Origin: the human T2T-CHM13v2.0 reference genome, Homo sapiens
Length of the DNA stretch: 64,000 bases
Reading direction: 5' to 3' (one strand)
Assembly: GCF_009914755.1 (NCBI RefSeq)
Contig: NC_060931.1
Shown here: positions 1-64,000 of the stretch, one piece after another
Layout: each line of letters starts with the position of its first letter
Position numbering within the stretch: position 1 is the first letter of the stretch
Made by a program: the position numbers and the translations under genes
The notes under the pieces: generated by a model
What the model was told of the DNA's origin: nothing
Database searches by the model: none
Seen by the model: the letters and a program-made list of their open reading frames with translations, nothing else

Positions 1-533
1 AAAATAGAGATCATAAGACCGACAGAACAGACTCTGTGTGGCAATAAGATACCAAATTATAAAAGACCTATCTTAGGTCTTAAGATACCTAAGACCATGC
101 CAGGTAAGAGTTAATTCACACACCCCTATGCTTAAAGGATAAATTATGTTCTAACTGCCACAAGGTTTTCTTTTTTCTAGCAGCTATTTTAAGCTGAAAA
201 AGAAAAATAAGGAATCATAAAACAATTTTCAGCTCCACCAGATGCTGAAAAACTGAACTCCTGTTCCACCAGTCACAGCTGTAACTTTTACTGGATAAGA
301 TACTGATTTCAGTAACTTTCTTCTGATAAAAATACTACTAATCACAGACTAGTTCTGGCCAGTTTACAGAAATTGTGCAATTGTGTACCTTTTTGTCCTA
401 AAAAGACCTTTGACATACAGGACCTAATTGTAATATATTTAAATGTTGTCTCCACCCCAAAGTAAACATGGGTCATATGTTACATGTTTGTTCAGTACAA
501 ATTTGTCAAGGCCACTTTCATAAATATTCATAG
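1..533 (+). mobile_element. Old ERV1-class LTR fragment, interrupted by the HERV-H provirus (appears to continue after 5926)
   Basis: LTR-like sequence resembling the MER4/MER34 group. The HERV-H TSD CATAG sits inside it. Family not certain. Confidence 0.5.
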
Positions 534-922
534 TGTCAGGCCTCTGAGCCCAAGCTAAGCCATCATATCCCCTGTGACCTGCATGTATACAGCCAGATGG
601 CCTGAAGCAACTGAAGGTCCACAAAAGAAGGGAAAATAGCCTTAACTGATGACATTCCACCATTGTGATTTGTTCCTGCCCCACCCTAACTGATAAGATA
701 TAGTTTCCCCCCCGCCCTTAAGAAGGTACTTTGTAACATTCTCCCCCACCCTTAAGAATATACTTTGTACGCCTATCCCAAACCTATAAGAACTAATGAT
801 AATCCCACCACCCTTTGCTGACTCCTTTTTTGGACTCAGCCTGCCTGCACCCAGGTGAAATAAACAGCCTTGCTGCTCACACAAAGCCTGTTGGTGGTCT
901 CTTCACACAGACGTGCGTGACA
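534..922 (+). mobile_element. 5' LTR (LTR7 family)
   Basis: TG...CA ends, TATAAG box, AATAAA. About 95% identical by eye to the 3' LTR. Confidence 0.93.
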
Positions 923-924
923 TT

Positions 925-942
925 TGGTGCCGAAACACGGCA
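925..942 (+). other. Primer binding site, tRNA-Phe-like
   Basis: TGGTGCCGAAACACGGCA: 16/18 to the Phe PBS TGGTGCCGAAACCCGGGA, 13/18 to the His PBS TGGTGCCGTGACTCGGAT. Confidence 0.8.
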
Positions 943-1477
943 CAGGAGGACTCCTTCAGGAGGCCAGCCCCTGTCCTCGCCCTCACTCCATGAGGAGATC
1001 CACCTATGACCTCGGGTCCTCAGACCAAGCAGCCCAAGGAACATCTCACCAATTTCAAATCGTGTAAGCGGTCTTTTCACTCTTCTTCAGCTTCTCTCAC
1101 TACTCTTCAATCTTCCTCTCTCGCTACCCTTCAATCTCCCTGTCCTCCCAATTCCAGTTCTTTTTCCTCTTTAGTAGAGACAAGGAGACACATATTATCT
1201 GTGGACCCAAAACTCCGGTGCCGGTCACAGACTTGGGAAGACAGTCTTCCCTTGGTGTTTAATCACTTTGGGGACACCTGCCTGATTATTTACCCACACT
1301 CCATTGGTGTTTGATCACTGTGGGGACACCTGCCTTGGTCATTCACCCACATTCCCTTGGTGGCAAGTCAATTGTGGGGACATCTGCTTTGGCTGCTCAC
1401 CCATATTGCAGCCCAGGGCTGCTCACCACCCCCTTCTCCATCTCTCTACCTTTCTCTTTAAACTTACCTCCTTCACT

Positions 1478-2711
1478 ATGGGCAAACTTCTGCCCTCCAT
1501 TCCCCCTTCTTCTCCCTTAGCCTGTGTTCTCAAGAACTTAAAGCCTCTTCAACTCACACCTGACCTAAAACCTAAATGCCTTATTTTCTTCTGCAATACC
1601 ACTTGACCCCAATAAGAACTCAATAATGGTTCTAAATAGCCAGAAAATGGCACTTTTGATTTCTCCATTTTACAATATCTAGATAATTTTTGTTGAAAAA
1701 TGGGCAAATGGTCTGAGGTGCCTGGCGTACAGGCAGCCAGGCATTCTTTTACACATTGGTCCCTCCCTAGTCTCTGTTCCCAATGCGACTCGTCCCAAAT
1801 CTTTCTTCTTTCTCTCCTGTCTGTTCCTTCAGTCTCCACCCCAAGCTCTGAGTCCTGTGAATCCTCCTTTTCTACAGACCCATCTGACCTTTCCCCTCCT
1901 CCCCAGGCTGCTCCTTGCCAGGCCAAGCCAGGTCCCAACTCTTTTTCAGCCTCCGCTCCCTCACCCTATAACCCTTCTATTACCTCCCCTCCTCACACCC
2001 AGTCTGGCTTACAGCTTCATTCCATGACTAGCCCTCCCCGACCTGCCCAACAATTTCCTCTTAGAGAGTGGCTGAAGCTGAAGGCATAGCCAAGGTTAAT
2101 GCTCCTTTTTCTTTATCCGACCTCTCCCAAATCAGTTAGCATTTAGGCTCTTTTTCATCAAATATGAAAACCCAGCCCAGTCCATGGCCCATTTGGCAAC
2201 AAGCCTTAGACACTTTACCACCCTAGACACAGAGGGGCCTGAAGTCTGTCTTATTCTCAATATGCATTTTACTACCCAACCCACTCCCGACATTAGAAAA
2301 AGCTCCAAAAATTAGATTCTGGCCCTCAACCCCACAACAGCACTTAATTGATCTCACCTTCAAGGGGTACAATAATAGAGAAGAGTTGCAATTACTTGCC
2401 TCCACTGTGAGAGAAACCCAGCCACATCTCCAGCACACAAGAACTTCAAAATGCCTAAACCGCAGGGGCAAGGCATTCCTCCAGGACCACCTCCCCCAGG
2501 ATCTTGCTTCAAGTGCCGGAAATCTGGCCACTGGGCCAAGGAATGCCTGCAGCCCAGGACTCCTCCTAAGCTGTGTCCCATCTGTGCAGGACCCCACTGG
2601 AAATCAGACTGTCCAACTCACCCAGCAGCCATTCCCAGAGCCCCTAGAACTCTGGCCCAAGGATCTCTGATTGACTCCTTCCCAGATCTCGGCTTAGTGG
2701 CTGAAGACTGA
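1478..2711 (+). pseudogene. gag: HERV-H gag remnant (matrix start; nucleocapsid zinc knuckles)
   Basis: MGKLLPSIPPSSPLACVLKN start. [14 protein letters not shown] and [13 protein letters not shown] in ORF 2451-2711. Multiple stops and frameshifts. Confidence 0.88.
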
Positions 2712-2749
2712 TGCTGCCCAATCACCTTGGAAGCCTACAGGACCATCAC

Positions 2750-4730
2750 AGATGCTTTGGGTAACTCTTACAGTGGAGGGTAAGTCTGTCCCCTTCTTAA
2801 TCAATATGGAGGCTACCCACTCCACATTACCTTCTTTTCAAGGGCATGTTTCCCTTGCCTCCATAACTGTTGTGAGTATTGACAAGAGGCTTTAAACCTT
2901 TTAAAACTCCCCAACTCTGGTGCCAACTTGGACAATGTTCTTTTATACAATCCTTTTTAGTTATCCCTACCTGCCCAGCTCCCTTATTAGGTCGAAACAT
3001 TTTAACTAAATTATCTGCTTCCCTGACTATTCCTAGGCTACAGCCACACCTCATTGCCACCTTTTTCCTCAGTTCAAAGCCTCCTTCACATCCTCCCCTT
3101 GTATCTCCCCACCTTAATCCACAAGTATAGGACACCTCTACTCCCTCCTTCGTGACTGATCATGCACACCTTACCATCCCATTAAAACGTAATCACCCTT
3201 ACCCTGCTCAATGCCAATATCCCATCCCACAGCACACTTTAAAAAGATTAAAGCCTGTTATCACTCTCCTGCTACAGCATGGGCTTCTAAAGCCTATAAA
3301 CTCTCCTTACAATTCCCCCATTTTACCTATCCAAAAACCAGACAAGTCTTACAGGTTAGTTCAGGATCTGCGCCTTATCAACCAAACTGTCTTGCCTATC
3401 CACCCTGTGGTGCCAAATACATATACTCTCCTATCCTCAATACCTCCCTCTACAACCCATTATTCTGTTCTAGATAAACCTAGCTGACCCCATAAATCCT
3501 AAATCCTTTCCCCACTCCCCTTTCCATTCCTTAAAAAACAGCCCTAAAAGCTGCTCCCACACTAGCTCTCCTTAATTCATCCCAACCCTTTTCATTACAC
3601 ACAGCCAAAGTACAGGGCTGCGCAGTCAGAATTCTTACACAAGAGCTGGGACTGTGCCCTGTAGCCTTTCTGTCCAAACAACTTGACTTTACTGTTTTAG
3701 CCTAGCCCTCATGTCTGCGTGAAGTGGCTGCCGCTGCTTTAATACTTTTAAAGCCCCTCAAAATCACAAGCTATACTCCACTTACTCTCTACAGTTCCCA
3801 TAACTTTCAAAATCTATTTTCCTCCTCACACTTGACACATATACTTTCTGCCCCCCAGCTCCTTCAGCTATACTCACTCTTGTTGAGTCTCCTACAATTA
3901 CCATTGTTCCTGGCCCAGAGTTCAATCTGGCCTCCCACATTATCCCAGATGCCACACCTGATCCCCATGACTGTATCTCTCTGATCCACCTGACATTCAC
4001 TCCATTTCCCCATATTTCCTTCTTTCCTGTTCCTCACACTGATCACACTTGGTTTATTGATGGCAATTCCACCAGGCCTAATCGCCACTCACCAGCAAAG
4101 GCAGGGTGTGCTATAGTGTCTTCCACATCTATCACTGAGGTTACTGCTCTGCCCCTCTCCACTACCTCTCAGCAAGTTGAACTCATTGCCTTAACTCAGG
4201 CCTTCACTCTTGCAAAGGGACTACGCATCAATGTTTATACTGACTCTAAATATGCCTTCCATATCCTGCACCACCATGCTGTTATATGGGCAGAAGGAAA
4301 TTTCCTCACTACACAAGTGTCCTCCATCATTAATGCCTCCTTAATAAAAACTCTTCTTAAAGCTGCTTTACTTCCAAGGAAGCTGGAGTCATTCACTGCA
4401 AGGGCCATCAAAAAGGCATCAGATCCCATCACTCAGGGCAATGCTTATGCTGATAAGGTAGCTAAAGAAGCAGCTAGTGTTCCAACTTCTGTCCCTCATA
4501 GCCAGTTTTTCTCCATCTCATTGGTCATGCCTATTTACTCTCTTACTGAAGTTTCCACCTATCAATCCCTCTCCACTCAAGGCAGATGGTTCTTAGACCA
4601 AAAAAAAATCTCCTTCCAGCCTCACAGGCCCATTCTATTCTGTCGTCATTTCATAACCTCTTCCATGTAGGTTACAAGCTGTTAGCCCACCTCTTAAAAC
4701 CTCTCGTTTCCTTTCCATCATGAAAATTTA
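2750..4730 (+). pseudogene. pol: HERV-H pro/pol remnant (protease, partial RT, RNase H), internally deleted
   Basis: PAPLLGRNIL (protease), SPYNSPILPIQKPDKSYRLVQDLRLIN (RT N-terminus) and VYTDSKYAF...GNAYADKVAK (RNase H). RT core and most of integrase are missing. Confidence 0.88.
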
Positions 4731-4812
4731 TCCCCAACCCGCCACTCTTGACTGCCTCTTGGAGTGCACAGACAATCTTTGCTGACAGGACACACTCCAA
4801 TACTTTCACCCT

Positions 4813-5380
4813 GATGAAGTCCTATTCTTTACTTTTATACTCACTCTTATTCTCGTTCCTGTTCTTATGCCACCCTCTACCTCTCCCCAGCTATCTCCAC
4901 CACACTATCAATCTCACTCACTCTCTCCTACCCGTTTCTAATCCTTCTTTAACAAACAATTGCTGGCTTTGCATTTCTCTTTCCTCAAAACTCGCCAAGG
5001 CCCTGACTTACTCACTGCTAAAAAAAAAGGGGGACTCTGTATATTTTTAAATGAAGAGTGTTGTTTTTACCTAAATCAGTCTGGCCTGGTAAACAGTATC
5101 AAAAAACTCAAGGATAGAGCCCAAAAACTTGCCAACCAAGCAAATAATTAACACTGAACCCCTCTGGACACTCTCTAATTGGATGTCCTGGGTACTCCCA
5201 ATTCTTAATCCTTTAATACCTACTTTTCTCCTTCTTTTATTCGTGCCTTGTGTCTTCTGTTTAGTTTCTCAATTCATACAAAACTGCATCCAGGCCATCA
5301 CCAATAATTCTATAGGACAAACGCTCCTTCTAACAACCCCACAATATCACCCCTTACCCCAAAGCCTTTCTTCAGTTTAA
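4813..5380 (+). pseudogene. env: HERV-H env remnant (SU start joined to TM)
   Basis: NCWLCISL motif is followed almost immediately by DLLTAKKKGGLCIFLNEECCFYLNQSG (CX6CC) and a transmembrane segment. Most of SU is deleted. Confidence 0.85.
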
Positions 5381-5541
5381 TCTCTCCTACTGTAGGTTCC
5401 CATGCCACCCCTAATCCCGCTGGAAGCAGCCCTGAGAAACATCACCCATTATCTCTCCATACTACCCCCCAAAATTTTCACCACCCCAACACTTCACCAC
5501 TATTTTGTTTTGTTTTGTTTTTTATTAATATAAGACAGGAA

Positions 5542-5921
5542 TGTCAGGCCTCTGATCCCAAGCTAAGCCGTCATATCCCCTGTGACCTGCACGTATACAT
5601 CCAGATGGCCTGAAGCAACTGAAGATCCACAAAAGAAGGGAAAATAGCCTTAACTGATGACATTCCACCACTGTGATTTGTTCCTGCCCCACCCTAACTG
5701 ATAAGATATAGTCTCCCCAACCCTTAAAAAGGTACTTCGTAATATTCTCCCCCACCCTTAAGAATGTACTTTGTACGCCTATCCCAAACCTATAGAACTA
5801 ATGATAATCCCACCACCCTTTGCTGACTCCTTTTTTGGACTCAGGCCACCTGCACCCAGGTGAAATAAACAGCCTTGTTGCTCACACAAAGCCTGTTGGT
5901 GGTCTCTTCACACACATGACA
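5542..5921 (+). mobile_element. 3' LTR (LTR7 family)
   Basis: Direct repeat of 534-922, followed by TSD CATAG. Confidence 0.93.
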
Positions 5922-6464
5922 CATAGCTTCTTCTGTAACCTCTTAAATATATATGTTTAGCCAACCTGTCATCAAATCCCCAGGAACTCCATGTACAATT
6001 GACAGAGAGGAACAAACTAGTTGATTTTTTTTATTAATATGGGGGGTTGTATATTCTGTAGTCAACATCTGCTTATCCGTTGATTCAAAAAAGACTGCAA
6101 TGTTTACAGGGGTGCCAGGAAAAACCAATGACATGGATAATTTAGAGTACTATTATTTTGTCTACCACACAGAGTATGTCCTCCAAAATCAATGCAAATA
6201 ATCTAAAATAAATGATAAAAATTTTATGTTTGGAGAATAAAGCATACTCCTAAATAAACATAGATCATTGTAGTCCCACTTGTTTATTTTTGCTTTTGTT
6301 GTCTGAGCTTTTATTGTGGTATCTAAAAAATCATTACCAAGGCCAGTATCAAAGAGCTTTTACCCTAAGTTTTCTTCTACTAACTTTGGAATGCCATTGG
6401 CTGAGAGGGGGTGTCCATTCAGATGGTTGGGCCATGCTTAGAATTTTATTTTTGGTTTACAATT

Positions 6465-6813
6465 CCTTCTGAGACTCAAAGAAAGAATCAATTTTCTTGC
6501 CATTTCCAGCTAGAACCTATTCTGATTCCTTGACTTTTGGCCCCTTTCTCTATCTCCGAAGCCAGCAACATTGCATTCTCTCTGACTCTTCTGTTTTCAA
6601 ATCTTTCCAGTTAATCAAAATAGAGAAAGACTCCGGTTTTAAAGATTCATGTGATATGATTGGGCCCACTTGTAAAATCCAAGATAATCTTCTCATCTCA
6701 AGATTTCCAACACTAGACACATCTGCAAAGTACCTTTTGCCAGGTAAGGTAACAGATTCACAGGCTCTGGAGGACTTGGACTTCTTTGGAGGAGCCACTA
6801 TTCAGCCTACCAC
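6465..6813 (-). mobile_element. MLT1-type MaLR LTR
   Basis: Ends in ...CACTATTCAGCCTACCACA, the reverse complement of the MLT1 start TGTGGTAGGCTGAATA. Confidence 0.7.
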
Positions 6814-6993
6814 AGCTAGTAAAAAAAATAAAAATTCTTTAGTCTTACAAAGAATATCTTCAACCATATACACCAAGTACTAAGTTTAATATCGAATTAT
6901 CAACAGCTTTCCCTTTACAGCCAGGAATACCATAGGATTTTCACTATCATTTTGTGTATTAAACATTGTCCTGGAGGGTGTAAATGATAAGAT

Positions 6994-7723
6994 TGAAACT
7001 GCCTTTGCAAAAATTACAACAATTAGAAGATTATGGCAGTGAAGGGGATGTAATCTGGCCAAATTCCTTCTTGCCTTTGGTCTTCAAGTTGACCTTAATT
7101 ATTCCTGAGCTTAGGCTAAGCTAACTTCGGAAGACATTTAGTTTATAGCTTAAATGATAATAGCCCTTCCCTAAAACTCAACCACTGTTGTAAAGCTAAT
7201 GAGAGACCACCAGGCTAGGAGGATGGAGAGGCCTGAATTTTGCTAGGTGTAGACATAAATGATTGCCAGCCATTATTCCAGAAGTCACAAGATATGCAAC
7301 TTCCCCAGTTACTTCTGCAGATAACATCACTATTGTAGAACCTAAGATTGGCCTTTTGAGATATATTTTCAGGTTTTTCGCATGTCCGATACCAATGGCT
7401 TCAGCTGGACCTCCCAAGCTCCTGTGGTCCCACCCAGAGGCGACTTAGCTTGTAGAAGGACCATCTTCCACACCCCTGTGATTGCAACCCCAATGAATCA
7501 ACAACAAGCACTCACTGCCTAGCCACCCCACCCGTTCCCTCAAATTACCTTGGAAAAATCCTAGCCCCCAAATTCTCTGGTAGGCTGATTTGAGCAATAA
7601 TAAAACTTGGTCTTCCCTTTCACTGGCTCTACATGTATAAAACTTTCTCTATTGCAATTCCTCTGCCTCGATAAACCAGCTATATGTGGACACCAGGCAA
7701 GAAGAGTCCATTGTATGGTTACA
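6994..7723 (+). mobile_element. ERV1 solo LTR, LTR8-like
   Basis: Starts TGAAACTGCCTTTGCAAAAATTA and ends ...GGTTACA. Contains AATAAA. Confidence 0.75.
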
Positions 7724-7823
7724 CAGTAAATTAAGAAAAAATACAAAGTATAAGGGTAAGAATTTTTAAAAACTGTTATATTTGCAAGTAATATATTTGT
7801 GCATAGAGAAGATTCAAGAGCAC

Positions 7824-8570
7824 TGTAAAGGAAAATTTAAAAATCTCAATGCATGCCTATATCAAAGTATCTCATGTACCCCATAAATATATATACTTAT
7901 GATGTACCCACAAAAATTGAAAATAAAAAAAATCTCAGGAACCCCAAACTCCTTACATCAAAAGGAAAATTAAGCCTGGTGACTGAGTGGCACAACACAA
8001 ACACATCATCCTTTTCCCAAATGAATAGCTTTTACTTCATAATCTTGTGTCAAAGCATTATCCATTAGCCACAACCCCTGCAGAAAGGCAAAAAGCCTCA
8101 GGTATCCCTGATGACTGTCTTCACAAATTGTTCTTTGCTGGCCTTAAGCTTTCAGGAGGTATATCCTGCCATAAAAAAAAGGGCATGTCAATTATAACTT
8201 TAGGTCTGCAATATAAGTCTAGCTCCTATAACTAAAGTCTGTTAAAATTCAGACTGATAATGTCAATTACAAGATAATCTTCCCAAGTACAGAACAAAGA
8301 CAAGCTGAGATTGATCAATCCTCCACCTACCCTGAGAAATCTGCATAACTGATTTTCCTTTACTCCCTCTTTTTTTGGTAAAACATTCACCTTATCTTAT
8401 GTAAAATGTAGATTTACAAGGCACTAACTAAAGTCTCACAAGGATGTAACCATTCACCTCACACCACCTACATGCCTTCCCCATTTCAAGGAAATGTATA
8501 AATGCTAAACCTCCTGAAAACCTCTTTGGAGAACACAAGAATTGGCAATCTGGCACTGGTGGTTTCATTT
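7824..8570 (+). mobile_element. ERV1 (MER4-group) LTR with a ~80 bp L1 3'-end insertion at ~7849-7927
   Basis: LTR-like sequence. The insert ATGCATGCCTATATCAAAGTATCTCATGTACCCCATAAAT... is flanked by the duplicated AAAAATCTCA. Confidence 0.6.
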
Positions 8571-8652
8571 CTTGGTGTAAATTACATAGCACGCTTATAA
8601 AACTACAGCTGCTTTTTGTTGTTTGTAATTTGGACTTCAGAAAAACATTGTG

Positions 8653-8776
8653 GGCCAGGTATGGTGGTCCACATCTGTAATCCCAGCATTTTGGGAAGCC
8701 AAGGCAGGCAGATCCCTCGAGGCCAGGAGTTCAAGACCAGTAAAACTTCATCTCTACTAAAAATACAAAAAATAGC
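8653..8776 (+). mobile_element. Alu left monomer only
   Basis: GGCCAGGTATGGTGG...CTCTACTAAAAATACAAAAAATAGC, directly abutting an L1. Confidence 0.85.
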
Positions 8777-12869
<4,093 letters not shown>

Positions 12870-12874
12870 GTAGC

Positions 12875-13270
12875 AGGCAACATGGTGTTGGCCAGGTAGA
12901 GAACCCACCTGCATAATAAAAGATTAGGGTTGGTGGGGGCAGCTTCTTCACATGCTATGCAAACAGCACACCTAGTCCTAGCCAGTTCTTTCTGTGCTAT
13001 GCAAATGGCACACCTGGCCTGACCAATCTTTCACGCCCTATGTAAATCAGATACCGCCTCCTCAAGCTCATCTAAAAAATTTCCTACACTTCACTGCAGA
13101 CTGGAAAACTTGCTCCGGACCCCCTCTCTCTTCAGGAGAGAGCTTTTCTCTTTCTTTTGCCTGTTAAGCCTCTGTTCTTAACCTCACTGCTTGTGTATCC
13201 ACATCCTTGATTTCCTTGGTGTGAGGCAACAAATCTCAGGTATTACCCCAGATGAACGATGCTGCTTCAC
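12875..13270 (+). mobile_element. ERV1 LTR, 3' portion (MER4/MER50-group-like)
   Basis: CCTATGTAAATCAGATACCGCCTCCTCAAGCTCATC promoter-like block. Ends ...GCTGCTTCA. Confidence 0.55.
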
Positions 13271-13736
13271 TGGGACTCAAATCATTTCATCCAAAGCTCA
13301 TAGGTTAGGAGTTTTTCAAAGGCAGTTTGGGGGAAGGGGTCGGGGTGGCTAGGTTTGCTGCTAATTGGTTGGGCTGGAGATGAAATCATAGGCGTTAAAG
13401 CTGTACTCCTGCAGGCTGGATAGCTTGTAGGTGGGGCCACAGCAGTGGGATTGGTGGGTCCAGGTGGAGCCATGGGTGTTAGACATGCAAAAAAACCTGA
13501 AAGGATGTCTCAAAGGGTCAGTCTACAAAAGTGGTGTCATCTGCAGGAATAATTGGAGAAGTTGCCTATCTTATAACCTCAAGAATAGTGGCAAACAATC
13601 ATTCATGTCTGAGTCTTAGCCAGACTCAGCCTCCTCTCCTTCCCCAAGCCTCATGGCCTCCCATTAGCTTTACAAAGCCTGTTAAGTTTTAGGCCTGCTA
13701 TCATTTAAACTATAGTCTAAATGTCTTCCAAAAGTA

Positions 13737-13814
13737 TTAGATTGGTTCAAAGCTAACTGCAGTTTTGCCATTAAAAGTAATGGCAAAAACTGCAATTACT
13801 TTTGCACCAAACTA
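13737..13814. mobile_element. MADE1 (Hsmar1 mariner MITE)
   Basis: ~80-bp palindrome TTAGATTGGTTCAAAG...GCCATTAAAAGTAATGGC...CTTTTGCACCAAACTA with TA flanks. Confidence 0.9.
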
Positions 13815-13821
13815 TAGCTTA

Positions 13822-14131
<310 letters not shown>

Positions 14132-15051
14132 TTAGCTTAGCCCTATCGCCCAGGAATAAAGGAAACAGCAAGATGGGGCAGTGGGGTAGTTAGCTCAACT
14201 TACTGTTATATTACTCATTGATACAATTTTTGCAAAGGTGGTTTTAGTATGACTCTACACCTTTTGGGTCACCCATTTGTAATCCATTCTACTGAAGGAA
14301 GCCAAAATATTACCCTCTAAAACACTTAGGATTGTTGAGCTAAACACAGCTAAAAGGCAGGGAGATTCTCTGCCCTTCTTTTGTTTGCCTAAAGCGAGGA
14401 CATAAATCCTCCCTTACTGGAGACAGCTGCTTATTAGCCCACTAATGGGCCAGGGGAATCTGTGAGCAGACTTTACCTCTATAAATTTGCCTTCCTATAT
14501 TTGCCCACCTTTTGGCACTACCCCTATGGGCAGATTTTGTCTTCCTGCTTCATTAAATATCTCTTTAAATTTTTCATCTGAACTCTCTGTGTAGCCAGTC
14601 AACTGAGAAGCTGAGACCCTAGAGAATATGGCCAGAGTGATATGGGTTGTACACCCATTTGTAGCTAGCAAAACTTTTCTCTCTTTGAACTTTCTTTGGC
14701 ATGAATCTGGAATCTTGTGAGAACTGTCCTGCATCTCTTTGGAGAAGGCTCGTTGATCAATGTATTGATTACATCATAACATTGGTTAAAGCTTATTGGT
14801 TTTGGTGAGTCACTTGCAAAGATACCTTTGGTTTAAAAGAGGGGGGAAATGGTACAAAAGCAGGAATATTGACTGTTCTGGCTGAAATATGATAAGAGAC
14901 TTGAAGTTTTTTTTTTAAGATCTCTATAGTCAAAAGTCGATTTAATTAAAAGCTGATATTTAAGATACATATGCATATATACTTTTTAATTGGGCCTCTG
15001 TTCTCTATAAAAACTTGTCAGTTGACTAAATTTCTTTCTTCTTAACCCTTT

Positions 15052-15950
<899 letters not shown>

Positions 15951-16225
15951 CTTACTAACTGTATGCACTCCCTTAGTTTGCTTCTGTTTTGTTGACATGA
16001 TTTGTGCCAAGAATGATGTAAAACTTCACTGGCCTTTTGAAAGCTTAAACTCTTTCTCTGTACTATGAAACATAAATTTCCTACCTTGTTTTGTAAATCA
16101 GTAAGGGCTTCAGCCTGTGAGACAGATAAACTTTAACTCGTTCCATTTACAAAGCCACAGTTTGATTCCAACTGTCTTTTTAAACTACTGAGTTTTGCCT
16201 GACTCATGGGTAAAATATTAAAATC

Positions 16226-16822
16226 TGTGAACCCTAAATAACTGAGACAGGTCTCAGTCAAATTAGAAAGTTTGTTTTGCCAAAGCTAAGAAAGCACCCA
16301 TGACACAGCCTCAGGACATCCTGACAACATGTGCCCAAGGTGGTCAGGGTACAGCTTGCTTTATTTTAGGGAGATATGAGGCATCAATCAAATGTGTAAA
16401 ATGTACATTGGTTCGTTCCAGTAAGGCAGGACAACTCAAAGTGGGGGTTTCCATGTTAGAAGTAGATAAAAGACAAAAGGCTGCATTATTTTAAGTACTT
16501 GATCAGTCTTCCACTGAATACACAATTTAATCTGTCTCAGTGAATCTGCATTTTTACATAAACAATAGGTCAGAGGAAGTAATTAGATATGCATCTGTCT
16601 CAGGCAAGCCTCAGAGGGACAATTTTGAGTTCTGTCTGTTCTTTGTCCACAAAGAATTTCCTTGTGGGAAAATTGTGAGGGAGGTATGTGGCTTCTTATC
16701 TCTGTAGCTATCTTATTTAGGGATAATAAAATGGGAGGCAGGTTTGCCCTAAGCAGTCCCCGGCTTGCCTTTTCCCTTTGGCTTAGTGATTTTGTGGTGC
16801 CAAGATTTATTTTCCTTTCACA
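16226..16822 (-). mobile_element. MER4A-like solo LTR
   Basis: TGTGAACCCT...TTTCCTTTCACA with 4-bp TSD AATC. Confidence 0.85.
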
Positions 16823-17153
16823 AATCAAAACTATAAAATCTTTGTCTGTATTTTTATACTTGTGTAAATGTTTGTGTTTGTATATAGTATACAAGTGACA
16901 AAACTGACTTTTAAAAAGGCCCAAATGAACCTTTAAGTTTCTTGCCTTTAGGATACTTGCCTAACATATAGTAATATAAAAATAGTTAATAGAAAATTTA
17001 ACTTGAGATGATGGCCAAATGTGTCCTATGTCTTATAAACTTTTCCAAACATAATTGTTAAGAGTGAATAAATTAAATAGATGTAAATGGGATGAGTTCA
17101 TAAATGAACTATTAATACCTATTAAGTTTTATAATATGCTTACTTAAAAAGGT

Positions 17154-17895
<742 letters not shown>

Positions 17896-18120
17896 AACAT
17901 TTTTAAAGGTCTTTAAAATCTTTTTGTTAACTATACCCTCAAAATTTGCTATGCTAAATTAAAGGATGGATATTCATTGAATATCTAAATTATCTCTAAA
18001 TAAGATACAATTCTAAGACATTAATGACTATGAGTTGAAGCTTAAATACTTTTGACTTCTTATTTCAGAGAAACAAAAGATATTTATATTTCTTAGTAAA
18101 AATGTCCTGTTTTACATTTT

Positions 18121-19822
<1,702 letters not shown>

Positions 19823-20739
19823 TGACACTTAAAAATTGCTTACTTCTTAGGTTTTCACTATGAATTAAGGTTACTAGGAGTTAAAATTCTAATTAATACA
19901 TGGTAACTAGAATTAGGGATAAGAAGGATAACAATTCTATACACAGAATGTACAAAAAACACATAAGATTTTTTTTTGGTGAGGATGGTTATAAGATGGA
20001 TATGAGGATATGTTTTTTGTTAAAGGAAAAGCGATTTTGCCTAGGTTAGAGGTTATTTAAAAGTTGTACTAAATTGAAGAAATAAAAGAAGAACAATGAG
20101 ATAAAGTGAATGGATATAGGAATTCAGGAAAAGAAAGAGAATGGAAAAAATTATAAGAGGTTTAAAATGTTTATGAAAGTCATCTTCTGTGGTCAAAAGT
20201 GATTGAGATTACAGGCATAAGCCATCGTGCCTGGCCCAAGTGCTCTTGAATACAGGTTTCTGATAACTTTGGAGATCATACCATTGGACTAGGTAAAAAA
20301 TACTTCCAGAACTCTCATAAAAACAACTGATGTATTTATGAAGATTGCTAGGCCAATATCGAGCAGAAAAAGAATTAATTCCATGGAACTGAACTAAGGA
20401 AGGACTGAAATAATTTTTACTTCTTTTTGCTTAAAACATTGTAAAATCTTTTTGTTTTGTTTTCCAAAGTCCTAAAAACTTTTTTTTCTTTTGAGCTCTT
20501 CATGGCTTATAGCAATAGGTAAAGTAAACTTTCGTGAGCAAATTGAGACATTTACCTTTCTCTCTACCTGATTTCTCCAGAATTTAGAAGCTATTCAAGA
20601 ACATTATTATTTCATGGCAATATTGTTATTTTCATGAGTTCAATAAGAATCTGTTTTTCTTTGTAGCAGGACACAATTGGAGACACTGCCTATTCAAGGC
20701 TTTCACTGGAATGGCATATTTTCAGATACAACAAGGAGA

Positions 20740-22100
20740 ATTTCTGAAACTAACTTTGGGAGAAACTTAGTTTATAGTTTAAAACACAGACAGCCCTTTC
20801 CCAAAGCAGACCTTCTTGCTGGGGGACAAGATTGCCTTTGTAGGACTAACATTAGCCACAAGATAAGAAATTATCTTGTGAGACTGATTTGAGTAATAAT
20901 AAAACTCCAGTCTCCCATACAGCCTGCTCTGCATGAATTACTCTTTCTCTATTGCAAGTCCTGTCTTGATGAATTGGCACTTTGTCTAGGCAGCAGGCAA
21001 GGTGAACCCCTTGGGTGTTTACAAGGACAGCTTCAACCCATATGATTTCACCTCCAACCCAACCAATCATCAGCAAGCATCCATTACCTGGCCACTGCCA
21101 CCCTTTCCCTAAACTGGCTTTGAAAAAATCCTCTTAACTATGAGCTTGGAGGAGATTGATTTGAGTACTACTTCCATGTCCCACGTGGTGTGGCCAGTCT
21201 CAGGTCTATTAAACTTTCTTTACTGCAATGCCATGGTCTTTCTTTGTGCAGCAGGCAGAAAGAACCTCTCAGGCAGTTACAATTGAAAAACAAGCAAAGG
21301 CTTGAATAGGCACCTCACAAAAGAGAATATATAATATCCAGATGACATATAAAAAGGCTAAATACCACTAATAATCACAAACATTCAAAGTAAATCACAA
21401 CAAGCTCCACTACATATCCACCAGAAAAGCCAAGATTAAAAGTATTGACAATATTAAATATTGGGAAACTGTTGTGCAGTGTATAAAATGGCACCACAAC
21501 TTTGGAAAACATTTTGATATTTTTGTGAAAATGAATAAAATTTAAAATCTGTTAGAACACTGCAAACTCCTTAAACTTTGAGAGAGCTGCTACTGTGATC
21601 TGAGTCATGTAGCATGTTTTGCAATTCTGCTTCTTAGATTACAGCTTAACCGTCTTCCTCATTGTTCTGGTTCTGTAAATGACTAAGAAAGACCAGAGAA
21701 CAGACTTCCTCCTTCCAATCACTGATATTTATTCTAGATTAACTGCTTCCTCTATTGTTCTGTACCTAACTCAGACCAGATTGCATCCTCAAAACAGACC
21801 CCCTGAGGGTTACATCTTCAGTGTGGAATGTTAGAGATATCTTTCCAGAAAGAAAAAAAACACCTCAACTAATCAGATCATTGTAACTATGCATTAAGCC
21901 TTCCATAGAAAGGTGTTGAAATTCTGCTAAACTTCCCTGAACTTTATCTGTATAAATGATCTGAAACTTTTATACTTTGGAACACTGACTTCCATTCTTT
22001 GGAATCTGTGCTTGCTGGTGGGTACATCCTCAAGCACTGTGCTTGAATAAACTCTCTTTCAACTACACTCTGATGTTTTTGATTATTTTAGGATGACATT
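20740..22100 (+). mobile_element. Cluster of ERV1 LTR fragments plus an old L1M fragment (~21290-21520)
   Basis: LTR8-like 3' ends near 21020 and 21280, an L1 ORF2 C-terminal remnant, and another LTR at ~21525-22098 with TATAAA/AATAAA. Confidence 0.5.
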
Positions 22101-22659
22101 CTCTATAAAAAACACAGATACACATACCACATATGTAAAGGAACACAGCAACTTACCAAATCTGTTTCCCTTTCCTCCTAAGCATACAGGTATGCTAAAT
22201 TTCCCAATCTCTCCTGCAGTTTGATTTGGCTACAGGACTAAGCTGTGGCAACGGGGACAAAGAATGAATGACATTCTATGATTTGGAAGCCACTTCCAAA
22301 TCTTGCCCATTAAAAAAAAAATAAAACACTCCATAATTCTCCATTCTCTCTTTCACCTCTTAAAAGCTGAATACTAATACCTGAAGAAAACAAAACTATT
22401 TCACCCAAAAATATACTCCTTTGACATACTTTGAGATGGCTGTTAGAGGATCTGCAAACAGAAGCAGTGCTGCAAAGCTGTCTTTTGTGGGGAGATTTGT
22501 GTCTCTAGAGAATCTGCATTGATGCAACAGGCTTTTCCTGAGGTCCTCCCTTGCAGATCTAGGAAAGATTAACTGAGAGTCTGATACCTTTAAAGGTCTG
22601 AAAGAAACATTTACCTATTCTCTCTGAGGGCTACTATCTGTGAGATTTCACCTGCATAG

Positions 22660-23434
22660 TGAGGACTAAGCTCTGTTTTTGTGTGTGTGTATTTGTTTGT
22701 TTTAATCTTGGCCAAATTCCTATCTAAGGGGTCTGGAGACCATAAATGCTCATCAGATGGGTTTTATTTTAACCCTGTATATGGTGACTTACTTTCCAAT
22801 CTGACTCTGGCATAACAAGGAAGAAAATCAAAATGTTTTACCCCCAAATACATTTCCTTGCCATGCCTTGAAATTGCCCTGCAAAGTCTCTTGTGGGAAA
22901 AATCCACATTCTATAGAGAATCCCCTTACTCCTTTCTTTTCCTTCCTTCCTTTCCAGATCCAGGAGATAATCACCTATGAGCCAGGCACCCTTTTAAGTC
23001 CGATAAGAAACATTTTACCACCTGCTATCTCTGAAGTCTGCTATCTGAGAGCTTCTTCTGCACAGTAAAACTTGATCTCCACAATCCTTTATCTTAACCT
23101 GAACATTTTCTTTCTATTGACCCCAGGTCTTCAGATAAACTCAACTAATTGTCAAACAGAAAATGTTTAAATTTACCTATAGCCTAGACCCCTCCCCCCG
23201 CCCCTGCCCTTTGAGTTGTCCCACCTTTCTGAACCAAACCAATGTCTTTCTTAAATGTATTTGATGGATGTCTCATGCCTCACTTAAAATATATAAACCA
23301 AGCTGTACCCCCACCTCCTTGGGCACATGTTCTCAGGACCTCCTGAGGGCTGTGTCACAGGCCATGATCACTCATATATGGCTTAGAATAAATCTCCTAA
23401 AATATTTTACAGAGTTTAACTCTTTTGGTCGACA
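22660..23434 (+). mobile_element. MER4E-like solo LTR nested in an older ERV1 LTR (~22382-23734)
   Basis: TGAGGACTAAGCTCTG...GGTCGACA with 4-bp TSD ATAG (22656-22659, 23435-23438). Confidence 0.82.
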
Positions 23435-23765
23435 ATAGCAAGACCACCTTTGCTAGCCAGGCTTCCTCTTTTCCCCTCCCATAACCTGTAGCACCACTGT
23501 AACCTGATTTACTACCATAACCTGGTTTTGGCCATGCTCCAAGACCTCATTCTTTTGTAACCTCAAGATGGTACATGAGCTTCTGTACTCCCACTGAGGA
23601 GTTGGAGGTCATCATTCTCTCCCATGCACGTTAATAAACTTGTATGCCATTTCTCCTATTAATCTACTTTTTGTCAGTTTATTTCTCAGTGAAACTTCAG
23701 AAGGCAGAAAAAAAGTTTTCCCTTGGCCCCTACATCACCAGGGTGACCTTAGAAATGACACTAAA

Positions 23766-24080
23766 GGCCAGGCATTGTGGCTCACGCCTGTAATCCCAGC
23801 CCTTTGGGAGGCCAAGGGGGGGTGGATCACCTGAGGTCAGGAGTTTGAGACCAGCCTGGACAACATGGTGAAACCCCGTCTCTACTAAAAATAAAAATAA
23901 TTAGCTGGGTGTGGTGGCAGGCACCTGTAATCCCAGTTACTCAGGAGGCTGAGACAGGAGAATCACTTGAACTTAAGAGGTGGAGGTTGCGGTGAGCCGA
24001 GATTGCGCCACTGCACTCCAGCCTGAGTGACAAGAGTGCAACTCCACCAAAAAAAAAAAAAAAAAAAAAGGAAGAAAGAA
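23766..24080 (+). mobile_element. AluS
   Basis: Full Alu with TSD AGAAATGACACTAAA. Confidence 0.95.
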
Positions 24081-24289
24081 AGAAATGACACTAAAGATGA
24101 CAGAGTTTCTAAGAAAAGAGTCACACTCCAGCTTCTCTCACCTCTGAGAGATTTTGCTTGGATATAACCTCCTCTAAGAAACAACTCATTACATCTTACA
24201 TCTTCAGTATGCATTAGATGCCCTTCTACAAGTCTTGTGCCAATTATGCTTTTATTAAGTAAGAGGAAATATAGAGTAGTCACTCTAAG

Positions 24290-24990
24290 TGCCAACTCCG
24301 GATTCACTTCTATCTGGGTTCCAATGGTTTGGCTTAGTCATATGGCCAAGCCAAACTTCAATACCTTTGTTATTTGTTGGCTCTGTGACTTGAACAACTT
24401 ATTAAAACCTCTGTGAGTTTCCTTTTCTCAACTTTAAACTGTTGCTACATCAATAAATAGACTAGACAAGTGTTTAAGGACATAAACTCTGGTATCAGAC
24501 TACTTGATTTTGAACCCCTAACTCTGCCAGTTACTAACTTTGCAACTTGTTCTCGCCAGTAGGCAGTGCAGTGGTTAAAGGGTCATGTTCCAGGGCCAGA
24601 CTGCCAGCGTGGAAATTCTGGCCCCACCCAAAGGTGTATTCGCCATTAAGTTAATGGCATGAAGCCTCAGGGCTTCCTACTTATGGGTGCCTCCTCCAAG
24701 ATCCTGTACCTGTAGTTTACATTTGTAAGTTTGGATTCTATTTCAAAAAGAGGTTCTCAGATACTGTAAATCAAAACTCAGATTCCACAAAACCTGCTTG
24801 CAAAGTTGACTCTGCCATATACTGGCTATATGGTCTGGGTTAGATATTTATCTCCTGGGTCTCTGTTTCTCCTCTTGTAAAATGGAATAAAAATGGCAAC
24901 CACCTTCACAGGGTTGTAATAAAGATTGAGCTAATATATGTTAAAATGTTTAGAGCAGTGTAATGCACACAGCATATGCTTCATGTGTGT
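24290..24990 (+). mobile_element. MIR fragments
   Basis: MIR core-like motifs such as CTCTGTTTCTCCTCTTGTAAAATGGAATAAAAAT...CACAGGGTTGTAATAAAGATTGAG. Confidence 0.65.
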
Positions 24991-25464
24991 TGGTGTCTAT
25001 AACTCCCTCTCTGTCCACTCCTTATCTTCTTCTCATGAGCCCTGTCAGGACTAAGATTATCTTTCTCTTTGTAAACTTAGCCTGTGGCAAGCCTCACCTA
25101 TATTCTAACTCTTTCCCTATGGGACTATACACATTCTCTTCTGTAAGCTTCCTGAGTTGTTTACAATCTGATTTTATCAACCTTTATCTGATTTCTTAAA
25201 CCTAGACTTGTTCATTCTTTATGGCATAATAATTATGGTTTCTTTTTCTCCCTAATCTTCTTCCTCAAGGGACCTCAAGCTTTTCTCTTAAGACTTTCAA
25301 CTGATCCAATGAGTCTGACCCATATTATGGAGGTAATCTGTTTTACTCAAATTTTACTGATTTAAATGTTAATCACATTTAAAACAAACAAACAAACAAC
25401 AACTTCACAGCAACTTCTAAACTGTTGTTTTTCCAAAAAGTGGGCACCATGCCTAGCTAAGCTA

Positions 25465-25845
<381 letters not shown>

Positions 25846-27349
25846 TCACAGAAGAACAGCCTCATTACCTTCAATAGATGCTCTTAACCCATCGTCATCT
25901 GCCTTCCTCTGGACACTGCCTTTTGGGAGTGCTGGAGTTGCATCCTCAAGGACAGGGCTATGCCTTCAAAGAGCCAAGCAAAGAACTTTTCCTGCATTTT
26001 CCCACACAGACACTTCCTAGATTCTTCTGCCTTATGCCTGCCTTGGTCAGTGTAGCTAGGATGTGCTTCAAATGGAAATTATGCAAGTGAGAAGGACCAG
26101 GTGTAAAGACAATTTAATTGTGGGAAAAGGCTTACAAAGGAAGGTCATTGTGACCCTCACAAGCAGTGTTCTTGAGTGGATAGGACATAAACAGGGAAGA
26201 AAGCATGTGATCATGAGAACAGCTGAAGTTCTGAGTGAGCAATGACATGAATGGTGTCCAATTCAAAGAAAAGAGAAGGTAGATCCAGGAGCTGAATAAA
26301 CAGACAGAGCAATTTTGAGAGATACATCCAGAAAGCAGAAGCACACACTTACACTTTAGCTCTGAATCCTGGCTAAAGCAACATACAGAGGCGGTAACTC
26401 CTAGAACTCTGATTTTCACTCTGTTGCCAGAGAGGCTCTTCCTGGGCAGCTGTGTGCCATGCAAATGATAGAAACAAATCCCATAGTATTGTAAGTCATA
26501 GGTTAAGGAGCAGATTTAATTTCATAAGGAGAAATAACACAATGCCAGTGTCAGCAAGAGCAAGTCTCCCCATCATCCCAAGGAGAGGAATTCTACAACC
26601 TGGGTATCTACTGGACATAATGTGGGCTCCATTCTCACAGAAGGAATCCTTTCCACTGTGGTTCTTCCTGTGTGGCTTACGCATGAGACAAGTGTAAGAA
26701 AGTGGCCATGTCAATAAGAAAATAAGCCAGCTCTTTGGTGCCAAGAAGTCTGATTTGGGGGTGCCAGCTATTTATAGGAATTGTCTAGAATTAAAATATC
26801 ACCCTGCCTTGGGGATTGTGGGGCAGCTGGGGATCTTGGACATCTGCAGTATATTGCAACCACACCTGAAATTAAGAAGGACTCAATGACAATAAACATC
26901 TTTACATCACCCAGTGTCTTGAACTCACTTCCCCATCATGTAGAGCAGCTCAGGTCTTCTCTAGCTCTTCCACCTCATGATGGGTAGTGACTGCTAGGGA
27001 AGTCCTGATCATCCTAGCCCTCCAAGAAATGTTTTGAATAGCATTGCATCTTGAACTCACTATAATTTGATCAAGCAAAGATGTTCTATGTCTCTGGTCT
27101 GAAACCTGCCACCACAGCTGTGTTCTCTGCTTTCAGAGACCAGGGGAGCAGTGACTGAAGCTAAGACTACACATAGCACTTCAGACAGGCAAATTAGGAG
27201 GGAAAAGAAAACTGAATCTGTAAACTCGGGAAAAACTGGTGTATCTTTTGAGGTCCCAGCCATTTTGAGAAACTCTGATGCTGAAAAAATAAGGAAGAAC
27301 AATCTGACTCCTCTCTCAAACGCTGACATTCTAGCTGAGTGTTGATTTT

Positions 27350-27358
27350 TTCTTAGAA
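27350..27358. promoter_or_regulatory. STAT5 GAS element in the PIP promoter
   Basis: TTCTTAGAA matches TTCYNRGAA, ~105 bp upstream of the TATA box. Fits prolactin/JAK2/STAT5 induction. Confidence 0.7.
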
Positions 27359-27463
27359 AAACAAACTTTGGGTCAACAAGGAAAGATCACGAGTGGGGAG
27401 GGTGAATGGGTGATTCACCTCATGGATCTCCCTGGCAGCTCTTGCACTTCCTTGATCAATCTG

Positions 27464-27470
27464 TATATAA
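27464..27470 (+). promoter_or_regulatory. PIP: PIP TATA box
   Basis: TATATAA 70 nt upstream of the ATG. Confidence 0.85.
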
Positions 27471-27533
27471 GAAATGTGCTGGGCACCTGGGACACCACTT
27501 CTCTGGGACACATTGCCTTCTGTTTTCTCCAGC

Positions 27534-27628
27534 ATGCGCTTGCTCCAGCTCCTGTTCAGGGCCAGCCCTGCCACCCTGCTCCTGGTTCTCTGCCTGCAGT
27601 TGGGGGCCAACAAAGCTCAGGACAACAC
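27534..27628 (+). CDS. PIP: Prolactin-induced protein (GCDFP-15), exon 1 (signal peptide)
   Basis: MRLLQLLFRASPATLLLVLCLQLGANKAQDN(T). 95 nt, donor GTGAGC, phase 2. Confidence 0.98.
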
Positions 27629-29230
27629 GTGAGCCATGCCCTTCTCCTCCCCACAAAAAAAATTGCAGGGAGGGCTCCTCTCCCAGTCTGGAAATTACAT
27701 ATCTCTTTCTGAGAATTTCTTTCAACTTCCCAGAACTCTAGTCCCAGGAGCTCCCATGGATCTCCTGCCAGGTTCCACTTCTTGTCCTCTTAGGAAGCCC
27801 CACCAACTCCTCTCACATTTTTGCTGGGTGTTTCTGCATTGCCAGTGGAAATAAAGCTCCAAATGTACCTACAGGCTGTAATTAGTAGTTAGTCTTCATC
27901 TAACATGCTGATCCACATCTTGTTCATAATTTATACCTTTGTTCAGATTTCTGCTCAGTAAACTTTACCTTCTCACACCTTGCCTCCTAGAAGAGAAGCA
28001 TAACAGGTCTGTGAATTCCAATGGCAGCTTAGGGCAGCTTTGGCAGGACTGGCTAAAGGACCAGAGGCCCTGGCCACTGCCCTGTGGTCTGAGATTGAGC
28101 TAGACTGGCAGCTTAGACATTCTTCCTAACCTGAAGTCTGAAGATGAATATGATGACCTCTTGCTCTCACGTATACTGGGACCTGAGAGCACAGGTTCAG
28201 AAGTCAACTTATTGAGAACACATGTGTGAAGGAAGCAGAAAAATTGGAGCAAGTAAAATAAAGTAGAAAATGGAGCCAAGGGTCTGGGAGAAAGCAGCGA
28301 TACCCAATCTAGGGAGTTTTCTCTATAGCAGTAGGGTTTATAATGCTGGGTTTCTGGGTTGTGATCTTGGAGGTACTCTCTATGGCATGGTCAGATATCC
28401 TGTCCTGGAGGAAACTGTTCAGGGTTTTGACAAGCTAATGTAATGGAGGCAAGTGTCCCAAGAAACCCTGCATGGGGACAGGTTCAGATCCCACCCCATT
28501 CCCGCCAGATGACAGTCCACTTAGCCCTGAAGGGCAGCAAGGTATTCAAATAAGCTATGCTAATTAGGTTATCAACCATCCATCCTGATTTGCCCAGAAC
28601 TTTCCTGGTTGTAGCACTGCAACTCTGCCCTCCCCCGCCACCTCCACAACCCATTCTGGAAAAGACCTCAGTCCTGGGTAAACTGAGATGGTTAGTCACT
28701 CGAACTAAGCTGGTCATCCTATCAATCTGAAACTCATATACAAATGGGAGAGATTTTGAAGTTGCTTAGGTATTTATACCCTTTTCCTGTGCACTGGGCA
28801 CTACAGCAGTTGGCACCAAAAAATAGAATCTCTCTAAGATGCTTTGCCCCAAGAAAATGGGGCTGTGAGACACTGTGGGCTAAGAATCTCAATTCCCTTC
28901 TGTCCCACACAATAACAAAGGTCCGTAGCCGGGAGTTTCTAGGGACGAGAAAATAACTCTCCTGGCCCCGAACCCAGTCCTCATTGACTGAAGAAGAACA
29001 TTTGACCATTTTATTTGTCTCCATTTCCTTTCCTTTTCAGATTGCAGTGTATGGTCTAAATGTAGAGTAGTATCTAAAGTTCCCAAACATGGCCATATGT
29101 CCAAATTTCCTAAGGAGCTAAATAAATACAAATTCCTAAACCCTACCTGGGGACCACAGAAGGAGGATCTTCAAAGATGCTCCTACAAATACCTCCAGTG
29201 CATTGAGATGTTTGCTGGGTTTTTAAAATT

Positions 29231-29595
29231 TTTTATTATTTTATTTTATTTTTCCATAAGTTACTGGGGTACAAGTGGTATTTGGTTACATGAGTAAGTT
29301 CTTTAGTGGTGATGAGATTTTGGTGCACCCATCACCCGAGCAGTATACACTGCACCATATTTGTAGTCTTTTAGCCCTCACCCCTCTCCCACTCTTCCCC
29401 GCAAGTCCCCAAAGTCCATTGTATCATTCTTATGCTTTTGAGTCCTCAAAGCTTAGCTCCCACATATCAGTGAGAACATACGATGTTTGGTTTTCCATTA
29501 CTGAGTTACTTCACTTAGAATAATAGTCTCCAATCTCATACAGGTCACTGCAAATGCTGTTAATTCATTCCTTATTATGGCTGAGTAGTAGTATT

Positions 29596-29657
<62 letters not shown>

Positions 29658-30028
29658 ACAGTTTCTTTATCCACTCGTTGATTGATGGGCATTTGGGTTG
29701 GTTCCACAGTTTTATAATTGTGAATTGTGCTGCTATAAACATGTGTGTGCAAGTATCTTTTTTGAATAATGACTTCTTTTCCTCTGGGTAGATACCCAGT
29801 AGTGGGATTGCTGGATCAAATGGTGGTTCTATTTTTAGTTCTTTAAGGAATCTCCACACTGTTTTACATAGTGGTTGTAGCAGTTTACATTCCCGTCAGC
29901 AGTATAGAAGTGTCCCCTGATCACTGCATCCACGCCAACATCTACTGTTTTATGATTTTTTGATTACGGCCATTCTTGCAGGAGTAAGGTGGTATCGCAT
30001 TGTGGTTTTGATTTGCATTTCCCTGATC
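29231..30028 (-). mobile_element. L1PB-like 3' fragment in PIP intron 1
   Basis: ORF2 C-terminal peptide and 3' UTR on the minus strand. Approximate TSD GTTTGCTGG on both sides. Confidence 0.9.
29601..29655. repeat. Perfect (AT)27 microsatellite
   Basis: 55 nt of uninterrupted alternating A/T. Confidence 0.98.
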
Positions 30029-30210
30029 AAGAGGTTTGCTGGTTTAATGTGATTCTGTTGCTAGAAAATTTTCTCCTAATAATGACTTGAGCCCTCCTAC
30101 TCAGTAGACAACCACCAGAGCCTGTAGGATGTTATCAGGAAGTGGCATGTGGTATTGTACATTTTTTCTTTTTAAAAACTTGTTTTTGGTCAATGGAAGG
30201 GAAGAAGATG

Positions 30211-30390
30211 CTCGTTCATTGATGGGCATTTGGGTTGGTTCCATGATTTTGCAATTGTGAATTGTGCTACTATAAACATGCATGTGCAAGTATCTTTTCT
30301 AAATAATGACTTCTTTTCCTCTGGGTAGATACCCAGTAGTGGGATTGCTGGATCAAATGGTAGTTCTACTTTTAGTTCTTTAAGGAATCT
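30211..30390 (-). mobile_element. Isolated internal L1PB-like fragment
   Basis: Homologous to 29674-29852. No tail or TSD seen. Confidence 0.85.
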
Positions 30391-30614
30391 TAAAGTGTCC
30401 TAGTTGTTTTATTAAACAAAATTAAATCTGTGTGAAGTTACCAATCCAATCAACACATGAAAATTCCAGGGGATTCCAATGCTGAACAATTGATCCAAGC
30501 CCCATAATTTCCCTCCCTTGCCCATCCTGTGCCCCTTGCCCTGTTCATGGCTCCCCCCTCACTCAAAGATTGGTCTCTGATCCTGGTGTTCTGATTCTCT
30601 CTTCCCACAATCAG

Positions 30615-30720
30615 TCGGAAGATCATAATAAAGAATTTTGACATTCCCAAGTCAGTACGTCCAAATGACGAAGTCACTGCAGTGCTTGCAGTTCAAACAG
30701 AATTGAAAGAATGCATGGTG
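30615..30720 (+). CDS. PIP: PIP exon 2
   Basis: Acceptor TCAG, RKIIIKNFDIPKSVRPNDEVTAVLAVQTELKECMV, donor GTAAGT. 106 nt. Confidence 0.98.
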
Positions 30721-31314
30721 GTAAGTAGAGGACTGGGGGCGTGACTTCAAAAGATAATTCAACTCCTTGATTATAAACATAATTTAATCTCTCACTTTAA
30801 TAATGTACAGTGTACTTAATGAAACATTCTCACTTATGTTATGCTACTTGAGACTCAGAACAACTGTGGGAGCTTGGGACAGATGACTTCTCATTTTCCA
30901 GATGAAGAAGTTCGAATCCAGAGAAGTCTAGGATAAATAAGAAGGAAAGGAAGAAGGAATAGGAAGTGAGAAAGAGGGAAAAAGAAAAAAGTGTAAGAGC
31001 TAGTAGAGAAGCAGTTAGAGTCCTTCCAAGGTCCTGAGCATGTTTAGTTTAGGATGGAGGGAGGGGAGTTCTCAGAAGAGAAAGCAGCAACTCCACACCA
31101 TAGGTTGAGGTGGGTGGGCAGAAGAGGACATGCAGGATATGACTCCTCCTCTCCAGTAAGCACTGAGCGACTCTACTGTCCTCTTGCCTTCTTCTGCTCC
31201 TTTGCTCTGGGTCACCAGAAGTGGACTCTTGTTCCAGCCTCCCCACCCTGACAAGGAGCTCGTAATCATCTCCTCCTTTTCCCCACGTTCAGAAGTCCAA
31301 TCTCTGAACAAGGT

Positions 31315-31476
31315 CAGAGGTTTTCAAATGGTAATGTGTCTAAAACTCACTCGGGGATCTTGTTAAAATTCAGAGTTTCATTCAGCAGGTCTGGGGAGAG
31401 ATTAGAACTTCTGGATTTTAACAGACGCCCAAGGTACACCAAGGCTGTGCCCAAAGGATCACATTTTTGAGCAGCT
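31315..31476. mobile_element. MER5A-like DNA transposon
   Basis: GGGGATCTTGTTAAAATTCAGA...CAGCAGGTCTGGGG...CACATTTTTGAGCAGC. Confidence 0.7.
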
Positions 31477-32601
31477 TGGGATTAGAACATTATCCCTCCT
31501 GTCTAGCTGCCAAGGGCCAGAAGTCAAATAGACTTATGCAGTTATTAATCCACAGTGACTCTTCCCTGGGACACTGGTTGTGTGTCCTTTTCCTAGTCAT
31601 TGATCTCAGATGTCACAAGCATGCAAACTGCCCCCACTACCTTTGTTCTAGGGCCAAGACCCATGCATCTCCCATCTCCCCTACTCCCTCCCCAGACCCT
31701 TCATGAAGGACACCTTCTATCAGGCAGCACAAGTATTTCCTTACAACATAAGTTTCCTAATTCAAATGAGACTTAAGGACAATGATTACATGTAAAACAA
31801 CATTGAGAACATGAAGATTGCTATTCAGTCAACTGCATTCTAGAAATATCCCCACACCTGTAAAGAAAAATTCCTGGTCAATGAGCAAAGAATATCACAG
31901 CTGCTTTGTCAAATTTTTCTATTTTCAGTCCAAGAATCTGAGACATGTACACTAATTTGGGGTAGGAGCAAGGCTGAATCATAATTTTTCAACTCTGTAT
32001 TTTGTTTATCACAAACACAGGTGAGAATGAGAATAAGAACATGTACATAATGTGTACATAAAATTTTTGTGAAAATGGTGGTTTCTGGTGGTAATAGTTA
32101 ATGGTAGTGGTAGGTATAATAAGATATGTTTGAATCAATAAAATTACATGTGACATAATTTTGTGCTTTTGTGATTAATAAAAGTATGCTTTTAAGAATC
32201 ATGCTAGTACTCTAAAATAAAGCAATCTTTTCAAAACCCACCTAAGCACAACTAAAAGAATAAGAAATCTTTAGACTAACTGACTTTGCAAACTAGAAAT
32301 AATTTACAGGAAAGGAAATTTTGTTAATTCTAGTCAACAAATTTTTATTTGTGGCTTCATTTTTCAAAGTATAACTATTTTTAAATTTTTATTAAAATAT
32401 ATTTATATAACTATAAAATTCTTACCATCTAATCCTCATTTTTTATCATTTATAATGTTTTCTGTAACTGAATTTTTGAAAAAGTGAGGTTTAGACTCAT
32501 ATTTATTTATTTTAGAATTAGAATAGAATATACCTACAATCGTATATTTGAATATAAAGATTGCATAATCCTTTAAAGCTGAAGGAAACTTGTGGCAAAA
32601 A

Positions 32602-33822
<1,221 letters not shown>

Positions 33823-34495
33823 TTAAACGTTAACTGGACAAAATCCTCTGACTCCACTGAAATTTATATATACAATAATCTGGGATCTTGAATTGCAAAG
33901 CACTCAAGTTAAAAAGAAATTTACATTCAAGATGTTATTTGCTTATCTAACAGCCAGGTTTGGTAGTTAATTGTTTCCACCTCATACCTGAGGAAAGTGA
34001 GAGTGAGAGGCCTCTCATCACCAAAGGTCACCAAGTCAGAGAGGAGCACAGATGGGGCTTGGTCACAGCTCTGACAACAAGGCCTGACATTGGCTCCTAC
34101 ACGCAAGTGGCCAGGCTGCTGTCTCACCAGGTCTCAGAGTAAACGTGATTGCAGGTCGATTCCTGAAACCTCTGGCTGGTGACTAAGGCAAGCCTGCTCC
34201 TCAGCTGGACAGCTGCCCTGGATGAGCTCTCCTTGCCCTGTGGATTCACTTGCATCCCTATCTCCTCCTGAGCTTCTCCACACTGCTAAGGCAGGAGTTT
34301 GAGGGCATTGGAAGGGAAAACCTTCTGACCTAGACTTTGGCTCCTGAAATGATACTACAACAGTAGACTCCCCCTTGCCCTAGGCCCACCTCCACCCCCA
34401 CTCTTCTCCTCCGGCTTTTCCCTCTCCTATTTTTCCCTCCCTTACCCATTCCCCAAAATAACAATGAATTCCCCCTCCCACCTTCTCCTCACCAG

Positions 34496-34610
34496 GTTAA
34501 AACTTACCTCATTAGCAGCATCCCTCTACAAGGTGCATTTAACTATAAGTATACTGCCTGCCTATGTGACGACAATCCAAAAACCTTCTACTGGGACTTT
34601 TACACCAACA
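34496..34610 (+). CDS. PIP: PIP exon 3
   Basis: Acceptor CCAG, VKTYLISSIPLQGAFNYKYTACLCDDNPKTFYWDFYTN, donor GTAAGT. 115 nt, phase 0 to 1. Confidence 0.98.
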
Positions 34611-34938
34611 GTAAGTACAGAAGTTGTCCAAGGAGGGAACTACCCACCAGCCACCAGGGAGGAGAAACTATAAACAGAAACATGGCTGCGAACCGAGCAG
34701 GACCAGGACCTCAGGGCAGAAGGACAGAAGGGAGGGAGGGAAGAGCATGGGGAGAGCAGATGGGGAAGGCACCCAGGTTCTAAGACAGAGGCATTGAGTG
34801 CAAAAAGTTGATACAGGAGACAAATTTGCAAAGGATTTGGGGAAACTGAACCCCAGGGGGCAGATGCCTGATATGAGTAGAAAAGACAGGACATGGCCGG
34901 GGTGTCTGAGAGATGATCTCCGTCCCTGTCTTTTTCAG

Positions 34939-35063
34939 GAACTGTGCAAATTGCAGCCGTCGTTGATGTTATTCGGGAATTAGGCATCTGCCCTGATGAT
35001 GCTGCTGTAATCCCCATCAAAAACAACCGGTTTTATACTATTGAAATCCTAAAGGTAGAATAA
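34939..35063 (+). CDS. PIP: PIP exon 4 (coding part)
   Basis: (R)TVQIAAVVDVIRELGICPDDAAVIPIKNNRFYTIEILKVE*. Exons sum to 441 nt = 146 aa + stop. N-glycosylation sequon N105-R-T spans the junction. Confidence 0.98.
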
Positions 35064-35141
35064 TGGAAGCCCTGTCTGTTTGCCACACCCAGGTGATTTC
35101 CTCTAAAGAAACTTGGCTGGAATTTCTGCTGTGGTCTATAA

Positions 35142-35147
35142 AATAAA
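35142..35147 (+). terminator. PIP: PIP polyadenylation signal
   Basis: AATAAA 78 nt after the stop, followed by a GT/T-rich downstream element. Confidence 0.9.
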
Positions 35148-36017
35148 CTTCTTAACATGCTTCTCCATGTTCTGTTGTATCTCCAAAATCTGCTCCTGAA
35201 GAACCCCAGATTACCTGAAATTTCTAGAACATTTGTCTTTCAAAGAACCTTTACTGAGGAGATTGTACGGGTTCTCACTGCCCATTGGTATGAAGAGGGA
35301 GAGAAGAAGAAACTGGGAAGAGGAGCTATGCTCACAGAGAGGAAAAGCAGTGGCCCTAAAGTTCACGGCACAGGAGTGGCAGAGCCAGGGCAGGCACCAA
35401 GCCTCCCTGTTGCTTGACCTCTCTCCATCCCACTGCCCTCCAGCAACAGCTCAGATCCCAGAAGACAGGAGTCCTGTTGCATGCAGCAGAGTCAGGGATG
35501 GAGTCCATGGCCCCCTAAATGAGCAGTAGCATTCTATGCTATTCTGTTGCTTGTTTTCAATGGATTGTGACACTCAGGGATATCAGGGTCCTGTGCAGCT
35601 CTGCCTGAGGAGCTCAGGCATAATAGAGGAGTAAAGGGGCAGAGGGAGCCCTGAGGGGCTTCATCCCAGAGGGCCAGCCCATAGAAGTGGAATATGAGCA
35701 AGGATCAGGTGCACGAAGTGGGCAGAGGGCATTCTAGTAGATAGGACGCAGGCACCAAGAGCCCAAAGCATGAAATAGTGGCTTGCTCAGGGCAGGTAAA
35801 CACTTTCATATTGGGCAGGATTAAGTATACATGGAAGAGTTAGAAGCAGATCTGGCAAGAGGACAGGAGCAAAATCAGGAGAGGCCGAGTGAATCTGGGC
35901 AAGAAAGTGGGACCATATCCCCTAGGCCAGTGATCCTAAATGAGAATCAAAATCCAGGGAGGAAAATACAGTCATTGGAAAAGATCATTTTTTATATTAA
36001 TTAGGATTGTAACATTG

Positions 36018-36740
36018 TGAAACAGGAGAGTTACCTGACCTCCCTCGCAGAACATGCAACAGGGGTGTCACTCATCTGTTCAGCTGCTCAAACCCCTTAG
36101 AGGAGGAGGAGCACGCAGACGGACAGGTGCAGGAGGGCAAGTGGGAGTGTGTTAAAATGCGCTCTTTTAGCCTTGCTGTCTACGGACAGTTTAAGTGTTA
36201 ACCAGCTCAGTGGACCCTCTGCCTTTTTGCAAAGGCAGAGGGCTACTGTGACAGCTTTCTGCATCCCAAGTTCTTGTCCAGCATCCCGGAAGAATTGGGT
36301 CACACATGAACTGGAAGGATGGTGAATGCAGGGTTTTATTGGGTGGTGGAGGTGGCTCTCAGTGGGATGGATGGGGAGCCGGCCAGGGAATGGAGTAGGA
36401 AGATGATCTTCCCCTGGAGTTTGGCTGTCCAGTGGCTGATTCTCCGTCCATCCCCAGCCGAACTCCTCCTTACATTCAGACACTCCTTCCCTTCTCTCCT
36501 TCTCTGCTGCGCTATTCTGCCATTTGTCTCCTCATCTGCTCATCTCCTTCTGGAGCCTGGGGTTCAGGGTTTATATGGATACCAGATGGGGGCATGGCGG
36601 GCCAAAAGGCAATTTTTTAGGCGCAAAAACAGGAATGCCTGTTCTCATTTAGGGCCGCAGGTTTCCAGGTTTGAGGGTGGGGCCTTTGCCAGGGAACAGC
36701 CCTCTTCTACCCAGTATTTCTCTGTCTCCTGTCCATATCA
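36018..36740 (-). mobile_element. ERV1 solo LTR (LTR27/LTR28/MER52 group)
   Basis: Reverse complement starts TGATATGGACAGGAGACAGAGAAATACTGGGTAGAAGAGGG. 4-bp TSD ATTG at 36014-36017 and 36741-36744. Confidence 0.8.
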
Positions 36741-37046
36741 ATTGATTATATGCTTAACAGGTACCAAAAATGTGAATAATTTTATTTACATGCTTTATCA
36801 CATGCCCTATTTAAAACAATAACAGACATTAAATATTTATTCACTCAATAAATATTTATCAAGTACCTACATGTGCCATTACCTGCTTTCAGCACTTGGT
36901 TTTACATAAGTAAATCAGGAATTTTTTATCCTGTTCTTAAAATGCTTATATTGTTCCCAGGCAATAGAAAATAAACATGTACATGTTATTCTTACCTTTA
37001 TTTATGGGAAAACTGAGATAAGAGAAGGTAATTAATTTGCACATAG

Positions 37047-37422
<376 letters not shown>

Positions 37423-37563
37423 CATGCTCCTAACTTCTATACTACTTGCACATACTTCCCAACAGTCTCCTTTAGGCCCCTGCAAAGTGTCTACCAGAAA
37501 GCATTTCAAAATTGCAAATTTTATTTCCTCTATGAATTATGTGAACACCTATATCCACCTAGA

Positions 37564-37885
37564 TTTTGTTTTGTTTTGTTTTGTTTTTTGAGACAGTGTC
37601 TCACTCTTTGACCCAGGCTGCAGTGCAGTGGTGTGATAACTGCTCACTGCAGCCACAACCTCCTGGGCTCAAGTGATCCTCACACCTCAGCCTCCAGAGT
37701 AGCTGAGACTACAGGCAAGCACCACCTCACCTGGCTAATTTTTTTAAAAACTTTTTGTAGAGATTGGGCAGGGGGAGCCTCACTATGTTGCCTAGGGTGG
37801 TCTCAAACTCCTGTCCTCAAGTGATCCTCCTGCTTCTACCTCCCAAAGTGCTGGGATTACAAGCGTGAGCCACCCATGCCCAGCC
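37564..37885 (-). mobile_element. AluJ
   Basis: Diverged Alu (CTCCTGGGCTCAAGTGATCCTC) with a (TTTTG)n tail. Confidence 0.9.
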
Positions 37886-37936
37886 TAGAATTTTTGATTA
37901 CCTAGAGTAGACTGTTCAGTAGAAATATTCATTGAA

Positions 37937-38740
<804 letters not shown>

Positions 38741-39189
38741 AACAAATTCAGCCAGGTATAGTGGCACACACTTGAAGTTCTAGCTACTCAGGAGGTTGTG
38801 GAAAAACAACAACAACAACTTTGGGCACTTTGACTCTTCCTTGTTCCAAATAAGAGACTATGCCTGCCATGATTGCCTGGTCGATATGTTTTCATCCTTT
38901 TAGAATAACATGTAAAGCCTTCAAATGCTCCGCAAATATAACAGTTGCCCAATAAATGCTTTGTTTAATTATGTGAATTAATTAAGGCTGAGAAATACAT
39001 CATAATGAGTTAAATTTTATAAGGTTGATAGTCCTGCTACAGAATTGGTAACAGCTAGTTTCACCCTGTATTATCATTTGCTTCCTATAGCTCTCAGCCA
39101 GACATTTTCCATTTCAGGGGAAAGTTTACTGAGTGCGTGTGACAGGGAATATTTATGAAAGAAATCAAGTTTTTCCAAAGTAACTCCTA

Positions 39190-41330
<2,141 letters not shown>

Positions 41331-41335
41331 ACTAG

Positions 41336-41551
41336 GTCAGGCGTGGTGGCTCACGCCTGTAATCCCAGCACTTTGGGAGGCTGGGGCGAGTGGATCACCA
41401 GGTCCAGAGTTTGAGACCAGCCTGGCCAAGATGGTGAAACCCCGTCTCTACTAAAAAAACAAATATTAGCCAGGCATGGTGGCAGGCACAGCAGTGCACT
41501 CTAGCCCAGGTGACAGAGCATGACTTTGTCTCAAAAATAATAATAATAATA
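41336..41551 (+). mobile_element. AluS with internal deletion in the right arm
   Basis: Alu left arm, start and end of the right arm, (AAT)n tail. Confidence 0.88.
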
Positions 41552-42609
41552 TTTTTGAATAAGTAATAAATGAATGGAAGGAAGGGAGGGAGGAAAGGAG
41601 AAGAGAAATTAGTTTAATGAGTTTGAAAAACATAGGGATAAATAGCAGAGTAATCCAAGTAAGAGAAGACCTGCTGCATAGCACCTGGTATTTGGGAGCT
41701 GGCCCTCTCAATGCATGGTGAATCTTGTAGAAAATTCAAAATGAATGGATGGAAGCAGCCCTCCCTGGTCTTGCTGTCACCTTAAGGCATCTCAAGGACC
41801 TTGTTAGTTTCAGCACTCTAGTTCTCTGGAAAGACTCTACAGGGGTAAGAGCACAGCTGTCCCAACTCATCCACCCTTGGACTTCACCTCGCCATCTGAT
41901 ATGGTTCTCCCACTTGGATGTTAGGTGGGCAATTCCATGGGTTCTCTAGTCGTCTTAGCTTTCTAAGACGTTCTTAAGACCACATGTTCTCCTGCAGATG
42001 ACTAGAGATGATCACAGGGTCCTTCAAAGATGGATTCTGACAACTGCCCCAACATCTGAATTTCCAGCAAGAGGAAGCAGGCTGAGCAGTAACCAAAGCT
42101 AGAAAAATGGAGACCTGGGACAACAGGACCTTTCCTAAGAAGCTTCAGGATTGCAGCTCCCACACATATAATTTAAACCCAAGCCCCCTTAGAGGGGCCA
42201 ATACACAGAAAGGTCTTGCTTACTGACAGTATCTTAAGAAATAGATACCAAAAATATCTGGTCTACCCTCTTCTCATCTGATTTTTTCCTATTTCTGAGG
42301 CTTGAATTCTCATGAAACATACTCTATACTCTATAGAGGGCTATCATTTCTTACAGAAGACTCATTGTACCTGAAGATGCAAACCAGGAGGGCTGAGTAG
42401 GAACATTAGTGTCAAGTCATTCACTCAACTAGAGTAAAATTTAGAGTTGAAGTAACTGGCATTGGTAGAAAGATAAGACACCATGTCATCTAGAGGACAA
42501 AAAGATAAGAATATACATTTCATAGATCCTACAGACCCAGAGCAAGTATTGGGAAATAGAAGTGAAAAAGATGCTGTTTAGAAAAGTTAAGGCAGAATCC
42601 ATCCTGCTG

Positions 42610-42618
42610 TTCCAGGAA
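42610..42618. promoter_or_regulatory. STAT5-type GAS element upstream of the PIP-like copy
   Basis: TTCCAGGAA matches TTCYNRGAA, 265 nt upstream of the ATG. Confidence 0.45.
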
Positions 42619-42874
42619 CATTCTAATCTGATATTGGCAAACAAGGGAAAACAACTGAACTAATTCTTTCCTCATTCCATTCCAATGTAAAATTCCAGCT
42701 GAATGTTGACATTTCTCCAAGAAAAAAATTCATGGTGGTAATTAGGGAAGTTTCAAGGTCTGATGATTTTGGTTGAGTGGCCTGCCCAAATGTCACAATG
42801 TTCTCTTGCTGTAGTTATGAAGAATAATTTGGGTGCCTGGGTGCACAGTTCTCTGGGCATCAAATTTCTCCAGC

Positions 42875-42969
42875 ATGCATGCTCTTCAGATTCTGTTCAA
42901 GCCCTGTCTTGTTGCCCTGCTCCTGGTTCTCTGCCTGAGGCTGGGGACCAGCATAGCTCAGGAAGAATT
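42875..42969 (+). pseudogene. PIP-like paralog exon 1 (signal peptide)
   Basis: MHALQILFKPCLVALLLVLCLRLGTSIAQEE(L): 16/32 identical to PIP exon 1. Same 95-nt length, same TTTCTCCAGCATG context, donor GTAAGC, phase 2. Confidence 0.92.
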
Positions 42970-44490
42970 GTAAGCCACCACTTTCTCCTTGTTGCAGAAA
43001 ATCTTCCAACGGGGACACATCTCCCAACCCAGAAATCAATATGGTGCCCCTAGGGATTATTTTACCACTCCAAAGGGGACACATTCTGGGTATTCTCACT
43101 AAAGATGTCTCTTAGTCTCACTCTTTTCCTATTCAGATCCTATTGTGGGGGTTACTGCATTCATGTCTTATTACTACTTGTATTTTAATTCATTTTTCTA
43201 TCCTAAGTTTATCATTGGCATCATTTTCTCCTAAATGAAAAGCATGGGCAGAGATGTGGGCTTAATCAATACCTGTGGGATGAGCTTTGGATAAGATGCC
43301 TGAGCTGCAAGAGAGGGGCCATGGCCCTGGTCTTTACTGGGGTTACAAGGTTGTGCTGACCACTAACTCATACAATTGGTCTCATTGGAAACAGTGCTCT
43401 CTATCTCATTAAGATCTGTGTCATACACTGGGGCTGGGACCTACAAGACCTGAGCAGGTTTCTCTAAGTAAGGAAAAAGTAGAAACATGCTCCTGGACTC
43501 CACCTTTTCCTGGATTTGTTCCTAAATGCAACATGTCCTTGCATAAATGCGACACAGCTGGTCTCCAGGTCTATACTGATTTGCCAAAACGGAGGAAAAG
43601 AAATGACAGATTCCAGTTCCTTAAGTGGAAAGGAGAACATTGAAACGGGACTCTGTCCCTTGGCAAGAGCAAAGTACTAAGATCCAGAATGAAGCCAGCA
43701 GGTCCTTAGGAGACATGGACGTGTAGCAGACAGAATGTGGAGAAAGGAGTATCTAGCAGATGGAAATGGAGCCATGGAGATTTTGGTGAAGAAGGGGTTC
43801 TTGCCAAGCCTGGATGTTTCTCTAAGGAGAAGAGAAGCAAAGAGGATGTGGGGGTGGATATATGGAGTAACACAAAATGTGTGTGTGCTGGGTTTTGGTT
43901 GACTAAACTTCTACTTAGTTTCCCCTCTACTTAGTGAGTTGGACAAAGTTGAACTATGTTGATCATTATGTTAAACTTTAATTCATTGGTGTGATATGTT
44001 TATCAGACTCATAGAATTTCTTATCCTTCTACTAGTTATACCAGTATAAGAAAATGAACTTTCATGGATTTGGGGATGATTCCATAAGAAAAATCAAAAG
44101 GAGAATCTCAGGCTAAAGTAGACCATGCAACCAAATCACTTCCTGCTTCAAACAACATGGTGGAGATTCAACTGAGTATCCATGATGAAGGAAAAGCAGT
44201 CCCTCAGTCTGGCTCCCTGCCCTCATCAGTCCACCAGGAATATGACCTCTTTTCCTCTGGCCTCCATTTCCCCTTCCTATCAGATAGGGGCATCTTGGCT
44301 GGACACACAGAGCCCACAGGCACAAGTCATGCACAGAGGATCCTTATGAGTGACAGCATTGACTTATGTGCTTCCTCACTCCCTGCACCCCTCTGTTCAC
44401 TCTGTCCTCCTGCTTCCATTCTCCCTCCTGGGACACCCCTGTCCTACACTTTCCCTGACTTTGGGTTTCTCCTTCTTTTGGCATATACAG

Positions 44491-44599
44491 ACAGAACATA
44501 ATTTTTCTGAGCATGACAATCCCTGAATCTGTAAAGCCAGAGGAAATATTTTTGCTAACACTCATGGTTACAAATAACAATAGGTATAAATATGTGGAG
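44491..44599 (+). pseudogene. PIP-like paralog exon 2
   Basis: Acceptor TACAG, open frame QNIIFLSMTIPESVKPEEIFLLTLMVTNNNRYKYVE (PIP: RKIIIKNFDIPKSVRPNDE...), donor GTAACT. 109 nt, phase 2 to 0. Confidence 0.88.
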
Positions 44600-44964
44600 G
44601 TAACTGAAGAATTGGAGGGAAGGTTGGTGGGAAAGAGAAGAGAAATATCACAATAAAGAACATTGGTCGTCATTACTGATTGTATGTGAAACAGTTTAAC
44701 ATCTTGCCAAATGCTTCACCTACACATGATTTTGTGTACATTAGCCTTGAACCTCAGAACAACTCTGTTAGGAATGTACATGTTATCAATTCCATTTTGA
44801 AGTTGAAGAAATTGTGTTATGAAAAAGATGAATGAGTGGAGGCTTTTAACCATAGGGTCAGGACTCTAATTCATGAGGGGAGGGTAGCAGTGGGGAGATT
44901 AGGAAGAGGAAAAAAAAGAAATGAGAGGAAAGCAATCCAAATGCAGATGAAAAGAAAGATGGAC

Positions 44965-45656
44965 AGAGAAACACAAATCAAAACCACAATGAGATACCAT
45001 CTTACACCAGTAAGAATGGCTACTACTAAAAAGTCAAAAAATAACAGAAGCTAGTGAAGCTGCAGAGAAAAGGGAATGTTTACACACTTTTCATGGGAAT
45101 GTAAATTGGTTCAGCCACTTTGAAAAGCAGTTTGAAGATTTCTCAAAGAACTTAAAATTGAGCCACCATTCAACCCAGCAATCCCATTACTGGGTACATA
45201 CCGAAAGGAAAATAGACCATTACACCAAATGGCCACTTGATATGTTCACCACCATGCTATTCACAATATTAAAGACATGGAATCAACTAAGCGCCCATTG
45301 ATGGTGGATTGGATAAAGAAAATGTGGCACATAGACACCATGGAATACTATGCAGCCATAAAAAATAAAATCATTTTCTTTGCTGCAGTGTGGATGGAAC
45401 TGGAGACCATAATTCTAAGCAAATTAATGAAAGAACAGAAAACCAAATATTGCCTGTTCTCACTTATAAGTAGTAGCTAAACATTGAGCACCCATGGACA
45501 TAAACAAGAAAACAGACAATGCAGACTGCTAGAGGGAGGGAGGGCAAAAGGGAGGAATGGGTCAAAAAACTACCTATTGGGTACTATGCTCACTACCTGG
45601 ATGCAAAATACCCATGTAACAAATCTGCTCATATACCCCTGTATCTAAAATGAAAG

Positions 45657-45692
<36 letters not shown>
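44965..45692 (+). mobile_element. L1 (L1PB/L1MA-like) 3' fragment in paralog intron 2
   Basis: ORF2 C-terminal peptide, 3' UTR, A-tail. AAAGATGGA occurs on both sides. Confidence 0.88.
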
Positions 45693-45694
<2 letters not shown>

Positions 45695-45904
45695 TGGATT
45701 AGACTGAGTGACAATGCTCAGAGACTTCTATTGGAACCATGTTCCCACCCACCCCTACTCGCCCCAACCAGCCCATGCAGCGATGAGGATGAACCTAGGA
45801 GACCCAGCTCAACAGGCTGTGGCAGATGTAACAGAAGCTTCAGGGATGTGGTCATTGTGATCTCTCTCAAAATTGAGAGACTTACCATCACACAAGAACT
45901 GGCT

Positions 45905-45912
45905 ATATATAT

Positions 45913-45947
<35 letters not shown>

Positions 45948-46916
45948 TACACATATATATATATATACTTTATGTTCTGGGGTACATATGCAGAATGTGC
46001 AGTTTTGTTACATAGTTACACACATGCCATGGTGGTTTGCTGCACCCATCAACCTGTCACCTACATTAGGTATTTCTCCTCATGCTATCTGTCCCTTAGC
46101 CCCCCTCCCCCTGACAGGGCCTGGTGTGTGATGTTCCCCTCCCTGTGTCCATGTGTTCTCATTGTTGAACTCCCACTTATGAGTGAGAACATGCGGTGTT
46201 TGGTTTTCTGTTCTTCTGTTAGTTTGCTGAGAATGATGGTTTCCAGCTTCATCGATGTTCCTGCAAAGGACATGAACTCATCCTTTTTTATGGCTGCATA
46301 GTATTCCATGGTGTATGTGTGCCACATTTTCTTTAACCAGTCTATCATTGATTTGCGTTGGCTCCAAGTCTATTGTGAATATCATTCATTTGCATTGGCT
46401 CCAAGTCTATTGTGAATAGACATACGTGTACATGTGTCTTTATAGTAGAACGATTTATACTTCTTTGGGCATATACCGAGTAATGGGATTGCTGGGCCAA
46501 ATGGTATTTCTAGTTTTAGATCCTTGAGGAATTACCACACTGCCTTCCACAATGGTTGAACTAATTTACACTCCCACCAACACTGTACAACCATTCCTAT
46601 TTTTCCACATCCCCTCCAGCATCTGTTGTTTCCTGACCTTTTAATGATCACCATTCTAACTGGTGAGAGATGGTATCTCATTGCGGTTTTGATTTGCATT
46701 TCCTTAATGACCAGTGATGATGAGCTTTTTTTCATGTTTGTTGGCTGCATAATTGTCTTCTTTTGAGAAGTGTCTGTTCATCTCCTTTGCCCACTTTTTT
46801 ATGGGGTTTCTTGTTTTTTTCTTGTAAAGTTGTTTAAGTTCTTTGTAGATTCTGGATATCAGTCCTTTGTCAGACGGATAGATGGCAAAACTTTTCTCCC
46901 ATTCTGTAGGTTGCCT
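45905..46916 (-). mobile_element. L1PA 3' fragment whose tail is a (TA)n/(CA)n microsatellite
   Basis: TSD AAGAACTGGCT at 45894-45904 and 46917-46927. Internal ~37-bp tandem duplication at ~46345-46418. Confidence 0.92.
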
Positions 46917-47898
46917 AAGAACTGGCTTTTTTGAAGTCATGTCCTCCATTTCCTTTCCCTGCTCTCTTCACTGAGCATTCAGAACCCCTAAACCCTTCTG
47001 CTTTGCCATCTTTGATACCAGTCCCCAGTTCCTTCAAGGTTTCTTTAGGCTTTTTGGAAAGCAGATGCAAACAGATGGGAAAATTGCAGAGTTACTAAGA
47101 ACCCTAAGAGAAATACAAATAGTACTTAACACTTATGACATTTATCGAAATATGGTGACAGTAGAAATGCCTCTGAGAAGCCCCTTCTCCAGAGGTCTTC
47201 TTTGGTACTGTCTCAGGAAGACATCGGATATTTTTTCTTCCCTAGTCTGGCCTCAGCAGATTTCTTCTTCCGTCTTCAGAAACTCAGTCAGTGTTTAACT
47301 AAAAGTTTTATAATTTGATTGGCAGAAGAAAAATAAGTGCTAAATACTACTCAGTCAAATGCTTTCAGAATCCAAGTGTGTTTATTTGCACAATAAACAT
47401 GGTACTTTACATTCTGAAAGCTCTAACATTCGCAAAGCACTCATGAGCTCATACGAAGGAGACAGGTGAGTATCCATGCTTCCATCTCGCAAATGTCATG
47501 TTACAAAGCAGGAAAGCAGGACAGGTGAGATGATAAACTCTGTTTTTGTTTGTTTGGTGGGTTGTTTTTGTTTCTGTTTATTCACCACACCAGAGTAGAC
47601 AAACTAATGTCTCCAATCTCCATATAACTTCCTCTTGGTTCAGTGAGCAGTTAATTAAAATAATTTCCTACTAACTCCAATTTGGAGAACCTCAGCTCTA
47701 GGCTGGATGAAAGGCAACTGATGCCTAAATGCAGTCCAACACTGGTGCCCTTTTACTCCTTCAAGTACTGAAATAAAGAGTCCATTTCACTAATAAGCTG
47801 ATGAGTTAAATGCTAGCTGGACCCAGACAGGTGTGTTTACCCCTGCTTCTTGAAACAGAAACAAATGTGACATGTGACTTCCCTAAACCAAACGTTTA

Positions 47899-48235
<337 letters not shown>

Positions 48236-48263
48236 GAAAAGATTGTTTTTAACAATGCAGTTA

Positions 48264-48565
48264 GGCCAGGCGTGGTATCTTATGCCTGTAATCCCAGCAC
48301 TTTGGGAGGCCAAGGCAGGAGGACCCGCCTGGCCAACTTGGAGAAACCCTATCTTTACTAAAAAAAAAATACAAAAATTAACTGGACGTGGTGGTGGGCA
48401 CCTGTAATCCCAGCTACTTGGGAGGCTGAGGCAGGAGAATCGCTTGAACCAGGAAGTGGAGCTTGCAGTGAGCCGAGATCGTGACATTGCACTCCAGCCT
48501 GGGCAACAAGAGTGAAACCCATCTCAAAAAAAAGGAAAAACAAACAAACAAACAAAATAAAAAAA
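48264..48565 (+). mobile_element. AluS (small left-arm deletion)
   Basis: Dimeric Alu with A-rich tail. Confidence 0.9.
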
Positions 48566-48772
48566 CAACAATGCAGATAAAGTTGAGCGTGGTATATAAT
48601 GACAATTTTTTTTAAGTTGCCTATGATCAAGTGTAGCAGTGAATGTATAAAGAGTATAACAGCTGGAGAATAGTCCCTGAGTGTCCCCTTCACCTGGGCC
48701 TAATGCTTAACCCAGGGCTGCCTCAGCCAGATCTACACTCTCTCTAACCCTTCTCCCCATTCCTCTCCTCAG

Positions 48773-48883
48773 ATTAAAACCAGTATTGAGGCCAATCCAA
48801 GCATTAGCTGCTCTTACAGTCGTTTTATTTACACTGTGTGTGTGGTAGACAAAAGTTCTACTGGGAACTAACAACTCCGTCCA
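48773..48883 (+). pseudogene. PIP-like paralog exon 3 (1-nt frameshift)
   Basis: Strong acceptor CCTCTCCTCAG and donor GTAAGT. IKTSIEANPSISCSYSRFIYTVCV, then shifted frame RQKFYWELTTPS (PIP: ...YTACLCDDNPKTFYWDFYTN). 111 nt, needs +1 for phase 1. In-frame TAA at 48869-48871. Confidence 0.9.
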
Positions 48884-49235
48884 GTAAGTGAGGACACTTC
48901 CTGCCTGAACATAAGTATCCAGATTAGGGGGAGTGCTAGGAGAGGTCACAGTAAAAAGGGAAAAGCAGGAGGTGGCAGAAAGCAAAGGAGCAGAGTATTG
49001 CAATAAGAGCGAGACACAAGACAGGCAGGCAGTGTGGGCAGGGGCTCAACGTGAGGGCAGGGAGATTGGGCAACAACTGCTGTGCCTTGTGTATAAGACT
49101 AAGCAGTGGGAGCTGAGTTCCAGAGGCAGTGAAAGGGGGGATAAGGTGTGCGGTGGGTGGAGCTTAAGTGAGAAGACCAGAAGTGAAGTGGTGTGGAGCC
49201 CAGTGGTCTATCACTCTTCTGATTCCTCTCCCCGG

Positions 49236-49460
49236 AAGATATAAACAATAGAAGAGATGCTGAAGTTATGTCAGATGAAGATATGGGCCATCCTAATGAG
49301 GAACTGGACAAGACAACCGGTTACTACACATTCGTGGAGAGCACTGTCATCCTAACCCTGCACTGGAAAGTCGGCTCTGACTTCCCACCCCTAGAAGGTC
49401 TCCTTTTTAGGAGAACCATCCCTGAGTTTGAGGGTATCTGGGTGGATGGTAACATAAACT
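49236..49460 (+). pseudogene. PIP-like paralog exon 4
   Basis: 352 nt after exon 3 (PIP intron 3 is 328). Pyrimidine tract + CGG/AAG. (K)DINNRRDAEVMSDEDMGHPNEELDKTTGYYTFVE. ACAACCGGTT shared with PIP exon 4. CATAAACTTC versus PIP AATAAACTTC. Confidence 0.72.
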
Positions 49461-51585
49461 TCCTGCAACTTCTCAGCATCCCCTCTATGTCTTTTCCCCA
49501 AAAACTTACTTCCGTAACTGCCCAGATATCCCAAGAATTCTTAAAGCACTGGTCTTACAAGAAACTTTCACAGATATGATATAAGACACATGTATTCCAT
49601 AGTGAACAGGAGAGAGAGAAGGCAGCAATTATTCTTACCATTTGACATAGAAGGGAAAATGGCCAGAGAAAGTATAATCAACTGTCTCCAGGGGTACACA
49701 GAAAATTAAGGGTGGAAGTGAGAAAGATTCCAAGTTTCCCTATCCTGTTAGTCCAACTATATCCAGCTGCCCCTTCCAGTGACCTGAAAGGTCAACTACT
49801 CAGAAGTCCTAAAATGATTATACCTGCTTCTTTTTAACTGGTGGCAAAAAAAATAGACTCACTGAACTTCAGTTGTACTGGGTTCCTAATCATGACACAC
49901 TCCTCCCTGTGTTCACGTCCTTGTCTTTCCTCATAGTAAAGCAAAACTCAGAAAGGTAGATAATGCCAAGTGTCAGCAGAGAATGAGGAGATAGGGGAAC
50001 CATTAAGCACTGCTACTGGGAACATATAAATAGGTGTAGCCATTTGGAGAACAATCTGGCATTTCTTAGTCAAATTAATTATATACAGACCCTTTGACCC
50101 AGCACCTCCACAATTGAAAATGATGGTAAGAGAGACCATTTCCATCCATGGATTTCTAGGCCAGTACAGTTTAGCTATCAAGAACACAGAAACATTTAAT
50201 AACCATTATTTCAAAATATGTGTCACATCTTGAAAGACATCACCATAACCCTAAAGGGTGTGACCCCCAAGTGGTCTCCTCAGCCGCTTATTTATGAGAT
50301 TTTTCCAGCATGCTATAAGGCCAGTGGTTTCCTGGTGATAGAGTTATAAAAAAAGAAAAACAGTAGATTCCTTGATTATGTGTCCATTATGGCAACTGTA
50401 TCATTTAAGAAAAAGGTTCTCTTGGTCCATAAAGATGTTACATGGGATCCCATGTCTAGAAACCAGATATTCTGTGGGCCTTCAGATAGCAGAGCTGTCC
50501 AAAATACTGTAGGCAGGAAAGATACATCTATAGCTAGAATATATATCATTCTCAGTAAAGATAAACTGCTGCCCCTTCTAAGGTCAAAGAGATTCAATAT
50601 AATCATTGTTTTGTAAAATGGTTGGTTCATCTCCTTGAGACATAGTACCCTATTGAAGTCCCAGCCTTAATCTCTGTTGCTGAAGGGTCGGCAGCAGTAA
50701 TACCTAAATCACTTTTGGTGAGAGGGAATCCTTACTATTGGGTATATGCATAATATCAATCACTGCCTCATTAGCCATTAAACAAGCATTGGAGAAGCTA
50801 AGGACATCCATTGAACCAGTCCTCCTGTGTTCCTAATTGTTTGCTCTCTCCTCTGTGTCAGATACTTTCTTATGAGCACCAACATGAGACACAAAGATCC
50901 ACTTTGTGTTCACATCCAGAGGTTCATTCAGATGGCCTTCTTAACTGGTGGCAAAAAAATAGACTTAAAAAAAATAGAATTTCAGGCAGACATCCCTGTG
51001 CAAAATATTAATATTCTTGTTCCTACCAGATTCCTGACCGGGCAGAGCCAAGAGATCTCCCACCGCTCAAGCATCCAGGTATCCTGTTTATGACCAGTTG
51101 TGCTGCTTGTAGCACTGCCTACCAAGAGTATTTTCACCAAGCCATGCTCCTCTAGGACACTCCTGAGTAAAATTTTAGTGTGGTAATAGTCCACCATTGG
51201 CTCATAACAACAAATTGAGCCTATCTGTGAATCACATTTTTGTTTTGCCCCTCTAAAACCTGGTCATAGGAACACCCCATGAGGCTGTAAGTACAGTCTA
51301 AAGGAGCAGTGTTAGTTCTGCAGATGTAGTTCATATGGAGTTTGAACCACTGTCTTCTGTTACTGAGGGCCTCTGGATCAGGTTGAGTCCAACCTCAACT
51401 GCACCATTTCCATTGTGTGATGGATTTGTGCTGTACCCACTAAATTTATAATTTGTGGGTCTGCCAGTACAGGTCATGATGAGCAGTTCTGGCCCCATAG
51501 CCACTTGATGTTTCATGGTCAGCTATTGGGTCTCTACAGAATCCATGGCCATGCCATGTGCTCCTTTTCTAAAAAATAGTTCTCT

Positions 51586-52301
51586 CACTTTTACACTGCT
51601 GGTGGGAATGTAAACTAGTACAACCACTGTAGAAAACAGTGTGGAGATTCCTTAAGGAACTAAAAGTAGATCTACCATTTGATCCAGCAATCCCACTACC
51701 AGGTATCTACCCAGAGGAAAAGAAGTCATTATACGAAAAAGATACTTGCACACGCATGTTTACAGCAGCACAATTCATAATTGCAAAATCATGGAACCAA
51801 CCCAAATGCCCATCAGTCAACTAGTGGATAAAGAAAATGTGGTATATATACATATATATATGTGTGTGTGTGTGTGTGTGTATATATATGTATATATATG
51901 TGTGTATATATGTATATATATGTGTGTGTGTGTATATATATACACCATGGAATACTACTCAGCCATAACAAGGAATGAAATAACAGCATTTTCAGCAACC
52001 TGGATGGAATTGGAGACCATTATTCTAAGTGAAGTAACTCAGGAATGGAAAACCAAACAATATGTGTTCTCACTCATAAGCAGGAGCTAAGCTATGAGGA
52101 CGCAAAGGCGTAAGAATGATACAATGGACTTTGGGGACTCGAGAGAAAGTGTGGGAAATGGGGTGAGGGATAAAAGACTATGCATTGGGTACGGGTACAC
52201 TGCTCGGGTGATGGAAGCATTAAAATCTCAGAAATCACCAATAAATAACTTATTAACATCACCAAACACCACCTGTTCCCCAAAAACCTGTTGAATAAAA
52301 A
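51586..52301 (+). mobile_element. L1PB-like 3' fragment
   Basis: ORF2 C-terminus ([19 protein letters not shown]), internal (TA/TG)n at 51843-51942, 3' UTR. Confidence 0.92.
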
Positions 52302-52397
52302 TGTAATCACAATTCTATGATCACATCTTTAATAATCATTCCTAAGGCTGTCAAATATCCAGTCAATGTTCAGATTTCTCAGATTGTTTTGTAGGGG

Positions 52398-52399
52398 TG

Positions 52400-52440
<41 letters not shown>
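52398..52440. repeat. (TG)n microsatellite
   Basis: About 21 TG units with one interruption. Confidence 0.95.
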
Positions 52441-53902
52441 TTGACATATGATTCAAATAAAGTTGATGGTCTTCTAGATCTTTAAAGAGCCATAAATAAA
52501 TAAATAAATAATAAAGTTCTCTGCTATAGAGGGCATGGCTTTGTTTCAGAAGCCTACTGGTCTACCCAGCATCTCTCTCCCTGGGACTTACTAGAGACGA
52601 TGCTCAGCATAATTAACCTACCATGACCTCTGTAATTCCATAGGACCTGCCAGGTGATATGGCCAAAATAAAGGACAGCTTAAATCAAAGTTTAAACTTG
52701 CTGCAGAGCATATTTATTTATTATTTATTTTTGCTCTAGATACCACTCTAAACTGGTATCTGTGAGTCAGCCTATAAAGCAACTGAATATATCGTTGTCA
52801 AGTGAAGTAAATGCTGCCTCCAAAATTTAAGCTTCTGGGGTCATGAATTTTGGGCACAGTTTTGCACCTCTTTTTTAATGATAGGTTGTTCAAGGTACAA
52901 CACTGAGCCTTAAAATCTTCACTGATGTGGTAGGCCCTTAAATATTTTCACTGTGCGTGTGTCTTGCTAGGATATCTAGAGTACTTGCCACTTTCTGCTC
53001 ATCGGATCCAACTAACACAATATCATCAATGTATGAACCAGTATTCTATCCTGTGGATGTCAGGAGGATCAAGGGAGCCATATTATAATAAAGTTAATAT
53101 AGTCTCAAGGTAGAACTGTGAATGTATGTGACTGTCCATCTAGGTGAGTGTAAACTACTCTTATTTTTTTTCTGATGGGAATTGAAAAAAACAGCATTCC
53201 TCAGATTAATAGCTGCATGCCAAACACCAGAGACTGTGTTGACTGTTTTTGTAAAGATATCACATCGGACACAGCAGCTGTCAGTGGAGCTTTTTTAATA
53301 GTTTACAGTAGCCCCCCATGGTCTGTTTTCATCTATTTAATTTTGTGTGAGACAGACTGCTGAAATAATGGAGCTATAAAGCAGACCACCGCATGTGCAT
53401 CCTTTAATTGTTTAAGAGTAGCACTTATCTCTATCATTCCAGTAGGAGGAATTGTGACTTACTCTCTTGGCTGCAGGATGCAATTTCACAGGGTTCCATT
53501 TGGCCTTTTGAATCATAATAGTGATTGCTCCATAAGTCAGGGAATAGATATGAAAGTTCTGCATCTGTAGATTATATTCTTCTCAGTTATGCATTCAGGT
53601 GTCAGAGAAATGACCACAGGATGAGAAAAAAAAATGTACTCGCTGTGAAATGGACTTAGACTGCTACCCTATTTATTTATCAACTGGCTTCCATTAACTC
53701 TACCCTACCATTGAGGCCATAATGAAATTTTGGTGTCAGTCTCAGCTGAGAGCCATATCTAATATCACGAAAAAAGATTTGGGCATTTCTCATTCCCAGA
53801 TACTGTTATTCTAGTAAATGGCCATAAGTCTCTTTGGAGAAAGATCAAAGGGATCTTTTCATACACTAGAAACATGCTGTGTTATTGCATGGTCCTTCTT
53901 CA

Positions 53903-54261
<359 letters not shown>

Positions 54262-55036
54262 AATAGGTCATGCTTCTGAAAACTAACTCTGGTCTGCAAA
54301 GTAGGTGAAAAATTGTGACTTTCCTTTATATTTACCAGTATTAGCTTTCTGCTTATTCAATATTGAACTTTTTGTATATTTAAGTCATACAATTCAATAT
54401 TACCTCTCCATTTATATTTCTCCTAAGAACATCATGGTCTATTAGCCATTACCAAATATCCCTGTGGGCCAAAACCTCCAGGTTGTAATTTTTGCTTGTT
54501 TTTGCTGCTTTGTAGTTTTTGTCTATTTTGCGATTGCAGCCTATTTTTGCTCTTTCGGAATTGTGGTCACGGTAACTATGTCCCCTTTTGCCTCCAACAC
54601 TGTAGTGGCAATAGTAGGCCTCTACTGGCCCAGTATCCTATAATCCCCCTTTGCTGCATAGGAACCCTACTTCATAGAGGCATTGCCTACCCAACTCCAA
54701 CCTAGAGAGGACAGTTACCACCAAAACTGTCAGCAATTCCAGGGGCTCTCTCACCAGTACATTCCTTACTTAACTACTGAAGTGTACATATTCTGAGATT
54801 TCTCAGGTAATAAAGCCACCTGATTGGTTTTCTGGCCTTATATAGTACAGCCATTCTGACTTGCACATCTAATTATCTTGAATCTTTCCTTAGTACTATG
54901 CCAGAATAGTTTGAGCCTCTCCACATAATTTTCCTTAGCACACAATATTCCCAAACTTCATAAAGCCAATCCAGAGGAAGGAGCTCCAGGCATCCTTTGT
55001 CAAGAACTTAAATCCTGGGCAAAGGGAGAGTGCCTC

Positions 55037-55601
55037 TGTGGTAGGCAGCTTCTAAGATTCCCAATGATCCCTGCCTCCTGGTGTTCATGCCACTCTGTAA
55101 TCTCCTTCTTGAGATTAGGCTGAAACTATTAATACGACTTGCTTCCAACTGATAGAATTCAGCAAAGATGATGAAATGTGCTTATGTATAAGATTACATA
55201 AGGTGGCGACTTTCACCTTCTAATAGACTCTCTCCCTTGCTAGGTTGGATGAAGCAAACTACCATTCTGGAAAGACCCAGATGGCAAGAAATTGAAGGTG
55301 GCCTCTAACCAACAGCTAGCAAGGAACTGAGGCCCTCAGTCCAAAACCCACAGGGAACTGAATGCTGCCAACAACCATGTGGGCTTGGAAACATGCCCTT
55401 CCATCATTAAGCCTTCAGAAAGAACGTATCCCTGGCAAACACCTGGATTGTAGCCTGTGAAAAATGCTGAAGCAGAGGACCCAGTTAATCTGTGCCCAAA
55501 ATTCTTGACCCCAGAAACTGAAAGATAATAAATGTGTGTGCATGTTTTTTAAGGCACTGCATTTGTGGTAATTCATTATGCACCAATAGATAACTAATAC
55601 A
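55037..55601 (+). mobile_element. MLT1 (E/F-like) MaLR solo LTR
   Basis: TGTGGTAGGCAGC...AGATAACTAATACA with 5-bp TSD GCCTC (55032-55036, 55602-55606). Confidence 0.9.
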
Positions 55602-55634
55602 GCCTCTGTGTCAATAAATTCTAATTCATCTTTT

Positions 55635-61787
<6,153 letters not shown>

Positions 61788-62392
61788 TCTAATTAATCTT
61801 TTATTGTGTTTTCTATGATTCAAAATAGTCAAAATCCATTCCCAGGCATCTTCACCTCATTCCTGTTAATAAAATTTAGCCAGCACTTTGGTGAGTCATC
61901 TTTTCCTTTCCATTACAGGGATAGTCCTTCCTTTCTTTGGTCACACTGATACTTGGCCCTAGCGATTGTCTAAAATCAATGGGTTGAAAGACATGGGCAA
62001 ATTTCAAGAACAAGGTAAAACATTATCTCAGATGAGGTCTATGCATGTTCTCCATGCAAAGAAAGTTTGCTCTTTTCTAGCAAACTTTAAAGATTCAGGG
62101 AACCTGGAGATTCAACGTTCTTATGTGCGTCTATCCAAATCTCCTAATCCCAATCCCTAGAATACATTTAGTCCTCACAAAGGTCCTAACTTTATCACAG
62201 GAATCTTTGCTAAGGCTGTGAATTCAATCCTTTTTAAATATGCCACCATTACTATGAAATCTTAGGCCTGACTTAGTATCACTGATTTTCTGTAGGTGTA
62301 CTGAAAATTGCAAGAGGTGAGAATTTTTTAAACTGCCTTGAAGACCTTCTGACTTTGAAACTATATTTTGAGTTGATCATTGACATATCTGA

Positions 62393-62728
<336 letters not shown>

Positions 62729-62859
62729 TTCTTCTGGGTTTCTATAACCAATCACAGCAGTCATCCAGTGCCCCAACCCTTATAATTATTCTTACTTATA
62801 ATTATCCATGTTTTAATAAAACACTACAGATACCTCATTCCAACCTATCCAAAGTTAAG

Positions 62860-63922
62860 GTTTTTTTAGTTCAATATATCCCTGCTTGTCTATTTTTGTT
62901 TTTGTTGCTGTGCTTTTCTTGTCTTATCTAAGAAATTGTTGTTAATGCCTATATCAAGAAGTTTCTTCTCTGTGTTTTCTTCTAGGAGTTCTATAGTTTC
63001 ATGTCTTATGTTTAAATCTTTAATGTATTTTAACCTACTTTGAGTTGATTTTTGTGTATGGTGTAAAATAATATTTCAGTTTTATTCTTTTGCCTATGAA
63101 CATTCAATTTTCTCAACACAATGTGTTGAAGAGACTATCCTTTATCCATTATGTATTCTTGGTGCCCATGTCACAGATCAGTTGACCATACCTGAGTAGG
63201 TTTATGTCTGGGTTCTCTATCCTGTTACATTGGTCTATGTGTATATCTTTATGCCAATATCATGTAGTTTTAATTACTGAAGCTTTGTAATATATTTTGA
63301 AATCACGAAGTATGATACCTTCAGCTTTGTTCTTTCTCAAGATCACTTTGGCTGTTTGGGATCTTTTGTGTTTCCATATAAATTTTTAGATCATTTTCTC
63401 TATTTTTATTAAAAATGCCATTGGGGTTGAATGGGGATAGCTTGAATCCATATATTGCTTTGGATAGTATGGATATTTTAACAACACTAAGTCTTCCAAT
63501 CCATGAACACAGGATGTTTTTCCATTTATTTGTGTCTTCTTTAGTTTTATTCATCAATGTTTTGGTGTGTGTGTATGTCCTTTACCTTCTTGGTTTGGTT
63601 TATTTCTATTTTATTGTCTTTGATGCTTTTGTAAACGGAATTGTTTTCTTAATTTCCTTTTCAGGTGGTTCATTGTTAGTATATAGAAACTCAACAAATT
63701 TTCATAGGTGAATTTTGTATCCTGTAACTTTAATGAATTTGTTTATTCATTCTAAGTTTTTTGGAAGTGTCTTTGGGATTTTCTACACACAGTATCATGT
63801 CATCTATGAGCAAAGATACTTTTACTTCTTCTTTTCTGATTTCATTTGAATGCCTTGTGATTTGATTTACATGCTTTGTATTTCTTTTTCTTGCCTAATT
63901 GACCTTGTTAGAACTTCCAGTA
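62860..63922 (-). mobile_element. L1M ORF2 fragment
   Basis: Minus-strand peptide [26 protein letters not shown], diverged. Confidence 0.88.
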
Positions 63923-64000
63923 CTGTATTAATCCATTTTCACATTGCTATAAAGACCTATCTGAGACTGGGTAATTTATGAAGAAAATAGGTTTAATTGA
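63923..64000 (-). mobile_element. THE1/MST MaLR LTR end (cut by window edge)
   Basis: TGTATTAATCCATTTTCACATTGCTATAAAGAC...CTGAGACTGGGTAATTTAT. Confidence 0.85.

What the first reader, a model, noticed from the sequence alone, without database searches (positions are those of the whole stretch)
42600..49579. Hidden four-exon PIP-family paralog in tandem behind PIP
Seen: a complete second gene model. Exons are 42875-42969, 44491-44599, 48773-48883 and 49236/49239 onward, with the same phases (2,0,1) as PIP. Exon 1 is the same length (95 nt), intron 3 is similar (352 vs 328 nt), and five of six splice sites are canonical. Repaired protein: MHALQILFKPCLVALLLVLCLRLGTSIAQEEL-QNIIFLSMTIPESVKPEEIFLLTLMVTNNNRYKYVE-IKTSIEANPSISCSYSRFIYTVCVCRQKFYWELTTPS-KDINNRRDAEVMSDEDMGHPNEELDKTTGYYTFVE... 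The mature part is highly diverged from PIP yet has only one clear frame lesion. Known: human PIP is usually treated as single-copy, whereas mouse has a Pip/Sva/Sval cluster of secreted paralogs. Inference: an ancient duplicate that evolved as a functional secreted protein for a long time and died recently, or is still partly alive. I cannot check whether it is already annotated.
Basis: partly seen in the sequence, partly recalled or inferred. Interest (0 to 1): 0.88.

Follow-up and report, generated by a model that had tools for sequence, protein, structure and literature searches.

The report
Dead SVA-like gene beside human PIP
About 7.7 kb behind the human PIP gene lies the decayed four-exon remnant of a second, anciently duplicated secreted-protein gene of the kind rodents and ruminants still use (seminal vesicle antigen-like genes); it is a real but ordinary dead gene.

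Summary
Four collinear + strand exon relics (42875-42969, 44491-44599, 48773-48883, 49239-49360) have PIP's exon layout. All splice sites are canonical if exon 4 starts at 49239. A profile of 30 SVA-like (SVAL-clade) proteins hits all five reading pieces in order (E 1e-8 to 0.06).

It is not a recent copy of PIP. Trees place it with the rodent Sval and artiodactyl paralogues, and an AU test rejects a place in the PIP clade (p 0.0004). DNA similarity to PIP survives only at exon 1 and its flanks.

- a frameshift in a (TG)5 run over the family's C-x-C motif;
- the normal stop lost;
- two conserved cysteines replaced, and the invariant NICP motif now reads MGHP;
- TATA box not kept;
- no poly(A) signal for 1.4 kb.

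None of the 39 organism-named relatives is a primate, and the human genome holds no other copy.

Best reading: an unprocessed, unitary-type pseudogene of the SVA/SVAL lineage. "Died recently" is not shown. RefSeq does not annotate it. I could not check GENCODE or the subscription papers most likely to mention it. Interest is modest.

The parts
42809..42874 (+). 5' flank (proximal promoter and 5' UTR relic) homologous to the PIP promoter
   Evidence: It is part of the only non-repeat blastn match between the two loci: 27461-27702 against 42809-43042, 66% over 244 nt, E 3.7e-25. The flank alone has 46 of 64 aligned bases identical. PIP's TATATAAG at 27466 aligns to a stretch reading TTATGAAG, so the canonical TATA box is not kept.
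42875..42969 (+). Exon 1 relic: start codon plus signal peptide, 95 nt, phase 2, donor GTAAGC
   Evidence: Pfam SVA E 2.6e-4, profile 2-29. SVAL-clade profile E 1.1e-8, 32.7 bits. 71% identical to beaver P0037 residues 1-31. 76% nucleotide identity to PIP exon 1. All 8 of 8 highly conserved signal-peptide columns are kept. It is the best match of P0037 in the whole human genome.
44491..44599 (+). Exon 2 relic, 109 nt, AG acceptor, GTAACT donor. The conserved Cys is replaced by Tyr (TAT, 44591-44593) and one extra codon is present.
   Evidence: SVAL-clade profile E 1.3e-3, positions 32-71. blastp to P0034 46% (E 8e-5) and to P0037 55% (E 2e-4). Shuffle test against PIP exon 2: z 5.5, 0 of 1000 shuffles reach the score. 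Pfam gives no SVA hit here, only A2M PF00207 at E 0.037.
48773..48883 (+). Exon 3 relic, 111 nt, AG acceptor, GTAAGT donor, read in two frames
   Evidence: First frame (48773-48841): SVAL profile E 7.6e-4, positions 66-92. Second frame (48820-48882): E 1.1e-3, positions 84-104. Pfam SVA E 0.021 on the second frame, profile 81-102. The F-Y-W motif is kept.
48835..48846 (+). Frameshift site: a (TG)5 run over the family's C-x-C motif
   Evidence: The sequence shows the run directly. The two frames overlap here. A loss of 4 nt (two TG units) would restore both the family's exon length of 115 nt and the C-x-C motif. That is an inference from the alignment. A 1-nt loss or a 2-nt gain would restore the frame as well.
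48869..48871 (+). Premature TAA in the frame as it now stands, ending a 100-codon ORF
   Evidence: Translation of the joined exons in frame 0. The stop lies 12 nt before the last exon junction.
49239..49360 (+). Exon 4 coding relic (acceptor AG at 49237-49238). The family's A-E-V-V-S and G-Y motifs are recognisable. NICP reads MGHP, with Cys replaced by Gly (GGC, 49286-49288).
   Evidence: SVAL-clade profile E 0.058, positions 111-144. blastp to the second half of P0008 40% (E 0.002) and to P0037 37% (E 0.033). The end-to-end alignment finishes at the same column as P0039's C-terminus. Not significant against PIP itself or against Pfam.
49361..49579 (+). Read-through after the lost stop codon: 72 further codons to TGA at 49577-49579
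   Evidence: Translation. Family members end within 0 to 3 residues of 49360. There is no + strand AATAAA or ATTAAA between 48779 and 50776.

Best explanation
This is an unprocessed, unitary-type pseudogene: the human remnant of the SVA/SVAL branch of the PIP/SVA family (Pfam PF05326).

PIP and an SVA-like gene were already tandem neighbours on the same strand before primates, rodents and even-toed ungulates diverged. Rodents and ruminants kept and multiplied the SVA-like gene (Sva, Sval1-3 and 'PIP homolog' paralogues). It encodes a small secreted protein of about 145 residues with the PIP fold.

On the lineage to humans the gene lost its function, and what remains is non-coding DNA. The remains are an intact-looking signal-peptide exon, three recognisable mature-peptide exons with canonical splice sites, one frameshift in a short TG repeat, a lost stop codon, lost disulfide cysteines, and decayed promoter and 3'-end signals.

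Shown here: homology, exon structure, clade membership, the lesions, and the absence of a second copy in this genome. Inferred: that the ancestral gene was functional in early primates, the order and date of the lesions, and that the locus is now silent.
For: **Homology and structure.**
- Five reading pieces hit a profile of 30 SVAL-clade proteins collinearly on one strand: E 1.1e-8, 1.3e-3, 7.6e-4, 1.1e-3 and 0.058, at profile positions 1-31, 32-71, 66-92, 84-104 and 111-144.
- The PIP-clade profile (14 rows) sees only exon 1 (6.3e-7) and, weakly, exon 3 (0.66).
- Pfam SVA hits exon 1 and exon 3.
- The exon layout and splice sites follow PIP's.

**Clade.**
- In the careful tree of 58 rows the relic is sister to the rodent clade (support 78/13). 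It then joins the artiodactyl paralogues (96/87) and then P0034 (99/97). PIP proper lies apart.
- The AU test rejects relic plus PIP clade: lnL difference 47.4, p 0.0004.
- The best identity is 43% over 143 columns, to beaver P0037.

**Tandem order.**
- Two merged gene models from other species (P0008, 290 aa; P0020, 353 aa) carry a PIP-like half followed by an SVAL-like half. That is the same order as in the human window.

**Lesions.**
- Frameshift in the (TG)5 run.
- Stop lost.
- Cys to Tyr and Cys to Gly; NICP now MGHP; 15 of 24 highly conserved columns kept, of which 8 of 8 in the signal peptide and 7 of 16 in the mature part.
- TATA box not kept.
- No poly(A) signal.

**Unitary.**
- Pfam SVA over the whole genome finds only PIP's three exons at E <= 0.001.
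- Beaver P0037 finds the relic's exon 1 as its best match, and otherwise only two weak matches elsewhere (E 0.53 and 6.05).
- There are no further relics from window position 1 to TAS2R39.

**Not annotated.** The hub's RefSeq table lists only PIP in this window.
Against: - No expression data could be consulted, so silence is inferred only from the missing RefSeq model and the decayed signals.
- All six splice sites, the start codon and the whole signal peptide are intact.
- There is no in-frame stop apart from the one the frameshift creates. That is fewer lesions than a very old pseudogene usually shows.
- The relic's end branch (0.83) lies within the range of intact, fast-evolving family members, for example 0.71 for mouse Sval3. 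Its divergence alone therefore does not prove long neutral decay.
- Each Pfam match is below the curated cut-off of 23 bits when the exons are scored singly (21.4 and 15.3 bits). Exon 2 and exon 4 get no Pfam SVA hit.
- The sister relation to rodents is weakly supported (78/13).
- The AU group was named after I had seen the quick tree.
- Orthology by synteny was not tested directly, because no other mammalian genome is at hand.
Confidence: 0.9

Rival explanations
1. The locus is still partly alive. It is transcribed from the PIP-like promoter and yields either a 100-residue secreted product (signal peptide plus about 70 residues, ending at the TAA at 48869-48871) or a spliced non-coding RNA.
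For: The start codon, the signal peptide (8 of 8 conserved columns) and all splice sites are intact. The premature stop lies only 12 nt before the last exon junction. By the established 50-55 nt rule, a stop at that position would escape nonsense-mediated decay.
Against: There is no RefSeq model of any kind here (hub table). The TATA box is not kept. There is no poly(A) signal within 1.4 kb. The truncated product would lack the last strands of the PIP fold and the partner cysteine. Conserved mature-part residues are already lost upstream of the frameshift, including the Ser-to-Phe change and the Cys-to-Tyr change in exon 2.
Confidence: 0.06
2. It is a recent, primate- or human-lineage duplicate of PIP itself that diverged very fast.
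For: It sits in tandem on the same strand. Exon 1 has the same length, and exon 1 plus flanks is 66-76% identical to PIP at the DNA level.
Against: Exons 2-4 are at background identity to PIP: 55-59% against 54 +/- 6 for random pairs. Every piece is closer to SVAL-clade proteins than to PIP. The AU test rejects a place with the PIP clade at p 0.0004. Exon 1 is 71% identical to beaver P0037 but 53% identical to human PIP.
Confidence: 0.02
3. It is a chance resemblance or a repeat-derived artefact.
For: Single-exon tblastn E-values against PIP alone are poor: 24, 4.8 and 2.7.
Against: There are five collinear profile hits on one strand with E-values computed over all 4197 six-frame pieces. The blastn match at exon 1 has E 4e-25. 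The exon boundaries carry splice signals. None of the four exons lies in the masked stretches the hub lists.
Confidence: 0.01

Closest known systems
Rodent Sva / Sval1-3 genes (seminal vesicle antigen and antigen-like; for example rat Sval1 P0076 and mouse Sval3 P0096) and the beaver and ruminant 'PIP homolog' paralogues
   Same: Same clade in the tree. The length fits end to end. The motifs T-V-T-N-N, D/E-N-P-S, Y-T-x-C, F-Y-W, A-E-V-x-S and G-Y are recognisable. The gene sits next to PIP, as inferred from the merged models P0008 and P0020.
   Different: The human copy is broken: frameshift, lost stop, lost cysteines, NICP now MGHP. The rodent and ruminant genes have intact predicted ORFs. 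Per passages seen, the mouse genes are expressed in seminal vesicle and lacrimal gland (PMC5234833; PMC10589653; PMC5502090).
Human PIP (GCDFP-15), 27494-35160 in this window; solved structure 3ES6 chain B
   Same: Same family (PF05326), same four-exon layout and phases, same strand. Exon 1 and the proximal promoter are homologous at the DNA level. The SVAL profile hits 3es6_B at E 4.7e-15.
   Different: It belongs to a different, anciently separated branch (AU p 0.0004). The mature part is at background DNA identity to PIP. PIP is intact and annotated.
Unitary pseudogenes of the human genome (genes lost in primates but kept in mouse; Zhang et al. 2010, PMC2864566)
   Same: It is unprocessed, with introns kept. 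It lies in place beside its old neighbour, has no functional copy of its branch elsewhere in the genome, and has intact relatives in other mammals.
   Different: The main text of that paper holds none of 'seminal', 'Sva', 'prolactin' or '7q34'. Its supplementary lists could not be opened. Whether this locus is in such a catalogue is therefore unknown.
Alpha-2-macroglobulin family, one internal domain
   Same: The PIP profile hits proteins of about 1470 residues at about 810-915. The SVAL profile hits A2M chains at 779-905, E 0.11. The relic's exon 2 hits Pfam A2M PF00207 at E 0.037.
   Different: This is a distant domain-level likeness only. The relic is a small stand-alone four-exon gene, not part of an A2M gene.

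Membership tests
PIP/SVA family (Pfam PF05326) | Match to the Pfam SVA profile at or above the curated cut-off (23 bits) | tested here: inconclusive
   The exons could only be scored singly. Exon 1 scores 21.4 bits (E 2.6e-4, profile 2-29). The second frame of exon 3 scores 15.3 bits (E 0.021, profile 81-102). Exon 2, the first frame of exon 3 and exon 4 give no SVA hit. Each piece is below the cut-off, but the positions are collinear.
PIP/SVA family (Pfam PF05326) | Significant, collinear similarity to family members over the whole length | tested here: met
   Profile of 56 family proteins: E 1.3e-8, 1.1e-3, 6e-4, 3.8e-3 and 7.1. Profile of 30 SVAL-clade proteins: E 1.1e-8 to 0.058 for all five pieces. 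The end-to-end alignment gives 43% identity to P0037.
PIP/SVA family (Pfam PF05326) | Four coding exons with phases 2, 0, 1 and the signal peptide in exon 1 | tested here: met
   The phase after exon 3 fits only once the frameshift is allowed for. No signal-peptide predictor was run; the judgement rests on similarity (8 of 8 conserved columns).
PIP/SVA family (Pfam PF05326) | Conserved cysteines of the two disulfides. The pairing is recalled from the PIP structure entry and was not checked here. | tested here: not met
   The exon 2 Cys reads Tyr. The exon 4 Cys (30 of 30 SVAL rows) reads Gly. The second Cys of C-x-C falls in the frameshift. Only the first Cys of C-x-C is kept.
PIP/SVA family (Pfam PF05326) | Open reading frame of about 140-150 codons ending at the family's C-terminus | tested here: not met
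   There is a frameshift at 48835-48846, and the stop is lost with 72 extra codons following. It is a member by descent, not a working member.
SVA/SVAL branch, as opposed to the PIP branch | Groups with Sval and artiodactyl paralogues in a tree, and the data reject a place with PIP | tested here: met
   Support 97 (quick tree) and 99/97 (careful tree) for the clade that holds it. AU p 0.0004 against the PIP clade. Caveats: the relic has a long end branch (0.83), and the group was named after the first tree.
Unitary pseudogene | No functional copy of the same branch elsewhere in the genome | tested here: met
   whole T2T genome, six frames, exon by exon; only the best candidates are scored; the window and 16 kb beyond it.
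Unitary pseudogene | Intact orthologue at the syntenic place in other mammals; lesions shared or dated on a species tree | not testable with these tools
   No other mammalian genome is held. There is only indirect support: intact relatives in rodents and artiodactyls, and the merged PIP-plus-SVAL models P0008 and P0020.
Unitary pseudogene | Not transcribed or translated | not testable with these tools
   No RNA-seq or proteome data are available. Only the absence of a RefSeq model (hub table) and the decayed TATA and poly(A) signals bear on it.

The most novel reading that the evidence does not exclude
Humans, and perhaps all apes and monkeys, have lost the whole SVA/SVAL branch. In the mouse this branch supplies a sperm capacitation and acrosome-reaction suppressor and abundant lacrimal proteins. 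The relic may have been overlooked in annotation. The locus may still make a spliced transcript whose 100-codon ORF escapes nonsense-mediated decay, or the short TG run at the frameshift may vary in length among people.
Probability: 0.07. Interest if true: 0.5.

Novelty: new member of a known kind. Interest (0 to 1): 0.3.

Why it matters
It shows that the tandem pair of PIP and an SVA-like gene is older than the split of primates, rodents and ungulates. The human 'single-copy' state of PIP is therefore the result of a gene loss, not the ancestral state.

That matters modestly in three ways:
- For annotation, it is an unprocessed pseudogene missing from RefSeq.
- For comparative work on fast-evolving reproductive and exocrine secreted proteins, mouse SVA/SVAL biology has no human counterpart of that branch.
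- For anyone mapping reads or variants near PIP.

It opens no long-standing question. It may already be mentioned in subscription papers that I could not read.

Tried and rejected
- **tblastn with human PIP alone.** The relic's exons are not significant singly, and exon 4 is not found. PIP is too distant a probe.
- **Global DNA alignment with harsh scoring.** It was useless for exons 2-4. I replaced it with milder scoring and a random-pair control.
- **Weak profile hit at 40342-40473 (E 0.13).** I checked it as a possible third relic. It drops to E 4.5 with the SVAL profile and shows no family motif, so I rejected it as noise.
- **Further relics between the window end and TAS2R39.** None found at E below 0.1.
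- **Word-seeded search with the exon 4 ORF.** The only hit was P0006, a 103-residue ORF at 99% identity on a 1850-nt contig from source 'lgn'. It is presumably the same human stretch and says nothing about function.
- **Whole-genome search with an alignment.** Not accepted for this genome, so I used the single protein P0037 instead.
- **Literature.** Nine searches found no open paper that names a human PIP/SVA-like pseudogene.
- **Papers not held.** Yoshida 2001, Osawa 2004 and Kitano 2006 were seen only as reference-list entries. A look-up of Osawa 2004 by PubMed id failed.

Full report
**What is there.** The window is T2T-CHM13 chr7:144460001-144524000. PIP occupies 27494-35160 on the + strand.
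- 42875-42969, 95 nt: ATG in the same context as PIP's, donor GTAAGC.
- 44491-44599, 109 nt: acceptor AG, donor GTAACT.
- 48773-48883, 111 nt: acceptor AG, donor GTAAGT.
- A last block from 49236 or 49239.

Exon 1 has exactly PIP's length. Intron 3 is 352 nt against 328 in PIP. The frame needs one shift inside exon 3. There is no in-frame stop other than the one that shift creates.

**Is it more than chance?**
- With human PIP alone as probe the answer would be doubtful. tblastn gives E 24, 4.8 and 2.7 for exons 1-3 and misses exon 4.
- In shuffle tests against the matching PIP exons:

| Piece | z | Shuffles reaching the score |
|---|---|---|
| Exon 1 | 12.3 | 0 of 1000 |
| Exon 2 | 5.5 | 0 of 1000 |
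| Exon 3, second frame | 5.1 | 1 of 1000 |
| Exon 3, first part | 1.2 | 132 of 1000 |
| Exon 4 | 0.2 | 402 of 1000 |

- At the DNA level the only non-repeat match between the two loci is 27461-27702 against 42809-43042: 66% over 244 nt, E 3.7e-25. It covers the proximal promoter, exon 1 and the first 70 nt of intron 1.
- Exon 1 is 76% identical to PIP's. Exons 2-4 are 55-59% identical, which is the background for random 110-nt pairs of the window (54 +/- 6).
- Pfam's SVA model (PF05326) hits exon 1 (E 2.6e-4, 21.4 bits, profile 2-29) and the second frame of exon 3 (E 0.021, 15.3 bits, profile 81-102). Each is below the 23-bit cut-off when scored alone. Exon 2 hits only A2M (PF00207, E 0.037). 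Exon 4 hits nothing.

**Bringing in relatives.**
- A word-seeded search with PIP exon 3 showed that the protein database holds mammalian proteins.
- A profile of four PIP orthologues, run over 1.84 billion representatives, gave 61 family members at E <= 0.001.
- Compared with these, every piece of the relic matches the same few proteins at collinear positions. Beaver P0037 (145 aa) matches at residues 1-31, 33-60, 67-89, 86-100 and 112-141.
- A last word-seeded search used a profile of six such proteins plus four of the relic's own exon translations (exon 1, exon 2, the first frame of exon 3, exon 4). It returned 50 hits among 2148 candidates.
- Of those 50 hits, 39 carry an organism name. All 39 are rodents (including rat 'seminal vesicle antigen-like 1' and mouse 'seminal vesicle antigen-like 3') or camels and ruminants ('prolactin-inducible protein homolog'). 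None is a primate. One hit is an unnamed metaclust entry, and ten are short unnamed metagenome ORFs.

**Profiles over the window.**
- A profile of 56 family proteins, run over all 4197 six-frame pieces of the window, hits the relic's pieces at E 1.3e-8, 1.1e-3, 6e-4, 3.8e-3 and 7.1. The order is right and all are on the + strand.
- A profile of the 30 SVAL-clade proteins hits all five at 1.1e-8, 1.3e-3, 7.6e-4, 1.1e-3 and 0.058.
- A profile of 14 PIP-clade proteins sees only exon 1 (6.3e-7) and, weakly, exon 3 (0.66).
- The relic is therefore a family member by descent, and it is nearer to the SVA-like branch than to PIP.

**Place in the family.**
- I built trees of 58 rows: the 56 family proteins of 130-160 residues, the window's PIP, and the relic read with X at its breaks. 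Shorter, longer and merged models were left out.
- The quick tree puts the relic inside a clade of 32 rows with support 97. The clade holds the rodent SVAL group and the artiodactyl paralogues, and it lies apart from PIP proper.
- In the careful tree the relic is sister to the rodent group (78/13, weak). It then joins the artiodactyl group (96/87) and then P0034 (99/97). This order mirrors the species tree.
- An AU test rejects the best tree that holds the relic with the 18 PIP-clade rows: lnL 47.4 lower, p 0.0004.
- Two caveats apply. The group was named after I had seen the first tree, and the relic has a long end branch (0.83).
- Two merged gene models from unnamed species, P0008 (290 aa) and P0020 (353 aa), consist of a PIP-like half followed by an SVAL-like half. 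I take this as indirect evidence that PIP followed by SVAL on one strand is the old arrangement.

**The lesions.** Aligned end to end with the 30 SVAL-clade proteins, the relic fits in length and ends at the same column as P0039's C-terminus.

1. *Exon 4 acceptor.* If exon 4 starts at 49239, after the AG at 49237-49238, the frame is kept and the spacing to the A-E-V motif is exactly the family's.
2. *Frameshift.* It lies in a (TG)5 run at 48835-48844, which covers the family's C-x-C motif. A loss of two TG units would restore both the 115-nt exon length and the motif. This is an inference; a 1-nt loss or a 2-nt gain also fits.
3. *Truncated ORF.* As it stands the ORF ends after 100 codons, at the TAA at 48869-48871, 12 nt before the last junction.
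4. *Lost stop.* In the repaired frame, 72 extra codons follow to 49577-49579.
5. *Conserved columns.* There are 24 columns where at least 90% of the 30 proteins share one residue, and the relic keeps 15.
   - It keeps 8 of 8 in the signal peptide and 7 of 16 in the mature part.
   - Lost are the exon 4 Cys (30 of 30 rows; now Gly, GGC at 49286-49288) and its neighbours, so NICP reads MGHP.
   - Also lost are a Ser (30 of 30 rows; now Phe) and several more conservative changes.
   - The exon 2 Cys present in many members reads Tyr (TAT at 44591-44593).
6. *TATA box.* PIP's TATATAAG at 27466 aligns with a stretch reading TTATGAAG.
7. *Poly(A) signal.* No AATAAA or ATTAAA lies on the + strand between 48779 and 50776. 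PIP's own signal lies 79 nt after its stop.

**Only copy.**
- Pfam SVA over the whole T2T genome, in six frames, finds only PIP's exons 1-3 at E <= 0.001.
- Beaver P0037 finds the relic's exon 1 as its best match in the genome (71% identity, E 0.032). Otherwise it finds two weak matches on other chromosomes, at E 0.53 and 6.05.
- The rest of the window, and the 16 kb from its end to TAS2R39, hold no further relic. A weak hit at 40342-40473 did not stand up.

**How it most likely worked and what it is now.**
- The SVAL profile matches the solved PIP structure 3ES6 chain B at E 4.7e-15. It matches one internal stretch of alpha-2-macroglobulin weakly (E 0.11, residues 779-905).
- The ancestral gene therefore encoded a small secreted single-domain protein with PIP's fold.
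- Passages I read say three things about the mouse genes. Mouse SVA prevents spontaneous acrosome reaction and suppresses capacitation (PMC5234833). Sval2 is an abundant secreted product of lacrimal acinar cells, of unknown function (PMC10589653; PMC5502090). The mouse Sva cluster is cited as a lineage-specific expansion under positive selection (PMC2735741).
- The human locus is best read as the dead remnant of that branch: an unprocessed, unitary-type pseudogene. I put this at 0.9.

**What I cannot say.**
- *When it died.* The intact signal peptide, start codon and splice sites, and the single frameshift, argue against a very old loss. The lost stop, the lost cysteines, the decayed NICP motif, the decayed promoter and 3' signals, and the absence of any primate protein among the named relatives argue against a very recent one. 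The relic's branch length lies within the range of living, fast-evolving members, so it does not decide.
- *Whether it is transcribed.* No expression data are at hand.
- *Whether it is already described.*
  - RefSeq's T2T annotation lists nothing here (hub table).
  - Nine full-text searches found no open paper that names a human PIP/SVA-like pseudogene.
  - The three subscription papers most likely to mention it were seen only in reference lists: Yoshida 2001, Osawa 2004 and Kitano 2006.
  - GENCODE could not be consulted.

**Verdict.** The gene is an old SVA-like paralogue, not a copy of PIP. It is dead by several independent criteria. It is a new, or at least RefSeq-unannotated, member of a well-known kind. 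Interest is modest (0.3).

Noticed in passing
window 27461-27702 and 42809-43042: Between the two paralogues only the proximal promoter, the signal-peptide exon and the first 70 nt of intron 1 keep DNA similarity (66-76%). The mature-peptide exons are at background identity. This is the pattern of fast-evolving secreted-protein families: a conserved leader and a hypervariable mature part.
   Followed up: partly
window 44492-44599; proteins P0052, P0054, P0063 (about 1470 aa): The PIP/SVA family shows a distant likeness to one internal domain of alpha-2-macroglobulin. The relic's exon 2 hits Pfam A2M at E 0.037. The PIP profile hits proteins of about 1470 residues at about 810-915. The SVAL profile hits A2M chains at E 0.11. 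From recall only, Kitano 2006 proposed such an origin.
   Followed up: partly
proteins P0008 (290 aa) and P0020 (353 aa): These gene models from unnamed species fuse a PIP-like half to an SVAL-like half. They are probably read-through mis-annotations of tandem genes. They are useful as indirect evidence for the old gene order.
   Followed up: partly
window 49268-49576; protein P0006: A 103-residue ORF, 99% identical to the read-through frame of relic exon 4, is stored as a predicted protein from a 1850-nt contig (14 member sequences, source 'lgn'). It is presumably human DNA within metagenome data. The one difference may be a human variant.
   Followed up: no
window 34496-34700; protein P0001 (182 aa): A metaclust entry matches human PIP through exon 3 and then diverges from the normal exon 4 sequence; by eye it appears to read on into intron 3. 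It also has a different N-terminus. It looks like an intron-retention or mis-predicted form of PIP.
   Followed up: no
window 40342-40473 (+): A weak family-profile hit (E 0.13, profile 64-102) lies between PIP and the relic. It shows no family motifs and drops to E 4.5 with the SVAL profile. I judge it to be noise.
   Followed up: yes
window 44600-48772: Intron 2 of the relic (4173 nt) holds several repeats that also match repeats in and around PIP: L1-like at 46152-46761, and Alu-like at 47936-48240 and 48262-48551. None touches an exon relic.
   Followed up: no
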